Positions 1-64,000 of a stretch of DNA of 64,000 nucleotides are shown here, one piece after another. How positions within the stretch are numbered: position 1 is the first letter of the stretch; each line of letters begins with the position of its first letter. A model generated the notes under the pieces. That model searched no databases. It saw only the letters and a list, made by a program, of their open reading frames with translations, and was not told where the DNA came from. The stretch comes from a virus: positions 1 through 64,000 of the IMG/VR virus record IMGVR_UViG_3300005253_000050; one strand, written 5' to 3'. The position numbers and the translations under genes are program-made.

Positions 1-481
1 ACCTCGGTGCTGGCCCCCTAGTGCTTGACACTGTTCACAGCCCATGTATTCTTCTTACGGGCAATACAGCCCACAAACAGACAGACAGGAGAAAGACATG
101 TACGCGAAATTAATAGTTTGGGAAGAGGGCGATCCGGTTCTGGCGGACGGGGGCGACGCAGAAGTGGTCCCTCGACGACACGTCATCATCGAGGGCGACC
201 GCTTCGAATACCGCAAGTATTTGGGGCCGAACCTGAAGGCGATCCTAAAGACCAATGATATAAGCGGAGAAGTCTTGGGGCATGACTACACGGCCGCGTG
301 TCATCACCATTCGAGTGAGCCGCCTCGACCCTATGAGGTGATTCACTTGACTGCGTGGAAGCTGGGCGGAGGGGATCCCAAGTACTACATCGCCCCACTG
401 CATCAACTCTACGTCATGAACGACGCCGGGAAAACCATCGATTCGATGTGTTGTTTGATTAAAAACACCTCGGTGCTGGCC
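1..481 (+). repeat. 15-bp direct repeat ACCTCGGTGCTGGCC at 1-15 and 467-481
   Basis: Exact match read from the sequence; both copies are followed shortly by TAGT. Confidence 0.8.
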
Positions 482-484
482 TAG
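98..484 (+). CDS. hypothetical protein
   Basis: AGGAG RBS before ATG 98; TTGACA at 25-30 upstream; bracketed by a 15-bp direct repeat. Confidence 0.6.
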   Translation: MYAKLIVWEEGDPVLADGGDAEVVPRRHVIIEGDRFEYRKYLGPNLKAILKTNDISGEVLGHDYTAACHHHSSEPPRPYEVIHLTAWKLGGGDPKYYIAPLHQLYVMNDAGKTIDSMCCLIKNTSVLA

Positions 485-502
485 TTTGAACGGAGTGCGG
501 GA

Positions 503-886
503 ATGCCGAAACCGGAAGTAGCGCGAGCCAAGGGGGTGATGTGTCGCTGCGGTGGCTTTGGATCACCTGAAATAGTAGACCCGTGCATTCGCGAATTAGT
601 GGACTGCTTGAACCGTCACGGTGTCAGAACAACGTCGAGCTGCTGCGGGCACGGAGGTTCGGGCGATGTTGTTTTGTCTCTGGATTCGATCGAGCCAAAC
701 ATTGTTGCATCTGGAGAGCAAAAGGGATGGCAACTCCGTCTGGCGCCTAAGCCAGTGGTCCTTCCCTACGACGACGAGGCCATGGCGTGGATAGACGAGT
801 ACCCGACAGGTGGTAAGGGTGCGGATGAGATGTGCCCGATCGGAGCGATTGATCGGTGTCCTACCAGAAAAGCTACTTGTCTTTAG
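503..886 (+). CDS. phage hypothetical protein, TYW3-like motif
   Basis: VDPCIRELVDCLNRHGVRTTSSCCGHG resembles the D-x-I-x-x-L-V-x-x-L-N...T-x-S-S-C-x-G-H pattern. Confidence 0.5.
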   Translation: MPKPEVARAKGVMCRCGGFGSPEIVDPCIRELVDCLNRHGVRTTSSCCGHGGSGDVVLSLDSIEPNIVASGEQKGWQLRLAPKPVVLPYDDEAMAWIDEYPTGGKGADEMCPIGAIDRCPTRKATCL

Positions 887-1081
887 CCTTACACTCGTTG
901 CATTGCTCTCGTCCCTTTGGGGGGCTGCTGCCCTTCTCCCACCCCTCAGCAGGATATTTGTTTTTGTCGCAGTTGCTGTGCCAGTGGTACCGGTTGTTGT
1001 CGCTGGTTTTCCAGTAGTACATCGCGTCTCCTTGGTTCGGGGTTGAGGGAGCACGGTATGCGGACAGGATGTGCTTGTCAA

Positions 1082-1309
1082 TCAGGACGCTGGGCGCCCC
1101 CGCCGAGGCAGCGGGCCCTGGGGGGCCGCTGCTGGCGCGCCGGCCTTCACTTCGTCCAGGTGCCGGAGGTAGCGCAGCTCCTTCAGTATCTCTTCGGAGT
1201 GCTCTTTTATTTGGCAGACCCGTACGACCATACGGAGAAATCCAAGCAGCACGATCATGAAAATGATGAAGCCGACACCGAAAACCATCAATGCCAAGGT
1301 CGCGTCCAT
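1082..1309 (-). CDS. small membrane protein
   Basis: N-terminal hydrophobic helix; GGAG-type RBS upstream. Confidence 0.55.
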   Translation of the reverse strand: MDATLALMVFGVGFIIFMIVLLGFLRMVVRVCQIKEHSEEILKELRYLRHLDEVKAGAPAAAPQGPLPRRGRPAS

Positions 1310-1352
1310 GCCGTTCCTCCGTTAGTGCTGAGCAGCGTTATACGAGAAGAGG

Positions 1353-1622
1353 TCACTCACCAAGACACGCGTCGAACGAAGCTGCACGCTCGATTAGCTC
1401 ATCGATGGCATCCGCAATCTCCGTTGCATCAGATGCCTCTTCCAGCCACCCCACTCCACCAGAAAGAGAAATTCCAGCCTTGGTGCATGGGTTCGGCAAC
1501 TCACTGCACACTACGGCGTCTGGCTGAATGCACACTACAGCGGCGTCTGTTTTGTCACCGTAGGGCCCACCCATACACCCCCCCATCATCACCAAACACA
1601 TCGCAATAAAAAGTCCCCTCAT
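1353..1622 (-). CDS. putative lipoprotein
   Basis: MRGLFIAMCLVMMGGC signal peptide with lipobox-like Cys. Confidence 0.4.
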   Translation of the reverse strand: MRGLFIAMCLVMMGGCMGGPYGDKTDAAVVCIQPDAVVCSELPNPCTKAGISLSGGVGWLEEASDATEIADAIDELIERAASFDACLGE

Positions 1623-2051
1623 GACAACCCTCCAGCCCCAAAAGAAAAGGGGCGATCGGCACGGGTTGTCAGTAGCCTCACGCCCCTCCGCTAGGGCGTG
1701 ATGGGAACTACCCAACACGATAACGGTGAGCTCTAACAACCCTGATTTTTTTGCCACAGGTTGCTGCCTCGGGGTAGTTAGTCCGTCGTCAGCAGCAACA
1801 CCTATGGCCACGGCCAGAATATCTGACCGCCCCTCAGCACGCAACGATTTTTGGACCCCAATCCCCAGGAGCCCTGGATATAGTATGCCTGCGCACGATT
1901 GGGTATCCGTGAAACTACGCATTGGATTTTGTGACTTTGGGGGCGGGGTGTTTTTCACGGCGCCGGTATCCCGTGCTGTGCCCGTAGTGATATGCCACCA
2001 GCACCGCCAGGGGCAGTATCACGAGCATCGACCAAAATAGATGTGAGTAGG

Positions 2052-2225
2052 TCAACTGGCTTCTCCTGTTCCCGCCACCGCGTCCAGGACGTCGCGCACC
2101 CACGGTGTCAGCATTCTTCCTGACCGCCTAGCTGCGGCCTTATAGGCCTCGAACTGTTCGGGCGTAACCCGCACTCGCAGGCGCTTCGTGCGGGCTCCTG
2201 GTTTTCTGTATCCGACGTGCGTCAT
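2052..2225 (-). CDS. ribbon-helix-helix DNA-binding protein
   Basis: RTKRLRVRVTPEQFEAYKAAARRSGRMLTPWVRDVL fits the RHH pattern; divergent from the transposase. Confidence 0.65.
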   Translation of the reverse strand: MTHVGYRKPGARTKRLRVRVTPEQFEAYKAAARRSGRMLTPWVRDVLDAVAGTGEAS

Positions 2226-2292
2226 ACTGCTTTGTAACACCATAGCACGGATGTGTCAAGCAGCCTTTCACAGAAAAACAAGGTGTTGCCGG

Positions 2293-2321
2293 TTGACACT
2301 TGCGTGCTTTGGTGGTACAAA
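2293..2321 (+). promoter_or_regulatory. sigma70-like promoter of the transposase
   Basis: TTGACA-N17-TACAAA. Confidence 0.55.
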
Positions 2322-2354
2322 ACATATACAGGGGGAAAAAAGGAGGGCGGGAAG

Positions 2355-3170
2355 ATGGCTAACGTGGTGAAATTGAATACGAAAACAACAATCGTTCACA
2401 TGCTGGTCGAGGGGACATCGCTACGCAGCGCGTCGAGGCTGACGGGCGTTCACCGGGACACGATAGGGCGGTTGTTGCTCCGGGTGGGCGCGCACTGTCA
2501 GCGGTTGCTAGACACGTACTGTCAAGGCGTGCGGGCGAAGATAATCGAGTGCGATGAGTACTGGACGTTCATCAAAAAAAAGCAACAGCGGCTGACCGAG
2601 TCCGAGAGGCTCCTTGGCCTCTTCGGCGACTGGTGGGTCTACACGGCCCTGGACTGCAAATCGAGGCTGGTGATTTGCCACCTGGTGGGCCGTAGGGACG
2701 CGGCGACGGCGCGGGCCTTCATGGCCGATCTGAGAGCTCGCACGGTGGGCCGGCCGGAGCTGTACACCGATGGCCTCGAGGCCTACGTGGGGGCCGTTGA
2801 GGATGCTTTTGGGACCGACCTCAAGTGCCATGCGCAGCTGGTCAAAACCATGAGCGGGCATCGGCTCAAGAGCTTAGAGACGAGGGTCATCAGCGGCGCC
2901 CCGACGAGGGGCATCACGACGAGCTACGTGGAGAGGCACAACCTCACCGCCAGAACCAACTGCAAGCGGTTTGCGCGCAAAACTAACGCCCACTCAAAGA
3001 GACTCAAATTCTTGCAAGCGGCGACGGCCCTGCACTACGCTTGGTATAATTTCGTGCGCATCCACACTACGCTCGAAATCACCCCGGCGATGGCCGCAGG
3101 CATCACCACCGAGGTCTGGGACCTGGAGGAACTGCTGGCAGGCGAGGGGCCAGCGAGGAAAGCGGCATAG
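2355..3170 (+). CDS. IS1-family DDE transposase (single ORF)
   Basis: N-terminal HTH (SLRSASRLTGVHRDTI), CDEYWTF, YTDG, TSYVERHNLT, YNFVRIH..TPAMAAG. Confidence 0.88.
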   Translation: MANVVKLNTKTTIVHMLVEGTSLRSASRLTGVHRDTIGRLLLRVGAHCQRLLDTYCQGVRAKIIECDEYWTFIKKKQQRLTESERLLGLFGDWWVYTALDCKSRLVICHLVGRRDAATARAFMADLRARTVGRPELYTDGLEAYVGAVEDAFGTDLKCHAQLVKTMSGHRLKSLETRVISGAPTRGITTSYVERHNLTARTNCKRFARKTNAHSKRLKFLQAATALHYAWYNFVRIHTTLEITPAMAAGITTEVWDLEELLAGEGPARKAA

Positions 3171-3175
3171 GAAAC

Positions 3176-3202
3176 GCCCGGCCAGGCATCCCCTGGCCGG
3201 GC
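3176..3202. terminator. GC-rich hairpin after the transposase
   Basis: GCCCGGCCAGG-catcc-CCTGGCCGGGC, 11-bp stem, no clear U-tract. Confidence 0.45.
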
Positions 3203-4042
3203 TCATGGTTACTGAGTTGATACCTCGATAGCGACCATAAAGTCACCCATCCGAACGACTATCTGAATCAGCCGGTGGACGCGTCTTACTGCAATTTCAA
3301 ACTGCATTACGTCATCCTCTTGGACGCACGGGTAACGTCGTTTTTTTCAACGTGTCCCCTTGCGTCTAGCTGTAGAATGCGCATGTTAAAGGCTGCCAGC
3401 CTTCTGCATGGCGCGGGTATAGAGCCGACGCACGCGGTCTTCACAACAACACGTAGCGTCGGCTCTGTCTTTTTTGGGATTTTGATCGGCTGCTACCTCC
3501 TTGTTCGTCGGCCCACGTCTTGACGTCGGTTTGCGGGTGGTTACGTTAGCTGTACGTAGATCAGCATGGCGTAACCGACGCCAACCCGCCGCCGGGGCTC
3601 GAAAGGGCTCCGGCGGTGTTCTTCCCCCCTGCAAATCTGGTTTTTGAATGTGGTTGGACGCCTCGCTCGGGGCGCCTGGCCTAGTGTCCGACTCGCTGAT
3701 CGGGCTGGCCTTTAAGGCTCCGCTGGACGGGCCAGCGGGCAGAGGGCTTTCGCCCTGTCCTAATAAATAAGTCCGCCCGTGCCACCTGGCAACCAGCTCT
3801 TCGAAGAAAACACTATTAATTTGGATCATTTACAGCAGTGACCCGCCCGGCGCCCTCTCTCCTTGCACCTCCTCGCCCACCTCGGCTAAGCTATCCAAGC
3901 CGACCAGTGAGCCGTAGACGACGGGCCTGGCCATGCCCCGCGCGTTGCAAGCTGCCAGCCACCACTCAAAGCAAACTAGGCCAGCACCGCATGTTGTGGT
4001 ACGCTGGGGCCCTCGTTTGTTTCACCATCACAAGGAGACACG

Positions 4043-4597
4043 ATGCTTAAACTTCGATTGGCGGCCATCATGGCTGTCGCGCTCTGCATGTCCTGCGGAG
4101 CAACCCCATGGAAGCGGCTCGCCACCGGGTACAACATCGTGAGCCTGACCAAGACACTCGGCGAAAAGTTCGATGGGGCGGTCAAGAACTTCCTCACCGT
4201 CAAGCGCGCCGAGTGCAAGGCAAAGCACGCGATCAAGACCCCGGAGTTCGACAAGTGCGTGCTCCCGGCCGTGAGACTCTCCCGGGCGTGGACCGGAGAG
4301 AGGGCTGGCAAAAAGACAGGCAAGGGCGCGCTGTCCGTTCTCCAGGCCGCACAGAAGACCACCAAGCTCGCGCTCAACGGCGCCTACGACTACGTCAAGA
4401 GCAACGAGCAAGCGTGCAGTGGCGACAGCCCACCGAAGGACTGCCACGGCGATTGGAGTGTGACTCTCAAGCCCGGCGCGTGTGCGCTGTGGACCGTGGT
4501 CGACCTGGGCGTGAAGCTCGGCGCATTCGACGCAACCAACGACCCAACTTACAAACTGGTGGCCGCGTCTGTGGACGTGTTCGCCTGCGGGGGATAG
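4043..4597 (+). CDS. putative lipoprotein
   Basis: AGGAG RBS; MLKLRLAAIMAVALCMSC signal/lipobox; several Cys. Confidence 0.7.
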   Translation: MLKLRLAAIMAVALCMSCGATPWKRLATGYNIVSLTKTLGEKFDGAVKNFLTVKRAECKAKHAIKTPEFDKCVLPAVRLSRAWTGERAGKKTGKGALSVLQAAQKTTKLALNGAYDYVKSNEQACSGDSPPKDCHGDWSVTLKPGACALWTVVDLGVKLGAFDATNDPTYKLVAASVDVFACGG

Positions 4598-4599
4598 CC

Positions 4600-4827
4600 A
4601 TGCCAATCGCAGCAGCAGCAGTCGCAGGACTCGTGATCGAGATTCTCATGAAGGCCTTTCCGCCCGTCTACAAATTCATCAAGGCGGAACTCGACGGCGG
4701 CGCGGACGCCCAGAAGCTCCGGGACACGCCGGTCAACTTCAGCATCTCCTTCGGGGGAGGCGAGGGGGACGCGGTGAAGATCCAGCGCGCCGTCGAAGAC
4801 GAGATGCTCGACCCCGACCAGGACTAA
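4600..4827 (+). CDS. small hypothetical protein with hydrophobic N-terminus
   Basis: ATG 2 nt after the upstream stop; phage-like codon use. Confidence 0.6.
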   Translation: MPIAAAAVAGLVIEILMKAFPPVYKFIKAELDGGADAQKLRDTPVNFSISFGGGEGDAVKIQRAVEDEMLDPDQD

Positions 4828-4868
4828 AACACCACCAGCAAAAATCGGCCAGGGGTGGTTTCTTTCGT

Positions 4869-4897
4869 TTGACTCTTGCCGGGAACGTGGTTAGAAT
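4869..4897 (+). promoter_or_regulatory. sigma70-like promoter of the recombination/replication operon
   Basis: TTGACT-N17-TAGAAT, then AGGAGG RBS. Confidence 0.65.
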
Positions 4898-4922
4898 CCA
4901 GGTTCCCAACAGGAGGCAACCA

Positions 4923-5219
4923 ATGGAATCCCAGACATCTGCGTTCGACGACTTCGTTTCTCTGGCCCAAAAGGCGGCCGAGAAACAGCCCACGGTCCTT
5001 CGCGAAAACTACAAGACGGCGGTCGACCGCCTGCTCACCGAAAAACCCAACATCACCGAAGCCGATCTCCTTCGTGGTGTGCTGCGCGCCCTCGGCGTAG
5101 AGAGCGAAGGTGCTGACGCAATGCCAGACGACGAGTTAATCCGAGTCGTTTTGGCTGGGCGCACGGTGCTTCGGCTCCACCGCAAGCACAAGAAAGACCA
5201 GGAGGACGCCAATGTTTAA
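4923..5219 (+). CDS. hypothetical protein
   Basis: AGGAGG RBS; overlaps the next gene. Confidence 0.7.
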   Translation: MESQTSAFDDFVSLAQKAAEKQPTVLRENYKTAVDRLLTEKPNITEADLLRGVLRALGVESEGADAMPDDELIRVVLAGRTVLRLHRKHKKDQEDANV

Positions 5220-6330
5220 AGACCTTCAAAAAGCAATGGCGGACGCCAAGCTCCTCGGCGCGCTGGTGACCTGGGACCTCCACACGAGCGGCACCCTGCT
5301 CACCCGCTCCGCGCTCCGCGACGCGGCGGAGGAGCACGGCGTCCCGCTCGAGATCGAGGACCCGCGCCCGGAGGGCGTCTTCAAAAAGATCATGTCGGGG
5401 GTGCGCACGATCCAGAAGCCGCTGATCAGCCGCATCGTTCGGGAGGATGACGGCGTTATCGTCTGGGCGATTGTGGACACGTCGCTCGAGGGAGACGAGA
5501 AGATCGGCGACGAAGTGGGGAAGATGGTCAACCGCGCCGCCTTCCGCAAGGTCTCCGTGGCCGGGCAGCCGCTCTTTACCTTCCAGTTGGAAGACGATGT
5601 CGCGCTGGCCTGCACCGACAAGTTCGAATACCAGATGAACTACCTCGGGAACGACGACGTGCGAACAGCCCTCGGCGCAACGCTCCGCCTCTGGGGCGCC
5701 ATCCGAATCCACGCGCGGATGCATTTCATCGGTCGGAGCCAGGTGGAAAACGCCCAGCGAATGCAGCTCGCGCTGCAGCAGGTCGGCACCAGATTCTGGT
5801 TGATCCCGATCCCCGACCTGATGGACTCCACGGCGAGCATCGCCCACCATGCCCATGAGAGGTTCGCCCAGGAGCTGAAGGACCTGCGTAAGGAAGTGGA
5901 CCTGTGGGTGGGCGGAGAGCGCGCCCCGAGGACAACGACCCTGAAGGCCCGCCTCAAGTCCTACGAGCAGCTCCGGGGCGAGATCGACATCATCACGCAG
6001 GAGATGCATCTCGAGGCGGATGACCTGCTGGACGAGCTCGCCGGCCTGACCGCCGGTGTGGCGAAGCTGCTCGACCCTCCCAAGCCGAAGACCGACGCCG
6101 TCGAGGAGGAGGCACCCAAGCAGGAGGACGAAGAGGCCGCGACCGAGCCCGCCCCGGCGGCAGACCCGACGCCCCCGAGCCGCCCGGCAGGCCCGCCCAG
6201 CAAGGCCCTGGGCGCCCTCACCGTTCCTGAGCTGCGGGTGATGGCGCGCAACCTGAAGATCGTCCCGTTGCCCGGGACCAAGAAAAGGCTGGTGGCCGCC
6301 ATCCGGGCCAAGCGTGAGGATCCGGCATGA
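5212..6330 (+). CDS. conserved phage protein (possibly DUF6744-like) with C-terminal SAP/Rho-N-like motif
   Basis: Long ORF with strong RBS; LGALVTW N-terminus; LTVPELRVMARNLKI...GTKKRLVAAI tail. Confidence 0.55.
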   Translation: MFKDLQKAMADAKLLGALVTWDLHTSGTLLTRSALRDAAEEHGVPLEIEDPRPEGVFKKIMSGVRTIQKPLISRIVREDDGVIVWAIVDTSLEGDEKIGDEVGKMVNRAAFRKVSVAGQPLFTFQLEDDVALACTDKFEYQMNYLGNDDVRTALGATLRLWGAIRIHARMHFIGRSQVENAQRMQLALQQVGTRFWLIPIPDLMDSTASIAHHAHERFAQELKDLRKEVDLWVGGERAPRTTTLKARLKSYEQLRGEIDIITQEMHLEADDLLDELAGLTAGVAKLLDPPKPKTDAVEEEAPKQEDEEAATEPAPAADPTPPSRPAGPPSKALGALTVPELRVMARNLKIVPLPGTKKRLVAAIRAKREDPA

Positions 6331-6554
6331 CGACGCAGCGCACCCCAGACTCAGCCACAGGCAAGGTCATCCGCCGCAACATCGACACCATTCTGGCTGC
6401 CAAGGAAATGATGCCCAAGGAGCTTTACAGTGCGCTCGGCATGGCGGCCAGTTCCTACTCACTCATGTTCAAGAACGCGGGCGGCCCGAAAACTCGCGCG
6501 CTCATGCGAATCGCCAAGGCCCTGGGAGTGAGCATCGCGGAGCTCACGAAGTGA
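6327..6554 (+). CDS. Cro/CI-type HTH regulator
   Basis: PKELYSALGM...PKTRALMRIAKALGVSIAEL. Confidence 0.8.
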   Translation: MTTQRTPDSATGKVIRRNIDTILAAKEMMPKELYSALGMAASSYSLMFKNAGGPKTRALMRIAKALGVSIAELTK

Positions 6555-7354
6555 CCCCGAAGCCAGGCCTGCATTTCAACGTCCCATTTTTTGAGTACCT
6601 GACATGGGACGCCCTTTCCAACTCTGGGCTCAAGCACTTCGCCGAGTCCCCCGCGCAGTATCGGCACTGGCTTCTGATTCGAGACGACTTCGTTCCCACC
6701 GACCCCATGATCGTGGGCTCGGCCGTGGACATCCTGATCTTCGATGGGCTCGAGGCCTTCCACTCCAAGTTTTTCAAGCTGCCAGCGCATGTCCAGCGCC
6801 GGGCCGGGACGATGAAGTTCAACATCGAGCTGCTGCGGAACGGCGACAAGATCCCGCTCCCAGCGGAGATGTGGGCCAGGGTCTTTGCCATCGCCGACGC
6901 GGTCCAGTCCGACCCCGAAGTGGCGCCTATACTCGAGCGGGGAAGGTTCCAGGTGTCGTGGGTCTGGCGTGAGCCGAGGACAAAGGTGCTGCTGAAGGGC
7001 CGCCTGGATGTCTGGGATCCGCCCTGGATCGGAGACCTAAAGGTCACCGCCGACATCACACCCCGAGGATGGAAGAGGCAGATCCGCCGGCTCCGCCACG
7101 ACTGGCAGGGCGCCCTCTATTGTGAGGCCATGACCGCGCTCTCCGGCGAACTCCACAACCAGTGGAGTTGGCTCACCGTCCGGGACAAGCCCGTCCACGG
7201 CCTTGAGATATACGACCTGGAGCAGAAGGACCTGATCGACTCGTGGGTCGAGATATACGAGCACCTGCAGACCTACGAAGTCTGCAACGACAACAACCAC
7301 TGGCCCGCCTCCAGCGGGCTCCGACAATCAATTTCAGTGAGGAGCAATTTCTGA
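6551..7354 (+). CDS. PD-(D/E)XK exonuclease, RecE/ExoVIII-like (DUF3799)
   Basis: LSNSGLK, GSAVD, KGRLD..GDLK, QGALY motifs; adjacent to recT. Confidence 0.85.
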   Translation: MTPKPGLHFNVPFFEYLTWDALSNSGLKHFAESPAQYRHWLLIRDDFVPTDPMIVGSAVDILIFDGLEAFHSKFFKLPAHVQRRAGTMKFNIELLRNGDKIPLPAEMWARVFAIADAVQSDPEVAPILERGRFQVSWVWREPRTKVLLKGRLDVWDPPWIGDLKVTADITPRGWKRQIRRLRHDWQGALYCEAMTALSGELHNQWSWLTVRDKPVHGLEIYDLEQKDLIDSWVEIYEHLQTYEVCNDNNHWPASSGLRQSISVRSNF

Positions 7355-8871
7355 TGTCCACCACCTCGATCGAAGTCATCGAAAAATCACACCGGCCGCC
7401 GTCCAACTTCGGCAGCTTTCTGGAGGTCGTGCAGCCACGTCTCCAGACGGTGCTTCCGGCTCACATCAACGCCGAGACGCTTATCCGCGTCGTCCAGGCA
7501 TCCGGCAACCAGAACGAGCAGCTGCTGAAGTGCACGGAGTCGAGCCTGCTCACGAGCCTGATGCTCTGCTCCCAGCTCGGGCTCCCGCCCAACACGCCGC
7601 AAGGATTCTCCTGGCTCATCCCGTTCTGGAATGGCCGCCAGAAATTGCTCGAGTGCAAGGTCATGTTTGGGAAGAACGGCCTCGCCCAGCTCGTCCGCAA
7701 CAGCGGCGAGGTTCACCGCATGAATTCAGGTGTCGTCTATAAGCACGAGGCGATCTCCGGAGCCTTCACGCACACCAACGAACCGCCGACGATCAACCAC
7801 CGCAGCGACATACTCGCGGACCCAGCACTCTACGCGGACAAGAACCTGGTCGCTGCCTACGCCTTGATCGTGACCAAGGACGGCGCGCAGATTTTGCGAG
7901 TGCTCCGTCGGGACGAAGTCCTGAAGCGCCGCGATTCATCACAGGCTGTGAAGGCGGCCAAGAAAAAAGGATACAGCACGCCCTGGGACGATTGGGAAGC
8001 GCCGATGTGGGTCAAGACCGCGATCCGGGCCCTCTGCGGAATGCCCGAGGTGCCGACGTCCACCGATCTGGTGACCGCCCTGGAGAAGGACATCGACTCT
8101 CCCGACTTTGCCGAGCTCCAGCAGGTCACCACGCCGGGCGACGGGTTCAGGCAACAGGCGGCCCTTGGCGCCACGACTGTGATCGATACCCCCGCCTTGC
8201 CCGCAGGAGACACCACCCCGGCGCCTGCTGCGGCGACGGAGCCCGAGCCCGAGAAGCCCCAGGGCGATGGGGCCACCAAACCGAAGAAGGCCACCAAGGT
8301 GCAGACAGGCCGCCTGTGGGGAAGGTGGGCAAAGATCACCGACTGCGATCCGAAGGCCCCCGCCGACGTGGACAAGGAGTCTTTCCGGGGGTTCGTGGCG
8401 CACCGCATCGGGGAGGACAAGGCCAAGGACTCCTCGAGCTGGACGGTCGACGACTGCAAGGTTATCGGCAAGGGCCTGGACGACTTGCGGGACGGGAAGC
8501 CCGCCGGCCCCCCGGCGGACAAGAAAGAGCCCCCGGCCCCAGCTGAGTCGGCGCCCGAGCCCGCCGCCGAGCCAGCGCCGACGACCGAGGAGGATCCCCC
8601 GAAGCCCGAGATCAGCAAGTCGGACGCTCTGAAGCAGCTGAAAGACCTGAAGAAAGTGCTCAGCATGGAATGGGATGAGGTGCGCGATCTCGCCGGAGGG
8701 GTCGGGGTGACGTTCAAGAACTCCTCGAAGTGGACCGTCCCGGAGTGCCTCGAGGTGATCGAGGCCATGAAGGCGACCATTGCCGACGACCCCACCGAGG
8801 ATCCTCCGCCGGCCGCCAATGGTGAGCAGCCGGAAACCTCCAGTGATCCCGAGGGTAACGAAGTCGACTGA
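7354..8871 (+). CDS. recT: RecT ssDNA-annealing recombinase with long C-terminal extension
   Basis: CSQLGLPP, WLIPF, GLAQLVRNSG, PWDDWEAPMWVKTAIR. Confidence 0.9.
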   Translation: MSTTSIEVIEKSHRPPSNFGSFLEVVQPRLQTVLPAHINAETLIRVVQASGNQNEQLLKCTESSLLTSLMLCSQLGLPPNTPQGFSWLIPFWNGRQKLLECKVMFGKNGLAQLVRNSGEVHRMNSGVVYKHEAISGAFTHTNEPPTINHRSDILADPALYADKNLVAAYALIVTKDGAQILRVLRRDEVLKRRDSSQAVKAAKKKGYSTPWDDWEAPMWVKTAIRALCGMPEVPTSTDLVTALEKDIDSPDFAELQQVTTPGDGFRQQAALGATTVIDTPALPAGDTTPAPAAATEPEPEKPQGDGATKPKKATKVQTGRLWGRWAKITDCDPKAPADVDKESFRGFVAHRIGEDKAKDSSSWTVDDCKVIGKGLDDLRDGKPAGPPADKKEPPAPAESAPEPAAEPAPTTEEDPPKPEISKSDALKQLKDLKKVLSMEWDEVRDLAGGVGVTFKNSSKWTVPECLEVIEAMKATIADDPTEDPPPAANGEQPETSSDPEGNEVD

Positions 8872-9027
8872 GAAAAAGTTGGACATGTACGGGACGAAAG
8901 TGTAGCTTGGGAATTGCGATGCCACCCAGAACCACAAAAATCTAAGGCTTGACCCTCCCGGCCACCTCGCGGCGCCCTGGCATCGCAACCTTGGGCACGC
9001 GAGGACCGGGGGGGCCGAGATATTGTA

Positions 9028-9792
9028 TTGCCAAAGGACGAACGCAACCGCGTCAAGCTGAGCTTCAGTGACGACGAGCTCAAGGCCATTGACAGGCTTT
9101 GTAGGTCGTACTCAAGGTGGGGAAAGAGAGCCTCTTCGCTGCACCACATCCTCATGGAACTGGCTGAAACCACAGATACAAATCGAGAAGCGGGCACCCG
9201 TGGGCACCTCATGGCCCCAACTGGGGCACCGTGGGCACCGGCGGGTCCCAGCGGGGCACCCGAGGTTCCATGCCCTAGCCCCGCGCGCGTGCGTAAATCT
9301 TCTCCTACTCCGGATCCAGAGAAGAAGAAGACAGAAAAGAAAAGAGGGGGGAGTGAGAGGGGGGGGGGGCAGGCCACCCTGCTCGGTACCGAGCCCGAGC
9401 CCACATCCGAACCGTTCGTGCAGGAGGTTGTGGGCCATCTCAACGAGGCCTGCGGCACCGTCTTCCCGCTGACAGACCCGAAGATCCGGGAGTTGGTGGC
9501 CAAGCTGCTGGCCGCGAAGTACACGATTGAGGACATGAAGACCGTCAATACCTGGGCCAACGAGAACTGGTCCCGGGTTAATCCAGGAGAAAAGGACTGG
9601 CGGGCCACATTTCTAGTTCCGTCGAGGCTCTACGGCGAGAAGTTCGCCGAGCATCTCGGCGTAGCCAAGGGCGCGATCAAGCGCCCCGTGGCCAACTCGG
9701 CCGGCATCCCGCTGGATCAGATGATTGGTACCCCGGAATACAATGCCCGGATGGGCTACACCGACAAGCCAAAGGGCCCGGAGTCGAAATGA
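9028..9792 (+). CDS. phage replication initiator-like protein
   Basis: Low-complexity central linker; C-terminal VVGHLNEACG..F...FLVPSRLYGEKF resembles the conserved phage C-terminal domain; precedes DnaB. Confidence 0.7.
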   Translation: MPKDERNRVKLSFSDDELKAIDRLCRSYSRWGKRASSLHHILMELAETTDTNREAGTRGHLMAPTGAPWAPAGPSGAPEVPCPSPARVRKSSPTPDPEKKKTEKKRGGSERGGGQATLLGTEPEPTSEPFVQEVVGHLNEACGTVFPLTDPKIRELVAKLLAAKYTIEDMKTVNTWANENWSRVNPGEKDWRATFLVPSRLYGEKFAEHLGVAKGAIKRPVANSAGIPLDQMIGTPEYNARMGYTDKPKGPESK

Positions 9793-11099
9793 GCGAAGAG
9801 GGAATCAGAAGAGAACCGGCTCACGAGCAAGCCCAGCGCGCCGTCATTGGCGCCCTGCTGATCCGCCCGTCCGAATTCCACTCCCTGCAGCTGGAGATAT
9901 CCGATCTAACCCTCCCGGATTGCCGCCGAGCCTTCGAGGCCATCACCGAACTTTGGGACGAGGGAATCACCCCCGATGCCCTCTCGATCGTTGATTGGAC
10001 CGAGGCCAACCGGGGTCGCACTCTGGACCTCGGTGAAATAGCTCACCTCTCGAGCTTCTCATCGCTTGCCTGGGAGACCCCGCGGTCCGCGGCCATCGTC
10101 CGCGACGCCGCCCAGGACAGGCAGGTCCGTCTCATCGCCGAGGGGCTCATGAAGTCCGACCGCCGCGGGTCGAAGCTCCTTGCCGAGGCGATGACCGCGT
10201 TCAATAAGATAGGGGACACCAGAAAAAAGGGGGCTGTTCTTCTCACCGATGCCGTCGCTGCGATTCTTACTGAGGCCGATCGACGCCAGAAGGGTGATAC
10301 GGGATCGCAAATTCTTACCGGCGTGCCTGCCATTGACGATCACCAACTCCTAGATCGCGGCGGGGTCCTGACCATCGCTGGCGCCACGTCGATGGGCAAG
10401 TCTGCGTGGGTACAGTATCTTGAGGAACTCTGGGCCACGCAAGGTGAACGCATCCTGCACTTCTCAACGGAGACTCAGACCCCAAGGGTGGCCCGGAGGT
10501 TCCTCGCCAAGGCCGGCGGACTGAACAGCAGAGACTTCGGGTACGGAAAAGACAACTCAGAGACGTGGAGGGCAATGACTCTCGGTGCCCAAAAGATTCA
10601 CGGGCACTCGATCTGGATTGACGACGAGAGCGACCGCGCACCCGACATGGCCAAGGCGATCCGCCGCCACCGCCAGCAGGACGGAATCACCATCGTGGTG
10701 GTCGACCACCTGCAGGAATGCATCGAGAACGAGGACCCGCGAAACGAGATGAACCGGCTGATCGCTTCGCTCCGATCGGCCTGCCGCGAGGAGCCTAAGA
10801 TCGCCCTCGTATTTATCTCGCAACTGACAAGAGGGTTGGACAACCGCCCCGACAGAAAGCCGCGCCTCTCGGATTTGAAGGAGTCCGGGTCAATAGAAAA
10901 TGCATCGGACGGGATCCATTTCGTATTCCGAGAGTACTACTACCGCGAGCAGGTGCCGATGTACAAAGAAGCGAGCCCGGGGGAGATGCTGATCAACAAG
11001 GCGAAGACCAGGGACGGACCCACGGGGTGGTTTGGTGTGAGTTGGGATCACAGCCGCGGCCAGGTGCGCGGGTTGCTAGCAGGAGACTTCGATGAATGA
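9789..11099 (+). CDS. dnaB: replicative DnaB-like helicase
   Basis: AGATSMGKS Walker A, FSTET, VVDHLQ, ISQLTR, PRLSDLKESGSIENASD, KTRDGPTG. Confidence 0.93.
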   Translation: MSEEGIRREPAHEQAQRAVIGALLIRPSEFHSLQLEISDLTLPDCRRAFEAITELWDEGITPDALSIVDWTEANRGRTLDLGEIAHLSSFSSLAWETPRSAAIVRDAAQDRQVRLIAEGLMKSDRRGSKLLAEAMTAFNKIGDTRKKGAVLLTDAVAAILTEADRRQKGDTGSQILTGVPAIDDHQLLDRGGVLTIAGATSMGKSAWVQYLEELWATQGERILHFSTETQTPRVARRFLAKAGGLNSRDFGYGKDNSETWRAMTLGAQKIHGHSIWIDDESDRAPDMAKAIRRHRQQDGITIVVVDHLQECIENEDPRNEMNRLIASLRSACREEPKIALVFISQLTRGLDNRPDRKPRLSDLKESGSIENASDGIHFVFREYYYREQVPMYKEASPGEMLINKAKTRDGPTGWFGVSWDHSRGQVRGLLAGDFDE

Positions 11100-11787
11100 C
11101 CATGAGAAAGTGGACATGAAAATCCAGCGGCCCCTAATTCTAGTCGGAGTTGACCCTGGCCGGACATCCGGGTACGGCATCCACTGCGATGACCTCAAGC
11201 GGGACTTCGCTCGGGGTTACGCCGTCCCGCACGACTGGCACTGGGGTCAGTGCAAAGGCGTGAACGGCCGGGACCTCCAGACTGAGTTCGGGTCGATCCT
11301 AGTTTTGATCTCCGCGTACTACTCCGCCGAGTGGACGATCGGAGATGAGTCCTCGGGCGAGCCCCTGATGGTGCTGAGAGGCACGGGTAAGGGCGAGCAG
11401 TGGTTCGCCTGCCCGGAGTTCCATTTCTACATCGAGGACCAGTTCATCATCGACGATCGCAAGGTCGCCAAGAGGGAGAGGATGGCAAAGCAGCGGGACG
11501 CCCTCGGGGTTGCCACGTCAAAGGGCCGCTGGCTGGCCATCGCTGAGACGTTCGGATTCCAGACCCATCAGGTGAATCCGACTGTGTGGCGCGAGGCCCA
11601 GCTCGGCAGGGGCTGGGGCAGTGTGCCCCGCAAACAGGTGAAGCGCCACGCCGTCGACCTAGCGAACAACATCTGGGGGCTCGGCCTGAAGAACAACCAG
11701 GACCACGGCGCCGAGGCGAGGTTCATCACCGAGTACGGGTGGATCGAGCAGAGCCAAATACGCCGCATGGCGAGGGCCGGCCGGTGA
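11092..11787 (+). CDS. RuvC-like Holliday junction resolvase
   Basis: LVGVDPGRTSG, YIEDQF, VNPTVWR, DHGAEA. Confidence 0.65.
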   Translation: MNDHEKVDMKIQRPLILVGVDPGRTSGYGIHCDDLKRDFARGYAVPHDWHWGQCKGVNGRDLQTEFGSILVLISAYYSAEWTIGDESSGEPLMVLRGTGKGEQWFACPEFHFYIEDQFIIDDRKVAKRERMAKQRDALGVATSKGRWLAIAETFGFQTHQVNPTVWREAQLGRGWGSVPRKQVKRHAVDLANNIWGLGLKNNQDHGAEARFITEYGWIEQSQIRRMARAGR

Positions 11788-12146
11788 CGAAGGCTGAGGC
11801 AGAGAGGATCCTCGAGTCCATTGAGACCACGTGCGACGATCTGATCGCCGAGCTCACCGGGTCCGTCAGCGCCGCCGTGCAGTCCCAGTGTGTTGGCATG
11901 ACGATGCTCAAGGAGCACCTCATGAAGGCGATGGACTTCCGCGGCTTCGCCTCCGACGAGGCCCAGGTGGACACCGCCCAGCTGCGGGGTCTGGTCGACA
12001 AATACTGCAGAGGGTTTTGTCCCTCGTCCCGAGCGGGGCCTCCAGGCCATGCCTCGCCTTGCCAGAGATGCCCCATTCGATACATCACCCTGGACCCATT
12101 GCTGCGGCAAGTACACCGCGCCGGAGAAACAGAACCACATGCCTGA
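11784..12146 (+). CDS. hypothetical protein
   Basis: GTGA coupling to the upstream gene. Confidence 0.6.
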   Translation: MTKAEAERILESIETTCDDLIAELTGSVSAAVQSQCVGMTMLKEHLMKAMDFRGFASDEAQVDTAQLRGLVDKYCRGFCPSSRAGPPGHASPCQRCPIRYITLDPLLRQVHRAGETEPHA

Positions 12147-12513
12147 ACGAGAACGGCTCCCAGCGGAGCGCAAGGCTATTAACGCTCGCCTGACCATCAT
12201 GGCCGGCAGCGATGAGTTCGAATACGATCTCACCGTCGGGTACTATCCGGACGGGCGGATCGCGGAAATTTTCATACGCACCCAGGACCCCGCGGCCGCG
12301 GTCTACGACGCCCTCGCGTGCACGATTTCCATTGCGCTCCAGCACGGATCTCCATTCGACTCCATCCGGAAGCACCTTGAGTTCCAGGGGAACGCCGGCC
12401 CGTCGGGCATGGCATGCGACGAGGCCGCCTGGAAGTCTAAGGTGAGCTCGCCGCTGGACATGATCGCGAAGTGGGTCGGGGACCACCAACAACTCGGAGG
12501 GGAAGATGCCTGA
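12139..12513 (+). CDS. stand-alone TSCPD domain (class II ribonucleotide reductase C-terminal-like)
   Basis: RERLP, LTVGYYPDGRIAEIFI, ISIALQHG, VSSPLD. Confidence 0.8.
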   Translation: MPERERLPAERKAINARLTIMAGSDEFEYDLTVGYYPDGRIAEIFIRTQDPAAAVYDALACTISIALQHGSPFDSIRKHLEFQGNAGPSGMACDEAAWKSKVSSPLDMIAKWVGDHQQLGGEDA

Positions 12514-13225
12514 CGTGAAAGAGCACCCGCAACTATTCAAGGCCGAGATGATTCTGGCGATCCTCGCCGGGCTGAAAACCATGACCCGGCGCGCGGTCAC
12601 CCAGAACAATAGTTTGATCGACGGGTCGGGCAAGGGGATCCGAGCGCACTGGCCCAAGCTGCAGTGGGACCGGGCGTGGCCCGACAGCGGGCCAACCGTG
12701 CGTCCTGGCCGCAGTCCCAGCTGGCGCGTCCCGTGTCTGCTACATGGTGGAATATCTCATCGCATCACCCCGCGTGTGAAAGCGGGACACTCACTCTGGT
12801 GCAAGGAGACGTGGAAGCTCCCCGCCTGGGACGGAGATCGCCAGGCCATTGGGGTTTGCTACCGGGCCACAGGTGACAAGACGCACTGGATAGAACGCGC
12901 TGATCACCTGGAGTTGGCAACGCGGTTGCTGGGTCGCAAGTGGCGGTCCCCGCTCCACATGCGCCGCGCCTTCGCGCGCCTCGTGCTCCCGGTGGTTCGC
13001 GTCGGCGCCGAGCGCCTGCAGGAGATCTCAGAGGCGGACGCGCTGGCCGACGGCGGCTGGGAATACGGAGCGTGTCCGATTCACAAGTCGCCGGTGAGCA
13101 GTTTCGAGATGCTCTGGAATTCCATAAATGGAGACCGCCCTGGGCTCGCCTGGAAAGACAACGTCCCGCTCTGGATCTACGAGTGGGAGAAAAAACAAGG
13201 AGATCGACCATGCACATCCCAATAG
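12506..13225 (+). CDS. ASCH/PUA-like phage protein
   Basis: MILAILAGLKTMTRR, LWCKETW, WRSPLHMRR, ERLQEISEADALA, FEMLWNSING. Confidence 0.8.
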   Translation: MPDVKEHPQLFKAEMILAILAGLKTMTRRAVTQNNSLIDGSGKGIRAHWPKLQWDRAWPDSGPTVRPGRSPSWRVPCLLHGGISHRITPRVKAGHSLWCKETWKLPAWDGDRQAIGVCYRATGDKTHWIERADHLELATRLLGRKWRSPLHMRRAFARLVLPVVRVGAERLQEISEADALADGGWEYGACPIHKSPVSSFEMLWNSINGDRPGLAWKDNVPLWIYEWEKKQGDRPCTSQ

Positions 13226-13494
13226 CCCACTGCTCTCAGTGCGGAACCGAGATCGTCGGTGAAGCTGAGGGGCATGTGTACTTCAGCCCCCTCTGTTCTG
13301 AGTGCGCGAGGTTCCTGGTTCCTCTGTACGGCGACCTCCCACGCGGCCACGCTTTCCTCGGCCCCTGGGAGGTTTCCAACATCAAGGAAAAAGCCAGGAA
13401 GAGAGCTGCAGACTGGCACAGGGCCAACCCTGGCAATATGCCTGCAAGCAAGACCAGGTCGTGGGCCGCTCGGATTTACGGAGTGGGCGAGTGA
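13210..13494 (+). CDS. small Cys-rich hypothetical protein
   Basis: CxxC...CxxC; RBS present. Confidence 0.55.
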   Translation: MHIPIAHCSQCGTEIVGEAEGHVYFSPLCSECARFLVPLYGDLPRGHAFLGPWEVSNIKEKARKRAADWHRANPGNMPASKTRSWAARIYGVGE

Positions 13495-14236
13495 TCTACC
13501 GCGGTGAAGGATGGGAGATCCGGACAGGACCCTGGGAGAACTCCCCCCCGCCCGAGGTCGACGTTTGCATCACTGATCCCCCCTTCGACATCGCCACCCA
13601 CGTCGGCCATGACTCGAGAACCGAAACCGGGCCGCGGTGAAGTTCGACCCCATCGATCCGTTCGTCGTCGCCCCCGCGCTTCTCGCTGTGACCCGCAGGT
13701 GGGTCGTGGCCTTCTGCTCCTTCGCCCAGCTCGGGCAGTACCAGGAGGCCGCCGGCGGAATGCGCAAGGCCGGTGGGAACTACGTCCGCGACGGCGCCTG
13801 GAAGAAGACGAACCCAGCGCCGCAGATGTCCGGGGATCGTCCCGCCACCTGGGGCGAGGCCATCGCCATCATGCACCCCCGGGCCCGGGCCATGCAGTGG
13901 AACGGCGGCGGACACGCAGCCTTCTGGGAGTCGCCGACGGCCCGCGGCAAGGAGAGACTCTCGCAGACCCCGAAGCCCGTCGCCCTCATGTGCCAGCTCG
14001 TCGAGGCCTTCACGCTGCCCGGGGAGATCGTCTGGGACGCGTACATGGGGTCCGGCACCACGGGCGTCGCGTGTCTCGAGCTGGGCCGGCGCTTCCTCGG
14101 GCACGAACTGGACCCGGCCCTGGCCGAGCTCGCAGCGCGCCGGCTCCAGGGCCTCGACGTCAAACCGCTCGCGCCGCCGCCCAACCCACAGACGAACATT
14201 TTCGCCAGCGCGGAAGATACCAAGGAGCACCTATGA
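13491..14236 (+). CDS. N6/N4 DNA methyltransferase split into 13491-13640 (DPPF) and 13637-14236 (SAM-binding)
   Basis: CITDPPF in the first ORF; TPKPVALM and WDAYMGSGTTG in the second; joined by a GTGA overlap. Confidence 0.75.
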
Positions 14237-15389
14237 CCGGCAACACCGATAAGCCCATGTACTCCCTGGAGTGTGCCGAGTGCGCCGCCGCCGTGTTTGA
14301 GCGAGATGAGGACGCCTACGGGGAGGGGGAGAGTTGCATCTGTCCGGAGTGCGATGGCCATTGCTTTGTCAGCGTAGACGACGCGGAGGACCCCCCGGTC
14401 GCATGGTGCGACACCATCATCCCGCCCCCGCTCCCCGCCGCCGATAAGGAGCACACGCATGGATAGGCCTCCGCCGCTGAGCGTGCTTGAAGGCGAGAAT
14501 CGTCGTGCCCATCGGCTGCCCAATGGGGCCACAATCATGATCAAAGGGGTTGGCATCTACAGGGGCGACGACCCACTTGGGCGCCACATAGCACCATCTC
14601 TGGTCCTGTACGGCTGGCCCCCTGGCAGTGACCCCGGTACAGACCCGTACACATACCAGCGGTGTTGGGATATCAAGACCCGTCGTCCGTGGTCTGATTG
14701 GAAGGAATTCAGATTCACCAGGGGTCGTGGCACCCTGGCCAACCTCGCCGCCGAGAAGGAGTAGAAATGCACTGCGGAATTTGCGGAGCCCAGGAAAGCA
14801 TCGAGCAAAAGAGCGTCGACGCAGAGGACACCACCACTCGGATGGAGTTCCAGATGCGCGTGGTCTTCTGCGTGGAGTGCGGGATATTCGGCATCGGCTT
14901 TGACCCCGTATCCGCGATGCTGGACTTCGGAAAACCTCGGGGGAAAAGCCTCGCGCCCGACTGGGTGCTGCCGCCCGAGTGGCTCCTGCCCAAGGACGGG
15001 AAGTACTCAGAGGCAGCGCGCCGTGTGATCGGAAGAGTGGACTGATGGCTGACGACGAAAAACCAATGGCCGCAGTCATTGACTTTGCTACCGCTGGGGT
15101 GCGCGCCAAAGACGGACCACCGCTCACCACCACGTACTCGCTGGGATGCAGGCACAAGCACTCGGTGATCGACAAGCGCGCTAGGTCGGTGGAGTGCCGC
15201 GACTGCGAAGCGAGCCTCGATCCAATCGAGGTGCTCTGGTATTTGGCGAACCACTACGCGCGGTACCATTACGCCCTCGACCAGGCCATAAGGGAGGTCA
15301 GAAAAATGGAGGCCCGGTTGAAAGAACTGAAGCGCGAGGAGCGAAACACCAAGGCTCGAATCGCTAGGGCCAAGCGCAAGGAGCACTGA
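14233..15389 (+). CDS. four coupled small hypothetical genes (14233-14466, 14459-14764, 14767-15045, 15045-15389), three with CxxC motifs
   Basis: Tightly overlapping ORFs with RBSs. Confidence 0.6.
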
Positions 15390-15754
15390 TGCCCGAGGTG
15401 ATCCCCATGGACATGCTGTGCGAGTACATCGGCGCGGTTCCATACGACATCCAGACCGAGGCCCTCCTGCAGCGCGGCATCTCCAACCAACTGATCCGGG
15501 TCGGGATCGAGCACAAGCGGGAGGTCCGCCTGTCGCCCACCGACCGGATCGACTTCATGGTCGGTCTCATCGGGGTGGAAGTGAAAACCAAAGGCAGCCG
15601 CGCCGCACTGATCCGCCAACTCCACCGCTACGCTCAGTCGGGCCTGGTGGACGAGCTGCTAGTGGTGACCACTGTCCCATCCCTCACCCGGGTACCCCGC
15701 GAGCTATGCGGTGTTCCCATCCGCACGCTCGTTCTGTCCGCGTGCCTGCTGTGA
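15389..15754 (+). CDS. PD-(D/E)XK nuclease-like protein
   Basis: EVRL...RIDFMV..IGVEVK...QLHRYA; coupled to the SNF2 gene. Confidence 0.65.
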   Translation: MPEVIPMDMLCEYIGAVPYDIQTEALLQRGISNQLIRVGIEHKREVRLSPTDRIDFMVGLIGVEVKTKGSRAALIRQLHRYAQSGLVDELLVVTTVPSLTRVPRELCGVPIRTLVLSACLL

Positions 15755-18618
15755 AAGCAAGCTACGGACAGATCGAGCTCGCCGGGAAGTTCTGGGTCAT
15801 CCAATGCGAGGCCCACGTCCGGATCCGTTTGAAGCGAGTCTTCGGCGGCGTTCGGAAAAGCGCCTACGACGAAGTCAAGCTGGCCGACTCTCCCGAGACC
15901 TGCCGTGAGCTGCTCTGGTTCTGCGACCGGTACCCCATGGAGATCACCCCGCGCGACTACATGCAGGAGCAGTCGGATCGCCACGAGCGCGAGGAGCAGA
16001 TGGTGTTCGAGATGGTGAGCGGGCACGTGCCGCCGGCGGAGTTCGACCTGGCGCTGCCACTGCGCGACTACCAGCGGATCGCCACCGACCTTGCGCTGAA
16101 GACCGGCGGCCTGCTGGTGGCGGACGACGTCGGTCTCGGAAAGACGGCTTGTGCAATCGGCGTCTTCACGGACCTGCGCACCCTGCCGGCGCTGGTGGTG
16201 ACGCTCACGCACCTCCCGATCCAGTGGCAGCGCGAGCTGAATCGTTTCGCCCCGAAGCTCTCCACCCACATCGTCAAGAAGGGAACGCCGTACGACATCA
16301 AAGGCGGCTGGCCCGACGTCCTGATCATGAACTACCACAAGCTCGCGGGCTGGGCCGACGTGCTAGCAAACCGAGTCCGCTCCGTGGTGTTCGATGAGAT
16401 CCAGGAGCTACGCACCGGTGCCGAGAAAAGCGCCAAGGGTGCGGCGGCCAATCACATCGCTAAGAGCGTCGGGTTCAGGATGGGGCTGAGCGCGACGCCG
16501 ATCTACAACCACGGCTTCGAGATGTTCAACGTGATGGAGTGCGTGCGCCCCGGCGCCCTCGGCCCCGAGCACGAGTTCCGTAATGAGTGGGTGGACAACT
16601 ACGGCCGGGTCAAGGATCCGCAGGCGTTCGGGACCTATCTCCGCGACGCGGGGATGATGCTGCGCCGCACCCGCGAGGACGTCCAGCGGGAGCTGCGGCC
16701 GCTGACCAAGGTGCCGCATTGGATCAGTGCCGACTTCGACGCGATGGACAAGGTCGCGCGCTCCGCGGATGAGCTGGCGCTGGCCATCGTGAACCCGGCG
16801 GATCTGAATCAGAAGGATCAGTTCGGCGCCGAGCGAGAGTTCAACTCGCTGCTGCGCCAGGCGACCGGCGTGGCGAAGGCTCCCTACGTCGCCGAGTTCG
16901 TCCGCATGCTTCTTGACCGCGGCGAGCAGGTGGTTCTGTACGGGTGGCACCGAGTGGTCTACAGCCTATGGCTCGACCGGCTGAAGGACTACCGGCCCGC
17001 GATGTACACCGGCTCGGAGTCTCCGAAGCAAAAGGACGAGGCGATCCAGCGGTTCATGGATCGGGATGCTCGAGTACTCCTGATCTCCCTCCGCTCCGGC
17101 GCGGGGCTCGACGGCCTCCAGCACCACACCCGCACTGTCGTCTTCGGCGAGCTGGACTGGAGCCCCGGCGTACACGAACAGTGTCTGTCCGATGACACCG
17201 AGGTACTTACTCGCAGTGGGTTCTGTGGAAGAGATGACGTTGAAGTCGGAGACGAGATTGCGGCCTTCGACTTGGCCGACAGCAGTATTCGATGGACCCC
17301 GGCGCAGAGCAAGACGGACCGCCCCATGTATGCCGGCGAACGGATGTATGCTGCCGTCACAGAAAAGACAGCGCTGCGGGTAACGGGCGAGCACCGACTT
17401 GTTGTCCGGCGAAGCACTCGCACAACAGAGGGGCGCGGGCGATCACCGTGGGAGATTGTTTTGGCGCAGAGCGTAGCAGGTGCTACGCGGCGATTCATTC
17501 CCACATGTGGATTTGAGGATGCACCAGGAGTAGATCTGACCGACTATGAGCTTCGGCTGATTGGTTGGTTCGTCACCGATGGCAGTTTCAATGGTAGGTT
17601 TGTGACTATTTTTCAGGCGGCCCATCAGCCATGGAACGAAGACCTTGTTGAGGTGCTGGACGGCTGCGACCTCACATGGCACCGCTACACACGACAGAAT
17701 CCAAGCGGTCCAATGAACCTCTACTGCATACCCAAAGGGACGCTTCATCGGTGGTCTAGAAATGAGGTCGACCGACTGCGAGAGATGCTGCGAAACGGGC
17801 TTGGATACAAGGATGTCTCGACTGCGCTGAATCGATCCGCGGCGGCGGTGGGAAAAAAAGCAAGGAAGCTGGAGTCCCATGGAGAGGGGATGCCAGTCGC
17901 CAAGCGAACCGTTCGCGGCTGGTTGCATCTACACGACTACTTGGACAAGGACCTGAGCCCATTATTGGAGCAGATAACTCGCAAGCAACTCATACAACTG
18001 CTGCGTGGAATATACATGGGGGACGGAGCCAAGAGCCCGAAGCTCAAGAACGTCACCCGGATCACTAGCGTCAACAAGCTGTTCATGGACAGACTGCAGT
18101 CGCTCTGTGTCCGGCGTGGATTCTCTGCGACGATATCCCGCCGGAAAGCAAAAACGAGCGCCGGAAATACGGCCTACGATATTTTCATTTCGGAGGCGGC
18201 GGACGCCAGCCTTCCTGGTGCAAACAAACGCAATGGATTTGCTGAATCACCCCGGACTGATCGCGAACGCGTCTGGTGTGTGACGAACGAAATGGGCACT
18301 CTGATCACTCGCCGCAACGGCAAAGTTGCAATCGTAGGAAATTGCATCGGGCGGGTCCACCGCGACGGCCAGCTGGACCCTGTTACTGCCTACTACCTGC
18401 TCGCCGAGGTGGGGGTCGACCCGTTCATGAGCAAGGTCCTCGGAATCAAGCGGACGCAGATCGAGGGCATCAAAGATCCGACGGGCGCAGCCCAGCCCAA
18501 CTACGACGTCGCTGGCGACAGCATCAAGCAGCTGGCCCGGGATTATCTGGAGCAACGCAAGAAGACGAAAGGAACGGAGCATGCAGGCAACTTCGATCGA
18601 GTGGTGTATTTCGACTGA
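15751..18618 (+). CDS. SNF2-family helicase interrupted by an intein
   Basis: LRDYQ, ADDVGLGKT, FDEIQ, LSATP, GAGLDG, Q|CIGRVHR. Confidence 0.92.
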   Translation: MKASYGQIELAGKFWVIQCEAHVRIRLKRVFGGVRKSAYDEVKLADSPETCRELLWFCDRYPMEITPRDYMQEQSDRHEREEQMVFEMVSGHVPPAEFDLALPLRDYQRIATDLALKTGGLLVADDVGLGKTACAIGVFTDLRTLPALVVTLTHLPIQWQRELNRFAPKLSTHIVKKGTPYDIKGGWPDVLIMNYHKLAGWADVLANRVRSVVFDEIQELRTGAEKSAKGAAANHIAKSVGFRMGLSATPIYNHGFEMFNVMECVRPGALGPEHEFRNEWVDNYGRVKDPQAFGTYLRDAGMMLRRTREDVQRELRPLTKVPHWISADFDAMDKVARSADELALAIVNPADLNQKDQFGAEREFNSLLRQATGVAKAPYVAEFVRMLLDRGEQVVLYGWHRVVYSLWLDRLKDYRPAMYTGSESPKQKDEAIQRFMDRDARVLLISLRSGAGLDGLQHHTRTVVFGELDWSPGVHEQCLSDDTEVLTRSGFCGRDDVEVGDEIAAFDLADSSIRWTPAQSKTDRPMYAGERMYAAVTEKTALRVTGEHRLVVRRSTRTTEGRGRSPWEIVLAQSVAGATRRFIPTCGFEDAPGVDLTDYELRLIGWFVTDGSFNGRFVTIFQAAHQPWNEDLVEVLDGCDLTWHRYTRQNPSGPMNLYCIPKGTLHRWSRNEVDRLREMLRNGLGYKDVSTALNRSAAAVGKKARKLESHGEGMPVAKRTVRGWLHLHDYLDKDLSPLLEQITRKQLIQLLRGIYMGDGAKSPKLKNVTRITSVNKLFMDRLQSLCVRRGFSATISRRKAKTSAGNTAYDIFISEAADASLPGANKRNGFAESPRTDRERVWCVTNEMGTLITRRNGKVAIVGNCIGRVHRDGQLDPVTAYYLLAEVGVDPFMSKVLGIKRTQIEGIKDPTGAAQPNYDVAGDSIKQLARDYLEQRKKTKGTEHAGNFDRVVYFD
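17182..18342 (+). mobile_element. 387-aa intein with LAGLIDADG homing endonuclease
   Basis: Starts CLSDDTEVLT; block B VTGEHRL; LIGWFVTDG and LRGIYMGDG; ends VWCV...IVGN|C; lower GC than the exteins. Confidence 0.93.
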
Positions 18619-19327
18619 TGGATCCAAGGGGTTTACCTGGTCGCCGTCGACCGGGTGCCTCGGCCCGGGCGGGACGCTCGAACAGCCGCGGCGTTGTCCG
18701 GGCTGCTACGCTGCGGTCATCGCCGCGCGCTGGGGAAAGACCGACGTGACCAAAGGCTTCCTCCCAGAGTTCCACGAGCGCCGCCTCACGGAGCCAGCCA
18801 AGCGGAAGAAGCCGACCACCATCTTCGTCTGCTCGATGGCGGATCTCTGGGGCGACTGGGTTCCGGACGAGTGGATTCGGAAGGTGCTGAAGGTCGCCCT
18901 CGAGTGCTCGCGCCACACCTTCATCTTCCTCACGAAGAACCCGAAGCGGTATCGGGAGTTCGATCCGTACCCTCACAACGTCTGGCTCGGGGCGACGACG
19001 CGGACCAGGCCCGAGTACGTCCGCGCCGCCCACGCGCTGGACCAGGTGGCCGCGGCGGTCAGGTTCGTTTCGGTGGAGCCTATGCTCGGCCCAGTGCATC
19101 TTGACTCCAGTGGCTTCTGGAAGCCCGACTGGATCATCATCGGCGACCTCAACCGCAGCGGCAGGCCCACCGGCACAACCCAGGCCGAGTGGGTGACCGC
19201 ATTGACAGCGGACGCTAGGCGTCATAAAATTCCGGTGTTTCATAAAGACTCACTGGCGGCCCGCGGCTTCACGTCGCGAGAACTACCTGGAGGACATTAT
19301 GCCCGAGAGCAACAGCAACTCATCTAG
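18581..19327 (+). CDS. DUF5131 (phage Gp37/Gp68, radical-SAM-like) protein
   Basis: IEWC, TGC...CPGCYA, IFVCSMADL, HTFIFLTKNP, NVWLG, FVSVEP. Confidence 0.88.
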   Translation: MQATSIEWCISTDGSKGFTWSPSTGCLGPGGTLEQPRRCPGCYAAVIAARWGKTDVTKGFLPEFHERRLTEPAKRKKPTTIFVCSMADLWGDWVPDEWIRKVLKVALECSRHTFIFLTKNPKRYREFDPYPHNVWLGATTRTRPEYVRAAHALDQVAAAVRFVSVEPMLGPVHLDSSGFWKPDWIIIGDLNRSGRPTGTTQAEWVTALTADARRHKIPVFHKDSLAARGFTSRELPGGHYAREQQQLI

Positions 19328-19565
19328 CCCGGTGCCGAGCAACCCGCCTCCGCCGATTCCACCTCGAGCCCGTTCATTCCTGGCCTGGGCTTCCTGGATC
19401 CTGCTGCTCGGCGGCCCGAGCTTCGGCGGCGCCATCGCACTCCTGCTCGACGGGACTCCGGCCAAGGCCTGCACCATCCTCCTGGGCTTCATGGTCTCGG
19501 CCGCCGCCGGCATCAAGGGCGGCCTGGCCGTCCCGTGGAAGGCCCCCCCGGAGGCGAAGCCATGA
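19299..19565 (+). CDS. putative holin
   Basis: Two hydrophobic helices, directly upstream of a glycoside hydrolase gene. Confidence 0.5.
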   Translation: MPESNSNSSSPVPSNPPPPIPPRARSFLAWASWILLLGGPSFGGAIALLLDGTPAKACTILLGFMVSAAAGIKGGLAVPWKAPPEAKP

Positions 19566-20233
19566 ACATGATCGCCCACCAGGCCGTGCAGTTGGACCCG
19601 TGCAAGGGCTTCGACTATGCCGGCCACCTCACCGAGAAGAACGTCGACGACTTCGTTGCGGACGACCACCAGTTCGGCATCCGGTACGTGGCCCGGAAGC
19701 TCTGGGTCCACGATAAACCGAAGGCGTACTACGGCGGCTGGCTCTACGGGCTGAGCACCCAAGAGGCCAACATCGCCATGGCCGGCAGGCTGGCCATCGG
19801 CGTGGTGCAGTCGTTCAGCCACAGCACCGCGGCCACCTATGAGAACGGATTCCTCATGGGGACAATCGCCGCGGCGAACCTGCTGGGGATCGGGGTCCGC
19901 GCGCGCATCCATCTGTTCTGCGACCTCGAGCACGCCCGAGTCCCGGACGCCGACATGATCGCCTACCTCAACGGGTGGAGCATGGCGGTGATCCCGTACT
20001 TCCGCTGCGGGCTCTACGTGGGCTATCACTACCTCAACGGCCGGCAGCTCTACGGGCTCCCTCGGTTCGACTGCTACTGGTCCAGCGCCATGGCTCACAT
20101 GGGCGACCCGCAGCCCAGGGGCTTCGCGATGAAGCAGGGCTACCCGACCCGACTCCACGGGTGCCACATCGATCCCGACGAGCTCACCGGAGACAACTTC
20201 GGCAAGGGTCCGTACTTCCTCAAGGCAGCCTAG
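19562..20233 (+). CDS. DUF1906/GH25-like glycoside hydrolase, putative endolysin
   Basis: KGFDY, FGIRYV, LSTQEA, LFCDLE, GLYVG, IDPD. Confidence 0.72.
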   Translation: MNMIAHQAVQLDPCKGFDYAGHLTEKNVDDFVADDHQFGIRYVARKLWVHDKPKAYYGGWLYGLSTQEANIAMAGRLAIGVVQSFSHSTAATYENGFLMGTIAAANLLGIGVRARIHLFCDLEHARVPDADMIAYLNGWSMAVIPYFRCGLYVGYHYLNGRQLYGLPRFDCYWSSAMAHMGDPQPRGFAMKQGYPTRLHGCHIDPDELTGDNFGKGPYFLKAA

Positions 20234-20274
20234 CTGTCCTCAATTCTGACCGACAAACCCAAAGGATATTAGAC

Positions 20275-20859
20275 ATGTCACTAATTCTGGCTCTAGTTTT
20301 GTCCACCTCGTTGACCGGCGCGCCGTGCACCCCGACCCTGAAAAATGATAAGGCCACGAAGCTGGCCGCCCTCATCGTCAAGACCAGCCCTCGCGCCAAG
20401 CCGTATTCCCTGCGGCTTGCTCGGGCAATCATCCGGGAGGCCAAGCGGCACCGCATCCCGGTGGACGTGCTCGCCGCCGTCGGCTGGGCTGAGAGCTGGT
20501 ACAGGTCCCACCTGTTCGGAGCCGACGGCGAGGTCGGGCTGTGGCAGCTCGTCCCGCGCCTGGATTATCACCGCGAGTCCTGGGACGAATACACCCAGCT
20601 GACTCACGGCAAGACCGGATTTCCGAACCTCATTTGGGAGCGGATGCCGAAACTACAAAGGGCGCTCGCGCTGGCAGACCTCGACGTGGGGACGTACATG
20701 GCTGCGCACCTACTCGCGTACCATCTGCGCCGTTGTGGACGTCCCAGTCCGCGCTGCGCAGCGAGATACAACAGCGGGTTTGCTCCAGTCCGCCCGGGCT
20801 ACAGGAACGCAATCAAACGATATTCAAGGCGAATTCGCCGGGCCTTGGCTGCTCCATGA
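20275..20859 (+). CDS. lytic transglycosylase (SLT) with signal peptide
   Basis: VLAAVGWAES (catalytic E), GEVGLWQL, ARYNSG. Confidence 0.82.
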   Translation: MSLILALVLSTSLTGAPCTPTLKNDKATKLAALIVKTSPRAKPYSLRLARAIIREAKRHRIPVDVLAAVGWAESWYRSHLFGADGEVGLWQLVPRLDYHRESWDEYTQLTHGKTGFPNLIWERMPKLQRALALADLDVGTYMAAHLLAYHLRRCGRPSPRCAARYNSGFAPVRPGYRNAIKRYSRRIRRALAAP

Positions 20860-21090
20860 CCTCCCTCCTGGGCGACGACGACAGCCCTCGCCCCCCGACG
20901 CACACCCCGATTCCCCTCTCGAGCGACCACCGCATCGACGAGCTCGCCGATGAGCTGGCCGAGTGCCGCCCCGACCTCACCGCCGAGCAGCGACACATGC
21001 TCGCCCGCCAGATCGCCTATCGCTGCAGGTCCTTCCGCCGCGGCCACGCGACGCTTGCAAAACAATAACGTCTGTGCTAAAACCCACAGA

Positions 21091-21417
21091 ATGGTAGCCA
21101 AGAAAAAGAGCCCATCCCTCCCCGTGATGGCCAGCCTGAAGCGCGCGTTCAAGGTCCGCTGCCAGGCGCACAACATCTATATGTCGGAGGCGCTCGTTGG
21201 GCTGATAGACGGTTGGCTCCGGAACGAATACCAGGTGGTCCTGCCAGCCGACCCGCGGCCGCAGAACATCTACGTTCCGGTCGATGCCTGGGAAAAGCTC
21301 CGGCATGCCTGCAGCCCTGAGGGCCGCAACGTCCCTCGGCGAGCCGTGCTCGAGGCGCTGATCACCGGGTGGATCGAGGGCCGCTTTGTGTGGCCCCCAC
21401 GGGGTGTCGACGAATGA
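21091..21417 (+). CDS. tandem RHH-like DNA-binding protein
   Basis: Two similar halves ending LIDGWL and LITGWI; TTGCAA-like promoter upstream. Confidence 0.55.
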   Translation: MVAKKKSPSLPVMASLKRAFKVRCQAHNIYMSEALVGLIDGWLRNEYQVVLPADPRPQNIYVPVDAWEKLRHACSPEGRNVPRRAVLEALITGWIEGRFVWPPRGVDE

Positions 21418-21743
21418 AATTAGAAGACGTCGTGTGCCCCTGCGGCGAGCCGGTGGAGCCGGTCCAGGATGACCTCGGGGTATTTCTCCGGTGCCGCGCA
21501 CGCTGCCCATTGGTCAGCGCCACCCCCGCCCCGAACGTCATGGCCGCCATCGAAGAGTGGCAGGCCGCGCTTCCCATTCCATCCATCGAGACCGCCCTCG
21601 AAGCCTACGCCTACAACAGCGCTAGTGCCCTGGCGTACGCCCAGACTCCACCGGAGCTGGTCGCCCTCGCGCCGCTGGCCCAGGTGCTGATTTCCTTCCT
21701 GCAGTTCCAATCCCACCGTCCCGCGGGAGACGACTCCAAGTAG
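21414..21743 (+). CDS. Cys-rich hypothetical protein, weakly Lar-like
   Basis: CPCG...C..C...AAIEEW. Confidence 0.45.
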   Translation: MKLEDVVCPCGEPVEPVQDDLGVFLRCRARCPLVSATPAPNVMAAIEEWQAALPIPSIETALEAYAYNSASALAYAQTPPELVALAPLAQVLISFLQFQSHRPAGDDSK

Positions 21744-21949
21744 TCACCCAACAGTCTCCCGCGGGACGGCCTTCCTTTTTCCTTGCATCCTTGGCACATC
21801 TCTGTTACTTATCCAACAGACGATTTGACCATGCTGACTCACGGAGGACCCAACGCACACGCACGCTTTTCACCCGCGCCGACTTCGGGCGCTGCTGAAG
21901 GCCACCACCAAGGTGAGTGATACTCGCGTTCGCTAGATCGGCCCAGCCA

Positions 21950-22925
21950 ATGAAACACTACGTCATCCTGCACCGCCAGTCCGCGAGCAACACCACCGTG
22001 ATCGGGGTGTTCCACGAGCCATCCGAGCCCATCTCATTGGTCCGGGTCGCCGCGGTTGCTGAGTGCACAAACCCTGAATGCTACGAGGAAAAAGTCGCGG
22101 CCGGCAAGGAAGTCTTCCGGGCCACCTACGGGATCGAGGGCGAGTGCTTTCTCGTAGAGAAGATTCCGTCCCGGTTGTATGTGCCGTTTGAAGGTGCGAC
22201 GGCGCCCGCCCCCAAGTCACCAGCGAAGCTCCGGGTGTGGTTGTCCGAGGCCCTCGAGGGCCTCCTCGGAAAAGACTGGGAGCTCGTCGACGCGATGACC
22301 GAGCGTGACCACATCGTCCGTGAAGCCGAGGGCTCGCCGTTCCTCGGGAAGTTCCCCGGGCCAAACCTATTCTTTTCTCTGCACCTGAGAATGACCGAGG
22401 CGGCCCGGGCGTTGCTCAACGTCACCGACGACGACCGCGCGCGCGTGCGCGCGTCATTAAAGGATCAGGGCTGATGCGGATTACCCACGAGCAGGCCCAA
22501 CAGATTTACGAGGACATGCATCCGATCGCATGGGAGGAACTCGGCAGGCTCCACGTTCGCGCCCCCCTCGGGCTCACGCTCAACGGCCACGCGACGGCGA
22601 CGCTGGTACACCTGAAGCTCGCCGAGCCGATCGGCCGGCAGAACCTCGAGCACACCATCACCGAGCTGGGCGCTGCCATCTGGGAGAACCATCGGCCGCC
22701 CTCATACCACAGGAGGCAGCGTTGAGACAGGGATCGAAGCACCGGAGGGCGGCGCGGGTGAAGCGCAGGAAGAAGCAGCTGGCGCAGCTGGTGGGGGCGG
22801 ACGTCGCCCTCTCCATATTCTGGGGAGACATCACGGCTGCCGACGGGGTCAAAGGCTTGGCCCCCGCGGACCGCGCCCGGGCACTGGTGCTGGTGGAGCA
22901 GCTGCAGGCGGAGACCAGCCGATGA
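21950..22925 (+). CDS. three hypothetical genes (21950-22474, 22474-22725, ~22722-22925)
   Basis: Coupled ORFs. Confidence 0.55.
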
Positions 22926-23061
22926 TCCCCGGCGGCATGGTCTTCAACAACACCCCCGGCGTCGAGCCGCCCCAGCCTAAGGCGTCGAGGCTTCTCACCC
23001 TGCTGGTGGTGGTGCCCTGGGCCGTCGCCGCCGCGCTGATCGTGAGGTATATGTGAAAAAC

Positions 23062-23134
23062 GGGCCCATAGCTCAACTGGCAGAGCGCCGGACTCATAAT
23101 CCGTTGGCTGCAGGATCGTACCCTGCTGGGCCCA
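23062..23134 (+). tRNA. tRNA with CAT anticodon, probably Ile2 (lysidine type); non-canonical T-loop; no encoded CCA
   Basis: Cloverleaf GGGCCCA/TGGGCCC, D-stem GCTC/GAGC, loop CT-CAT-AA, T-stem GCAGG/CCTGC; C4-G69 and C5-G68 favour Ile2 over Met. Confidence 0.85.
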
Positions 23135-23213
23135 TGCCGGGCACCTTGATCCGAGACGACCGCAGGGCGGCAATCGGTGCCAGGTGTCACCGCCCTGCAC
23201 AAAGGAAACGAAG

Positions 23214-23606
23214 ATGAACGGGATAGCAAAGGTGATCGTGGTCGGCAACCTCGGGCGGCGGCCAGCACTTCGGCACACGACCAGCGGCAAGGCGGTTGGT
23301 GACTTCTCGGTCGCCGTGAATTCTGGCCGCGACGACGATCCCACAGAGTGGATCAAGGTGGTGGTCTGGGAGAAGACCGCCGAGGCCTGCGAGAAGTACC
23401 TCGACAAGGGCTCGCAGGTCTACGTCGAGGGCCGGTGGCACACCAATAAGTGGACCGACAAAGATGGCAACGAGCGGAGCATGGCCGAGGTCATCGCGCA
23501 CAAGGTCCTCTTCATTGGCAAGCCGGGTGCTGGTGCCCAGGGCGGGGGGGAGCGCCCAGCCGAGGGGCAGGGCGACAGCACCGGCGACGATCCCATACCG
23601 TTCTGA
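23214..23606 (+). CDS. ssb: single-stranded DNA-binding protein
   Basis: VGNLG, TEWIKVVVW, KGSQVYVEG, acidic tail DDPIPF. Confidence 0.95.
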   Translation: MNGIAKVIVVGNLGRRPALRHTTSGKAVGDFSVAVNSGRDDDPTEWIKVVVWEKTAEACEKYLDKGSQVYVEGRWHTNKWTDKDGNERSMAEVIAHKVLFIGKPGAGAQGGGERPAEGQGDSTGDDPIPF

Positions 23607-23743
23607 GATAAGACCATGGAATTATACTGGCTTCTATTAATCTGCGGTTGCACCATCGCCCTCACCGGCGGCGTGGTCATCGGGTATCTGATCGGTCGCC
23701 GCCGAGGCGCCGTCTACTACTGGTGGCGACGGAGGACAGGTCC

Positions 23744-24214
23744 ATGAACGGATACGGAATTCAGCTCAGCCCGGCCGAGTTCGCCGGGCTGGACCCGCAA
23801 CCCCTGCGCGAGATACGCCGAACCCTCGATCCCCAGCCCGAGCTCAGCGACGGCGTCTGGTATTGGCGAGGGACCTTCTTCGACTGGGAGGCGTTCAACG
23901 TGGGCAACAGCACCATGCGCTGCCCCTTCGCCGAGCCCGGCCGCCTGCTGCGGGTGCTCGAGGAGTGGTGGGCCGACGACGAGAATGGTTGCTACTACAA
24001 AGCAGGCGATTTCCCAGGCACCTGGTGGGAGCGCGTCGACCTGCGATGTATGGAGACTCCTGGCGGCATGGAGCTCGCCGTTGATGGTGAGTGGAACCCA
24101 CCCGAGACGATGCCGCCCTGGGCGTCGCGGTATGTGCTGAAAATCATTAGCGTCGGGATCGAGTTGCACGATGGAGAGTGGAGCTGGGTCATCGAAGTCA
24201 GGAGCGAGGGATGA
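23744..24214 (+). CDS. second, divergent ASCH/PUA-like phage protein
   Basis: CPFAEPGRLLRVLEEW...WNPPETMPPWASRYVLKI parallels 12506-13225. Confidence 0.6.
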   Translation: MNGYGIQLSPAEFAGLDPQPLREIRRTLDPQPELSDGVWYWRGTFFDWEAFNVGNSTMRCPFAEPGRLLRVLEEWWADDENGCYYKAGDFPGTWWERVDLRCMETPGGMELAVDGEWNPPETMPPWASRYVLKIISVGIELHDGEWSWVIEVRSEG

Positions 24215-24995
24215 AGACGACGGAGAAACTGAGGGGCGAGGCCTACGTCGCGCATGAGTTAGAGATGGCGATCCGGCGCGAGAGGAGCTTCTGGCAGCTG
24301 GTCGTGATCCTCATGACAGTCTTCGGGGTCGTGGGGGGCGGGCTCGGGGTTAGGTGCGGGCTGGACCAGACCCCGAACGCCACGCTCATCTCGGACGCTG
24401 TCATGGTGCCCAAGCTCAAGGCCGAGATGGAACAACTGCGCGGCGAATGCGCGCTCCCGGTTATCGCCGCCCTGTGTCCGGCCGACCCGCTCGGCAGACA
24501 CTGCGCGGTTTCCTGGCAGACGATCCGGGCCTCGACGAATTCCCCCTGGACGTTTGTCGGTTGCGACGACGGCCAGCGATGGCGGGTCCACTGGGTCACG
24601 ATGGACCAGGTCAACCCGGAGGATCCCGCACCATGAGCAACCACAAACCCAAGGAGCAGGCCCGGTGTAGCTGCGGCGCCAAGACGGAGTGGATCTGGGA
24701 GCCCGTGTGTGAGTGCTGGGAGGATGCGCTGTGCGGGCCCTGCGGTGAGCAACTTCGAATGCAGTCCGAGTCGGAGCCGGGCGGAAAGCTCACCAAGGAG
24801 AACTCGGAGAAGTTCATTGAGCTGGTCGTCGAGCAGGCCTCGGCCTGCCACGGGGTCCACATCACAATCTTCCGCTGGCCGTTCCCGTGGCTGAAGCCCT
24901 GGAGCTGGCCGGCCTGGCTGGTGTGGCGCTGGCACCGTGGAAGGAAGACGGAGCGGTTCATGGTCCCGACGTTCGGCCCGAAAGAGAAGCCGTGA
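24211..24995 (+). CDS. two hypothetical genes (24211-24636 with a TM helix; 24633-24995)
   Basis: ATGA coupling. Confidence 0.55.
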
Positions 24996-25404
24996 TCGAG
25001 TGTCCCCAATGCCACTCACCGCTGAAGCGGACTGCCGCGGGCGCGAAGACCGGCGGCCGGGTTTGTATCAACCCCGACTGCGAGCACGTCGTCCGGGTAG
25101 GACCAGCCTGCTGGGACTGCGGCCAGCACACCAGCCCGGTGGTCCGGCCCAACAGAGCCGCCTGGCCTGCGCCGCGGCCCGCCGCCGGGTGGCCGAGGAG
25201 TTCCGGATGGACGAGGACGAGCTGGTGCTGCCAGTCCTGTCGATTCGCTGCTGCGAGCTCGTGGTGGACCTGCCGGACGAGTACTTGGCTGCGTTCGGGT
25301 CCTTCATGCCCCCGCGGATCACGCTCGAGGACGCGATGAAGTACATCGAGCTGCCCAATATCAACGTGTCCATATGGAACGAGGAGCCCGACGATGGCGT
25401 ATGA
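24992..25404 (+). pseudogene. probable frameshifted Zn-ribbon gene
   Basis: Cys-rich N-terminus in one frame, protein-like C-terminus in another; switch near 25140-25180. Confidence 0.4.
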
Positions 25405-25861
25405 CGCACCGAAGAACCCCGACCCCGTCGAGTGGAAGGGCAACCTCGACACCCTCAAGGGCATCGCTGCCTTCGCCCGGGACCGCGCGAAGAGGGCCGA
25501 GTGTGGGGTCGCCAGCGGCTGGATCTCGATGCAGCTCCTGCAGCTCGAGCACCGCATCCTCGCCTGCGACGAGGCGCTCACCGGACTCATAGGCCGCAAG
25601 GTTCTGGACGTCATCTTCGACCAGGCCCGCATCGCTTACGAGATCAGCCAGGAGAGAAACGCGGCGCGGGAGCAGCTGGCGGTGCACGGCCGCGCCTTCA
25701 AGCTCATCCTCGAGCGCGTCCAGCGGCTCGCCGAAGAGACGAACGAGCGCGACTCCCTCAACACCGCCGTCATCATCGAGCACATCATCGAGGCCACCGA
25801 TGGAGACGAAGGCGCCATCGCCTCCATCCGAGTGCTCGGGATCGAGTGGCCTGAGTCCTAA
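25394..25861 (+). CDS. hypothetical protein
   Basis: GAGGAG RBS; phage-like codon use. Confidence 0.65.
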   Translation: MAYDAPKNPDPVEWKGNLDTLKGIAAFARDRAKRAECGVASGWISMQLLQLEHRILACDEALTGLIGRKVLDVIFDQARIAYEISQERNAAREQLAVHGRAFKLILERVQRLAEETNERDSLNTAVIIEHIIEATDGDEGAIASIRVLGIEWPES

Positions 25862-25929
25862 TGCTCTGGGCCATTTACCTATTTTTCGTTGACCTCGCGG
25901 ACCGCAGTCGAGCCAACTGCATCCCTTGG

Positions 25930-26183
25930 TCGACATCCCCCGCCCGGGAAGGAGGAGAACTATCGGTGCCTCCGGACGGGCACCTCCATCACTGCCAGCT
26001 CTGGCGGCTGGTAATTCCTACATGACCGCGGCACGCAGCGTGCGCCAGTGCCCGGGTGGCAACCGGGCGGCAAGACAAAAGGTTCAGGCGCCCCGCCCCC
26101 AGGGAAACCTGCTGTGAACAAGCACCGGGGCGGGGCGCGTTTGGGCCGAGTGGTTTCGGCGGGTTCGATTCCCGGACGGCCCA
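25930..26183 (+). ncRNA. candidate structured ncRNA with tRNA-like 3' module
   Basis: Gene-free interval with several stems, including a perfect 12-bp stem (26088-26099/26127-26138), a GAAA tetraloop and CGGG-TTCGATT-CCCG. Confidence 0.45.
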
Positions 26184-26202
26184 TAGAGAAGGAGGAAATA
26201 CC

Positions 26203-28422
26203 ATGGATGAACCCAAGCCCCAGGCCGAGACGGTGGAGCAGATCGTGCAGGACATGAAGGGTGCTGCATGGGCCGCCGGGCTGGTGCCGGACGCTTTGCT
26301 CAAGGCATCGCTGGAGGCGTTCGTGGACCGCCTCGAGGCCAGCAGGGTGGCGAACTCGCTGCCCGAGAAGGTCTGGGTGAAGTGCTCCGGCGGCCTGCCT
26401 TACGCTGTGTACGTGCCTGGGTCAGACGCCCACCTCAAGGCGTCGGCGGACGAAGACCGCTTCGGGGTGGCCCACCTGGTCACCCTCCACGGGGCCGCCA
26501 AGGCAAGCACACCCCAGCAGGAGGAGGACGATGTCTGAGACATCTCGCCGCCCCCGCATCGGCCGGCCACCTGGGGTGAGGAAGCCAGTGCTCAAGCGCC
26601 ACTGGATCCCCGGCAACCCGTACTGCCCGAAGTGCTGGCGCGGGCTCAACGCCAACAATCGCAGCGGGCTGTGCTATGGCTGCGCGCCCCATCACCCCGT
26701 GCTCCCGACGAAGAAGTGCTTCGAGGCCCGCGGCCACCGCTGGCGGACCATCAGAAATACCAAGGGCTACTGGGCTAAGGCGTGCATCCACTGCGAGATC
26801 GAACGGCCGTTCACCGATGCGGAAATTGCAGTGCAAAATCAAGGAGGTTCGTGATGGCTGAGACCACGAGAGAAGAGCTGGGCGTAGTGATTCGGTCCCA
26901 CCTCGAGATGCTTCGCAGCGACAGAACCACGGCAATCGCACTCGAAGACGTCGTCGCCGTGGCCAGGTGCAATGCGAAGATCCAAGTCCTCGAGGATGTC
27001 AGCGCCGAGGCCAGCGGCGCGGACGCCGATCCCCTGATGGTGATGGCCTACGGCGCCCCGCCCATCGACGAGCGCGTGGACGAGCGGTACAAGATCGCCG
27101 GGTGGCTCCGCGGTTTCGATGCCCTCGCCCGGGCGGCCCGACGCACGGTGTCGGTGGTCACTGTCGAGGAGGTGCTGACCGCCATCGCCGCCGCCATTGA
27201 GGCGGGCGAGTACAAAAAGATGGGCCTGAAATACGAGGACACGAAATGACCCTGCCCGACGGCAAGATCAAATCCAACTGCCCGGCCTGCCTCGAGCCCG
27301 ACGTGCTGTCGCTCTCGAATTGGCCGCGAGGCTACTGCACCATCCGCTGCCGATGTGGTCTCGTCGTGAGCGTCCCCGCCGGCCCCAACCCAGCGCAGTC
27401 GGTCGCCCTCGAAATCATCGGGGCCAACGAGCTGGGAGAGAAGCAGGAAGGCGACCAGCGCCTCATCGTCCACGAGGGAGAAGCCCTGGACGTGATACCT
27501 GCAGATGAAAGGGAAATTCCATGAACAGCGCAGATATTGAAGCCGCCCGGCGGATCGTCGACAGGATGAGCGAGGTGGCTGAGGAGAGCCTGGGCGGGGG
27601 CCCTTACACCCCTCCGGCGCTTATCAAAGACTGGGCAGACAGGCTGATGCATATTTTGGGGCGGCGGGCACCGGCCATCACTGCCTTCCTGGATACCCCG
27701 GACGAAGAGGCTCGGAAGATGACCGCACCACGCGACCCATCGCTGGTCGCGCGCAACGCCGAGCGCGCCGCCCATCCGCTTGTGCAGCGGCTCACTGCCC
27801 GCCGCAAGCGGGCGATCACCGCCATGCTGACAGCGTTGGGCGGCGTAATAAAGCGCGCCGCCGAGCACGCGGCGGTGGCCGACGACATGATGCACCTCTG
27901 GCCGACCTCGTTTTTCAAGGTCGCGGCGCAGCAGGGAGTCACGATCGACACGCGGATCCACTTCTCACGGGCCTGGGACCCGGCCTGCTTCGAGCTGAAC
28001 GCCGGGTTGAAGTGCCAGATGACACTCGACCGAGAAGACTTCGCCGGCTGCGAACCGCTGCCGCTCGGGGTTGAGTTGCGGAACGACATCCCGTCGGAGG
28101 AACCATGACGCTGAAAAAATGTCCCCGGCCGGAGTGCAACGGAGAAGGAACTGGCGAGGCCTGGCCTGATTCCTACGTCAGTTGCACCAACCAGATCTGC
28201 TGGTTCTACCACAACGAGTCACCCCGCTCGGTCTGGCAGGCGCTGCTGCGCACACCCGAGCCAGGCATCAGCCGAGAGGACATCGACGGGGAGGACGTCT
28301 TCACCGTCGGTACCTGCAGGTTGGTTGGGTGTGGTGGGTCGCGCGCGATGCGGGGTGACTCCGGCGTTTCGCATTGCGTGGAGTGCGGCGACTCGTATTA
28401 CCCCGAGAGCAAAGCGAAATGA
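26203..28422 (+). CDS. array of six small hypothetical genes (26203-26538, 26531-26854, 26854-27249, 27246-27524, 27521-28108, 28105-28422)
   Basis: Coupled ORFs with RBSs; several CxxC motifs. Confidence 0.6.
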
Positions 28423-28967
28423 CCACCGAGGAGTACATCGACCTGAAGCAGCGCGTCGGCGAGGCGGGCTACTGGCACGAGATTGACTGGTCGGAGAACC
28501 TGCAGCGGTGCCAGGCCCCGTGCCATTTCATCCGGGACTACATCTTCGTGGTGTGCAACTCCGGCATGAAGGCCCAGATAGCTCGGGTCATCTTCAACAA
28601 GGTCATGCAGGCCGTGACGCGCGGCTACTCGGCCAGCCTGGAGTTTGGTCACCCAGGCAAGTCCGCCGCCATCGACCGCGCCCTCGTCGAGGGGACCGAG
28701 TGGTTCGACTTCTACCAGACGCTTGGAACGGACGGCCTGCGATTGCAGTACCTCGAGTCCCTCCCGTGGATAGGCCCCATCACCAAATGGCACCTGGCCA
28801 AGAACCTCGGGATGGACTGCGCCAAGCCCGACCGCCACCTCGTACGCATCGCCGGCAGCGCCGAGCTCGCCCATGAACTCTGCCGCAGCCTGTCCGAGGC
28901 CACTGGCGACCGAATACCCACGGTCGACCTCGTCATCTGGCGGGCCGCCAATCTCGGGTGGATGTGA
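28419..28967 (+). CDS. HhH-GPD DNA glycosylase-like protein
   Basis: LESLPWIGPITKWHLAKNLG (HhH) followed by KPDRHL (conserved Asp). Confidence 0.7.
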   Translation: MTTEEYIDLKQRVGEAGYWHEIDWSENLQRCQAPCHFIRDYIFVVCNSGMKAQIARVIFNKVMQAVTRGYSASLEFGHPGKSAAIDRALVEGTEWFDFYQTLGTDGLRLQYLESLPWIGPITKWHLAKNLGMDCAKPDRHLVRIAGSAELAHELCRSLSEATGDRIPTVDLVIWRAANLGWM

Positions 28968-29189
28968 TGACATCCTTCGGCGTCGCCAAAAAGATAGGGC
29001 CCAACCGGTATCGGGTCGTCCACTCGAAGCCAAAGGAACAGCACCACACCGGAACGCCCTGTGGATTCTGCGGCAACGGCCGGCGCTCCGACGCCCGCGG
29101 TCTGCTCTGCTCTCGCTGCCGACTCTACGCCAAGCCGAAGGCGTGGGAAAAGAAACAACGCGCCCGCAAAGGGTGAGGGGAGATTCAGG

Positions 29190-30143
29190 ATGACCACAGA
29201 CAAAACCATCGACATCCAAGACGCCTGGAGGCAGGCACTCGAACACCACGAGCGGCTCGTGCTTGAGGTACCCCGGGGTCACGGGGCCACCACGTTCCTG
29301 CTGGAAACACTGAAGTACCACCGAGGTTACCGCCGGCTATTGATGCCAACCGAGGCCAAAACAGAGAATGCTCGGCGGCGGGGTTTGTCCCACGGGGGCG
29401 TCGAGTGCATCACCACCGCTCCACCCGAAGGAATGCGGCGCCTCAACCTCCTCATGGTCGACCAGCCCGTGTATTTCTCCGACCCGTCCAGGCCCCCGGG
29501 CCTCTCGGCAGTCAAGGATGGTTGGGCGTGCTGGGCCGAGACCAACCCCACCCCCCAGCAAGTGGTCGTCATGGCTACGGTGACCCAATTAAATAGGGCC
29601 GCCCTCGCCGAACTCTTCCCGCCGGAGATATACCACCGCATTCGCTTCGCCTACACCGAGGATCTTGAGGGACTGATTCAGGATGACGGGCGGGTCGCTC
29701 CGTTCACGTCGGAGCTGTGGACGGAAGAGAAGCTCGCCAAGCGCCGGGAGGAATTGGGCGCGCGGATATTTGGCCGCGCCTTCCATGTGATCGGCACCAA
29801 GGATGTTCGCCTCTGCGAGCAATGCAAGCGTGAGCTCGAGCCCGTCCATGTGGCCACAGAACTCAAAGTTGACACCGCGGTGCTCTACGCTGACAACCTC
29901 TGGGCCATCGACGCCATGGTCGGGGACATGACCAGAGCGTGGGTGTGCCGGAGCACCCACGGTGAACCCATCCCCGTCGACAATACTTTGGAGGCGCTGG
30001 AGGAGTGGATGGCGGCAAACCTTGAGGCGACGACGTGGCTCGGGACTCGGCCGGAGAGGATACCACCTGTCTATCCGGGCGGAGTGAAGCGGGTCAATGC
30101 CGCCTTGGATCGGTTGAAGATTGCGGCGAAGGGAGAGGGCTGA
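29190..30143 (+). CDS. degenerate terminase large-subunit ATPase paralogue
   Basis: RLVLEVPRGHGATT vs TerL RLLIIAPRSHGKTS; WTEEKLAKRREELGARIFGRAF vs WTTRKLQRRRRELGPRKFARGF. Confidence 0.7.
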   Translation: MTTDKTIDIQDAWRQALEHHERLVLEVPRGHGATTFLLETLKYHRGYRRLLMPTEAKTENARRRGLSHGGVECITTAPPEGMRRLNLLMVDQPVYFSDPSRPPGLSAVKDGWACWAETNPTPQQVVVMATVTQLNRAALAELFPPEIYHRIRFAYTEDLEGLIQDDGRVAPFTSELWTEEKLAKRREELGARIFGRAFHVIGTKDVRLCEQCKRELEPVHVATELKVDTAVLYADNLWAIDAMVGDMTRAWVCRSTHGEPIPVDNTLEALEEWMAANLEATTWLGTRPERIPPVYPGGVKRVNAALDRLKIAAKGEG

Positions 30144-32818
30144 TGGCCAAGGATAAGAAGAAGACCAAGCGGGTGAAGCTGGGCGAGGGAATGAGCAAGC
30201 TGCGGAAGGGCGGGGTGAACTCCTCGCCGCCGGATGGAGCGGAGCCACCTCCGCCGCCGCCAGCGCAGCGGCGCCCACTGACCCGGGTCGACCCAGACAC
30301 GGCCGCGGCCATCAGTGAGCTAGTCGACTACGTGGCAGCTCCGGATGACGACGACGCCCGCGACCGCCTCATCCCTGGCCAGCCCACGGCGCCGTTCACC
30401 ATCGAGACGCTGGTGGGCATCGGCGAGGAGATCGAGAACGGCGTCGAGTACGTGGATGACCCGGGGTCGTGCTGCGGCAACTGCGAGTTGAGCGCCCTAT
30501 CCCATGATGGCTGTTGGCGCGACCTCTGCGACGCAACAGAGTGCAAGGACTTTGAGCCAAAGCAGCAGGAAACCTGCGATTGTCGCGACGGCTCGCCGAC
30601 ACAGGACAGCGGGGAGTGGCCTCGTCCGACCGAAGCAGACCTGAAGACCATCGCAAGGCGGGCCTGTAAACGATATGGCCACCCCTCCAAGTTCAATTCC
30701 GCTGGGTTCTCGCAGGCGTTCTCGGAACACCTTGGGCTGGCAAAGAAGGGCTTTGACGGTGGCTGGGTTTGGGCGATGCTGGACGGGCGTCCGTGGGTCA
30801 AGGGCCTGCCTGGTGAGTGTCATTGGCAACTGGTCGACGCACCTCCCAGCGCACCGGAACGCCCGTCCACCATCACGTCAGAGGACGTCAAAGAGGGCTT
30901 GGCACAGGGTGTGAAGGGTGCCGAGTACATGCGGGCCGAGCGCGGGCTAGCACCTCCCAGCGCACCGCAGACAACGCCTGCCGTGAACGAGGAGGGGCCA
31001 GCCGAAGACCCGGAACCGGTATGCAGCTTGTGTGGACGCAAGGGGAATCTATCCATGATGGGCAGTAAGTGGGTGTGCCTCTCGGCTGCGGTATGCGGTA
31101 CGGAGACGACACGGCTGCGCTGCAAGCCCGCCCCGCCCGTAGACGACAGCGGGACGGGGGAGAATTGCGAGGATTGCGGGTCCACAACAGGGCAGCACTT
31201 CACGCTCCATTGCAAGCCCACCCCGCCCGCGGTCGATCCCGTCGCGAAGGTCGACTACGTCCAGGTCGTCGATGTCTGCCCGGACTGCTCGGGGACTCTC
31301 GGCTGGTCGGACGATTTCCAGTATTGGTTGTGTGCCGACTGCCCCCGCAAGGGCACCCGTGAGGATCTTCATCCCACCAGCTGGATCACCTACTCCAAGC
31401 CCGTCCCTGGGGAGGAGGCGACCACCACCACCACGACGGTGGCCGACCTCAAGCCGTGCTGCCGAGCCCACCTTGAGGAGCAGGTCATGGACGCGGCCTT
31501 CTTCGCGCCGCTGAAGAAACAGACGCCGGCCCACGTCCGGGTGGGGGAGCTAAGGGAAGAAGTGGTGAAACTGAACATCATGCTCGAGCGCGGTGAGCGC
31601 ATCGAGGCGCAGTGCGCTGAGTTGGCTGCAAAGCTCACGGCAGCCAACGCGCAGACCGAGGCATCCAAGGCCGAGGTGGTCGGGGCGAGAGATAAATTAG
31701 CCCATGCGGAGGCCCTGCTGTATGCGGAGTCGGCGGGGCGGAACCGAGCCATCGACCAGGCTGATCAGCTCCGCACGTACGGCGCTGGCCAGCACGCCAA
31801 GGTGGACGAGCTGAAAGACCGTCTTCGCCTGGAGTACAATCGAGCCAACAGGCACTGGGACAAACAGTGCAAGGTGGAGCAGCAGGCCCGCCGCGCATCC
31901 GTGACGCTCGGCGCAGAGGTCCTCCGGTGGAAGAACAACACCGACACGGAGAGAGGGCGGCGGGTCGACGTCGAACATAGGGTCGAAACCGCCATCCAGT
32001 TCCTCATCAAGCAGATTGGAATTGTCGGCGGCGCGGAGGGAGTGGAGGCCGTCGCAGGCCGAGCGGCCATCGCGCTCAGTGCCAGGCAGCAACGAATCGG
32101 GGAGCTTCAGGACCAGGTGAACCGGCTGACCAATGATGTTGGAGCAATCCTCGACGAACGTACGGCGGACCTAGATGTGCAGATCGTGCGCATGACCCAG
32201 GCCCACGAGGAGGTTATCTCGGAACTCGGTGTCTCCCAGCAGGAAGTCGCAGACCTCCAGGGCTTGCTTGCGAACCACAACGAAGAGCGGGAGGGTCAAC
32301 TGGCTCTCGTTGAATCGCTTATGAGGCAACTCGATCGGTCGGTCCTTCGATCGGAGTGGACCTGTCCCCAGTGTGAGCAACCGTGCACGTGGGAGGATGA
32401 CCGCTGGCTCTGCAGCTCGGAGATGTGCGGGGCAAGCGGGACGCGGCCGAAGGACGACGAGGAGCAGCCAGTGTTCCACGGGAAGGGTTCGATCCCCTGC
32501 TCCAAGTGTGGGGCAACCTCTGCCGAGGCGACCCTGAGAAGCATCGGAAGGGTATGGTCCTGCTCGGACGAGAAGGCATGCATGGGGAGGTGGACGAGGA
32601 AGGACCAGCGTCCACCCGACATCCTCGACTGCTTCATGGCGAAGGGTGGCACCCCTGCATCCAGCGCCCGAGATTATCTCGTTGCCGTCCTCGAATCAGT
32701 CCGAGACATCGACGACGACGGCGCAGCGGAGTTCCTCGTCAAGGCCGTGACCAAGCTCGAGGAGCGGGTGGTCGAGCTGGAGAAGTATCGGACGGCTAAA
32801 AGAGGAGAACGACCATGA
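30143..32818 (+). CDS. large multi-Zn-ribbon / coiled-coil protein
   Basis: Many CxxC pairs flanking a long heptad-rich region. Confidence 0.65.
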   Translation: MAKDKKKTKRVKLGEGMSKLRKGGVNSSPPDGAEPPPPPPAQRRPLTRVDPDTAAAISELVDYVAAPDDDDARDRLIPGQPTAPFTIETLVGIGEEIENGVEYVDDPGSCCGNCELSALSHDGCWRDLCDATECKDFEPKQQETCDCRDGSPTQDSGEWPRPTEADLKTIARRACKRYGHPSKFNSAGFSQAFSEHLGLAKKGFDGGWVWAMLDGRPWVKGLPGECHWQLVDAPPSAPERPSTITSEDVKEGLAQGVKGAEYMRAERGLAPPSAPQTTPAVNEEGPAEDPEPVCSLCGRKGNLSMMGSKWVCLSAAVCGTETTRLRCKPAPPVDDSGTGENCEDCGSTTGQHFTLHCKPTPPAVDPVAKVDYVQVVDVCPDCSGTLGWSDDFQYWLCADCPRKGTREDLHPTSWITYSKPVPGEEATTTTTTVADLKPCCRAHLEEQVMDAAFFAPLKKQTPAHVRVGELREEVVKLNIMLERGERIEAQCAELAAKLTAANAQTEASKAEVVGARDKLAHAEALLYAESAGRNRAIDQADQLRTYGAGQHAKVDELKDRLRLEYNRANRHWDKQCKVEQQARRASVTLGAEVLRWKNNTDTERGRRVDVEHRVETAIQFLIKQIGIVGGAEGVEAVAGRAAIALSARQQRIGELQDQVNRLTNDVGAILDERTADLDVQIVRMTQAHEEVISELGVSQQEVADLQGLLANHNEEREGQLALVESLMRQLDRSVLRSEWTCPQCEQPCTWEDDRWLCSSEMCGASGTRPKDDEEQPVFHGKGSIPCSKCGATSAEATLRSIGRVWSCSDEKACMGRWTRKDQRPPDILDCFMAKGGTPASSARDYLVAVLESVRDIDDDGAAEFLVKAVTKLEERVVELEKYRTAKRGERP

Positions 32819-34045
32819 GTAGAAAGCACGACCTGCTCAAGCAGTTTGAGAGGGCCCTCCATGAAATCGACCCGTCCGCCAGGGTCATGGTGATGGAGGT
32901 GCTGCCGGGCTGGAATCTGGACGACAAGGAGAAGTCCGAGCCCGTCCACTTCAACCCGACCCAGTTGCAGCGCGTCAACGATTTCCTCGGGCCGAAGTAT
33001 GGAGTCGTGGAGACGTCCGAGACCCATCTCGCCAACCTGGCACAACGCAGCACGTCGCCGGGTAAGCTCACCCTCGCCACGATTCCGGTGTGTCCGGTGT
33101 GCGTGGTGGAGCTGGATGAAAACCAGGCATCATCCACCTGCCCGAAGTGCGGCGAGAGGCTGTCGAGCGGAGCAGGGGAGTTCGGCCACGCCTACGACTC
33201 CTCCAGCATCACGGGAGTGGCCGACGCACTGAAGGCGGCCGCCGAGCCAGACCACGGCAACTGCGGCGACTGGGTTAGAGTCAGCCGGTTCTGGTTGCGT
33301 AGACTCGCCGACAATCTGAAAGGGAAGCCATGAACGACTCACCCGCCACCCACACCGGCACCATGACCTGGCCCCTGGATTCGATGAACGGCCCAGAGGG
33401 CGAGCGCCTAATCCAGCTGCGTGAGTGCGAGTACGGTTGGATGGGCGACGGCTTCCGATGGAAGGCGGACGGCAGCGCTCCGCGGGCGCTCGTCACCGAC
33501 GGCAAGTGGATCGAAACCTACTTTGGGCTGAGAGTGAATTCTATCCGACCCCGACCGGTTGAAGAGCTGAGGGAGTTTTATCAGAGGGCGGTGGACCACT
33601 CGGCAACGCAACTGGGGCAACTAGGCCAGGAGCAGGCCTCGCTCAACCGGGTGCTCGCCATCGTCCACAAGGAGCAGGTCTTGGCCCTCGCTGCGCTGGG
33701 AGCATTTGACGAGGAGCACGGCACAGGAGGAGAAACATGAGCAAGCTCACGCGGGCAACGGTGCCGATGTGTGGTAAGTGCGAAGGCGAAATGATCGAAA
33801 ACGTCGCCAAACGAGGCTCGTTTGTATATCGGTGCCTAGTCTGTGGAGATAACACCTATGGCCCTCGTTACTGGGGCTACTACCCGGTCGACGTCGCGGG
33901 AGTGGTGACCGACCTCAGATTCATCGCGAAATCGTGGCGGGAGATGGGGCAGGAGGACACGGCAGACCACTACGACGGCATGGCCGACCGGCTTGAAGGC
34001 AAGGATGCGGAGGCAAACCATGAACGACCTCAGCCAACTTCGTAA
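32815..34045 (+). CDS. three hypothetical genes (32815-33333, 33330-33740, 33737-34045)
   Basis: ATGA coupling. Confidence 0.6.
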
Positions 34046-34391
34046 AGTCGCGCCGCGGATACTAGGCCCGGACTGGGAGGAGATTATCCCGTGTCCCACC
34101 GTCGGCGCCATGGCCTGGAGCTGTGCGAACGGGCTGGTCGTTATCGCCTCGGTTGGAATCGAGTCCGACGGGCACAGCTGGTTCCATGTGAGCACGTCCA
34201 GAGCGGGTAGGCTCCCCAATTGGAGGGACCTCCAGTATGTGAAGGACACCTTCATCGGCCGCGACCGAAAAGCTATCCAAATCCTACCGGCGTCGGCCGA
34301 GCACGTAAATCTCCACCCGTTCTGCCTCCACCTCTGGTGTTGCTTGGACGGGGACGTGCTGCCGGACTTCCGGGTGGACGGGGATATTTAG
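34020..34391 (+). CDS. conserved phage protein (DUF7694-like)
   Basis: HVSTSR...PNWRDLQYVKD...HVNLHPFCLHLW. Confidence 0.7.
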   Translation: MNDLSQLRKVAPRILGPDWEEIIPCPTVGAMAWSCANGLVVIASVGIESDGHSWFHVSTSRAGRLPNWRDLQYVKDTFIGRDRKAIQILPASAEHVNLHPFCLHLWCCLDGDVLPDFRVDGDI

Positions 34392-34393
34392 CG

Positions 34394-35357
34394 ATGGCGA
34401 AGATGAGTAGCAAGAACGTCCCACCAACGAACTACGAGCCCCGCCCAATTTGTTGTGAGCGGCACTGCGACGGGCGACAACTCGAGCCCGACTCCTGGGA
34501 GGTGGTGAAAAACTCGGTGGCGGACGCAGTCCTCCAGGTTAACCTCGCCGAGCCGAAGTCTGGTTATAAGGTCCGGGCCTACGCTCCTTTTCCAGTGCCT
34601 GTCTGGGTCTGCACGAAGTGCGGGAGAGTTGAGAAACCCACCGATGCGTTGGCCTGGGCCGCCGCTTTTGTCGCCCAAGGCGGCCGGAGCCCACGCCCTG
34701 GTCACTCCCACCAGGAGGACAAATGACCATCCTCGTCGAAACAACCCCAGCCGAACGTGAATCTTGGGCCGCACTCGATTCGGTCCCAGATGAAGATGGG
34801 CTGCAGCGACTAATCAGCGATGCAGCTCGAGCTGCGGAGTTCGAGGGTGTTATGAATCGGGTGCGGGGCTTGTTAGATAACGCTGGGAATGAGTCCCTCG
34901 TCGGGCGCCGCAGTTCCACAGCCCGCCAGTGTTCCAGGTGCGGGGCATCCGGGGCCGGTTCACAGTTTGTGTGGAGCAGGTACCCGGACGAGCCACACTT
35001 CGCCTGGCACTGCGAGGACGAGAGCGGCTGTGCAGGCCGGGCCAAGAAGGAGACGGGATGAGTGCGCGGAGTTACTTCAGGGGCCACCCGATCATCCGTC
35101 TCTTCGGGCGCTGGGTCTATGAGGACAACGGTGCCTCTTTGCCGGCTGATGGCGGAGACACCCGCCCGTGTGCTCGGTGTGGCCAGCAGACGCCCCTCGG
35201 CGAGGGTGAGGTGGATCCATGCCTTGGGGCCCTCCCTGGAGTAGATAACGCTTGCTGTGGGCATGGCGTGCCCAGTGAGGCTTACATCCGCTTCACGAAC
35301 GGAGTGGTCGTCAGGGGCTTCACCGTGGAGTACGGGGAAGCGACGGAGCCAGAATGA
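34394..35357 (+). CDS. three hypothetical genes (34394-34726, 34723-35061, 35058-35357)
   Basis: Coupled ORFs; the last has DPCLGALPGV.NACCGHG. Confidence 0.6.
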
Positions 35358-36916
35358 TTCTCCAGGGCGACTCCACCTCCCTCCCACTCGCAGACTCATC
35401 TGTGGACGCCGTCGTAACTGACCCGCCGTACGGTCTAGAGTTCATGGGAAAGGACTGGGACCGAGCGGTGCCACCCGTCGCCATCTGGAAAGAAGTCCTC
35501 CGCGTCATGAAGCCAGGCGCCTTCGCCGCCATCCTATGCTCGCCCCGCCAGGACCTACAGTCCCGGATGATAGTGAATTTCGAAGGCGCGGGCTTTTGTA
35601 CCGGGTTCACCTCAATCATGTGGACCTACGCAACAGGCTTTCCGAAGGCTGGAAATTTGTCCAAGCTCGCAGACCGACGTCGGAGAGACGATGTAAGGCC
35701 AGTCTGTAGATTCCTGCGTCGGCGAATCGAGGAACTCGGCGTGCACATCAAGACGATTGCGGCCGAGTTCGGGTTTCATCCCCGCATGGTTGAGCACTGG
35801 GCAGCAAGAGACACCGACAGCCAGCCAACGGTGCCCACCTGGGACCAGTGGCTGCAGCTCAAGGGACTACTCGGGTTCGGGGACAAGATGGACGACGAGG
35901 TCGCACGGCTGAACCACCGCAAGGGCACCCTCGGTGACGCGTGGCACGAGAGAGAGGTGATAGGTGAGCGTGCACCAACGGGCCCTTCTTGGTTCGCCGA
36001 GAATGACCAGCGGATCACCGCCCCATCCACCCCCGAAGCTAGGGAGCTCGAAGGCGCCTACGCCGGCTTTCAGCCCAAGCCCGCGTTTGAACCCGTGCTG
36101 ATCGTCATGAAGCCGCTTACAGAAAAGACCTATCTCGATCAAGCGCTGGCCAATGGCAAGGGTTGTTCTTGGCTCGACGACGCGCGGATCCCGACTGATA
36201 CACTCGCAAGCGGCGGCAAGCCGACGGCAACCAATAATCCATGCTTCGCGAGCAAGGGCAACAATCCATGCACGACACGCGCTGCGCCGCACGACGCCGG
36301 CCGCTTCCCCGCCAACGTCCTATGCTGCGACGACGCGCTCAACGATGGGAGGGTGAGCGGTGGTGGGCAGCGTATTGTCGGCGGAACCAATCGCACTGTT
36401 ACAAAACACATTGGACAAATGAGCGAACAGCCACGGACTGACGCGGTGGTGAATATCGGCGACGCCGGCTCATACTCCCGGTACTTCGACCTGGATCAGT
36501 GGTGGGTAGACAGGATCGCGCGGCTGCCCGAATCGGTGCAGCGCGTGTTCCCGTGGCTCATTGTGCCGAAGCCTAGCAAGAGGGAGAAAAACGCGGGGCT
36601 GGAAGAGCAGGGGAATCATCACGTCTCGGTCAAGCCCGTCCGACTCATGTCTTACCTGGTCACGTTGTTTTCACGAGTGGGCGAGGTCGTGCTCGACCCG
36701 TTCGTTGGGAGCGGGTCCACAGGGGTGGCTGCTGAAATCATGGCCCGGCGGTTTGTTGGCGTAGAGCTCGACCATGAGTACGCCGAGCTGGCTGAGAGGC
36801 GTGAGCGCTTCGCAGCGGCAAGGGACTGCGGGACCATGGCGTTCGAGCTGCAGCCATTGGCGACGGCGGGAGCGCCGGACCCAAACCAGGGCGACTTGTT
36901 CGGGGAGGATAGCTGA
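35354..36916 (+). CDS. N6/N4 DNA methyltransferase (beta class) with an internal HTH
   Basis: VTDPPY, GFPK, KPAFEP, GRFPAN, HVSVKP, VLDPFVGSGSTG. Confidence 0.92.
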   Translation: MILQGDSTSLPLADSSVDAVVTDPPYGLEFMGKDWDRAVPPVAIWKEVLRVMKPGAFAAILCSPRQDLQSRMIVNFEGAGFCTGFTSIMWTYATGFPKAGNLSKLADRRRRDDVRPVCRFLRRRIEELGVHIKTIAAEFGFHPRMVEHWAARDTDSQPTVPTWDQWLQLKGLLGFGDKMDDEVARLNHRKGTLGDAWHEREVIGERAPTGPSWFAENDQRITAPSTPEARELEGAYAGFQPKPAFEPVLIVMKPLTEKTYLDQALANGKGCSWLDDARIPTDTLASGGKPTATNNPCFASKGNNPCTTRAAPHDAGRFPANVLCCDDALNDGRVSGGGQRIVGGTNRTVTKHIGQMSEQPRTDAVVNIGDAGSYSRYFDLDQWWVDRIARLPESVQRVFPWLIVPKPSKREKNAGLEEQGNHHVSVKPVRLMSYLVTLFSRVGEVVLDPFVGSGSTGVAAEIMARRFVGVELDHEYAELAERRERFAAARDCGTMAFELQPLATAGAPDPNQGDLFGEDS

Positions 36917-37058
36917 TGATTCCTTGGGGATTACAATTGAGCCGGGCGGAAACCCGAAGTATGTCCAGTCACTTGGAACCAATTGTAAAAGAATGTCAGA
37001 GATTGTGGCGAATTGTCGCCAATTGTAAAAACACTGGTTGAACCAGGGAAAAACTAGG

Positions 37059-37442
37059 ATGCTCTCGTACCTCATCGGCGCCGGCCAGAAGACCCACATC
37101 ATCGACGAAACCACCCGCGGTGGTGAACTCGGCCCAGGGACTACCCTGTGCGGCCGGCCGGTGCGCGGTGGGTCCGTCGAGGAGTCCGAGCGGATCCCGG
37201 GCTGCTCCATCTGCGCTCGGGTGCTCCGGAAGATGCAACGGGAGTTCGACGCCAGGTCCGAGCCCCTCAAGTCGGCCCCGATGCCGCTGGTGAACGACCG
37301 CGACTTCCTGTGCCCGATATGCCGGGAGCCGCTGAGGCTTGCTGCCAAGAGGCACTCATTCCCAACGCAGCGCGTCAACACCGTCCGGGTGACGATGATG
37401 CTCATCTGCAACAACGAGCCCGGGCACGGAGAAGAGCCATGA
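37059..37442 (+). CDS. Cys-rich hypothetical protein
   Basis: TLCG...CSIC...CPIC. Confidence 0.55.
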   Translation: MLSYLIGAGQKTHIIDETTRGGELGPGTTLCGRPVRGGSVEESERIPGCSICARVLRKMQREFDARSEPLKSAPMPLVNDRDFLCPICREPLRLAAKRHSFPTQRVNTVRVTMMLICNNEPGHGEEP

Positions 37443-37750
37443 CGGATTTCGAGGCGCTCGGGACCAAGCTCGGGAGGCTGGTCACGAAGAAGCGGGCCGC
37501 GTACGGCAACAGCCATGAGAAGAGCGGTGAGGTGCTCGCCATCCTCTACCCCGGTGGTGTGCAGCCGGACCAGTACGGCGACATGCTCACGGTAGCCAGG
37601 GTGCTTGACAAGCTGTTCAGGGTGGCCACTGACCGGGGCGCCTATGGCGAGAGCCCGTGGAAGGATGTCGCTGGCTATGGCCTCCTTGGGTGGGCCGCTG
37701 CAGAACGCCGGGTCGTGAAGTGTGGTGATGGGGCCGGGAGCCAGCGGTGA
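37439..37750 (+). CDS. nucleotide-modification-associated (Nmad1/DUF1599-like) helical protein
   Basis: KRAAYGNS...DKLFR...ESPWKDVAGYGLL. Confidence 0.65.
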   Translation: MTDFEALGTKLGRLVTKKRAAYGNSHEKSGEVLAILYPGGVQPDQYGDMLTVARVLDKLFRVATDRGAYGESPWKDVAGYGLLGWAAAERRVVKCGDGAGSQR

Positions 37751-38101
37751 TGGGGGTAGGCTGCAAGAACTCGGTGACGGTGGCATCGGTGGTCGCAGAA
37801 ACCGCCCTCGTCGCTTACAGTGCGAATGACGGCGATCTAGCCAAAGGAGAAGGCAATGGGCACGACACGAGACGAGATCGAGCGACCGAGGGGCCAAAGA
37901 TGAGTCGCTCGGAAGCCTCGCGGGCGCGCGCGCGGTTTGTTAATATCAAGATCTTCCTTCTCTCTTGCTCCCCTCTTACTCTTCTCAAGAGGCTTGTGAG
38001 GGATAAGAAAGATCTTACGTGCATGCGCGCAGGCCCGCATACGAGGGGCCACCTCTTTTTTCTCCTCCGCCTTCCCCTCTTGTCCGCCTCCGAGGTGATC
38101 C

Positions 38102-38941
38102 ATGCCGGCTCCTAGACTCGACCAGGCAACCATCGAGAGAATGCTGCTCGCCTACATCAAGGACCCCAACACGACCTATGTCGCCAAGGCCTGCAACGTC
38201 TCCTGGGAGACCGCGAAGAAGTACATCCAGCACGGTGCCCCCACGCTCGGCATCGGACCCTTCGCCACCGAGGCCCGTCGCATCCTGCGCAACGGCGACA
38301 AGATCGTGCGGCTCACCGAGGTCACCAAGGAGATCCGCTACAAGGTTGAGGAGCGGGACCTCGCCGGGCTCCAGGATATGCTCTTCGAGTTCGAGGCCAC
38401 CATCCACGAGTGCATCGGCCTGGTCAAAGCCCGAGCCACCCGAGAGAAGGAATACTTCGCCAAGTGCGACGATATGCGCGCCAACGAGACGCCCGAGGAC
38501 ATGATCGCCAAGGTGAAAGTGCCTAGGGCGATGAACATGAATGATCTTCGTGGCTTGGCCCAGGCCCTCCACGAGCTCGACGGGATGAAAAGGCAGTTCT
38601 GGGACCGCCTGGAAATCGTCCGGCGCACTACGGTGGAGTCCACGGTGTCGGCCGGCGACGGCCCGGTCGCCGAGGGCATTGCTGTCGCCTCCCCTCCACC
38701 GCTGGACCTCTCCGCCTGGCAACCATATGAAATCGCTGCTTATGTTGACTCCATCGATGAGGGACTTGACCCCGTCTATCCAGCGTGGATGACCGTCGTC
38801 GGCCCCGGAGTCCAGCTGGAACGCGTGCACAACGGCGCAAACGTTATTCCGGACAAGAAGGGTCTGGATAATAGTGGACAAGATCGCTCCGTAATGTTCC
38901 CTCCGGCCGCCGATGATCCAAAATCTGACGAGGGTGATTGA
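38102..38941 (+). CDS. HTH protein, possible terminase small subunit
   Basis: N-terminal HTH (TYVAKACNVSWETAKKYI), helical core, DLSAW-type tail. Confidence 0.5.
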   Translation: MPAPRLDQATIERMLLAYIKDPNTTYVAKACNVSWETAKKYIQHGAPTLGIGPFATEARRILRNGDKIVRLTEVTKEIRYKVEERDLAGLQDMLFEFEATIHECIGLVKARATREKEYFAKCDDMRANETPEDMIAKVKVPRAMNMNDLRGLAQALHELDGMKRQFWDRLEIVRRTTVESTVSAGDGPVAEGIAVASPPPLDLSAWQPYEIAAYVDSIDEGLDPVYPAWMTVVGPGVQLERVHNGANVIPDKKGLDNSGQDRSVMFPPAADDPKSDEGD

Positions 38942-39247
38942 TAGAGGTTGATGACATCGTTCATTTATTCCTGTTACCAGGGTGTGGGCTGGTAACAAAA
39001 GACCTCGGCCGGACTCCTGGCGGCACTTTTTCCTTGCATCGCGCTGGCTTCTGTGGCAAAGATAACAGACACACGAGGACGCCGCCATGGGAGCCAAGAG
39101 AATGATGGGTGATTACACGGACTTGTACGCTGCTGGTGTTGCTGGTGGACCCGGGGGAGGGGGGTTAACGTTTCCGACCTTCTTCGTCTGGAAAGCATGC
39201 CTAGCAGGGTGCGGTATAGGTACACAATATATAAAAAGGTCGAGGCC

Positions 39248-40033
39248 TTGAAGGTTGTCGGATACATTAGGGTCTCGACAGAAGACCAAGCCAGAGAGGG
39301 AGTCTCACTCGAAAACCAGATTTCGAGGCTCCGCTCATACTGCAGCCTCCACGGCCATGAGCTCGTCGCCGTCTATGAGGACCGCGGCGCCTCTGGCAAG
39401 GATCTCTCCCGCTTGGGAGCCCAGGCCGCCTTTGCCGCTCTCGAGCGCGGCGACGCCGAGGGGCTGTTGGTCACTCACCTCGACCGCCTCTCCCGCAGCC
39501 TCCGCGACTTCCTTTATTTGGTCGACACCCATTTCGGCCCCGGGTGCAGGTTCTCGCTGCTCTGCATCGACAACCAGCTGGACACGAGCACGCCCACCGG
39601 CCGGATGATCGCCTCGGTGCTGGCGACCGTGGCCCAGTGGCAGCGCGAGGAGGACGTGGAGCGCGTCAGGCGGGCTATGGCTCACAAGAAGGCCAAGGGC
39701 GAGCGCGTGGGTTCCGTGCCCTGGGGGTACCGTCTCGCCGGCGACGGCCGCACCCTCACCCCGCACTCGGAGGAGCTGCGGGTCATGATGACGGCCCTCG
39801 ACATGCGTCGTCGTGGGATGACCCTCCGAGCCATCGCCGACAAGCTCAAGGAGCTCGGCCACCGCAACCGGCGCCGCTCGACCACGTGGAACGCGAAGAC
39901 CATCTCTCGCATCATCAAGGCCGCCGAGGCATACGAGGCATCCCCCGAGAGGCAGTGGGTGGACGAGGACGCCGCGCTGGCCGCGGAGGCCGCCGCCGGC
40001 CTCCGCCCCGACGACAAGGAGCAAAAACCGTGA
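39248..40033 (+). CDS. serine recombinase (resolvase plus recombinase domain)
   Basis: GYIRVST (catalytic Ser), SGK...R, LDRLSRS, DTSTPTGR, PWGY. Confidence 0.92.
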   Translation: MKVVGYIRVSTEDQAREGVSLENQISRLRSYCSLHGHELVAVYEDRGASGKDLSRLGAQAAFAALERGDAEGLLVTHLDRLSRSLRDFLYLVDTHFGPGCRFSLLCIDNQLDTSTPTGRMIASVLATVAQWQREEDVERVRRAMAHKKAKGERVGSVPWGYRLAGDGRTLTPHSEELRVMMTALDMRRRGMTLRAIADKLKELGHRNRRRSTTWNAKTISRIIKAAEAYEASPERQWVDEDAALAAEAAAGLRPDDKEQKP

Positions 40034-41606
40034 CAGATACCTGCAAGCAACTGAATCACAAGGGCACACGCTGCGTGCTTAGGCATCCCCACGGAGGCCC
40101 GTGCGACTTTCGCCTCGGCGGCTCCCAGGGGCACGCATGGAAAACGGTGCAGCGGTGCGGGTGCTATTACGACGCCGAGAAGTTTCTCCAGGCAGACATG
40201 TTTGCCGGGCTCCCAACAAAAATCCGGGCCATGGCAGACGGCACCTTCAAGGCCCAGGTGGGCAAGCCGCTCGCCACCACGAAGGAGGACTGAGATGGAC
40301 GTTGTCGTGACCGTACCCAAGTCCTTCGGCTTGGCCCACTGGGTGGCCGAGGGCGACGCTGCTGGGGAGCCCGAGAGCGGCGAGCAATTCCCCGGGCACG
40401 ACAAAGAGGCCACAGATCGATCTCAGGTGAGCCCCGGCCGCTGGGGAGAACACCGATGATGACGTTCGCCGAAATTGACTGGCGCCGGCAGCATCACCAC
40501 GCGACGAGAATCCGAAACCTGAGCGATATCGAGGGCAACGTGGACCTCCAGGCCGACTTCGATTATCCCGGGCCGTACCCAGCCCCTCCCGAGCCACGGA
40601 CTGCGCTCGAGTCCATGGCGCAGGCGTGGATGGTGTTGCGCGCGATCAAGCTCGACATCGAGCCGTGCCCGGCCTGCGGTTCGGCCCGCCACCAGCTCGG
40701 CTACTTCGAGGACGGCCGCTGCACCGCCTGGTGCGACAAATGCGAGGCGTGGACGGCTGCGCCTGCGAAGGAGACCCAATGAAGACCGAACCCAAGCTAT
40801 GCCCTGAGTGCGGGAAGCCCCTGCTGCCCTGCCGAGAGCTGCATCTATTGGACTTCAGGGACTATCAGCTGGTGATGTATCCTGACGGCCTATGCAGGGT
40901 TGCCGCGAGATCCCGGCCGACACCCGCCTGGGGCTGCCGGGATGGATGCTTTACGGAGGCGGTGGACTCGAGCGGGGAAGCAGAGTGGTTCCGGGCCCGC
41001 GTGCGGGCAGTTGCGACCACCGGCAAGGTGCCGTACCCAGAGACCCCTGAAGAAGGGGAGATGAAGACGCGCGAAGAAATAGAGGCTGAACTGGCTGAGA
41101 TCGAGTCGGACGAGCGGCTCGGATACGATCTGGCCACGATCGAGGTCAATGCCCTACTGGCGCTGAAGCAGCTCGTTGCCAAGACCAAGGCCGGGGTGTT
41201 GCGCTGGGTGCTGGGGCTACCGTACCTCCAATACCACGGCCAGGACGAGGAGTAGAGCGATGCCCCAATATATTCTGCACAAAGACGGCGCCTACAACAT
41301 CTACTCGACGATCGTTGATGCGCCTCTCTTCAAGGAGGCCGCACCCCACTACGAGGAGCCGAAATAATGCCCTACGATGAAGATTTAGAGTGTTGCGTCC
41401 CGGCATATTTGCTGTCGTTTCGGTGTGCCTGCGGTAAGCGCTGGGCGATGGAGGTGGAAATCCCTGTCGAAGACTGGCCGCCGGCGAAAAGCGATCCCAC
41501 CCGCCACGGGGCTCGTTGTGCATGCGGTCGGTGGATGGAGTGGAAGGGCGGAAAATTCACCGTGAGTGATGAGCCGACCGATGCATGGGGCAGACCCAAT
41601 GCCTGA
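40030..41606 (+). CDS. array of small hypothetical genes (e.g. 40456-40782, 40779-41255, 41367-41606)
   Basis: Coupled short ORFs with RBSs. Confidence 0.5.
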
Positions 41607-41937
41607 TCCCGACGCGGTGAAACTCCAAACGGCCCTGCAGCTTTTGGCGACTCTTCGGCAGGTGCGGTTTTTCGTTACGCCCGATGCGGAGGGAGTTACG
41701 ATTCCATCCCACCTGAAAGAGGAGGAGCTGGTGATGCTGGACTTCGGTCGTCGGGCTCCGATTCCGATTGAGGATTTGAAGTGCGACCGAGATGGCATCA
41801 GCGGGACGCTGAAATTCGGGCCGGAGTACTTCTGGTGCTCGGTGCCATGGCTGGCTGTGGTTGGCATCCAGAAGTTCGGACCTACGCCTGCGCAGCGGGC
41901 TTGGGTGCCGATGGTGCTGACCGAGGGGAAGAACTGA
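41599..41937 (+). CDS. SspB-like ClpXP adaptor homologue
   Basis: GVTIPSHL..LVMLDFG...PIEDL..DGISGTLKFG..FWCSVPWLAV. Confidence 0.75.
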   Translation: MPDPDAVKLQTALQLLATLRQVRFFVTPDAEGVTIPSHLKEEELVMLDFGRRAPIPIEDLKCDRDGISGTLKFGPEYFWCSVPWLAVVGIQKFGPTPAQRAWVPMVLTEGKN

Positions 41938-42459
41938 TGCGGGTCTGTGATGTTGAAATGATCAAGGGCGTGCGGCGCGTGCGGGAAACTGGGCATCCGT
42001 ACGTCATCGACGTCTACGTGTCGCCCTGGTGGATGTGGTCGAAGAAGCGCCGAACTCGCCTCGAAGAACACCTCGATTTTACGAAGCCGGCACACGTGCA
42101 CCTCAGGCTCAAGACGTGGTGGTGGTAGCGATGAGCAGCCCCCCAGTGACACGAATGTTCCGGAGATCCGCGCTGGACGACATGATGATGGCCGCGGAGA
42201 AGATGGCCATGGCCGCCACGAAGTGGGGCGCCATCGACGAATTTTCTCTGGTGGGAAAATGTGTCGATCTCGCCGAGGTTATCCGAAAGGCCACCGCGGC
42301 CCCCGCCGCAATATTCCACGACATCCCGATTCTGAAAAGCGAGGACGTTCCGGAGTGCCCAGGCTGCGGGAAGCAGGTGCGGCGGACGTTCGACACGGCG
42401 AAAGTCGGGGAGGACCTAGACTAAGAACGTCGTGATCCTGTTGGGTTGTGGATAAGGTG

Positions 42460-42535
42460 TTGCATAGTATGTACAATGCTGTATAAAACAAACATGGACG
42501 CAACGACAAACACAAACACGACGGAGCACGGCATG
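42460..42535 (+). promoter_or_regulatory. promoter-leader cassette, copy 1
   Basis: TTGCAT...TATAAA, then ATGGACGCAACGACAAA...ACGGAGC...ATG; similar to copies 2 and 3. Confidence 0.65.
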
Positions 42536-42718
42536 AATACCATCAAAGCACGCGGATACATCCTCACCAGCGAAGACATTTTTGCCCGTCTGTACGAGCC
42601 CTACACCGACCATGTCCAAGCGTACTACAATTACATCAACGCATGTCCCGAGTGTGGCCAGCCTGCCAGTAATCACTCTGGCGACAAAAGCCATTGCGCC
42701 TGCGGGATGTCCTGGTAG
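42494..42718 (+). CDS. small Cys-rich protein with MDATTN leader
   Basis: Follows the cassette promoter. Confidence 0.55.
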   Translation: MDATTNTNTTEHGMNTIKARGYILTSEDIFARLYEPYTDHVQAYYNYINACPECGQPASNHSGDKSHCACGMSW

Positions 42719-42721
42719 ACC

Positions 42722-43081
42722 ATGCGGGCCGCCCTGAGATTGGAAGACATTAATACCAAAGATGCCAAGATGGTCAATGCTATGTGTCGCCAGATGGGAG
42801 AGCGGCCCGCGTGTCCGTCCCGTGCATGGGTGGCGCGGGTACGCATTAACGCCAACGGCTACGTTGATCGTGACTTCCTGCGCGCCGATGCAGTGGACTA
42901 CTCCGATGCCAATGGCGCTGGGTCTCGCGGTATCTTCAAGTGCTACTGGTTAGATGAGCGAGCCTACTACGAGGTGTCAGCGCCGCAGTCGTGGCGAGGT
43001 ACTGATCGGTACTTTTGCGAGACCATCAACGGCGAAATCATTCGCATGACCAAGGAAGAGGTGCAGGATGCCCAGTTATAA
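42722..43081 (+). CDS. hypothetical protein, paralogue A
   Basis: RAWVA..DYS..YWL..YEVS.P.SW.G.DRY shared with 43296-43634. Confidence 0.7.
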   Translation: MRAALRLEDINTKDAKMVNAMCRQMGERPACPSRAWVARVRINANGYVDRDFLRADAVDYSDANGAGSRGIFKCYWLDERAYYEVSAPQSWRGTDRYFCETINGEIIRMTKEEVQDAQL

Positions 43082-43295
43082 CGAAATGAATGTAGCTGAA
43101 TTGTTCCCCAAAACCGTCTATCGCGCGATTGCCTCCTGTTCTTGTCTAGGAGAAAGAATCACACATGCAGACGCGAAGAGAGCGGCGAACAATGCAATTA
43201 TGGATGGCGGCCTTGAGTTCCCTCCAAGGGACCTGCTGCTGGCAATCACCAACCATGTACTCCAAGAGGTCTACATTGGCGCAATGGTTTCTTAG
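43068..43295 (+). CDS. hypothetical protein
   Basis: GAGG RBS; coupled. Confidence 0.5.
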   Translation: MPSYNEMNVAELFPKTVYRAIASCSCLGERITHADAKRAANNAIMDGGLEFPPRDLLLAITNHVLQEVYIGAMVS

Positions 43296-43634
43296 ATGAG
43301 GTATGCCCTGAAGTTGACAGACTTCGCAGGCTATCCACCCGCCACCAATACCGGGTATGCCATACGAAGGACATTGCGAAGGCTAACCGGATCTCCTCTA
43401 TTGCACAGCCGGTCCAGGGCTTGGGTGGCCGACGTCACTGGTGGCACATGGGCATTTGTTAGGCCGGCAGTTGATTATTCGACGATCAACGTTGATGCCG
43501 GGCAAAACGCAGACAAAAACTACTGGCTAATTGATGGCCATGAATACGAGGTGTCAGAACCTACATCATGGAGTGGCGTCGATCGTTATCGGTGCAGGAT
43601 AGAAGACGGAAGGATGGTGAAGATAGATGCCTAA
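43296..43634 (+). CDS. hypothetical protein, paralogue B
   Basis: Same motifs as 42722-43081. Confidence 0.7.
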   Translation: MRYALKLTDFAGYPPATNTGYAIRRTLRRLTGSPLLHSRSRAWVADVTGGTWAFVRPAVDYSTINVDAGQNADKNYWLIDGHEYEVSEPTSWSGVDRYRCRIEDGRMVKIDA

Positions 43635-44832
43635 GTTAGGATTGGGAATAGACGTCCTAACGGCAGCTCGCGAGCGCACCGCCTGGACGTTCGATACCTT
43701 CCAACGAGTATGCGTGAGCTTCAGCGGCGGCAAGGACTCCTCTGTCATGCTGCACCTTGCGATGGATGAGGCGATCAGGCGAGGGCGTCGGGTGGGCGTG
43801 CTGTTCATCGACCTGGAAGGACAGTACCAACTCACCATCGAGCACATCCAGGAGTGCATGGGCCTTTACGCAGACCACATTGACCCCTACTGGATAGCGC
43901 TCCCGTTGTCCCTCAGAAACGCGGTAAGTGTCTATGAGCCCAAGTGGCAATGCTGGGATCCGGATCGCCGTATCGACTGGATTAGGGAGCCTCCCGCCAA
44001 TGCCGTGACGGATGCTGATAGGTGGCCCTGGTTTGAGCGTGAAATGGAGTTCGAGGAGTTCGTCCCGCTGTTCAACAAGGAGTACTCCCAGGACCAGCTT
44101 ACGGCGTGCCTGGTGGGCATCAGGACGGACGAAAGCCTGAACCGATACAGGACCATCGCCAGCACCAAAAAGCAGAAGTTCGAGGGGCGACAGTGGACCA
44201 CCTACACAGGGGGCACCACCTACAACGTCTACCCGATTTACGACTGGCGAACAGAAGACATCTGGACGTACAACAGCAAGTTCGGCAAGTGCTACAATCG
44301 GCTGTACGACCGGATGCATCAGGCGGGGCTTGGTATTCACCAACAACGTATCTGCCAACCGTACGGGGATGACCAGCGCAAGGGGCTCTGGTTGTTCCAT
44401 ATCATCGAGCCCAAGACGTGGTCGCGTATTGTAGCCAGGGTCAACGGCGCCAACGGCGGTGCCTTATACTCCAAGGACAGCGGCAACATCCAGGGCATGC
44501 GAAAAATTACCTTGCCGCCCGGGCACACGTGGGAATCGTTCGCGAAGATGCTTCTGGCGTCCATGCCCGACAAGACCCGCGACCACTTTGAGGACAAGAT
44601 TGCCGTGTTTCTCCGGTGGTGGCAGTCCCGTGGATACGAGGCAATCCCAGACGAAGCGGACCGTAAACTGGAGTCAAAAAAAGAGGTGCCATCGTGGCGA
44701 AGGATTTGCAAGGCTCTTTTGAGAAACGACTACTGGTGCAAGGGGCTGAGCTTTGGGCAGACGAAGGCCCCGGCATACGAGAACTACAAGCGCATCATGA
44801 AAAAGAGGCGGGCAGCATGGGGGCTGATATGA
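43627..44832 (+). CDS. ibrA: PAPS-reductase-family protein with DUF3440 (IbrA/YbdN-like)
   Basis: SFSGGKDS, GIRTDESLNR, YPIYDW, RICQPYG, NDYWCKGLSF. Confidence 0.9.
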   Translation: MPKLGLGIDVLTAARERTAWTFDTFQRVCVSFSGGKDSSVMLHLAMDEAIRRGRRVGVLFIDLEGQYQLTIEHIQECMGLYADHIDPYWIALPLSLRNAVSVYEPKWQCWDPDRRIDWIREPPANAVTDADRWPWFEREMEFEEFVPLFNKEYSQDQLTACLVGIRTDESLNRYRTIASTKKQKFEGRQWTTYTGGTTYNVYPIYDWRTEDIWTYNSKFGKCYNRLYDRMHQAGLGIHQQRICQPYGDDQRKGLWLFHIIEPKTWSRIVARVNGANGGALYSKDSGNIQGMRKITLPPGHTWESFAKMLLASMPDKTRDHFEDKIAVFLRWWQSRGYEAIPDEADRKLESKKEVPSWRRICKALLRNDYWCKGLSFGQTKAPAYENYKRIMKKRRAAWGLI

Positions 44833-45332
44833 GTTGGATGGATGATCACCCTGTATCTCGAGTGCGCTGGGTGCGGGTGGAGTTGATTTCAGCCAACAAC
44901 TACAACCCCAACGCAGTAGCGCCCCCAGAGATGATCTTGCTGCAACACAGTATCGAGTGCGACGGCTACACTCAGCCCATCGTGGTCTGTGAGACAGAGG
45001 ATGGATTCGAGGTGGTGGACGGTTTCCATCGCTACCTTGTTGGAATCAAGCTAGGACTGTCGCATCTGCCCGTGGTGGTAATCAACGGCGGGCGGGCTAG
45101 CAGGGAAGATCGGATCGCCTCGACCATCCGCCATAACCGCGCCCGCGGAAAGCACCAGGTGGGAGCTATGTCGGACATCGTTCAAGAGCTCACCAAGCGC
45201 AACTGGAGCGAGAAGAAAATAGGCAAAGAGTTGGGGATGGAACCAGACGAAGTACTGCGACTGAAGCAAATCAGCGGACTGGCTGAACTGTTCGCGGATC
45301 GAGATTTCAGCGAGGCATGGGAAGCGGAATAG
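44829..45332 (+). CDS. ibrB: ParB-like IbrB/YbdM protein
   Basis: ANNYNPN, DGYTQPIV, VDGFHR, STIRHNRARGKH. Confidence 0.9.
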   Translation: MSWMDDHPVSRVRWVRVELISANNYNPNAVAPPEMILLQHSIECDGYTQPIVVCETEDGFEVVDGFHRYLVGIKLGLSHLPVVVINGGRASREDRIASTIRHNRARGKHQVGAMSDIVQELTKRNWSEKKIGKELGMEPDEVLRLKQISGLAELFADRDFSEAWEAE

Positions 45333-45344
45333 TTGACCAGAACA

Positions 45345-45361
45345 CAGGAGGCAGGACGATG
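45345..45361 (+). promoter_or_regulatory. conserved start-associated sequence CAGGAGGCAGGACGATG
   Basis: Exact copies on the minus strand at 54350-54366 and 54574-54590; 13-nt core at 45518-45530. Confidence 0.75.
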
Positions 45362-47386
45362 AAACCAGGCGACACGGTGACGATCTATGAGGACCCAATG
45401 ACACAACGAGTTCCCGAGGGTGAGGCCAAGCTGATCAAAAAAATCAGCACCTCCATGGGTGGCGAGCGCTGGATCGTACGCTTCGACGACGGCGACTACG
45501 AGCGGTTCATTTTCCTACAGGAGGCAGGACAGTGAAGGCACTGATGGACAAACTTGACGCGTTGATCGCGAAGCCACGTCCCGCGCCCTGTCCGTGTTTT
45601 TCGTGCGACGGCCGGCGGGCCAAGTTCCCGCGCGACAACCCAAGGTTCTGCACCCAACGGTGCGCGGTAGATTGGGCGCTGGGCATGACGGAATCGTATT
45701 ACTACGATCACTCGGTTCCCGAATGGACCGAGTAAGGAGCTCCCATGCCGAAGACGGCGATCACGGTCCGCATGGACGACGAAATTCTGGCGGACCTGAG
45801 GAAATGGATGGCTGCACAGCCCGCCCAGCCCTCGCTGACCAGCGCGATTGAGGCGGCGGTGGACGAGCTGCTGGCGGCTCACCCGGTGGACGATGATGGC
45901 TGACAACGACGCAATCACCAGTGGTACCCAGAGGAGACGAGTGCGATGAATTGGACCGACAACGAAAGAGAAGACCTCGAGACGGCGACGATCCTCATTA
46001 GCGAATTCGCCCAGGAAATTCTGGCTGATCTCACACTCGGCGTGATAGTGGCCGGCTGCGGAGCGTTCTACCTCCCGGCCGTTGTCCTGGGCCACGTCCG
46101 TCGAGGCCTGCGGGACTTCCGCTCGGAGCTCAAAAAATGGAAGGAGCCGACTGATGGGTAGAGAAATCAGGATGGTGCCCAGGGGATGGGAGCATCCCAA
46201 GAATCGCGCCGGCGGCTACAGGTCACTTTTCAACAGCACCTACAAGGCCGCAGCCCAGGAGTGGTGGGATTGCGCGGAAGCGTACCACGCCAGGGATCTG
46301 GAAAGATTGCGCGAATTGGACGTCTATATGGGCGCTGATCCGGAGGAAGCGTTCGCCGAGCATCCATGGTACTGGGAATGGACCGACCGGCCGCCCAACC
46401 CCGAACATTACCGCCCCGAGTTTGACTCACCGGCTGATCATTTCCAGGTGTATGAGAACACCACCGAGGGCACACCCATCAGCCCTGTACTCGAAACCAA
46501 GGGTGACGTCGGTCAGTGGCTGATGGGTAACTGGGGATATTCCGAGGAAGAAGCCTTTGCGATCTGTGAAACTGGGTGGACGGCGAAGGGCCGCCGACTC
46601 TAAAAAAGGAGGAACCCATGGGTGAGAAAACAATCGAGCCGAACGCGGACGGAGTGCTCTTGGTCAAGTGCGAGTGCGGCGCCACCATCGCTAGGCACGT
46701 GCACCAGACGCCTCCAAGATCTGGTGAGTTTTTCGAGGTGCTCTGTGTGTGCTGTAAGAAGCGCCGCCACGTCTTTATGACCAGGGACGGGAAGGTGTTC
46801 TACAACTCCAGCCCGTCCGAGCCCATCAACATGGGCGGAGGGTTTGAGGGATGAGCGGCTCCGACCTTCGCCGCCTTCGGTGGGGCTTCGCGATGGACAG
46901 CGCCAGGAAGCTCGCCCGCCGTCTCGGCATCGCCCACTCCACCGTATACCGCAACGAGCAGCGCGCCCGAGTCACCGATTACGTTTCGGCCCGGGTCGCT
47001 GCGAACCCCCTCGCCTCCGCGTTCCTTCTCGGCATGACCGGGGATGCAGAGGCGGAACAACTGGAGTTGACCTGATGTCCAGCCGCTCACTGGAAGAAAC
47101 GGTCGAGCTGATCAATGCCTGCTACGAGCAACACCGTGAAAATGAGGCGCGCTGGGAGAAAGAGGACCGCATGGACGAAGCCGAACTGCATTATTATCGG
47201 GCAGTTCAATGCATGAACTCGGCCATCGGATCCCTCCGTAGTTCAGCCAAGTGGTGGAGCGATATTGACCAGCTGCTGATGGCTAAGTTCTGTGAAGAAA
47301 AAGCCGTCTCGCTGGAAAACGGCAAGCCGCCGATGCGAGTTGAGTTTGTGCTGGCGGCCGAACTTCTCAAGGAGCAGACCCCATGA
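45359..47386 (+). CDS. array of small genes, including an RHH protein (45745-45903) and an HTH protein (46851-47075)
   Basis: TAITVRMDDEILADL (RHH); ARKLARRLGIAHSTVYRNE (HTH). Confidence 0.55.
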
Positions 47387-48288
47387 AAGACACCCGGAGC
47401 AGCAGAGAACCTCTGATCATCCACCACGCGGGGTGCGCGGACGGAATATGCGGCGCGTTGGTTTTGTGGCTCGGGCTGGGCCGTCGCGGGGCACTCCTGC
47501 CGGTTCAGTACGGGGACGCGCCGCCGGACATCAAGACCATCGAGGGCCGCGAGGTGTGGATCGTGGACTTCAGTTATCCACGGGGAATCCTCGAGGACAT
47601 GAACGCCGAGGCGTCGAACATCATGGTGCTTGATCACCACAAAACCGCGGCCGAGAACTGCGAAGGGCTGGACTTCTGCACGTTCGATTCGACCAGGAGC
47701 GGCGCGAAGATCGCCTATGATCTAATGCTTGGGTTGGGGCGTTTGCGTGGAGAGCCTCCCGACCTGGTGGACGTCCTCGGTGTCTTGGTGGCCTACGTGC
47801 AGGATCGGGACCTCTGGACCTGGGAGCTGAAAAACAGCAAGGAGATCTCGGCCTGGCTGGCGAGTTGGCCGCGGACGCTTGAGAGCTGGTACGAGCTGCT
47901 GTGCCGGGTGACCCACCTTGGTTTCGGGCGGATGGTGGGCGAAGGCCAGGCGCTCCTGCGGAACAACGACAACCTGATCAGCTCCATGGCGAAGCAGGCC
48001 GAGGCGGTGGACTGGATCCCGGAGTCCTGCCCGCCGCTGCGGGTGCTGCTGGTCAACAGCCCGGTGCTCCACTCCGAGCTCGCCGCGAAGCTCCTGGCCG
48101 CCCGCGAGTGCGACTTCGTGTGCGTCTGGCGGCGGACCAAGGACAAGTTCGTCTACAACCTGCGCTCGACCACGGTGGACGTGAGCCAGATCGCGCGGGC
48201 ACTCGGTGGGGGCGGGCACGCCAAGGCGGCCGGGTTCTCGAGCCCGTCCCGGCCCGCGCGGTTTTTCGTCACGGCGGAGAAGAGCTAG
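47383..48288 (+). CDS. DHH/DHHA1 phosphoesterase (NrnB-like)
   Basis: HAGCADG, IVDFS, LDHHKT, DRDLW, GGGGHAKAAGF. Confidence 0.9.
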   Translation: MKDTRSSREPLIIHHAGCADGICGALVLWLGLGRRGALLPVQYGDAPPDIKTIEGREVWIVDFSYPRGILEDMNAEASNIMVLDHHKTAAENCEGLDFCTFDSTRSGAKIAYDLMLGLGRLRGEPPDLVDVLGVLVAYVQDRDLWTWELKNSKEISAWLASWPRTLESWYELLCRVTHLGFGRMVGEGQALLRNNDNLISSMAKQAEAVDWIPESCPPLRVLLVNSPVLHSELAAKLLAARECDFVCVWRRTKDKFVYNLRSTTVDVSQIARALGGGGHAKAAGFSSPSRPARFFVTAEKS

Positions 48289-48289
48289 C

Positions 48290-51200
48290 CATGAAACTCA
48301 CACCGGAAAACAAGAAGCACATCGATGGGCCGGGCCAAGTCGATCTGCTCCGAAAGTGGCGGTTCGCGCCGTCTGGTGATCCATGGTTCCAGGGCGAGAC
48401 CGGGGACTACTGGGGAGAGCGGATCACTGAGCTCCGGGCCAAGAGCCCGGGCGGATACGTGGCCGCCTCGAAGCGGATCGGGTGGAGTTCATGACGACCT
48501 GCACCTACTGCGGAGGGCCCGGCGCCCCGAACCCCAGGGTGATGTGCTCGGCCTGCATTGACAGATTCATGGCCGCGACTGCCTCGCCCCCGCTGTCAGA
48601 AGAGAGTGCAGCCAAGCTCAACAAGTTTTTAGAGGACACCATGCCACGATCCAAAGACGCCATCATGATCTACGACGACCTCGAGGCCGACTGTCCGGTG
48701 GAGCCCGGGATGCGCGAGAAGATGCTGGAGCACTACGATTCCATCATGGCCACCGTTCCACCTGGCGCCGTCCAGGTGTTTGTGTGCGGCCCGAGCACCA
48801 GCCCGTGCGGCCCCAACCGCGACGACCACGTCTGGGACGACGAGGTGGAGTTCACCGACAGCGCGGGCAAGAATTGCGGCGGCTCGGTGGCGTGCTCGAG
48901 GTGCGGGTTGCCCGCGATGGACTACGACATCTGGAACGCCCCATGAAAAAGCCTCGCCCACCCCGCCCCGGGCAGGTCTACTGGAACGAGCGCAACAAGA
49001 GCATGGCAACCATCTACGAGGTGAGCGACGGGATGATCCGTGCGACCGTCTCCCAGGTTGATGACCAGGCCCGACCGCGTATCAAGCCCCCTCGCCGGTT
49101 CTTTTCCATCGCCTGGCGGCAGGGCGTCCCGGAGCACTGCACGCTGCAATACGATCCGCCCAAGAGGAACGGCGAATGACGACGGCCCTCGCGATCCGAC
49201 CGACCCCGCCCGTGATCGAGTTCCGTCGTTGCACCGGGCACTGCTGCGATCCGGTCACCATCCAAGCCGGGCCCTACTACCACCTCCGCCGCGTCTTTGA
49301 TGGAATGGTCGGTGACGTGGAGTGGATTGCAGACAACCTGATTTATGTCGGGTGGCGTTCGCCGGCGAACGGAGGGTGGGTCGAGCGCGGGAATCACGAA
49401 TACAGCTGCCCTCACTTTGACAAGCGCGACCGCCGGTGTCTCATCTACGGCCAAGGCAAGCGCTCGTTGATGTGCCGCACTCACCCCAATTATGGGCGCG
49501 GGCCGTGGAAGGTGTGCCTGCACGAAGGCTGCACCCGGCGGACGATGGTGCTCGACATGAACACCCGGGGCATGCCTCGCTGGCTGTTCCCCGACCTTTG
49601 GAACGAGGACTGGGACCGCTGGGTGGCCTTCGAGGAGGACGTCTGCCGGCCCGAGTGGGGCGCCGACGCAATGCCGCCGGGCCATGACGAATAGAGGAGA
49701 ACGATGACAAGAAGCTGGATCAACGCCGTCCGCAGGTTATTGAAGTGCAGGAAGCTCAAGCCAGGCGAGAAGATAGGCGCGCGCCTCCGCATCCCGGATC
49801 CACCCCCGCCGAAACAGCGCCCCCCAGAGTACTGGCAGCCCGCGCCCGACGGAACAAAGGTCGAGGAGACCACGACCGTCGAGCATGAGGGTGGACGCGT
49901 TCGCGTCACCACTGGGCAGATAATCACGACACCCGACGGGGAACGATTCCCCGGGCGGGTGGACGTCGAAGAGGGAACGGAGCACTAGATGCCTATCGAC
50001 TTCGATTCCATCGACTACAAGATCAATAGCTTCCTGGACTTCTGGGAAAAGTCCGGGCGGGATCCGGACGAGCTGCGCGTCGACAATTGGCAGATCCACA
50101 CCCCGGGTTGCGCGGGCGACTTCGGGTGCTGCTCGAAAAGCTACGACCTGGCCACGCTGGTCGACGCGCTCTACGAATTGACCGGGCGGAAAGAGCCGCC
50201 ATTCAAAAAGAAGGAGAGAAGAGATGCCGAAACTGACCCGGATTCGAACTGCCAAGCTGACGCTGTCGAAACACCGCCGGATGGTGATGTGCCGGCGGGT
50301 GCTTGAGAAGGTGGCCGCCGGTTTTTCCTACATGGACGCCCTCGCCAAGGTGATCTCGAAGCACAAGATCCTGGGCGGCGACATGCTGGCGCTGACCAAG
50401 GACGTCTTCCGCTTGGCTGTGCGCCGCCGGCAGCTGACCAAGAAAAAGTCGCGCGCGATCATGGCTGAGGTCCTGGGGACAGGATGAAGTGCCCTCGGTG
50501 CAAACTCTATCACTCCTGGGCGTGGACCAGGGATGGACGACTGGGGGATCCACCGTTTGAGGAAGAGTGCAACGACGACGAAGGCGGCGGTCACTTTGAG
50601 TTGGTGGATCACGACCTGTTCCACATCGACGGCGTGAAGATGTTTCGCTGCGTGTCTTGCGGATCCACCACCTTCACCGCTGGCCAGGCGGCCTACCAGA
50701 CGGTCCTGAAATGCGTTCGTTGCGGATGGGAGGCGACGGTCCACGACGGTTGACACCGCCGCCCGATCTCCCATACTCGGCCGATGTCGTTCTCTCAATA
50801 CAGAATAATTTACAAAGTCGGATCTCTCGAGTTCACATGGATTCGATCTGGGACGTCCAGGGATCGGGTCGTCGAGCTCGCAGAACGCGCGCTTAAAGAC
50901 GCGCATCACGGCAACGCGGAGCTGGTCTCCGTGGAGCGCCTGGAGGCACATAATGGCAGATGAAAAAGAAACAGACACCACCGAGCCGGTGGACGAACTA
51001 CAGGCGCTCGAGGATATCGAATCTCGATTGGCCGACGTGCAAACCCGCCTCGCCACCCTGCTGCAGCAGTTGGCCGACGGAAAATCCATCGGTGGCGCCC
51101 TCGTTGGCTACCCTGGGCCATGGACGGCCGAGCGGCGGCAGGAGTTCGAGGCGATCGTAAAGAGCCACGACAAGACCACAGGGTCGCTGTGGGAGGCCCT

Positions 51201-51509
51201 CAGCGAGGCGGGCTACGAGGTGATCGAGCTGCCCGAGGCCGTTTACGGCGCGCTGAGCCCAGAAACCAGATGACTCCCGCGGAGCACATCCATGGATCCC
51301 TGACCGCGGCCCTGGCCCTCAGGCTCGCCGGCAAGCCTGGCCGTTCGGCCGCCTTCGTGCTCGCTGCCGCCGTCCCGGTGCTCACGGGCCGGATCGATTG
51401 GGCTGGGGTCCAGGTGGTGGCCTCGGGGTGGCTATCCATGGCCACAGAAAACGTGATAACCTCGGGGCATGCCCAGGCCCCGATCAAAGACCCCCCGCGG
51501 CCACGCTGA
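48290..51509 (+). CDS. array of small hypothetical genes preceding TerL
   Basis: Coupled short ORFs (e.g. 48491-48946, 49704-49988, 49989-50306, 50484-50753, 50953-51273). Confidence 0.5.
49176..49694 (+). CDS. YkgJ-like Cys-cluster protein
   Basis: CTGHCC...CPHFD...CLIY...R..MCRTHP. Confidence 0.65.
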   Translation: MTTALAIRPTPPVIEFRRCTGHCCDPVTIQAGPYYHLRRVFDGMVGDVEWIADNLIYVGWRSPANGGWVERGNHEYSCPHFDKRDRRCLIYGQGKRSLMCRTHPNYGRGPWKVCLHEGCTRRTMVLDMNTRGMPRWLFPDLWNEDWDRWVAFEEDVCRPEWGADAMPPGHDE

Positions 51510-53169
51510 TATTTCCCTGCCGACCGTCCCCCCGCCCCAGCTCGCGGACGCCAAGAAGCTGAAAGAGCAGCACGTCGAGGCGGCGCGGGAGGACATCAAC
51601 GCCTTCATCGAGTACGTCTTCGAGCACTACGACAAGAACACGAAAAAGACACGGCCGTTTGTCCAGGGGTGGATGCATAAGCAGTGGCAGGCACTGATGT
51701 CTAACCACTCGAGATTGTTGATAATTGCGCCGAGGAGCCACGGGAAAACCTCGCAATGTATCGCCCGGGCCCTCTACGAGCTCGGTCGCGATCCCAACCA
51801 CCTGATCAAAATCATTTCGCAGAGTGATGCCAAGGCCGTCAAGCGCCTCTCGATGATCCGCGCGCATATGAAGGACAACAAGCGGCTGCACGACGTGTTC
51901 CCGCACCTGAAGCTCGACGAGCTCACCGAGGCCAACAAGCACCAGGTCACCGTGAAGAGATCCGCGCGGATGGCCGACCCGTCCATCGAGGCCCTCGGAA
52001 TCACGAGCAGCGCCTCCGGCGACCGAGCCACGATCCTCCTGGCCGACGACGTGGTGGACCGGCGCAACTCGATCACATTGCCGAAAGTTCGCCAGCAGAT
52101 CAAGGACGCCTGGGACGACTGGGTCAACTTATTGGGAGGCGACGGCGGACAGATTTGGTACATCGCCACCCTCTGGCACCAGGCCGCGCTGACCCACGAC
52201 CTCATGGCCAATCCCGAGTGGGCGGTGGCGTGGTACGAGATTACTAAGGCGATGGGGTGCTACGTCAAGATCCCCGACGGGCGCGAGCACAAGGCCGACT
52301 ATCCGCTCTGGGGGTGGGATCCACAGTGCAAGGTGCACCCGAGCCCCGATGAGTCCGTCCCGGTCGAACCGCCCCCCGAGCCAGCGATGAACAGCGTGAC
52401 GTGCCACTGCGGCCCGTGGACGACGCGCAAGCTGCAGCGTCGCCGCCGCGAGCTGGGCCCGCGGAAGTTCGCCCGCGGGTTTTCCAACCGGCCGATGTCT
52501 GAGGGCGAGTTGAAGATCGACCCTGACTGGATTCGTACCTACACCGAAGAGCCAGGCGACGACTGGTTCTGGTACGTCAGCCTCGACACCGCGGAATCCC
52601 AGGGCCAGCAGGCCGCTTGGACGGGGGTCGTGATTGCGGCAGTGAACCCGGCGAACGGGCACCTGAGAATTTGGGACGCGTTCCACGTCAAGATGAAGTT
52701 TCCCGACCGAGTGAAGCTGGTGATCGATCTCTACAACGAGCACCTTCCGGAGCTGGTCATAATCGAGCGCGCCGGCGGCGGCATCTCGTTGTCGGAGCAT
52801 CTCATCGAAAACACCTCGATCCCGATCTTCGGGATGCCGACGAAGACCAAAGGCGGCCACTCGAAAGATGAGCGCCTGGAGTCGACCACGCCCAGGTTGG
52901 CCAACGGGCAGATCACATTCGCCCCCGAGCTGGATCCCACGGAGGGCCTCGTCGGCCTCGACCGCGGCGACCTGCTCTCGGAGCTGCTCGAGTGGGGATC
53001 CTACCCCACGAAGGACATCGCGGACGCGTTCGCGCATTTGGCGCGCTACTGTGCTATCAAACACCCATGCGCGTGGGACGAGGGCCCCGACGGAGTGCAC
53101 GCCGGGATGAGCCTGGCGAGCCGGCGGGCGCGCGATGACGACTGCATGACCGTTACCCTGATTGGCTGA
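51469..53169 (+). CDS. terL: terminase large subunit
   Basis: APRSHGKT Walker A, LLADDVV Walker B, IATLWH, nuclease SLDTA...IIE...DIADA. Confidence 0.92.
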   Translation: MPRPRSKTPRGHADISLPTVPPPQLADAKKLKEQHVEAAREDINAFIEYVFEHYDKNTKKTRPFVQGWMHKQWQALMSNHSRLLIIAPRSHGKTSQCIARALYELGRDPNHLIKIISQSDAKAVKRLSMIRAHMKDNKRLHDVFPHLKLDELTEANKHQVTVKRSARMADPSIEALGITSSASGDRATILLADDVVDRRNSITLPKVRQQIKDAWDDWVNLLGGDGGQIWYIATLWHQAALTHDLMANPEWAVAWYEITKAMGCYVKIPDGREHKADYPLWGWDPQCKVHPSPDESVPVEPPPEPAMNSVTCHCGPWTTRKLQRRRRELGPRKFARGFSNRPMSEGELKIDPDWIRTYTEEPGDDWFWYVSLDTAESQGQQAAWTGVVIAAVNPANGHLRIWDAFHVKMKFPDRVKLVIDLYNEHLPELVIIERAGGGISLSEHLIENTSIPIFGMPTKTKGGHSKDERLESTTPRLANGQITFAPELDPTEGLVGLDRGDLLSELLEWGSYPTKDIADAFAHLARYCAIKHPCAWDEGPDGVHAGMSLASRRARDDDCMTVTLIG

Positions 53170-53172
53170 ACA

Positions 53173-53508
53173 ATGAACCCCTGGATCCCCATTGCCGTCT
53201 CCATCTCCTCCTCTGTCATCATGGCGCTGATCGGCTTCATCGTGAAACGAGAACTGGGTCGCGTCGCATCCGACACTGCCGATCTCAAGAAGGCCAACGC
53301 GGCCGAGGCGAAGGAGCGGAAGGAGGCGTTGGAAAAGATGGCGGCCGACACCAAGGCCTTCACGCAGGCCTGCGACGACAAATACCTGAGCAAGGAGCTC
53401 TTTAACAGCCTGGAGGTATCTCGCAAAGAAGTTGACCAACTTCGGCGCGAGGCCGACGGGCGACTGGAGGGCCTGATTAAAGACCTCATTTCAAGGCACG
53501 GAGGGTAA
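53173..53508 (+). CDS. membrane-anchored coiled-coil protein
   Basis: N-terminal TM helix. Confidence 0.6.
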   Translation: MNPWIPIAVSISSSVIMALIGFIVKRELGRVASDTADLKKANAAEAKERKEALEKMAADTKAFTQACDDKYLSKELFNSLEVSRKEVDQLRREADGRLEGLIKDLISRHGG

Positions 53509-53509
53509 G

Positions 53510-53995
53510 GTGGAGCACAGCGTGACAGGAAAGATAAACCTCCTGGCGACCATAGCGCCGTCGTCGGTGAGGGAGATCAGGGCGACCAGACGGATGAACC
53601 AGCTGAAGGGCCAGGCGAGCGATACGCTCGAGGGGCTGCTCCGGCCGCTGGTGCTGGTGGTGGACGACGACAAGGAGTTCCGCGGCATCCTTCATGCCCA
53701 CCTCCAGGCATCGGAGCTATGCAGGGCGGTGGCGGTCGCGTCGGCGACAGAGGCGCTGGGCGTGCTCACGCGCGACCCGGTGCAGCTGGTGGTGACCGAC
53801 TTCCACATGCCGGTGATGGATGGGGTGGCGCTCCTGCGCGTGGTCAAGAAACGGTGGCCGGGGGTGATCCGGGTGCTGATGTCTGGGAGTCACGCCTCGG
53901 CGGTCCCAAGGAACGAGCTGATGGCGAAGTTCCTCCGGAAGCACGAGAGCCTGATGGTGATGACGGACGCCTTGCTAGGGCTGATCCCGATCTGA
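53510..53995 (+). CDS. response-regulator receiver domain protein
   Basis: VLVVDDD, VVTDFHMPVMDG, LMSG, FLRK. Confidence 0.88.
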   Translation: MEHSVTGKINLLATIAPSSVREIRATRRMNQLKGQASDTLEGLLRPLVLVVDDDKEFRGILHAHLQASELCRAVAVASATEALGVLTRDPVQLVVTDFHMPVMDGVALLRVVKKRWPGVIRVLMSGSHASAVPRNELMAKFLRKHESLMVMTDALLGLIPI

Positions 53996-56322
53996 CCCGA
54001 CGTCCAGCGCATCCATCATGGCATTGAGTCGGGTTTCGCAGCCCGGGCAGTAGCCGTGAGAAATTCCGGGCCCGCTGTGTTCTGCGGTCGGGCCGATAGA
54101 GCCTCCGCACTCCGCGCAGAGCCTCGCGCCTATGAAGTGGCCCACCACCAGCTCGAGGTAGGCGCGGCAGCGCGCGGTGTCTCCTATGGCGCACATCTGC
54201 CCCGCGTGCACGTGCACGGCCGCGCGTAGAACTCTGAGCCGGTCCATCTCCGCCTCGGGCACGTCGGCGAGCTCGTCTTGAATCCACTCCATCATCCGCG
54301 GGTCGAGATTGAAGTCGAAGGTGAAGCCCGTCTTGGGGTCCTTGGATTTCATCGTCCTGCCTCCTGCGTTGTGGTGTCGATTATATTCTCGGGATCAGTT
54401 GCTCCACGCTTGCGCAACTCGGATCTGCACCATTTGACCACCTCGGCTTGGGTGTCGAATTCTGGGCTCAAGTCACGCATGCCGAATCGGTTGGTTTCGT
54501 CCATGTAGATCACACCGATCCAGCAGTCGACGTTTTCCAGGGTGCATTTTTGGGCGTTGTGAAATTTGGCGATCATCGTCCTGCCTCCTGTGGTTCCCGC
54601 CGTTGCTTTGATGCTACGCCCGTGGCGCGGCGGGATATTGCTACGCCTGCCAGGAACCGTACCACGTGCCGCTGCCCCCGTGCACCGTGTCAGCGACTCC
54701 CCATCGTGCGCCGCCGTCTCTGGTGGACTCATGCTCGGCAATGTCGATCAATAGGCCCATATCGCCATCAAGCACATCGTCTGCAATGTCTGCGGCCGAC
54801 ATGCGACCGTGCTCCTGCAAATACGCATTGACGCGGTTGGTCGGGCGCTTGGCGGCCGCCTCTGCAAGGGCGGGAAACGAAAAGGACTCGGTCGGCCTGA
54901 TAGTATTGGCGGTCATGATGCTTGCTCCGTTGTTTGTTGTTGCGTCCATGATTATTTATTACACATTATGCGAAGTATGCAAGGGCTTAATCGCATAAAG
55001 TGCGATTAATATCAGGCCCCACCACAAAAGATCCAAGATAACGGCATCTTGCAACCGAAGAAAAAAACGATCAGCTCGCGCGAAACACCCGAATCATCTC
55101 GGCAATCCCGAGCAGAGCAGGCGCCTGCGGGCCCTTGGCGGGTTTGTCTTTGGCACCGTAAGCCAGCGCCGCCAGGCGCTGGAGCACCGCCGGCCGTACC
55201 CAGAGGAATTGTGTGCGCGCGCCGGCGGTGTCCGCTGGCCACCCCTTGGCAATGGCGGCCAGCGCCGCCTCATCGCCGTCCAGGGCGGCCGCCAGCAGGT
55301 CGGTGGGGCGACGCGCCCGGGTGACCCACCGAGCCTCGTCAAGCGCCGCTGCGCATGCTTCGGTCAGTGAGATTCTAGACATCGCTTTTTCTCCCCGCGG
55401 CCGCAGCCGCGTTTTTGAGGCAGTCCATAGCCTGCTCGGCCCATTCTCTGCCTCGCTTTATTCGTCGCTGGTCACGGTTGAGGTATCTGACCACCACCAC
55501 CGCCGCCTCGTAGGCCCTCCGCCATCCGTCCGCGTCGCGAGCTCGGCGATAGGCCTGGTTGGCGTCGTCGCAAAGGAATGTCTCGGCGTCCCCGGTTCGG
55601 CGGTCGATGCAGTCGTTCATGAGGTGCTCCCGCTGTTGTATTCACGCAGCGCCGCTGAGATGCTGGCGGCGTCCGAGCCCTCGGTGTGACACACGGAGCA
55701 GCTGATCCACCAGACATTTCGCTTGTCAGACAGCTTGCGTGTTCCGCAGGTCAAGTCCTGAGATCCACAGTCGGGGCAGTGATACTGGGACGCCTGCAGC
55801 CCATCAAACAGCCTGTCGGCCGCGATGTCCCGGCCCTCGGCCGCCCGACCCCACTGGGCGTTTGCGGTGGTGACTCGCGCCCTTGAGCTACCAGGGGACA
55901 ACTCGGATCGTCGCTGGGCGGCCTTGCTCGAGCCGACCACTGCCTGGTGATATTCCCGGAGCAGTGAAATGATCTGTGAAGCTGGCATGGGGCTCTCCTT
56001 GTTTTTCGTGATCCCGCGCCCCGAGGGGCTAGTTGGTCTTCTTGATCCACCCAGCGACCGTGCCCTTGACCCGGCCGGTGGCGATGCGGTGGCGGACCTG
56101 GCCGTCAAGGCTGGCCCACATGGTGACCTGGTCGCAGCGGCCGGTGTTGAGGTCCATGGGGCCGGCTGTCATTCCGTCGGGGCGCGTGACGTGGACGTGC
56201 GAACCGATGTGAGCCAGGGCGGCGCCCAGGTCGGCGGTGTGAATCGTGGTGCTGGTCAGGCTGTTGTGGGCGGTGTAGTTGGTCATGTTGCGCTCCGTCG
56301 TGTTATTTGTCGTTGCGTCCAT
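53975..56322 (-). CDS. inverted island of seven small genes (53975-54352, 54349-54576, 54641-54949, 55071-55382, 55375-55620, 55617-55988, 56029-56322)
   Basis: RBSs and overlaps on the minus strand; 55617-55988 has a Lar-like CPDCG...ISCSVC..G...AL..YN. Confidence 0.65.
54914..55005 (-). promoter_or_regulatory. promoter-leader cassette, copy 2, with TCGCA-N5-TGCGA palindrome
   Basis: 27-bp (54940-54966) and 14-bp (54969-54982) blocks identical to copy 3. Confidence 0.75.
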
Positions 56323-56378
56323 GATTATTTATTACACATCCTGCGAAGTATGCAACCCCTTAATCGCACTTTGTGCGA
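56284..56378 (-). promoter_or_regulatory. promoter-leader cassette, copy 3, with TCGCA-N5-TGCGA palindrome
   Basis: Blocks 56313-56339 and 56342-56355; palindrome 56364-56378. Confidence 0.75.
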
Positions 56379-56534
56379 TATTTCTTCGACGAGCCCGAAC
56401 TTCTTCAAAGGAAACGCGGCGATTGACGCAGAGAAAAAAAAGAAGATAATAGGAACTGCGCCCGAAACTCACCCGCTCCCGCCGCTGAATGCGCGCGAAA
56501 AAGCCACGGCGCCCCAAACCGGAGGCCCGCATCA

Positions 56535-58337
56535 ATGGCCGCTCAGACGCCCGCACCGCCCGAATCAACAGAACTCACCGTGACGGTGATCAAGGCCGCC
56601 CCGAAGATCGATGTTGACTTCGGTCGGGCCCGGGAGGACGCCGACGAGGTGCAATGGGGACTGAGTTTCCCGCTCCCGCGTCCCTTAGATGTAGATAAAC
56701 TCCTGCTGCTCTTCTCGGTTTCGGATACGCTCCAGCAATGCGTCGACGCAATGGTGTCAAATATTGACGCCAGGGGATGGGCTCCCGAGCCTGTCCTGGA
56801 CCTCGATGCAGACGATGCCGCGGAGCAGGTAGCGACGGCGATGTATCTGGAGCGCCGGTCTCGATCCCCGGCCGCCTCAATGCCGACAGCAGAGGAGGTG
56901 GAGGAGACGCTGAAGGAGTGGCGGCGCGAGGCCCGTCTGGAGAAGGCGCTGCTCAAGCTGCGCGTCAAGGCCCTGTGCTACGAGAGCTCTTTCTCGGAGC
57001 TCCGCCAGCAGAAGCGTCGAGACCGAGAGGTGATCGGGTGGGGGGCCTGGGAAATAATCCGCAGCGACAGCGGCGATATCGTCCGCGCGAAGCACGTCCC
57101 GTCGCGCACACTCTGGCTGACTACGATCGATGACGAGGTCACCGCGACGCCGGCCTGGCTCCCGACGAGCGATGTCAGCCGCGAGGCCGTTATCGTCGAC
57201 CGGCGCTTCCGGCGGGTGATCCAGATCGACAGCGCTGGCGCCTATACCTATTTCAAGTGGTTCGGTGATCCGCGGATCATCTCGGCCAAAAGCGGGAAGC
57301 CCTACGACTCTGAGAAGGACCTCCTCGAGGCTGATGGAGAAGACCACGAGGCCGGCGAGGTCAAGGGTGAGCCCCCGAAGCCGGCGACGGAGATCTTGTG
57401 GTTCGGGACGTACTACCCGGAGGGCGCCTACCCGCAGCCACGGTGGCACGGGCTGATCCCGAACATCGTCGGCAGCCGCGAGGCGTCAGAGGACAACGCC
57501 CGGTACCTGTCGAACTCCGCCATCCCCCAGGGGCTGCTCCTGGTCTCGGACGGGCGGGTCGGCCCCTCGTCGAAGGGCAGCCTGTCGACGTTCTTCGAAT
57601 CGAACGAGGGGAATGCGCGGCAGAAGATCGCCGTGGTGGAGGCCACCACCCCGCGCGAAAACGCGATCCTTCCTGGGTCCGGCCGCGTGCAGCTCGAGTG
57701 GGTGTCGCTGCGGCAGGCCCAGCAGGACGACCTCACCTTCAGCCAGTACATCATGATGACCTCCGACCAGGTGGGCGAGGCCTTCCGCCTGCCGTCGCTG
57801 CTGCGCGGCCGGGTGAAGGACCTGAATAAAGCCAACGCCGTCGCCGTGCTGGAGTTCGCCGAAGACCAGGTGTTCGCCCCGGAGCGCCAGTCCTTCGACG
57901 ACCTCATCAATGACACCCTGGTCGCCAACTGGGGGATCCGGTTCTGGCGCTTCAAGTCCCTCGGCTCTCGCAAGCGGGATCCGGAGTCCATCGCCAAAAT
58001 CGCCGAGGCGTTCCTCCGCGCCGGCGTGGTCACCCCCGCCGAGCTGCGGGATCTTGCCGAGCAGCTGCTGGGTGTCGACCTCCCGAGCTCGGCCAGCGAC
58101 TGGCAGCACATCACTCAGCTGATGGTCACCGCCGGCCACATCCCCCCCTCGGCCAAGCCGCCGGAAACGGTGAGCCAGCCAGTCGGGCCGCCGGCGGATC
58201 CGGATGAATTGCAGGAGCCGCCGACCGGGTCCGCCGAGGACATCGCGAAACGGATCCTCAAGATGGAGGCCTTCCTTGCCACTGCCCGCCAGGCGGAGGC
58301 GATGGCCACGATGCCGGAGCCCGATGGAACTTCTTGA
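56535..58337 (+). CDS. phage portal protein
   Basis: GWGAWEIIR, HVPSRT, YPQPRW, AFRLP..L, VVTPAELR; lies between TerL and MuF. Confidence 0.88.
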   Translation: MAAQTPAPPESTELTVTVIKAAPKIDVDFGRAREDADEVQWGLSFPLPRPLDVDKLLLLFSVSDTLQQCVDAMVSNIDARGWAPEPVLDLDADDAAEQVATAMYLERRSRSPAASMPTAEEVEETLKEWRREARLEKALLKLRVKALCYESSFSELRQQKRRDREVIGWGAWEIIRSDSGDIVRAKHVPSRTLWLTTIDDEVTATPAWLPTSDVSREAVIVDRRFRRVIQIDSAGAYTYFKWFGDPRIISAKSGKPYDSEKDLLEADGEDHEAGEVKGEPPKPATEILWFGTYYPEGAYPQPRWHGLIPNIVGSREASEDNARYLSNSAIPQGLLLVSDGRVGPSSKGSLSTFFESNEGNARQKIAVVEATTPRENAILPGSGRVQLEWVSLRQAQQDDLTFSQYIMMTSDQVGEAFRLPSLLRGRVKDLNKANAVAVLEFAEDQVFAPERQSFDDLINDTLVANWGIRFWRFKSLGSRKRDPESIAKIAEAFLRAGVVTPAELRDLAEQLLGVDLPSSASDWQHITQLMVTAGHIPPSAKPPETVSQPVGPPADPDELQEPPTGSAEDIAKRILKMEAFLATARQAEAMATMPEPDGTS

Positions 58338-59694
58338 GCTCCCCAGCCGCGAGGTGCTGGTGCAGCGAGGGCCAAGCGTTGGCTTCGTCGGCCCGTCCAT
58401 GGCCCGCGTCCGCATCCCCAAGGCATCCCAGGCCCAGGGTTACGTGCTGCTCCACCGCGGCGCTCACGGCGCCTGGCAGACGTTCCGCCTGACGTCGCGG
58501 AAGGAGACAGCCGCCAGGAAGCGGGCCGCCCGGGTGGCGCGGCTCATTGGCCGAAAGATTATTCTCGGTGAGCTCGTCCAGGTGGCCGGGGAGACGCAGG
58601 TGATCCGATCCATCGCCACCTACGAAACGATGTCCAAGGCCGAGCTATTCGCCCGAGCTGCAGCTGCGGCCGGCGAGGTGGCGGACATCTACAAGGCCAA
58701 GGATCCGGACCCGTACAACCCCCGGCAGTTCGACAAGATGACGGACGCCCTCGCGCGCGACCTTAACAGGGTGGCCAAGCCGGCGTTTGTAGCCACGGTC
58801 GAGAAGGCCGTGACGTCGTCCAAGATCGACTGGGCCACGGCCACCGAGAAGCAGATGGAGGCCTTCAGCAAAAAGCTCGCCGCAACTCTTGGCGTCTCTG
58901 CCGCTGCGGTCTGGAAATCGATCCGCCCCACGGTGGTTGACTCCTCCGTGACGATGGCCACCGAATCCCGCGCAGCCTTCGTGAAATCGAACAATCTCAC
59001 GGTGGACAGGGTCATCTCGCTCCAGGACAAGGCGGCCGTGACCAGGTCGGCGATGACGAACGCGCACTACGTGCGAGAGTTCGCGACCGGGCAGATGAGC
59101 CCGAGCCTGAGTTCGCAGGCCCGGGTGATCGTCCAGTCTGGAATTAGCAAAGGCGAGAGTTCCCGGATGATCGGGAAGGAGCTCCACCGGGTTCTCGGCC
59201 GGGCGGCCGGCGGCCAGACCGAGGCCTACTTCCGAATGGCTGCGAGCGCGATCAACGCCAGGTCCCGGGAGTTCTCGTCGTTGCGATCCATGCAGGACGC
59301 GGGGATCGATAAATACGAATGGAGCTCGGTGCTCGATGAGATGACCACGGAGACCTGCCGCTTCCTCGACGGCCAGGTATTCTCTGTTCAGGGCGCACTC
59401 GACCGATACAAAGCCGCCGACGCTCTAGAAGACCCCACAGACATCAAATACGAGATGCCGTGGTTCTATGACAAGCCGATCCGCGGCGGCGAGCACGACG
59501 GCAAGATGGGAATCTTTATGAACCAGCGCGGGGGGATGCAGCGTGTCGCTGTGGTTGAAAAAGGTGGCTTCGGGAAACGGGACGCGATCGGCACCTACTC
59601 CAACACCAAAAGCTCAAAGGCGTTGGAGGGAATGGGGATGCCTGCATGTCCAGGGCACAGTTTGTGACGCAGCACTACCATCCCGGTAGATTAA
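58324..59694 (+). CDS. MuF / SPP1 gp7-like minor head protein, ending at TGA 59667 or reading through to TAA 59694
   Basis: GIDKYEWSSVLDEMTTETCRFLDG; C-terminal PGHSL-TGA-RSTTIPVD matches HxxCRS; start codon uncertain. Confidence 0.85.
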
Positions 59695-59712
59695 CCGGGA
59701 CAGAGGAAGACG

Positions 59713-60051
59713 ATGAGCAACATAATCCAGCCCGGACTCTCGCACCTGATCAGCACCATGGATCTCGCCCGCATCGAGGACGCTGTCCACAAGGCGGTGA
59801 TGCGCTCGGCCGAACTGCGTGGACAAAAGATGTACACCGAGGGCAAGATCTCGCACAGCGAGTACGACCGCCGCGCGAAGTACTGCATCGAGCTCGCGCT
59901 GCGCTGGCGCAAGGAGCGTCGGTTCGCGCTCGAGCAAATCGGCGACGCGCTCAAGACCGCCCTGATCAGCTGGATCGACGGCGATGAATACGAGCCCCGC
60001 GACGGAATGTGGGCCGACCCCGACCAGAACAACCCGGCAGGTACATTATGA
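59713..60051 (+). CDS. hypothetical head-module protein
   Basis: GAGG RBS; ATGA coupling to the next gene. Confidence 0.7.
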   Translation: MSNIIQPGLSHLISTMDLARIEDAVHKAVMRSAELRGQKMYTEGKISHSEYDRRAKYCIELALRWRKERRFALEQIGDALKTALISWIDGDEYEPRDGMWADPDQNNPAGTL

Positions 60052-63000
60052 GAATCCTGAAGTCCCTCGACCCCCACTACCTGGTGCATCGGCTCGCCTC
60101 CGATCAGATCGTTGGCGTGCTCGCTGACCGCGACCTCGGCGCCCTGGCCGATGACGACATGATGCTGGCAGACGGTGAGGTGGACCCCGACTGTGAGCCT
60201 CTCGCCCATGGCGTGGTGCGGCTCCGGAAGGGCGTGCGGTTTGCCTCTGGCGAGGCGGCCGTCGCCAAGCTCGGCGAGAAGCTCGACCCGTTCATGGCCC
60301 GGACTTTCGGTGCGTCCGCTGACCCGGTGTGGTTCCACCCGCTCAAGTCCGTGGACGCCTGGGAAGAGGCCGCCGTGGTGAAGGGGCTGGAGGTGCCAGT
60401 TCGAATCCTGAAGGCCGCCGAGGTGATTCCGGATGAGGGCGCGCTGAGCGAGCTGAGTTCTGCTGGCCTTGGCGAGGTGGCGAAGCTACTGGACTCGAAT
60501 CCAGAGAGTGAGGGCGCCGAGGAGTTGGCGGTGATCGTGAAGGCCGAGTACGATCGCCGCGGACTCGAGCCCGATGAGTCGCTGCTGATCTTCAAGGGCC
60601 TCTGGGGTTACCCCGCTGGGAAAGCCAGACTGTCGAAGCGATTGGTTGAGATGATGCCAACGCACAAGGTCTACGTTGAACCATTTGTCGGGAGTGGCGC
60701 GGTGCTATTCGCGAAAGAGAAAGTAGGCACCGAGGTTGTGAACGACACCGACCCAGCTGTGGCCGAGGCCTGGCAGGTTCTTTCTGAGTTGACCGCGCAA
60801 GATCTAAAGCGCCTCTGTGGGATGAACTGGACCGGCGATCGTGACACCTTCACGAGAATGAAAAAAGAGACCGGCGGTGACGACGTAGTCAAGCTACATC
60901 GGTTTTTCTATCTCTCTAAATTTGCTTATGGTCGGTGGCGAGGGACTGGATTTTCTCCTGAAATGCAAGGACATACGGTCACAATGGCCCGAATGCTGGA
61001 AAAGAACGCTCCCCGTGCCCAAGGCGTGGTCGCTCTTCATGGTGACTACGAGGCCGTGTGTCGTAAATACGACGGCCCAGACACGTTACACTTCCTCGAT
61101 CCTCCGTACGCTGGATATGCCTCCGCTGTGGGAGAAAAGAACTTCGACGAGGAGCGTTTTTTTAAGATGCTCAAGGAACTCAAAGGGAAGTGGATCGTCA
61201 CATACGGGGTCAAGGGCAAGCTACCCAAGATGCTCCGTGATTCCGGATTTACTGTAAAGAAGGTCACCACCCATCGTTCGATCCGGACGAGCGTCGCCTC
61301 CACGAATCCGTCTGCGGTGCTTGATCAACTGATCGCATACAACTTCGATCCGAATGCCAAGGCCGAAGACCCAGCGCTTGCCCCGACAGAAGAGCCAGCC
61401 GAGGCGCCTGTCGAAGCGGAAAAAAAAAACCTAAATTCCCCGGACGCTGAGAAGCAGGAGGGCTCGCCGGTCCTCTGTTTCTATCACGGCGATCTGGACG
61501 GCGTGGCGTCCGCCGCGGTTGTTCTTCAGGCCCACCCGGCCGCCGAGCTGGCGAGCATCAACTACGGGCAGGAGTTCCCATGGGACACCATCAAGGACCG
61601 CGAGACGGTCTACATGGTGGACTTCGGGATGCAGCCGTTCGAGGAGATGGTCAAGCTCAAGGCCGAACTCGACGAGATGGGGACCAGGTTCGTGTGGATC
61701 GACCACCACATCACCGCGCTCGAGGCCGCAGAGAAGGCGGGCTTCGAGGTCGACGGTCTCCGCGAGATCGGCCAGGCCGGCTGCGAGCTGACATGGAAGT
61801 TCATCCACCCCGACGACCCCATGCCGGAGGTGGTTCGCCTCGCTGGTCGATTCGACGTCTGGGACCACGAGGACCCGAACGTCCTGCCGGTGCACTACGC
61901 GATGGAGGCAATCCCCGAAGCCAACGACCCGAGCAGCGAGTGGTGGGCCGAGTGGCTCAAGAAGGGCGAGGGGGACTTCGCTGAGCTCGTCGCCCAGGGC
62001 AAGGCGATCCAGGGCTGGCTCGAAGAGTTCAGCGCCGGCCGGATGAGGTTCTCGTCCTTCGATGTGGACTTCGCTGGGCTCAAATGCGTGGCGGCCTGCA
62101 CCTCTCTCCCTGGGTCCATTCAATTCGAGTCGGTTGGCAAGGAGCACGACGCCGCGATCTCGTTCTGCTTTTCGCCGAGAAACCAGTGGAACGTCTCGAT
62201 GTATTCCATCAAGGAAGGCGTCGACGTCGGGAAGGTCTGCATGGACAACGGCGGCGGTGGTCACGCTGGCGCCGGCGGGTTCCAGTGCACGGAGCTGCCG
62301 TTCGACCTCCCGGCCTCCACCAAGAAGGCTTACGACCTCCGCGAGCCCCTCGCCGCCTACGCTCACGACGCCTGGTCTCGGTGGATGGATCATCTCTTCG
62401 AGCAGGCATCTCCCGACGGGACGATGGCGCCCGAAGACGTGGAGCGATGGAAGCGCCTGATCACGACCAAGTACGCCGACCTCACCGAGGATGAAAAGGA
62501 GTCCGATCGCCTCGAGGCGGACCGGTTGCTGGCGGTGATGAGCGGGCGGGACGACGAGGTCGAGAAGGCCGCAGTGGCACCGCTTGCCCCGGCCCCGGCG
62601 CTCGCCGTTTTCAAGCCGACCGAGGAGAACTCCTTCGACGACGTGAAGGAGCTGCTCGAGAAGTTCGGGACGGACGAATCACTCGGCGCCGGTGTCGGGG
62701 TCGGGCCGAAGTGGAACGGCCAGCTCGCCATCGTTCACAGCGTACCTGACGGCGTGTCGATCCACTACGAAGGCAACCCCACCGAGCAGGCTCCGAACCT
62801 CAAGGCCATCGCCGCGTCGGCCGCCAAATTCGACGACGGGTATGCTCTCATCGGCGAGGTGGTGGAGGCTGACATCGGCGCGGTGTTCATGGCGCGCGAC
62901 GTGCTCCACTGGGCGGGTGTCGACCACTCGGCCGAGCCGTGGTCTGCGCGACAGAAGATCCTAGACCAGGCGGTCCCGCAGGCGACCGCCGCCATCGCCC

Positions 63001-63905
63001 CCGCCCCCGCTCGGCTGGTTCATTCAGCCGACACTTTGAAGGCCGCGATCACCTGGGCGGCCGAGGTTCCGGGATCCGTCGGGGCGGTGATCACCCCCGC
63101 TGATTCAGTCGCGACGCCAGGTGGATCCGCACCTCAGATTGCCGAGGTTCGGACCCCTCGGATCGTCAACGCGATGGTGGTCGGAGCGGATTCGAATCCG
63201 GATGGATCCAACGTCTATCAGTGCGCCGTCGGGCCGCTTTCGGATTCGGAGTCAGATCGTCTTAAAGAGGTGGTCGAGGTCGGTGGGCGGAACTATGCAA
63301 TCGTCGGATCTGTGTGTACACCTTCTGTGAATGCCTCTGTGGGCGATACACTAAGAGTGGAAGTGGGCGAAATATTGGTGGTTGACAGCGAAGATTCGGC
63401 CGCGATAGGATGGGACTCATCAAAGGTACTCGAGCGGGTGCACGTAAAACCCGCGACGGTATCCGAAGTTCGAGCACTGGCGCGACCACATGAGATCCAG
63501 AAACTCTGCAAAATCCTCAAGCGCGATTCGGAGCGGCATTACATCCTCAGTGTTGTGCTCGAGCCGAACGATGGCAAGGGCGAAGCACCACTGGATCCCG
63601 ACGCCCACAACGATATTTACTCCGACGACGAGATCTGGGATGCCTGCGTGTATTGGTACGAGCAGGGCGCCGGCCTTGGCGTCATGCATGAGCGCGGAGC
63701 GACCACCTCAGAGCTGCTCCCGGTCCACAATATCATCGCCCCGGTCGACATGGAGATCGGCGGCGAGTTTGTGCGGGCTGGTTCGTGGCTCATTGGATCT
63801 CTCGTCCTATCTGCCGACCTCTGGCAGCGGATTGAATCTGGGGAGCTCAACGCGTGGAGCGTTGATGGACGAGCGCTTCGGCGCCCCGAGGCAATAGCAG
63901 CTTGA
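60048..63905 (+). CDS. multidomain protein: D12-class DNA adenine methylase + DHH phosphoesterase + RyR-like + DNA-ligase-like + XkdF-like prohead protease
   Basis: GYPAGK/YVEPFVGSG/LDPPY; YHGDLDG/IDHH/GGGGHAGAGGF; AHDAW...YADLTEDEKESDR; PKWNG..LIGEV..ARDVL; VVLEP..DAHND..VMH..GSWL..GELNAWSVDG. Confidence 0.85.
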   Translation: MRILKSLDPHYLVHRLASDQIVGVLADRDLGALADDDMMLADGEVDPDCEPLAHGVVRLRKGVRFASGEAAVAKLGEKLDPFMARTFGASADPVWFHPLKSVDAWEEAAVVKGLEVPVRILKAAEVIPDEGALSELSSAGLGEVAKLLDSNPESEGAEELAVIVKAEYDRRGLEPDESLLIFKGLWGYPAGKARLSKRLVEMMPTHKVYVEPFVGSGAVLFAKEKVGTEVVNDTDPAVAEAWQVLSELTAQDLKRLCGMNWTGDRDTFTRMKKETGGDDVVKLHRFFYLSKFAYGRWRGTGFSPEMQGHTVTMARMLEKNAPRAQGVVALHGDYEAVCRKYDGPDTLHFLDPPYAGYASAVGEKNFDEERFFKMLKELKGKWIVTYGVKGKLPKMLRDSGFTVKKVTTHRSIRTSVASTNPSAVLDQLIAYNFDPNAKAEDPALAPTEEPAEAPVEAEKKNLNSPDAEKQEGSPVLCFYHGDLDGVASAAVVLQAHPAAELASINYGQEFPWDTIKDRETVYMVDFGMQPFEEMVKLKAELDEMGTRFVWIDHHITALEAAEKAGFEVDGLREIGQAGCELTWKFIHPDDPMPEVVRLAGRFDVWDHEDPNVLPVHYAMEAIPEANDPSSEWWAEWLKKGEGDFAELVAQGKAIQGWLEEFSAGRMRFSSFDVDFAGLKCVAACTSLPGSIQFESVGKEHDAAISFCFSPRNQWNVSMYSIKEGVDVGKVCMDNGGGGHAGAGGFQCTELPFDLPASTKKAYDLREPLAAYAHDAWSRWMDHLFEQASPDGTMAPEDVERWKRLITTKYADLTEDEKESDRLEADRLLAVMSGRDDEVEKAAVAPLAPAPALAVFKPTEENSFDDVKELLEKFGTDESLGAGVGVGPKWNGQLAIVHSVPDGVSIHYEGNPTEQAPNLKAIAASAAKFDDGYALIGEVVEADIGAVFMARDVLHWAGVDHSAEPWSARQKILDQAVPQATAAIAPAPARLVHSADTLKAAITWAAEVPGSVGAVITPADSVATPGGSAPQIAEVRTPRIVNAMVVGADSNPDGSNVYQCAVGPLSDSESDRLKEVVEVGGRNYAIVGSVCTPSVNASVGDTLRVEVGEILVVDSEDSAAIGWDSSKVLERVHVKPATVSEVRALARPHEIQKLCKILKRDSERHYILSVVLEPNDGKGEAPLDPDAHNDIYSDDEIWDACVYWYEQGAGLGVMHERGATTSELLPVHNIIAPVDMEIGGEFVRAGSWLIGSLVLSADLWQRIESGELNAWSVDGRALRRPEAIAA

Positions 63906-64000
63906 CTTCGTTCAGTAACTTTTTTCTCAGCGCCGCACAGAAAGCCAAAGACCCGGATGAGAAAGACAAGATCTTCAGGCTGCGACGGATTGCCATTGAT

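What the first reader, a model, noticed from the sequence alone, without database searches (positions are those of the whole stretch)
29190..30143. Walker-A-dead, nuclease-less paralogue of the phage's own terminase: a possible decoy
Seen: collinear matches to TerL at 51469: WRQALEHHERLVLEVPRGHGATT vs WQALMSNHSRLLIIAPRSHGKTS, LMVDQPV vs LLADDVV, VVMATV vs WYIATL, and WTEEKLAKRREELGARIFGRAF vs WTTRKLQRRRRELGPRKFARGF. The Walker A Lys is Ala (GCC at 29286-29288, three changes from a Lys codon, so not a read error). The nuclease domain is replaced by an unrelated Cys-containing tail. The ORF is intact and coupled within a non-structural gene array 22 kb from TerL. Established: Avs/STAND defence proteins sense the TerL fold. 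Inference: this may be an early decoy or inhibitor of terminase sensors, or a dominant-negative regulator of its own or competing packaging motors.
Basis: partly seen in the sequence, partly recalled or inferred. Interest (0 to 1): 0.8.

Follow-up and report, generated by a model that had tools for sequence, protein, structure and literature searches.

The report
Dead terminase-ATPase copy fused to zinc module
A 93.6-kb uncultured marine-sediment phage keeps, far from its real DNA-packaging enzyme, an intact gene for a shortened copy of that enzyme's ATP-binding half. The copy has lost the residues needed to use ATP and is fused to a small, probably zinc-binding domain. It most likely works by binding rather than as an enzyme, its target is unknown, and similar dead copies turn up in other phages.

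Summary
ORF 29190-30143 (317 aa) has an N-terminal ~205-aa domain that is truly homologous to the ATPase domain of the phage's TerL at 51469-53169 (profile-profile 99.4%, E 4.7e-21; a TerL-only HMM finds it at E 2.8e-6). Walker A Lys is Ala, the second Walker B acid is Gln, and there is no nuclease domain.

New here:
- The protein is a fusion of two modules that occur as separate proteins elsewhere.
- Only three stand-alone relatives of the N-module were found among about 15 billion proteins. None of the four members keeps both the Lys and the acidic pair, so the whole family looks like pseudo-ATPases kept as intact ORFs.
- The C-module carries a CxxC...C...C/H pattern, is unrelated to the nuclease, and has a distant paralogue at 40779-41255.
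- The copy is not recent. It branches outside all 37 related TerLs on very long branches, and 24 related phage records lack it.

The decoy idea is untested. Published work shows that Avs2 and Avs3 contact terminase-bound ATP, and that T4 vs.8, a Walker-intact TerL-ATPase paralogue, triggers EcAvs2. That argues against a simple decoy.

This scan has noted similar dead terminase-ATPase copies on other DNA (unchecked notes). Verdict: a real new variant of a known but unexplained kind, of moderate interest.

The parts
29190..30143 (+). Whole gene, 317 aa (P0001): TerL-ATPase-like N-module fused to a Cys/His C-module
   Evidence: The start is supported by GGGGAG at 29177-29182 and by the N-termini of relatives.
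29190..29804 (+). N-module, residues 1-205: shortened homologue of the TerL ATPase domain (TerL residues about 67-343)
   Evidence: hhalign 99.4%, E 4.7e-21. TerL-only HMM E 2.8e-6. VIA-align top hit is the PhiV-1 terminase, Z 13.6, rmsd 2.9 A over 147 residues. The Atlas's own model matches terminase clusters at TM 0.63.
29271..29294 (+). Degenerate Walker A, PRGHGATT; the Lys position is Ala (GCC 29286-29288)
   Evidence: Lys is kept in 97% of the 37 TerLs. The four family members carry A, S, K and A.
29448..29465 (+). Degenerate Walker B, LLMVDQ: first Asp kept, second acidic residue replaced by Gln
   Evidence: DD is invariant in the 37 TerLs.
29718..29783 (+). Lid-like segment, W177-F198, the stretch most like TerL (13 of 22 residues identical)
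   Evidence: The identity is at the protein level; DNA identity is only moderate.
29805..30140 (+). C-module, residues 206-317: candidate ligands C209, C212, C253 and H257 (Cys in most relatives), then helices; acidic (pI 5.2)
   Evidence: It is stand-alone or N-terminal in P0003, P0004, P0005, P0007 and P0008. Charge. Modelled as a four-strand sheet plus two helices at pLDDT 60-87.
51469..53169 (+). The phage's working large terminase (TerL), 566 aa, with Walker A SHGKTS and Walker B LLADD
   Evidence: PHROG 38, E 2e-67. 58 homologues found.
40779..41255 (+). Distant paralogue of the C-module in the same genome (158 aa), with CxxC, YPDGL, AWGCRDGC and EW
   Evidence: BLASTP E 0.037. hhalign 93.6%, E 2e-7.

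Best explanation
The gene encodes a pseudo-ATPase: a shortened, old and fast-evolving offshoot of this phage lineage's large-terminase ATPase domain. It keeps the fold-determining residues but has lost the Walker A lysine, the catalytic Walker B acid and the VDRRN motif that follows Walker B in the TerLs. It has no nuclease domain. In this phage it is joined end to end to a small acidic domain that probably binds zinc and that is a separate protein in other phages.

It is an optional accessory gene in a long array of small non-structural genes, 22 kb upstream of terL. I infer that it acts by binding a protein partner, not by hydrolysing ATP or moving DNA. The TerL-shaped core would provide one binding surface and the C-module a second one, making it an adaptor or mimic. 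The rapid divergence, patchy distribution, module shuffling and genomic position fit a role in phage-host or phage-phage conflict better than a core packaging role.

Shown: homology, loss of the motifs, the fusion, the rarity of the family, and intact ORFs. Inferred: binding-only action, a conflict role and zinc binding. The partner is unknown.
For: Homology to the TerL ATPase domain.

Fold: PhiV-1 terminase top at Z 13.6, T4 gp17 at Z 12.7; an independent Atlas model matches terminase clusters at TM 0.63.

Catalytic motifs are lost across the whole family. Walker A Lys position: A, S, K, A. Second Walker B acid: Q, R, S, D. No member keeps both, whereas the 37 TerLs keep them at 97-100%.

The family is maintained rather than decaying. 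The three stand-alone relatives are intact ORFs of 209-225 aa, and the window's N-module is about 205 aa. They share 20 invariant positions, including a family-specific PP motif that is absent from TerL, at only 23-39% pairwise identity.

Fusion of two independent modules.

Accessory status: the gene is absent from 24 related phage records, 8 of them complete. The N-module profile finds only the TerL gene in 23 of these records and nothing in the other one.

Very long branches outside all TerLs.

Loss of TerL's positive charge (TerL ATPase pI 9.5, +12; N-module pI 6.7; C-module pI 5.2) argues against DNA handling.

Genomic setting: tightly coupled small genes, with a DNA-glycosylase-like gene and a DNA methyltransferase nearby.
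Against: No partner was identified and no binding was shown. Nothing is known about expression. The DNA of the relatives could not be fetched, so neither dN/dS nor gene order could be measured. P0009 keeps the Walker A Lys, so nucleotide binding may persist in part of the family. The better structural model used TerL sequences in its alignment, so it is not independent of the homology claim. The family-only model was poor (pLDDT 56). SF2 helicase domains tie with terminases in the fold searches.
Confidence: 0.55

Rival explanations
1. Decoy or inhibitor of host terminase sensors (Avs1-3, Upx). The protein would be made before TerL and would occupy the sensor's TerL pocket without allowing activation, perhaps because the fused C-module blocks oligomerisation.
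For: The fold is TerL-like. The gene lies in a non-structural array far from terL. It diverges fast and is patchily distributed, as is typical of conflict genes. The ATPase domain alone is what EcAvs2 and Upx recognise, and Upx does not need the catalytic residues (PMC13601566). The authors of that paper themselves suggest that TerL-like non-terminase activators may be anti-defence proteins.
Against: EcAvs2 and SeAvs3 contact the terminase-bound ATP and active-site residues, and the EcAvs2 interface relies on shape and charge complementarity (PMC13601566). This protein lacks the Walker A Lys and has lost TerL's positive charge. The one tested TerL-ATPase paralogue, T4 vs.8, activates EcAvs2 rather than inhibiting it. 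In the one catalogue consulted, the anti-Avs proteins discussed (ORF55, ORF83) are not TerL mimics (bioRxiv 10.1101/2025.06.06.658234). The host and its defences are unknown.
Confidence: 0.12
2. Regulator or poison subunit of a packaging motor, either the phage's own (timing control) or a competitor's (exclusion). The dead subunit would dock on TerL ATPase domains and stall or cap the ring.
For: The segments best conserved with TerL include the lid-like helices. The window protein keeps an Arg (R84) at the position of the invariant TerL Arg that lies seven residues before the Walker B Asp. It is my inference, not shown here, that this is the trans-acting finger. Dead paralogues acting inside ring ATPases have precedents, such as the clamp-loader delta' subunit (established knowledge).
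Against: The gene is 22 kb from the packaging module and sits in a non-structural array. It lacks the N-terminal ~65 residues of TerL and the nuclease domain. The Arg is not conserved across the family: R, Q, L, R. The residues shared with TerL are mostly hydrophobic core residues rather than surface ones. Related phages do without the gene.
Confidence: 0.15
3. A decaying relic with no function: a leftover of an old terminase duplication or acquisition that happens still to be open.
For: The catalytic residues are lost. The family is tiny. One metagenome sample carries a structural variant inside the gene.
Against: Four members at 23-39% identity all keep full-length open frames, the same domain boundaries, 20 invariant positions and a new family-specific PP motif. 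Codon-position GC is that of a normal gene here: 0.64, 0.50 and 0.75 for positions 1, 2 and 3. The gene has a ribosome-binding site and is translationally coupled to its neighbour.
Confidence: 0.06

Closest known systems
T4 vs.8 (AAD42678.1, 219 aa), described in PMC13601566 as an uncharacterised ATPase-like protein homologous to the T4 terminase ATPase domain
   Same: It is a short protein of about 200-220 aa that copies only the ATPase domain of its own phage's TerL. It is encoded among early or non-structural genes far from the terminase gene, and its function is unknown.
   Different: vs.8 keeps Walker A (GKS) and Walker B (DE) and activates EcAvs2. The family here has lost them. There is no detectable sequence relationship between the two (hhalign E 0.18), so they are independent offshoots of different TerL lineages. 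vs.8 is basic (pI 9.3), whereas this protein is not. vs.8 has no fused C-module of this kind.
Large terminase (TerL) of this phage lineage (PHROG 38; T7-type by NCBIfam)
   Same: The ATPase-domain fold is shared, as are the collinear motifs: the W..R.h.h.PR.HG strand and P-loop, the Walker B Asp, the W of the helix after Walker B, and the lid-like W..L..RR.ELG..F.R.F.
   Different: It lacks the Walker A Lys, the catalytic acid, the VDRRN motif and the nuclease domain. About 80 residues of insertions and the N-terminal ~65 residues are missing. It has lost the positive charge.
Ksap1 and Ksap2, the non-terminase activators of KpAvs2 (PMC11564622; PMC13601566)
   Same: They are lineage-restricted phage proteins of unknown function. 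Their sheet-and-helix core is said to resemble the terminase ATPase.
   Different: No sequence or fold comparison was made here. They are known as triggers, not inhibitors.
Dead or truncated terminase-ATPase paralogues noted earlier in this scan (P1/D6 phage-plasmids, T4-like and jumbo phages, phage 186, RaK2-like 'truncated large terminase')
   Same: The theme is the same: an ATPase-only copy, often catalytically dead, sometimes with the nuclease replaced by a small domain, and of unknown function (AI notes not checked here).
   Different: Those derive from other TerL lineages, and most lie next to terL. This one is 22 kb away and is fused to a Cys/His module. A library search for the phrase 'truncated large terminase' found no paper.

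Membership tests
Large terminase subunit (TerL) | ASCE ATPase domain homologous to other TerLs | tested here: met
   hhalign 99.4%, E 4.7e-21. TerL-only HMM E 2.8e-6. Fold matches.
Large terminase subunit (TerL) | Walker A lysine | tested here: not met
   GHGATT, with Ala from GCC at 29286-29288. Lys is kept in 97% of 37 TerLs.
Large terminase subunit (TerL) | Walker B with a catalytic carboxylate | tested here: not met
   LLMVDQ against the invariant DD of the TerLs.
Large terminase subunit (TerL) | C-terminal RNase H-like nuclease domain | tested here: not met
   The TerL profile matches only as far as residue ~203. The C-module against TerL gives hhalign probability 0.95%.
T4 vs.8-like stand-alone TerL-ATPase paralogues | Short protein copying only the ATPase domain of the phage's own TerL lineage | tested here: met
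   The N-module is ~205 aa. Its relatives P0006, P0009 and P0010 are stand-alone proteins of 209-225 aa.
T4 vs.8-like stand-alone TerL-ATPase paralogues | Sequence homology to vs.8 itself | tested here: not met
   hhalign E 0.18, probability 0.3%.
T4 vs.8-like stand-alone TerL-ATPase paralogues | [quoted passage not shown] | tested here: not met
   vs.8 has GKS and DE. No member of this family keeps both.
T4 vs.8-like stand-alone TerL-ATPase paralogues | Activates EcAvs2 on co-expression | not testable with these tools
   This needs a co-expression toxicity assay like the one in PMC13601566.
Zinc-ribbon-type metal-binding domain (C-module) | Two pairs of Cys/His ligands flanking beta-hairpins | tested here: inconclusive
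   C209, C212 and C253 are invariant, and position 257 is Cys or His in all six sequences. The model shows four strands between the two pairs, at pLDDT 60-87. No fold or Pfam match was found. Metal content cannot be tested here.
Phage anti-Avs proteins or terminase-sensor decoys | Binds or inhibits an Avs or Upx sensor | not testable with these tools
In the catalogue consulted, the anti-Avs proteins discussed are a DNA ligase and a DprA/Smf-like protein.

The most novel reading that the evidence does not exclude
The protein is a TerL-shaped decoy made before the real terminase. Its inert ATPase-like core would occupy the terminase pocket of host pattern-recognition sensors (Avs1-3 or Upx type), while the fused acidic zinc module would prevent the oligomerisation that fires them. 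That would be the first natural anti-defence protein that works by mimicking the conserved phage protein the sensor looks for.
Probability: 0.1. Interest if true: 0.85.

Novelty: new variant of a known kind. Interest (0 to 1): 0.42.

Why it matters
ATPase-only copies of the large terminase keep turning up in unrelated phages: T4 vs.8 in print, and many unchecked notes in this scan. Nobody knows what they do. This family is an extreme case. Every member is predicted to be catalytically dead, yet all are kept intact. Here the copy is fused to a second module that elsewhere is a separate gene. That fusion hints that the two modules work together and offers a handle for finding the partner.

Terminase is the main target of several bacterial immune sensors, so a terminase-shaped non-enzyme could be a trigger, a shield or a motor regulator. 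Finding out which would show how phages cope with immunity aimed at proteins they cannot change. This particular example comes from an uncultured sediment phage with only three known relatives, so it is a weaker experimental entry point than the T4 or P1-type examples.

Tried and rejected
The contigs of the relatives (P0003-P0010) could not be fetched, so no gene order and no dN/dS are available.

Searches for related loci that found nothing:
- Both modules against viral contigs.
- Both modules against metagenome contigs.
- The C-module against genome contigs.
- TerL as a single sequence against viral contigs.
- tblastn against 50,697 GenBank phage records.
- The C-module profile against 24 related phage records.
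- A second profile search for N-module relatives added no members.

No family match for P0001 in Pfam, PHROGs, NCBIfam, PADLOC or PDB sequences.

Structure:
- The family-only AlphaFold model was poor (pLDDT 56). Its fold searches gave only generic P-loop ATPases.

Complex prediction of the TerL ATPase domain with the N-module family gave no verdict (score 0.00, controls not run). This is not evidence either way.

No listed sequencing run that holds the stretch is on record as RNA.

Comparisons that showed no relationship:
- N-module against T4 vs.8.
- C-module against the TerL nuclease.
- The Cys-rich tail of P0006 against the C-module.

Rejected idea: recent gene conversion from terL. DNA identity in the lid-like segment is only moderate.

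A literature search for 'truncated large terminase' or 'gp17.2' found nothing relevant.

Full report
SETTING. The window is the first 64 kb of a 93.6-kb virus record with direct terminal repeats, rated complete. Its GC content is 62%. Near-identical DNA stands in three marine-sediment metagenome runs from one study. Almost all genes lie on the + strand. Recognisable genes include:
- a RecE-like exonuclease, RecT, a DnaB-type helicase and a large helicase at 6-19 kb;
- a DNA methyltransferase at 35.4 kb;
- a serine recombinase at 39.2 kb;
- TerL at 51.5 kb and the portal at 56.5 kb.

The stretch from about 19 to 35 kb is an array of short, tightly packed genes with no family matches, many of them rich in CxxC pairs. 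A strong sigma-70-like site lies at 19202-19230 and no + strand terminator-like site follows it. These are consensus matches only.

The ORF 29190-30143 is open and encodes 317 aa (P0001). A GGGGAG box lies 7 nt before the ATG, and the stop overlaps the next gene's ATG as TGATG. The N-termini of relatives agree with this start. GCC at 29286-29288 encodes Ala in GHGATT, where TerL has SHGKTS.

The TerL at 51469-53169 is a genuine large terminase (PHROG 38, E 2e-67). Several results tie P0001 to it:
- BLASTP of the two proteins gives two collinear HSPs, E 4e-5 and 3e-4.
- In an all-against-all BLASTP of 106 ORFs of the whole genome, this is the best pair.
- The exhaustive search found three stand-alone relatives of the N-terminal part. 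The profile of these four sequences matches a profile of 37 TerLs at 99.4% probability, E 4.7e-21, over 199 columns.
- An HMM built from TerLs alone finds this ORF, and nothing else besides terL, in a six-frame search of the genome (E 2.8e-6 and 2e-3).
- Conversely, the N-module profile finds the TerL gene in 23 of 24 related phage records.

STRUCTURE. With only family members in the alignment, the AlphaFold model was poor (pLDDT 56) and matched P-loop ATPases in general. With the TerLs added, the N-module model reached pLDDT 74.
- By Foldseek its best solved match is the PhiV-1 terminase (E 2.7e-5).
- By VIA-align the best match is also the PhiV-1 terminase (Z 13.6, rmsd 2.9 A, 147 residues), with T4 gp17 at Z 12.7. 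SF2 helicase N-domains tie at Z 12-13.
- That model is not independent of the homology claim. The Atlas's own model of this protein, which was not built from my TerL-enriched alignment, also has terminase clusters among its nearest neighbours (TM 0.63), beside SF2 helicases.

WHAT IS NEW: A FUSION OF TWO MODULES. The exhaustive search of 1.8 billion representatives found only eight relatives. They fall into two groups:
- P0006, P0009 and P0010 (209-225 aa) match residues 7-213 and end there.
- P0003, P0004, P0005, P0007 and P0008 match residues ~205-315, and in all of them this part begins at the protein's own N-terminus.

In the window the two parts are joined by about six residues (FHV-IGTKDV-RLCEQC). 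A GTG at 29787 and an out-of-frame TGA at 29788-29790 could be a relic of an overlapping stop and start, but that is speculation.

The C-module has invariant C209, C212 and C253. Position 257 is Cys or His in all six sequences, which is the usual signature of a metal ligand. The model places four strands between the two ligand pairs and two helices after them. It has no Pfam match, no fold match and no relation to the TerL nuclease. It has a distant paralogue in the same genome at 40779-41255 (hhalign 93.6%, E 2e-7). In P0004 it is followed by a module resembling the window's ORF 27246-27524. These small Cys-rich modules are therefore being shuffled in this phage group.

THE WHOLE FAMILY IS CATALYTICALLY DISABLED.

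| Member | Walker A | Walker B region |
|---|---|---|
| Window protein | GHGATT | LLMVDQ |
| P0006 | AHGSTS | LLLDR |
| P0010 | AHGATT | VLIDD |
| P0009 | SHGKSE | LIVDS |

No member keeps both the Lys and the acidic pair. Among the 37 TerLs, Lys is kept in 97% and DD in 100%. The VDRRN motif after Walker B and the Arg seven residues before the Walker B Asp are invariant in the TerLs. In the family that Arg reads R, Q, L, R, and VDRRN is gone.

What the family shares with TerL is mostly hydrophobic or structural: W13, P28, H31, G32, D91, W115, W177, L182, F194 and F198. The family also has its own invariant PP motif just before the Walker B strand, where TerL has SSASG.

At 23-39% pairwise identity, the three stand-alone relatives are still full-length ORFs of 209-225 aa, close to the ~205-aa N-module of the window protein. 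This is not what neutral decay produces, so I read the family as maintained pseudo-ATPases. dN/dS could not be computed because the DNA of the relatives was out of reach.

AGE AND DISTRIBUTION.
- In a tree of the shared columns, the four members form one side of a branch (SH-aLRT 90) outside all 37 TerLs. Their end branches are 4-10 changes per column against a median of 0.19. The copy is therefore old, fast-evolving, or both, and it does not nest beside this phage's own TerL.
- DNA identity in the best-conserved segment is only moderate, so there has been no recent gene conversion.
- None of 24 related IMG/VR records (TerL 30-50% identical to the window's, 8 of them complete) carries either module.
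- The close relatives whose TerL is 78-79% identical (P0012-P0015) could not be reached.
- The gene is an accessory gene of a narrow lineage.

CHARGE. The TerL ATPase domain is strongly basic (pI 9.5, about +12), as expected for a DNA motor. The N-module is near neutral (pI 6.7) and the C-module is acidic (pI 5.2). This argues against DNA binding or translocation and for protein binding.

COMPARISON WITH WHAT IS KNOWN. The closest published thing is T4 vs.8. Evans et al. (PMC13601566) describe it as an uncharacterised ATPase-like protein homologous to the T4 terminase ATPase domain, with conserved Walker A and B. [quoted passage not shown] I fetched it (219 aa; GKS and DE present; pI 9.3). It has no detectable sequence relationship to the family here. 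The two are independent offshoots of different TerL lineages. They are the same kind of thing but not the same family.

The same paper reports that:
- EcAvs2 and Upx are activated by the ATPase domain alone;
- EcAvs2 holds a bridging ATP against the terminase-bound ATP;
- SeAvs3 recognises active-site residues and the bound ATP;
- Upx still fires on Walker B mutants.

Its authors suggest that the non-terminase activators may be anti-defence proteins that the sensors later learned to see. In a catalogue of 268 anti-defence proteins, the anti-Avs proteins discussed are a DNA ligase and a DprA/Smf-like protein, not TerL mimics.

Earlier notes of this scan (AI notes, not checked here) describe many dead or truncated terminase-ATPase paralogues in other phages. 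These include P1/D6 phage-plasmids where the nuclease is also replaced by a small domain, T4-like and jumbo phages, and phage 186. The theme recurs, although I found no paper using the phrase 'truncated large terminase'.

MECHANISM.
- Shown: a TerL-ATPase fold without the catalytic set, fused to a Cys/His module, kept intact in four lineages, optional, and fast-evolving.
- Inferred: it works by binding. I rank a conflict-related binding or mimicry role first, on the grounds of position, divergence, patchiness, module shuffling, and neighbours that include a glycosylase-like gene and a methyltransferase.
- The specific Avs-decoy version gets about 0.1. The sensors studied so far read the ATP site and the charge that this protein has lost, and the one tested paralogue is a trigger. 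An alternative I cannot separate from this is that ATP binding was lost in order to escape such sensors, while another function was kept.
- A poison-subunit or regulator role at the packaging motor gets about 0.15. The lid-like helices and, in this member, the Arg before Walker B are kept. However, the gene is far from the packaging module, lacks TerL's N-terminal ~65 residues and nuclease domain, and related phages manage without it.
- A complex prediction of the TerL ATPase domain with the N-module family gave no verdict.

A STRUCTURAL VARIANT. In one run from a second sample, the unitigs break at 29506-29535 and 30105-30134, and a 60-nt unitig joins the two boundary 30-mers. Reading the minus-strand record coordinates, the joint is 30134 to 29506. 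The inner piece is deeper (66.6) than the flanks (33.7 and 51), with the joint at 47.2. Both points fit a 629-bp tandem duplication inside the gene rather than a deletion. The first copy would then encode residues 1-315 plus a 25-residue out-of-frame tail. This needs raw reads to confirm. If real, the gene is in flux in nature but its full-length reading frame is essentially kept.

VERDICT. The functional reading stays open, and published data lean against a simple decoy. This is a new variant of a known but unexplained kind. Interest is moderate, because the class is recurrent and puzzling but this member comes from an uncultured phage with almost no relatives.

Noticed in passing
window 29506-30134: In one of three metagenome runs (a second sample of the same study), a 60-nt unitig joins 30134 to 29506, and the inner 629-bp unitig is deeper than its flanks. 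This looks like a 629-bp tandem duplication inside the gene, giving residues 1-315 plus a 25-aa out-of-frame tail. The direction of the joint was inferred from minus-strand record coordinates.
   Followed up: partly
window 28419-28967 (+): The 182-aa protein two genes upstream matches PADLOC's OGG model at E 1e-37 but has no Pfam or PHROG match. By eye it carries a helix-hairpin-helix-like stretch followed by an Asp, so it may be a phage DNA glycosylase.
   Followed up: no
window 40779-41255 (+): A 158-aa protein is a distant paralogue of the C-module, with CxxC, YPDGL, AWGCRDGC and EW (hhalign 93.6%, E 2e-7).
   Followed up: partly
window 27246-27524 (+) and protein P0004: P0004 carries the C-module followed by a CPAC...CPCG segment that, by eye, resembles this 92-aa window ORF. 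This suggests shuffling of small Cys-rich modules among early genes of this phage group.
   Followed up: no
window 30143-32818 (+): The next gene is translationally coupled to P0001. It encodes an 891-aa protein with many Cys pairs. It has no family match apart from a weak hit to the SMC-like LmuB model (E 6.5e-4).
   Followed up: no
TerL relatives P0016, P0057, P0061, P0063, P0067: Several TerL homologues of this lineage are 850-963 aa long and carry intein or homing-endonuclease Pfam domains (PF14528, PF14890, PF13403). Inteins therefore recur in this terminase family; the window's TerL has none.
   Followed up: no
window 19202-19230 (+): An 11-of-12 match to a sigma-70 promoter (TTGACA, 17 nt, TAAAAT) lies at the head of the long array of small + strand genes, and no + strand terminator-like site follows before 37 kb. 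This is a consensus match only, and the host is unknown.
   Followed up: no

Follow-up and report, generated by a model that had tools for sequence, protein, structure and literature searches.

An in-frame UGA at the invariant cysteine codon of a phage MuF-like head protein gene: a candidate selenocysteine site

Phage Qβ makes its low-copy virion component A1 by low-frequency readthrough of a leaky UGA that closes a structural gene. The Qβ UGA does not coincide with a conserved Cys, it is read as Trp and readthrough adds a large new domain, whereas the UGA considered here takes the place of an invariant Cys and what follows it is the normal C-terminus of the protein family. Of another sort are the glutathione-peroxidase selenoproteins of molluscum contagiosum and fowlpox viruses, with their UGA decoded by the selenocysteine (Sec) machinery of the host. 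They are captured host redox enzymes served by a eukaryotic 3′-UTR SECIS, in contrast to the phage-specific structural family, and the candidate bacterial-type element within the ORF, that are the present subject. Known bacterial selenoproteins too are mostly redox enzymes and not virion proteins, which counts against a Sec reading of a phage head gene.

With the bacterial selenoproteins, for which E. coli fdhF is the prototype, the locus described below has in common an in-frame UGA where homologues have Cys, coding beyond it and a stem-loop just 3′ of it (PMC13188914). It differs in that the gene is that of a phage, with its product a virion or head-assembly protein rather than a cellular redox enzyme, and in that the machinery for decoding must come from the host. 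In addition, since only eight codons follow the UGA, the 3′ arm of the stem-loop is beyond the real stop, and the loop has G-A. The gene is of the type represented by phage Mu F and SPP1 gp7 (PF04233), described as proteins of the head that are packaged along with the DNA and in many cases carry effector or toxin domains, destined for injection, at their C-terminus (PMC5512222, PMC9503650, PMC5576092). Adjacency to the portal gene, the domain match, the C...PPxHxxCR motif and the existence of relatives with long C-terminal extensions are all shared with Mu F and SPP1 gp7; UGA in place of the Cys codon is not. A large proportion of tailed phages have MuF, a protein whose molecular role is not yet clear. 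Stop codons, readthrough and the MuF cysteine are absent from the MuF papers PMC5576092, PMC5512222 and PMC9503650 (with zero occurrences in PMC5576092).

Have phage selenoproteins been described at all? A 2026 selenoproteome review (PMC13188914), BSepDB, deep-Sep and the GOS selenoproteome paper make no mention of phages or viruses. A full-text literature search, which had most subscription journals outside its scope, gave no report of a phage selenoprotein, an absence that does not amount to proof of novelty. The remark in the original prediction that no described phage MuF selenoprotein was known is in keeping with this, within the searchable literature and with the same reservation about most subscription journals.

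The gene, its UGA and the phage code

The window, i.e., the whole stretch of 64,000 nucleotides that was analysed, is from a virus record that is a complete genome of 93,600 bp (93.6 kb) with direct terminal repeats and 62% G+C, and the sample type is marine sediment. All features given here are on the + strand. A portal protein gene (56535–58337; PF04860, E = 8e-7; phrog_12, E = 1.2e-19) is directly 5′ of the gene of interest and overlaps its start by 14 nt. That start, judged by homologues, is ATG 58324 (MELLELPS...) and not ATG 58204, the start given by the ORF finder, which adds 40 Arg-rich residues that are without conservation. From there 447 codons (58324–59664) precede the UGA. The protein matches phrog_13868 (E = 1.6e-37), with the alignment crossing the TGA to reach residue 495 of the 496 in the profile. 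Its PF04233 score is 32.6 bits in the six-frame search, over the 29.6 cut-off, and 28.8 bits, just under it, for the whole protein; its homologues carry PF04233. Together with the adjoining portal gene, the phrog_13868 and six-frame PF04233 matches bear out the original identification of the gene as MuF. The six-frame search found one MuF gene in the complete genome, which disposes of the idea that a decayed extra paralogue is involved. Downstream is a conserved ORF of 112 amino acids (59713–60051) with a ribosome binding site, GAGGAAG, at 59703–59709; its function is unassigned, it has no Pfam or PHROG match, and the same gene follows in the TGC-containing relative, L002, introduced below.

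The in-frame TGA is at 59665–59667, as residue 448, and is the proposed Sec codon. After it the frame continues CGC AGC ACT ACC ATC CCG GTA GAT, specifying RSTTIPVD, and then TAA (59692–59694), so that the eight codons and their stop occupy 59668–59694; the peptide agrees with the family consensus, CR[ST]T.[IV]P. These coordinates are exactly those from which the original prediction set out. The local motif is CPGHSL-U-R, the conserved C-terminal PPxHxxCR with UGA at the Cys position, and the CAC of its invariant His (H445) is at 59656–59658. The prediction also had it that the HxxCR Cys has an upstream partner Cys in TETC. That Cys (C345 counted from the Met at 58324; codon 59356–59358, within TTETC) is invariant in alignments of 64 and 55 members, as are D338, P379, G423, P443, H445, C448 (the UGA position) and R449 of the C-terminal domain, and so the motif, with D338, C345, H445, C448 and R449, is a family-wide property.

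Is the TGA real? Three runs, which come from two samples of a single marine-sediment study, have Logan contigs across 59300–59900 with zero differing letters, and the word depths are 12.3, 29.7 and 3.9. As these runs may include the source samples, the agreement rules out a slip in assembly without amounting to independent biological confirmation. For the concern that the actual codon might be TGC or TGT, the answer is that the assemblies of the two samples all have TGA, and assembly error is thereby ruled out. A broader explanation of the same kind, that the TGA stems from sequencing or assembly error or else from a mutation that recently inactivated the gene in a dead genome, could draw on there being a single metagenomic study, with runs that may include the source. 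It is nevertheless very improbable. The identical TGA is in independently assembled contigs of two samples at a depth of 12–30, the same stop position recurs in 13 diverged homologues, and the MuF gene is the only one in a complete genome with terminal repeats.

Since some phages are recoded, an in-frame TGA in an essential gene raises the issue of whether TGA is a sense codon throughout the genome, as in code 4 or a code like 25. The terminators of the 98 long ORFs are TGA in 48, TAG in 35 and TAA in 15, and because TGA is the commonest ordinary stop of this phage its genetic code is standard. Coding density is 0.89 under code 11, and when TGA is read as sense neighbouring genes merge, with the 98 ORFs becoming 63. 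The phage has a single tRNA gene (tRNA-Met) and no suppressor tRNA. Reassignment, then, is next to impossible, and as genome-wide recoding it is refuted by the stop-codon usage itself. The phage genome has no tRNA-Sec, selB or selD, which counts against Sec decoding. A screen for in-frame TGA across the rest of the phage was uninformative, as is the case in DNA of 62% G+C.

Homologues at the UGA column

A word-indexed search with the MuF protein gave seven relatives. Five of them, P0005, P0006, P0008, P0009 and P0010 (80–56% identity), end at the column of the window's UGA, having H-x-x and then a stop. P0007 (68% identity) reads ...HGG-C-RSTAIPV... and then has 317 more residues. An exhaustive HMMER search of 1.84 billion cluster representatives gave 1,265 matches, and the best 150 of these were inspected together with the word-search relatives. 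PP.H..CR[ST]T.[IV]P, with its Cys, is present in 135 of these approximately 155 homologues. A further class of 13 homologues or representatives, set at the protein level from where the proteins end, terminates exactly one residue before the Cys; it comprises the five relatives and eight further representatives (P0023, P0025, P0026, P0027, P0032, P0038, P0104 and P0156). Ends elsewhere before the motif were seen in only about four of the approximately 155. Because most of the stop-type proteins are from long contigs (15–98 kb), they are not proteins cut by contig ends. The stop is thus no singleton, as the original prediction had allowed that it might be.

DNA is available for two relatives that have a Cys codon at the column. 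L002 is a 5.5-kb contig with 84% identity over the last 198 residues; its codon there is TGC, and RSTTIPVV and a stop come after. In L001, the contig that encodes P0007, the codon is TGT. After the codon at issue the window has CGC AGC ACT ACC ATC CCG GTA, L002 has AGG TCG ACT ACC ATC CCG GTC and L001 has CGC TCC ACG GCT ATC CCG GTG, and so RST[TA]IPV is common to all three. In the order window, L002, L001, Arg is encoded by CGC, AGG and CGC, Ser by AGC, TCG and TCC, and Val by GTA, GTC and GTG, i.e., these amino acids were preserved through codon changes of two, three and one base, respectively. With L001 as the outgroup, the switch of Ser codon family from TCN to AGC was on the window's side. 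Though only seven codons are involved, the pattern looks like purifying selection acting on a translated peptide. That just seven or eight codons follow the UGA here means that the evidence for selection in the window's own lineage comes from few sites, which is a point on the other side.

A maximum-likelihood tree places the window's protein in a clade of nine with support of 99/99, and seven of the nine are of the stop type: P0010, which is basal, P0008 with P0009, P0038, the window's protein, P0005 and P0006. The Cys-type P0007 and L002 are nested inside the clade, some of whose inner nodes are weak. P0025 and P0026 are separate stop-type lineages beside Cys-type sisters. As the tree stands, either the stop state would be old, with two reversions to Cys in which the tail was intact, or the same codon would have become a stop at least four times. 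Either reading speaks for a UGA that is tolerated because it is decoded.

Does the position attract stop codons in general, or UGA in particular? The DNA of IMG/VR was scanned for the motif P-P-x-H-G-x-[codon]-R-[S/T/C/W]-x3-P. TGA at the codon gave 42 stretches, among which five contigs in two lineages are MuF over the Pfam cut-off. One lineage (L009, L015 and L045) has 438 codons, the TGA and 359 more in-frame codons; the other (L021 and L027) has 277 codons, the TGA and 124 more, and the Pfam match of L021 crosses the TGA. The expectation that TGA would recur in homologues at the DNA level has therefore been borne out in two further lineages, each with a long in-frame continuation. The scan with TAA or TAG, for which Arg was fixed as CGN as it is in the true TGA matches, gave six stretches and zero MuF. 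TGY gave at least 119 stretches, with long MuF-type ORFs in about 92 of those listed. A further TGA pattern, with Thr prescribed at +3, gave chance matches only. TGA is also an ordinary stop in the TGA-type IMG/VR contigs. For what is a small sample, these counts point the right way for a site specific to UGA and never UAA or UAG. The base after the UGA is C in all three lineages with DNA.

These comparisons bear on the simplest alternative, that the TGA is a true terminator and that MuF works in shortened form, without its last Cys and C-terminal strand. Gene callers do annotate 447-residue proteins in many contigs, the window's protein would lose only nine residues, and TGY to TGA is a single base change. 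Termination is nevertheless a distinctly unlikely explanation, for every other member has both the Cys and the Arg next to it, the downstream peptide has stayed with the family consensus through synonymous codon changes, the frame runs on past the TGA for 359 and 124 codons in the other lineages, Cys-type members with the tail intact are nested among the stop-type ones, and the scan had no MuF case with TAA or TAG. The tail is, moreover, a confident beta strand in structural models. AlphaFold gave pLDDT 94.5 for the read-through protein and 96.7 for a model of the C-terminal domain, and in both models the residues after the UGA form a beta strand with pLDDT of about 90–96.

The middle of the modelled protein is a long helical bundle. 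Foldseek and VIA-align with the whole model found only generic helical bundles, in residues 127–327, the C-terminal domain model had no structural neighbour above Z 2.9, and a sequence search of the PDB gave no relative. A tblastn search against cultured phages produced one weak match only, to Rhizobium phage P11VFA (31%). Two MuF matches, neither with TGA, were found in 208 genomes of the phylum of genome G001. Searches for related loci in viral contigs with the window's protein, P0008, P0010 and P0006 returned the L002 contig or nothing; genome contigs gave only L001, and metagenome contigs gave L002 and the distant L003.

The hairpin 3′ of the UGA

A perfect 7-bp hairpin with a 6-nt loop is at 59681–59700. 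Its 5′ arm, TCCCGGT (59681–59687), is within the Ile-Pro-Val codons, its loop, AGATTA (AGAUUA in the RNA), is at 59688–59693, and its 3′ arm, ACCGGGA (59694–59700), begins at the last base of the TAA. There are 13 nt from the UGA to the stem and 20 nt to the loop, and G is at position 2 of the loop. The centroid fold of the region is the hairpin alone, at −12.1 kcal/mol. The geometry on which the original prediction drew (7 bp, 13 nt, a loop at 20 nt with G second, and absence of a U-tract) is exact. As an intrinsic terminator the structure was rejected, there being no U-tract after it and no terminator-like site called in 58000–60500. A search of Rfam gave no match at E up to 10.

How does it compare with elements known to direct Sec insertion in bacteria? 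[quoted passage not shown] The window's hairpin falls within all four constraints of that model (PMC13188914): its loop is of 6 nt with G second, its stem of 7 bp, the distance from UGA to loop 20 nt and the energy −11.5 kcal/mol. Against it, the loop has G-A and not the preferred G followed by G or U. Among 61 de-duplicated Cys-type MuF controls none reaches −11.5 and 13% reach −7.5. When all 2,539 UGA triplets of the phage are taken, 4.3% reach −11.5 under the SECIS constraints. A point to the contrary is that hairpins of whatever kind, and no less strong, lie near the stop at 7% of the 98 gene ends of the phage. Taken alone, the hairpin is only moderately unusual.

Whether such a structure recurs where the UGA does is a separate matter, on which the three TGA lineages with DNA give a mixed picture: the window's hairpin agrees with the model, that of L021 is borderline and that of L015 fails. 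The L021 hairpin (ACUCCU / UGGUUG / AGGAGU) is 12 nt after the UGA and its best value, −7.4, is reached by 13% of controls. For L015 the best is −4.4, which does not accord with the bSECIS model and is reached by 31% of controls. As for the Cys-type relatives, L002 has two differences in the 3′ arm and its best hairpin is −2.4, and L001 has a hairpin of −8.5, apparently by chance.

Candidate decoding and the host

The reading to which we incline, and which is probably, though by no means assuredly, correct, is that the UGA specifies Sec, as one side of a Sec/Cys pair, with decoding by the SelB of the host. As the ribosome reaches the UGA at 59665–59667, SelB of a Sec-competent host, with Sec-tRNA(Sec), would bind the hairpin at 59681–59700. 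Sec would take the position that in relatives belongs to the invariant Cys of the D...C...H-x-x-C-R site, and translation would proceed eight codons further to the TAA, giving a 456-residue MuF with U448. If translation ended at the UGA, the protein would instead have 447 residues, with neither the invariant residue nor the last beta strand, and would probably be inactive. Three elements of this account we infer, namely Sec and not another residue as what is incorporated, the hairpin as the binding site of SelB and the presence of selABCD in the host. The original prediction offered recoding in two forms, Sec insertion via host SelB or inefficient readthrough, and recoding as such is supported by the recurrence of the TGA and the continuation of coding after it.

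What, then, of readthrough without Sec? A near-cognate Cys or Trp tRNA could read the UGA in its weak UGA-C context, perhaps with help from the hairpin, so that full-length MuF would be made in small amounts, as A1 is in phage Qβ. Such dosing would sit comfortably with the low copy number of MuF in the virion, with conserved coding beyond the UGA, with the C after UGA in all three lineages with DNA, with hairpins that are weak in two of the three, and with a phage that is without Sec genes. However, in every case the stop falls on the codon of the single invariant Cys, when for dosing a codon anywhere near the 3′ end would do. With the stop always at the invariant Cys, the pattern fits a Sec/Cys exchange rather than simple dosing. 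Further, Trp at the invariant Cys would probably be inactive, and the geometry of the window's hairpin is as the bSECIS model has it. Sec-independent readthrough is for these reasons considered unlikely, though it has more in its favour than termination.

A wider proposal goes with Sec decoding, namely that MuF is a recurrent phage selenoprotein family in which many unrelated lineages have swapped the invariant Cys for Sec and borrow the SelB of their hosts; its chances we would put at about even. If true, there would be a selenoprotein family that is carried by phages and built into the virion, and the conserved MuF site would do chemistry, redox or metal, beyond scaffolding. Metal binding and redox are the candidate roles for the D/C/H/C(U) site. 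Assembly of the virion would then depend on the selenium status of the host as well as on its Sec machinery, in effect a new determinant of host range, and productive infection would be bound up with both. There would also be a consequence for annotation, in that gene callers would systematically truncate TGA-type MuF genes, and for those lineages with hundreds of codons after the UGA whole domains would be missed, likely including injected effectors.

Where could the decoding machinery come from? L001, the closest full-length relative, is a 91.9-kb contig held in a 4.6-Mb metagenome-assembled genome (MAG). Though the binning may be accidental, a Sec-using host lineage fits this MAG, which is a weak hint. 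In the MAG selB (351 bits), selA (466 bits), selD (358 bits) and tRNA-Sec (67.7 bits) each score above the respective cut-off, and its selD itself has an in-frame TGA.

The MuF C-terminal domain and a possibly longer relative

The C-terminal domain of the MuF head protein (window 59299-59693), which contains the invariant D/C/H/C(U)/R residues, U being at the UGA position, has a predicted fold at a pLDDT of 96.7, and when this model was compared with 48,161 PDB representatives no solved structure exceeded a Z of 2.9. Judged from the model, the core of the domain, very common in phages, seems to be structurally uncharacterised. In a further MuF lineage with TGA at the Cys column, that of IMG/VR contigs L015 (MuF gene at 6158-8551, + strand), L009 and L045, the TGA is followed by 359 in-frame codons, a stretch for which a Pfam search gave no match. 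If that TGA is read through, an entire C-terminal domain has been overlooked by gene callers.

In-frame TGA codons elsewhere

Is there meaning in another TGA, that at 18616-18618 (+), which terminates a 1,066-residue ORF (15418-18618) and has beyond it 161 in-frame codons and a SECIS-type hairpin of -13.5 kcal/mol? As the next gene is in a different frame, the combination of open frame and hairpin is probably due to chance in G+C-rich DNA. The selD of G001, the MAG in which the contig with the closest full-length, Cys-type MuF relative was binned, has one in-frame TGA (G001:C199:4387-5304, - strand), and so is itself probably a selenoprotein form of SelD.

Neighbouring genes and the single tRNA

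The second gene after MuF (60009-63905, +) encodes a 1,298-residue polyvalent protein, in which residues 202-400 are a D12-class N6-adenine DNA methyltransferase, residues 491-600 a DHH domain scoring slightly below the cut-off, and the C-terminal residues 1168-1289 an XkdF-type S78 phage serine protease. It looks like a multi-effector that is packaged in the head and fused to the prohead protease. Directly 5′ of the head module is a 161-residue ORF (53510-53995, +) whose product matches the response-regulator receiver domain PF00072 at E=3e-14. In its 93.6 kb the phage carries a single tRNA gene (23062-23134, +), for a tRNA-Met whose anticodon is CAT.

What the first reader, a model, noticed from the sequence alone, without database searches (positions are those of the whole stretch)
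60048..63905. Prohead protease fused to methylase, DHH phosphoesterase, RyR-like and ligase-like domains: a candidate capsid-cargo polyprotein
Seen: one 1285-aa ORF sits in the protease slot after portal and MuF. It carries an unknown N-domain, a Dam-like methylase (~60600-61350), DHH/DHHA1 (~61470-62305), RyR-like (~62335-62540), ligase-like with PKWNG (KxDG-like) plus an OB-like part (~62575-63480), and an XkdF-like protease (~63505-63890). The methylase block looks more AT-rich than its neighbours, suggesting a swapped module. Inference: fusion to the protease loads DNA-protecting or counter-defence enzymes into the head for packaging-coupled or co-injected action, such as methylation against restriction, nick repair, or breakdown of oligonucleotide signals.
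Basis: partly seen in the sequence, partly recalled or inferred. Interest (0 to 1): 0.85.

Follow-up and report, generated by a model that had tools for sequence, protein, structure and literature searches.

The report
Enzyme train fused to phage head protease
An uncultured marine-sediment phage makes its only head-maturation protease as the tail end of a 1285-residue protein that also carries a DNA methylase, a small-nucleotide phosphodiesterase, a dead DNA-ligase fold and two smaller modules. The likely purpose is to build these modules into the virus head; the general idea was predicted in 2017 but has never been tested.

Summary
Window 60048-63905 (+) is one intact 1285-aa ORF in a complete 93.6-kb viral genome. 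It lies between portal/MuF and a scaffold-like gene plus the major capsid gene.

Modules, N to C:
- an ASCH/PUA-like domain, found almost only in this kind of protein
- a Dam-class methyltransferase with intact motifs
- a compact DHH/DHHA1 phosphoesterase with intact motifs
- a sub-threshold RyR-like module
- an ATP-dependent DNA-ligase fold (Z 18) that has lost motifs IV and V and the motif I arginine, so it is probably inactive
- the genome's only XkdF prohead protease, with all invariant residues present

In 79 related IMG/VR head modules the XkdF ORF keeps its slot while varying from 121 to 1920 aa, and XkdF lies at or near the C-terminus (within ~25 aa in most, ~150 aa in two). Half of 56 non-redundant relatives carry Dam methylases.

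New here: the downstream scaffold gene starts with a conserved peptide. A complex model docks that peptide on the protease, giving a plausible loading route.

Capsid loading is inferred, and nick repair is unlikely for this copy. The closest known class is the polyvalent proteins (Iyer 2017).

This scan has already found the same theme on at least ten other genomes. I class it as a new variant of a known kind.

The parts
60048..63905 (+). Whole 1285-aa polyprotein ORF (the stop is TGA at 63903-63905)
   Evidence: full-length homologues P0003-P0006
60048..60587 (+). N-domain, res 1-180: an ASCH/PUA-like beta-barrel core (res 1-~105) followed by a helical hairpin
   Evidence: AF2 model pLDDT 81. 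The top 8 VIA matches are all ASCH family: 5guq_A Z 8.2, rmsd 4.2, 107 aligned; YqfB 9kyf_A Z 7.6. Foldseek agrees weakly. Only 15 relatives among 1.84 billion representatives; 13 of them sit inside XkdF-ended proteins, P0137 and P0140 may be fragments
60588..61382 (+). Dam-class (D12) N6-adenine DNA methyltransferase, res 181-445; FVGSG at 213, DPPY at 351; low-GC3 block
   Evidence: (7m6b_B 2.4e-13)
61383..61463 (+). Pro/Glu/Ala/Lys-rich linker, res 446-472
61464..62303 (+). Compact DHH/DHHA1 phosphoesterase, res 473-752; DLDG at 482, DHH at 552, GGGH at 736
   Evidence: (all 26 family-invariant residues present)
62304..62558 (+). RyR-like small helical module, res 753-837 (sub-threshold)
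   Evidence: Pfam RyR 20.1 bits against a cut-off of 27.4. The same weak match appears in P0003, P0006 and Ma-LMM01 gp044. 45% identical to the stand-alone 80-aa gp044
62559..62570 (+). VEKA linker motif, res 838-841: candidate protease cut site (Lys|Ala)
   Evidence: [VIL]EK[AKE] occurs 9 times in five close relatives, 8 of them in inter-module linkers
62619..63158 (+). ATP-dependent DNA-ligase nucleotidyltransferase fold, degenerate. Motif I is PKWNGQL (887-893); motif IV is GSVGAVIT (1009-1016); motif V is IAEVR (1031-1035)
63159..63458 (+). OB-fold domain of the ligase module
   Evidence: model residues 200-300
63486..63902 (+). XkdF (PF14550) prohead protease domain, res 1147-1285; E1172, D1185, H1214, S1271 and G1274 are all present
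   Evidence: T4 gp21 5jbl_A Z 7.0, rmsd 3.5, 113 aligned
63902..64000 (+). Start of the 274-aa scaffold-like gene (it runs to genome position 64726). Its TTG start overlaps the TGA stop. Residues 22-51 carry the conserved docking peptide
59713..60051 (+). Conserved 112-aa ORF of unknown function; its stop overlaps the polyprotein's ATG (ATGA)
   Evidence: 88% identical in L004, 32% in L005
58204..59667 (+). MuF-like minor head protein
56535..58337 (+). Portal protein

Best explanation
This is a phage polyvalent protein anchored on the prohead protease.

Shown:
- The C-terminal XkdF domain is the genome's only prohead-protease candidate among the three protease families searched (XkdF, S78, ClpP). 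It sits in the protease slot and keeps every invariant residue.

Inferred:
- The XkdF domain binds the conserved N-terminal peptide of the scaffold-like protein encoded next door. The whole 141-kDa protein is thereby co-assembled inside the procapsid.
- The protease then cuts inter-module linkers, with VEK|A at 838-841 as one candidate site, and frees the modules.
- The intact Dam-class methylase and the DHH/DHHA1 phosphoesterase are the working cargo. They are placed next to the DNA during packaging or delivered with it into the next cell. There they would protect against restriction and degrade short nucleotide signals or nanoRNA/pAp-type substrates.
- The ligase NTase-OB module is a catalytically dead remnant, kept as a structural or DNA-binding spacer next to the protease.
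- The ASCH-like N-domain and the RyR-like module are accessory nucleic-acid or ligand binders.
- Modules are swapped between relatives, and the methylase here is a recent replacement.
For: Slot and uniqueness:
- The order is TerL, portal, MuF, this ORF, scaffold-like gene, MCP.
- The 93.6-kb genome has one XkdF and no S78 or ClpP.
- The protease residues E1172, D1185, H1214, S1271 and G1274 are invariant across 56 relatives and present here.
- The fold resembles T4 gp21: 5jbl_A Z 7.0, rmsd 3.5, 113 aligned.

Comparative series:
- Of 80 IMG/VR loci, 79 share the homologous head module.
- The XkdF ORF ranges from 121 to 1920 aa, with XkdF at or near the C-terminus: within ~25 aa in most, ~150 aa from the end in L023 and L054.
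- Pfam tally of 56 non-redundant relatives: D12 methylase 28, InPase 5, ligase 5, DHH 2, 2H 1. This repertoire is typical of polyvalent proteins.

Docking:
- 68 of 77 downstream genes begin with the peptide RLxD..VEEVSLVDRAANKRRFLIVKR. None of the 80 XkdF ORFs contains it.
- In the cultured Bacillus phage BMBtp14, the peptide, XkdF and the scaffold form one protein.
- Complex model: ipSAE 0.74, best of 3 controls 0.01. That mark was reached by 58 of 80 solved complexes and 2 of 110 mismatched pairs. The runs agree in at least 78% of contacts, and the partner's pLDDT is at least 52.
- The modelled contacts include S1271 and the 1184-1191 and 1209-1214 loops.
- This pass may reflect an ancestral within-chain contact of a split gene.

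Cargo state:
- FVGSG and DPPY are intact, as are DxD, DHH and GGGH.
- The ligase fold scores Z 18, but motifs IV and V are lost.

Module swapping:
- Per-module identity and order differ among relatives.
- The methylase has GC3 0.62 against 0.82-0.88 in its flanks.
Against: - There are no proteomic or expression data; presence in virions and injection are wholly inferred.
- Prohead proteases and scaffolds usually leave the head before DNA enters, so the cargo could be expelled too.
- A methylase needs SAM, which a capsid does not hold.
- The h-x-K|[ASG] motif is not enriched in this ORF overall: 8 observed against 4.7 expected, P 0.10. Only two junctions carry it.
- The XkdF match to a solved protease is modest (Z 7).
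- The docking model may only recall a within-chain contact of the unsplit ancestor.
Confidence: 0.55

Rival explanations
1. The gene is a polyprotein expression device only. The protease frees the modules in the producer cell, in the cytoplasm or at the assembly site. The methylase then modifies progeny DNA before or during packaging, and the DHH enzyme acts on host nucleotides late in infection. Nothing but DNA is delivered to the next host.
For: The methylase needs SAM, which is available only in a cell. It is the genome's only D12 methylase, so progeny DNA must be modified somewhere. Late co-expression with the head genes follows from the gene order. Proteases and scaffolds normally leave the head.
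Against: XkdF lies at or near the C-terminus next to the scaffold gene in 79 loci, and the modelled docking on the scaffold points to the procapsid rather than to free cytoplasmic processing. The same domain repertoire is tied to MuF and portal fusions in polyvalent proteins, which are read as packaged.
Confidence: 0.27
2. The role is mainly structural. The modules, some of them dead like the ligase, serve as internal head or core mass, or as DNA-binding proteins that organise or cap the packaged genome. Catalysis is secondary.
For: The ligase NTase-OB module is conserved next to XkdF yet has lost its catalytic motifs in this clade. The ASCH, OB and ligase folds all bind nucleic acids.
Against: The methylase and DHH modules keep every catalytic motif under evident selection: 26 DHH-family invariant positions are all present. 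Relatives with bare 121-340-aa XkdF ORFs use the same head module, so the extra mass is not needed for assembly.
Confidence: 0.12
3. The long ORF is an artefact: an assembly chimera or fused pseudogenes.
For: It comes from a metagenome-derived contig, and composition varies between modules.
Against: Two runs from two samples give contigs that span the ORF with no differences. Relatives on other contigs keep the same module order at 61-66% identity. There is no internal stop.
Confidence: 0.01

Closest known systems
Polyvalent proteins of phages and conjugative elements (Iyer, Burroughs, Anand, de Souza, Aravind 2017, PMC5512222)
   Same: Both have many enzymatic domains in one phage polypeptide, encoded beside the portal and MuF. 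N6A methylase is a hub domain, and InPase and 2H occur in relatives. The paper notes that an assemblin-like peptidase, where present, is always C-terminal and probably processes the protein during assembly.
   Different: The paper's main text does not mention XkdF, DHH, RyR or ASCH. Here the anchor is the phage's own and only prohead protease, not MuF or the portal. A scaffold docking peptide is proposed here.
XkdF-type prohead protease-scaffold proteins (PF14550; for example Bacillus phage BMBtp14 gp58, PBSX XkdF)
   Same: The protease domain and the slot before the major capsid gene are the same, as is the conserved peptide.
   Different: In BMBtp14 the peptide, protease and scaffold form one 403-aa chain. 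Here the protease ends a 1285-aa cargo protein, and the peptide plus scaffold form the next gene.
Phage P1 Dar system (DarB methyltransferase/helicase packed in the head) and T4 internal proteins with capsid-targeting sequences cut by gp21
   Same: In both, enzymes or anti-restriction proteins are loaded into the head through the assembly pathway and trimmed by the head protease. This rests on my own knowledge; the papers are listed (PMC9024508, PMC12810830, PMC9026906).
   Different: Those cargoes are separate proteins with short targeting tags or helper proteins. They are not covalent fusions to the protease.
Stand-alone compact DHH phosphoesterases (labelled by JGI as NrnB/cAMP/cGMP phosphodiesterase) and NrnA, Rv2837c and TM1595
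   Same: The catalytic motifs are the same, and identity to ~280-aa stand-alone proteins is 35-50%.
   Different: The match to solved NrnA-type enzymes is only distant (E 3e-6 to 5e-5, over the DHHA1 end). The substrate is unknown, and here the domain is fused.

Membership tests
Polyvalent proteins (Iyer 2017) | Two or more unrelated effector or enzyme domains in one polypeptide of a phage or conjugative element | tested here: met
   Six modules
Polyvalent proteins (Iyer 2017) | Encoded with the portal-terminase packaging module | tested here: met
   TerL, portal and MuF lie upstream
Polyvalent proteins (Iyer 2017) | C-terminal assemblin-like peptidase in the subclass that has one | tested here: inconclusive
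   XkdF is C-terminal here. Its fold match to T4 gp21 (5jbl_A) is Z 7.0, rmsd 3.5, 113 aligned. Whether the paper's assemblin-like set includes XkdF could not be checked
Polyvalent proteins (Iyer 2017) | Packaged in the virion and delivered to the host | not testable with these tools
   Needs virion proteomics
XkdF prohead protease (PF14550) | Profile score above the curated cut-off | tested here: met
   61.3 bits against 24; 66.4 bits on the genome
XkdF prohead protease (PF14550) | Family-invariant Glu, Asp, His, Ser and Gly | tested here: met
   E1172, D1185, H1214, S1271 and G1274
XkdF prohead protease (PF14550) | Proteolytic activity on head proteins | not testable with these tools
   Needs biochemistry
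D12/Dam N6-adenine DNA methyltransferase | Profile above cut-off, plus the FxGxG SAM motif and the DPPY catalytic motif | tested here: met
   58.5 bits against 22; FVGSG at 213, DPPY at 351. The TIGR00571 subfamily cut-off is not reached: 54.6 against 114.85
DHH/DHHA1 phosphoesterase | Motifs DxD, D, DHH and D, plus GGGH | tested here: met
   All are present and invariant in a 30-sequence family alignment. phrog_4771 scores 1e-34. Pfam DHH scores 26.2 bits against a cut-off of 28.1
ATP-dependent DNA ligase | NTase plus OB fold | tested here: met
   3gde_A Z 18.4, 262 aligned; 3l2p_A Z 18.0, rmsd 5.7, 274 aligned. Foldseek E 1e-12
ATP-dependent DNA ligase | Catalytic motifs I (KxDGxR), III, IV (EGxxxK) and V (LxKxK) | tested here: not met
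   K888 and the motif III Glu are kept. The motif I Arg is lost. Motif IV reads GSVGAVIT and motif V reads IAEVR, whereas relatives P0016, P0015 and P0007 keep them
RyR domain (PF02026) | Profile score above the curated cut-off | tested here: inconclusive
   20.1 bits against 27.4. Four homologues give the same weak match over profile positions 16-83
ASCH / PUA-like superfamily | ASCH beta-barrel fold | tested here: inconclusive
   The top 8 VIA matches are all ASCH, at Z 6.0-8.2. Foldseek gives E 7e-3 at best. There is no sequence-profile match

The most novel reading that the evidence does not exclude
In this large phage lineage the XkdF protease-scaffold protein has been split. The protease domain ends the upstream ORF, while its partner peptide heads the scaffold gene. 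The two would reassociate in trans, which makes the protease's free N-terminus a natural plug-in site where any enzyme module can be added and carried into the procapsid. That would be an evolved, modular capsid-loading platform, here carrying methylase, DHH, ASCH and RyR modules, with VxK|A linkers as release sites.
Probability: 0.4. Interest if true: 0.7.

Novelty: new variant of a known kind. Interest (0 to 1): 0.58.

Why it matters
If the cargo really rides in the head, phages have a simple genetic way to deliver arbitrary enzymes with their DNA: fuse them in front of the head protease. This would give a defined handle, the protease plus the scaffold peptide, for testing the 2017 polyvalent-protein hypothesis. 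It would also be a handle for engineering cargo-loaded phage capsids.

The DHH module adds a candidate class of delivered enzymes that degrade signalling nucleotides. The dead ligase shows that not every module in such proteins should be read as an active enzyme.

Tried and rejected
Gene contexts of the P-numbered homologues were therefore taken from IMG/VR loci instead.
- A single-protein scan of viral contigs found only one relative. An alignment query was needed.
- ESM Atlas gave nothing for the N-domain.
- For the RyR-like module, phmmer against PDB found nothing relevant, and a search among 46-149-aa proteins found nothing.
- No cultured phage record covers 80% or more of this protein, or of a 428-aa methylase-XkdF relative.
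- The Pakpunavirus 'DNA methyltransferase' ORF54 turned out to be a bare 156-aa XkdF domain.
- No RNA holder is listed for this DNA.
- A frameshift fusion to the scaffold gene is rejected. The downstream frame is open for only 36 nt upstream of its start, I saw no slippery heptamer, and many relatives have a 30-190-nt gap.
- The broad h-x-K|[ASG] motif is not enriched in this ORF: 8 observed against 4.7 expected, P 0.10.
- GATC is 2.1-fold over-represented, which says little about methylase specificity.
- The 2017 paper's supplements are not held.


Full report
WHAT IS THERE

Window 60048-63905 (+) is a single 1285-aa ORF without internal stops. The ATG at 60048 is supported by homologues that begin at the same residues. 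The window is the first 64 kb of a 93,600-bp IMG/VR virus record with direct terminal repeats, rated complete. It comes from marine-sediment metagenomes.

Upstream lie a large terminase (51469-53169), a portal (56535-58337), a MuF-like protein (58204-59667) and a conserved 112-aa ORF whose stop overlaps the ATG. Downstream come a 274-aa Glu/Ala/Pro/Lys-rich scaffold-like gene, whose TTG start overlaps the TGA stop, and then the major capsid gene.

MODULES

- Res 1-180, N-domain. The AF2 model has pLDDT 81. The eight best structural matches are all ASCH-family PUA-like barrels: ZmASCH 5guq_A at Z 8.2, rmsd 4.2, 107 aligned, and E. coli YqfB at Z 7.6. Foldseek agrees weakly. These Z values are near the tool's noise level, so I call the domain ASCH-like, not a member. 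HMMER against 1.84 billion representatives found only 15 relatives; 13 sit inside proteins that end in XkdF (P0137 and P0140 may be fragments), sometimes at internal positions.
- Res 181-445, Dam-class methyltransferase. Pfam gives 58.5 bits against a cut-off of 22; FVGSG and DPPY are present.
- Res 473-752, compact DHH/DHHA1 phosphoesterase. phrog_4771 scores 1e-34. All 26 positions that are invariant in a 30-sequence family alignment are kept, including DxD, DHH and GGGH. Its closest relatives are ~280-aa stand-alone proteins at 35-50% identity. Solved NrnA-type enzymes match only distantly.
- Res 753-837, RyR-like. The Pfam match is below threshold here and in three homologues. One of these is the stand-alone 80-aa gp044 of Microcystis phage Ma-LMM01, which is 45% identical.
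- Res ~848-1137, ligase fold. This region is homologous at 29-39% identity to regions that pass PF01068 in relatives. The AF2 model (pLDDT 84.9) matches ATP-dependent DNA ligases at Z 18 and Foldseek E 1e-12. In this clade the motif I Arg, the motif IV Glu and Lys, and both motif V Lys are gone, while more distant relatives keep them. I therefore read it as an inactive ligase remnant.
- Res 1147-1285, XkdF protease. Pfam gives 61.3 bits against a cut-off of 24. All residues that are invariant in 56 relatives are present. The first non-ligase structural match is the T4 head protease gp21, at Z 7.0.

IS IT REAL

Logan contigs of two runs from two samples span the ORF with no differences. They may be the source samples, so this is a consistency check only. 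Relatives on other contigs keep the module order at 61-66% identity.

The methylase block has GC3 0.62, against 0.82-0.88 for its neighbours and 0.80-0.90 for the other head genes. The dip is milder in the nearest relative. This fits a replaced module. A second dip lies at the OB/XkdF junction.

COMPARATIVE PICTURE

The genome has one XkdF domain and no S78 or ClpP protease. It has no other D12 methylase or ligase.

An alignment-based scan of IMG/VR gave 80 loci. In 79 of them the same head module (portal, MuF, XkdF ORF, scaffold-like gene, MCP) is recognisable. The XkdF ORF ranges from 121 to 1920 aa, with XkdF at or near its C-terminus: within ~25 aa in most loci, ~150 aa from the end in L023 and L054.

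Of 56 non-redundant ORFs, 28 carry D12 methylases, often two or three of them. Five carry InPase, 5 a ligase, 2 DHH and 1 a 2H phosphoesterase. Simple DHH-XkdF fusions also exist. Modules change place and number between close relatives. The nearest relative has an extra ~90-aa module between the methylase and DHH that this protein lacks.

HOW IT MIGHT LOAD

The gene after the XkdF ORF begins, in 68 of 77 loci, with a conserved ~25-aa peptide. The consensus is RLxD..VEEVSLVDRAANKRRFLIVKR; here the matching stretch is residues 25-51 of the 274-aa protein. None of the 80 XkdF ORFs contains it.

In the cultured Bacillus phage BMBtp14, the same peptide, the XkdF domain and a scaffold-like tail form one 403-aa protein. 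Pakpunaviruses have the split form without cargo.

A complex model of the XkdF domain with the peptide gave ipSAE 0.74, against 0.01 for the best of three controls. That mark was reached by 58 of 80 solved complexes and 2 of 110 mismatched pairs. The runs agree in at least 78% of contacts, and the partner's pLDDT is at least 52. The peptide lies against the last strand of the domain and touches S1271 and the loops that hold D1185 and H1214.

Because this is in effect a split gene, the pass may only reflect an ancestral within-chain contact. Even so, it implies that the two proteins associate. That would take the polyprotein into the procapsid with the scaffold.

CUT SITES

[VIL]EK[AKE] occurs nine times in the five closest proteins. 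Eight of the nine lie in inter-module linkers, which make up about 7% of the total length. These sites are not independent, and linkers are compositionally biased. Here only VEKA at 838-841 fits, plus IFK|G at the N/methylase junction. The broader motif is not enriched in this ORF. I treat these as candidate sites only.

COMPARISON AND VERDICT

The closest described class is the polyvalent proteins (PMC5512222). That paper notes C-terminal assemblin-like peptidases in a few such proteins and predicts a processing role. Its text does not mention XkdF, DHH, RyR or ASCH. Functional analogues are P1 Dar and the T4 internal proteins (plus my own knowledge).

This scan has reported XkdF-anchored enzyme trains on at least ten other genomes, including dead ligases and Lys|Ala cut sites. 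The theme is therefore recurrent, and this is one more member, here with DHH, RyR-like and ASCH-like modules.

Noticed in passing
window 63902-64000, continuing as L002:103-927: The scaffold-like gene starts with a conserved ~25-aa peptide, present in 68 of 77 related loci. In unsplit XkdF proteins such as BMBtp14 gp58 the same peptide precedes the protease domain. A complex model docks it on the XkdF domain.
   Followed up: yes
window 63200-63560: There is a second GC3 dip (0.52-0.60, against 0.8-0.9 elsewhere) across the end of the OB domain and the start of XkdF.
   Followed up: partly
L004:2249-2575: Relatives carry a ~90-aa module (WST..NDLPDS.FL..GG.KD..GKT.PR.LR.FPVRD..GK.D..H.RNA) between other modules. 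It is absent from this protein and has no Pfam match. It may be the cargo header peptide noted elsewhere in the scan.
   Followed up: partly
L088:4902-5372 (Pseudomonas phage C2-10_Ab02 ORF54): In many Pakpunavirus records a bare 156-aa XkdF domain is annotated 'DNA methyltransferase'. This looks like annotation carried over from methylase-XkdF fusions. The next gene starts with a variant of the docking peptide.
   Followed up: partly
window 59713-60051: A 112-aa ORF of unknown function lies between MuF and the polyprotein. It is conserved in relatives (88% and 32% identity), and its stop overlaps the polyprotein's start codon.
   Followed up: no
window 58204-59667: The MuF-like protein holds 8 hydrophobic-x-Lys-[Ala/Ser/Gly] motifs against 1.9 expected from shuffles (0 of 2000 shuffles reach 8). 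These are possibly protease cut sites.
   Followed up: partly
window 53510-53995: A 161-aa protein with a response-regulator receiver domain (Pfam 3e-14) sits between the terminase and portal genes of the phage.
   Followed up: no
L090:1498-1740 (Microcystis phage Ma-LMM01 gp044): A stand-alone 80-aa protein is 45% identical to the RyR-like module, so this module also exists as a free phage protein.
   Followed up: partly
whole genome (window plus L002 and L003): GATC and TCGA are about 2.1-2.2-fold over-represented. CTAG is about 4-fold under-represented.
   Followed up: no
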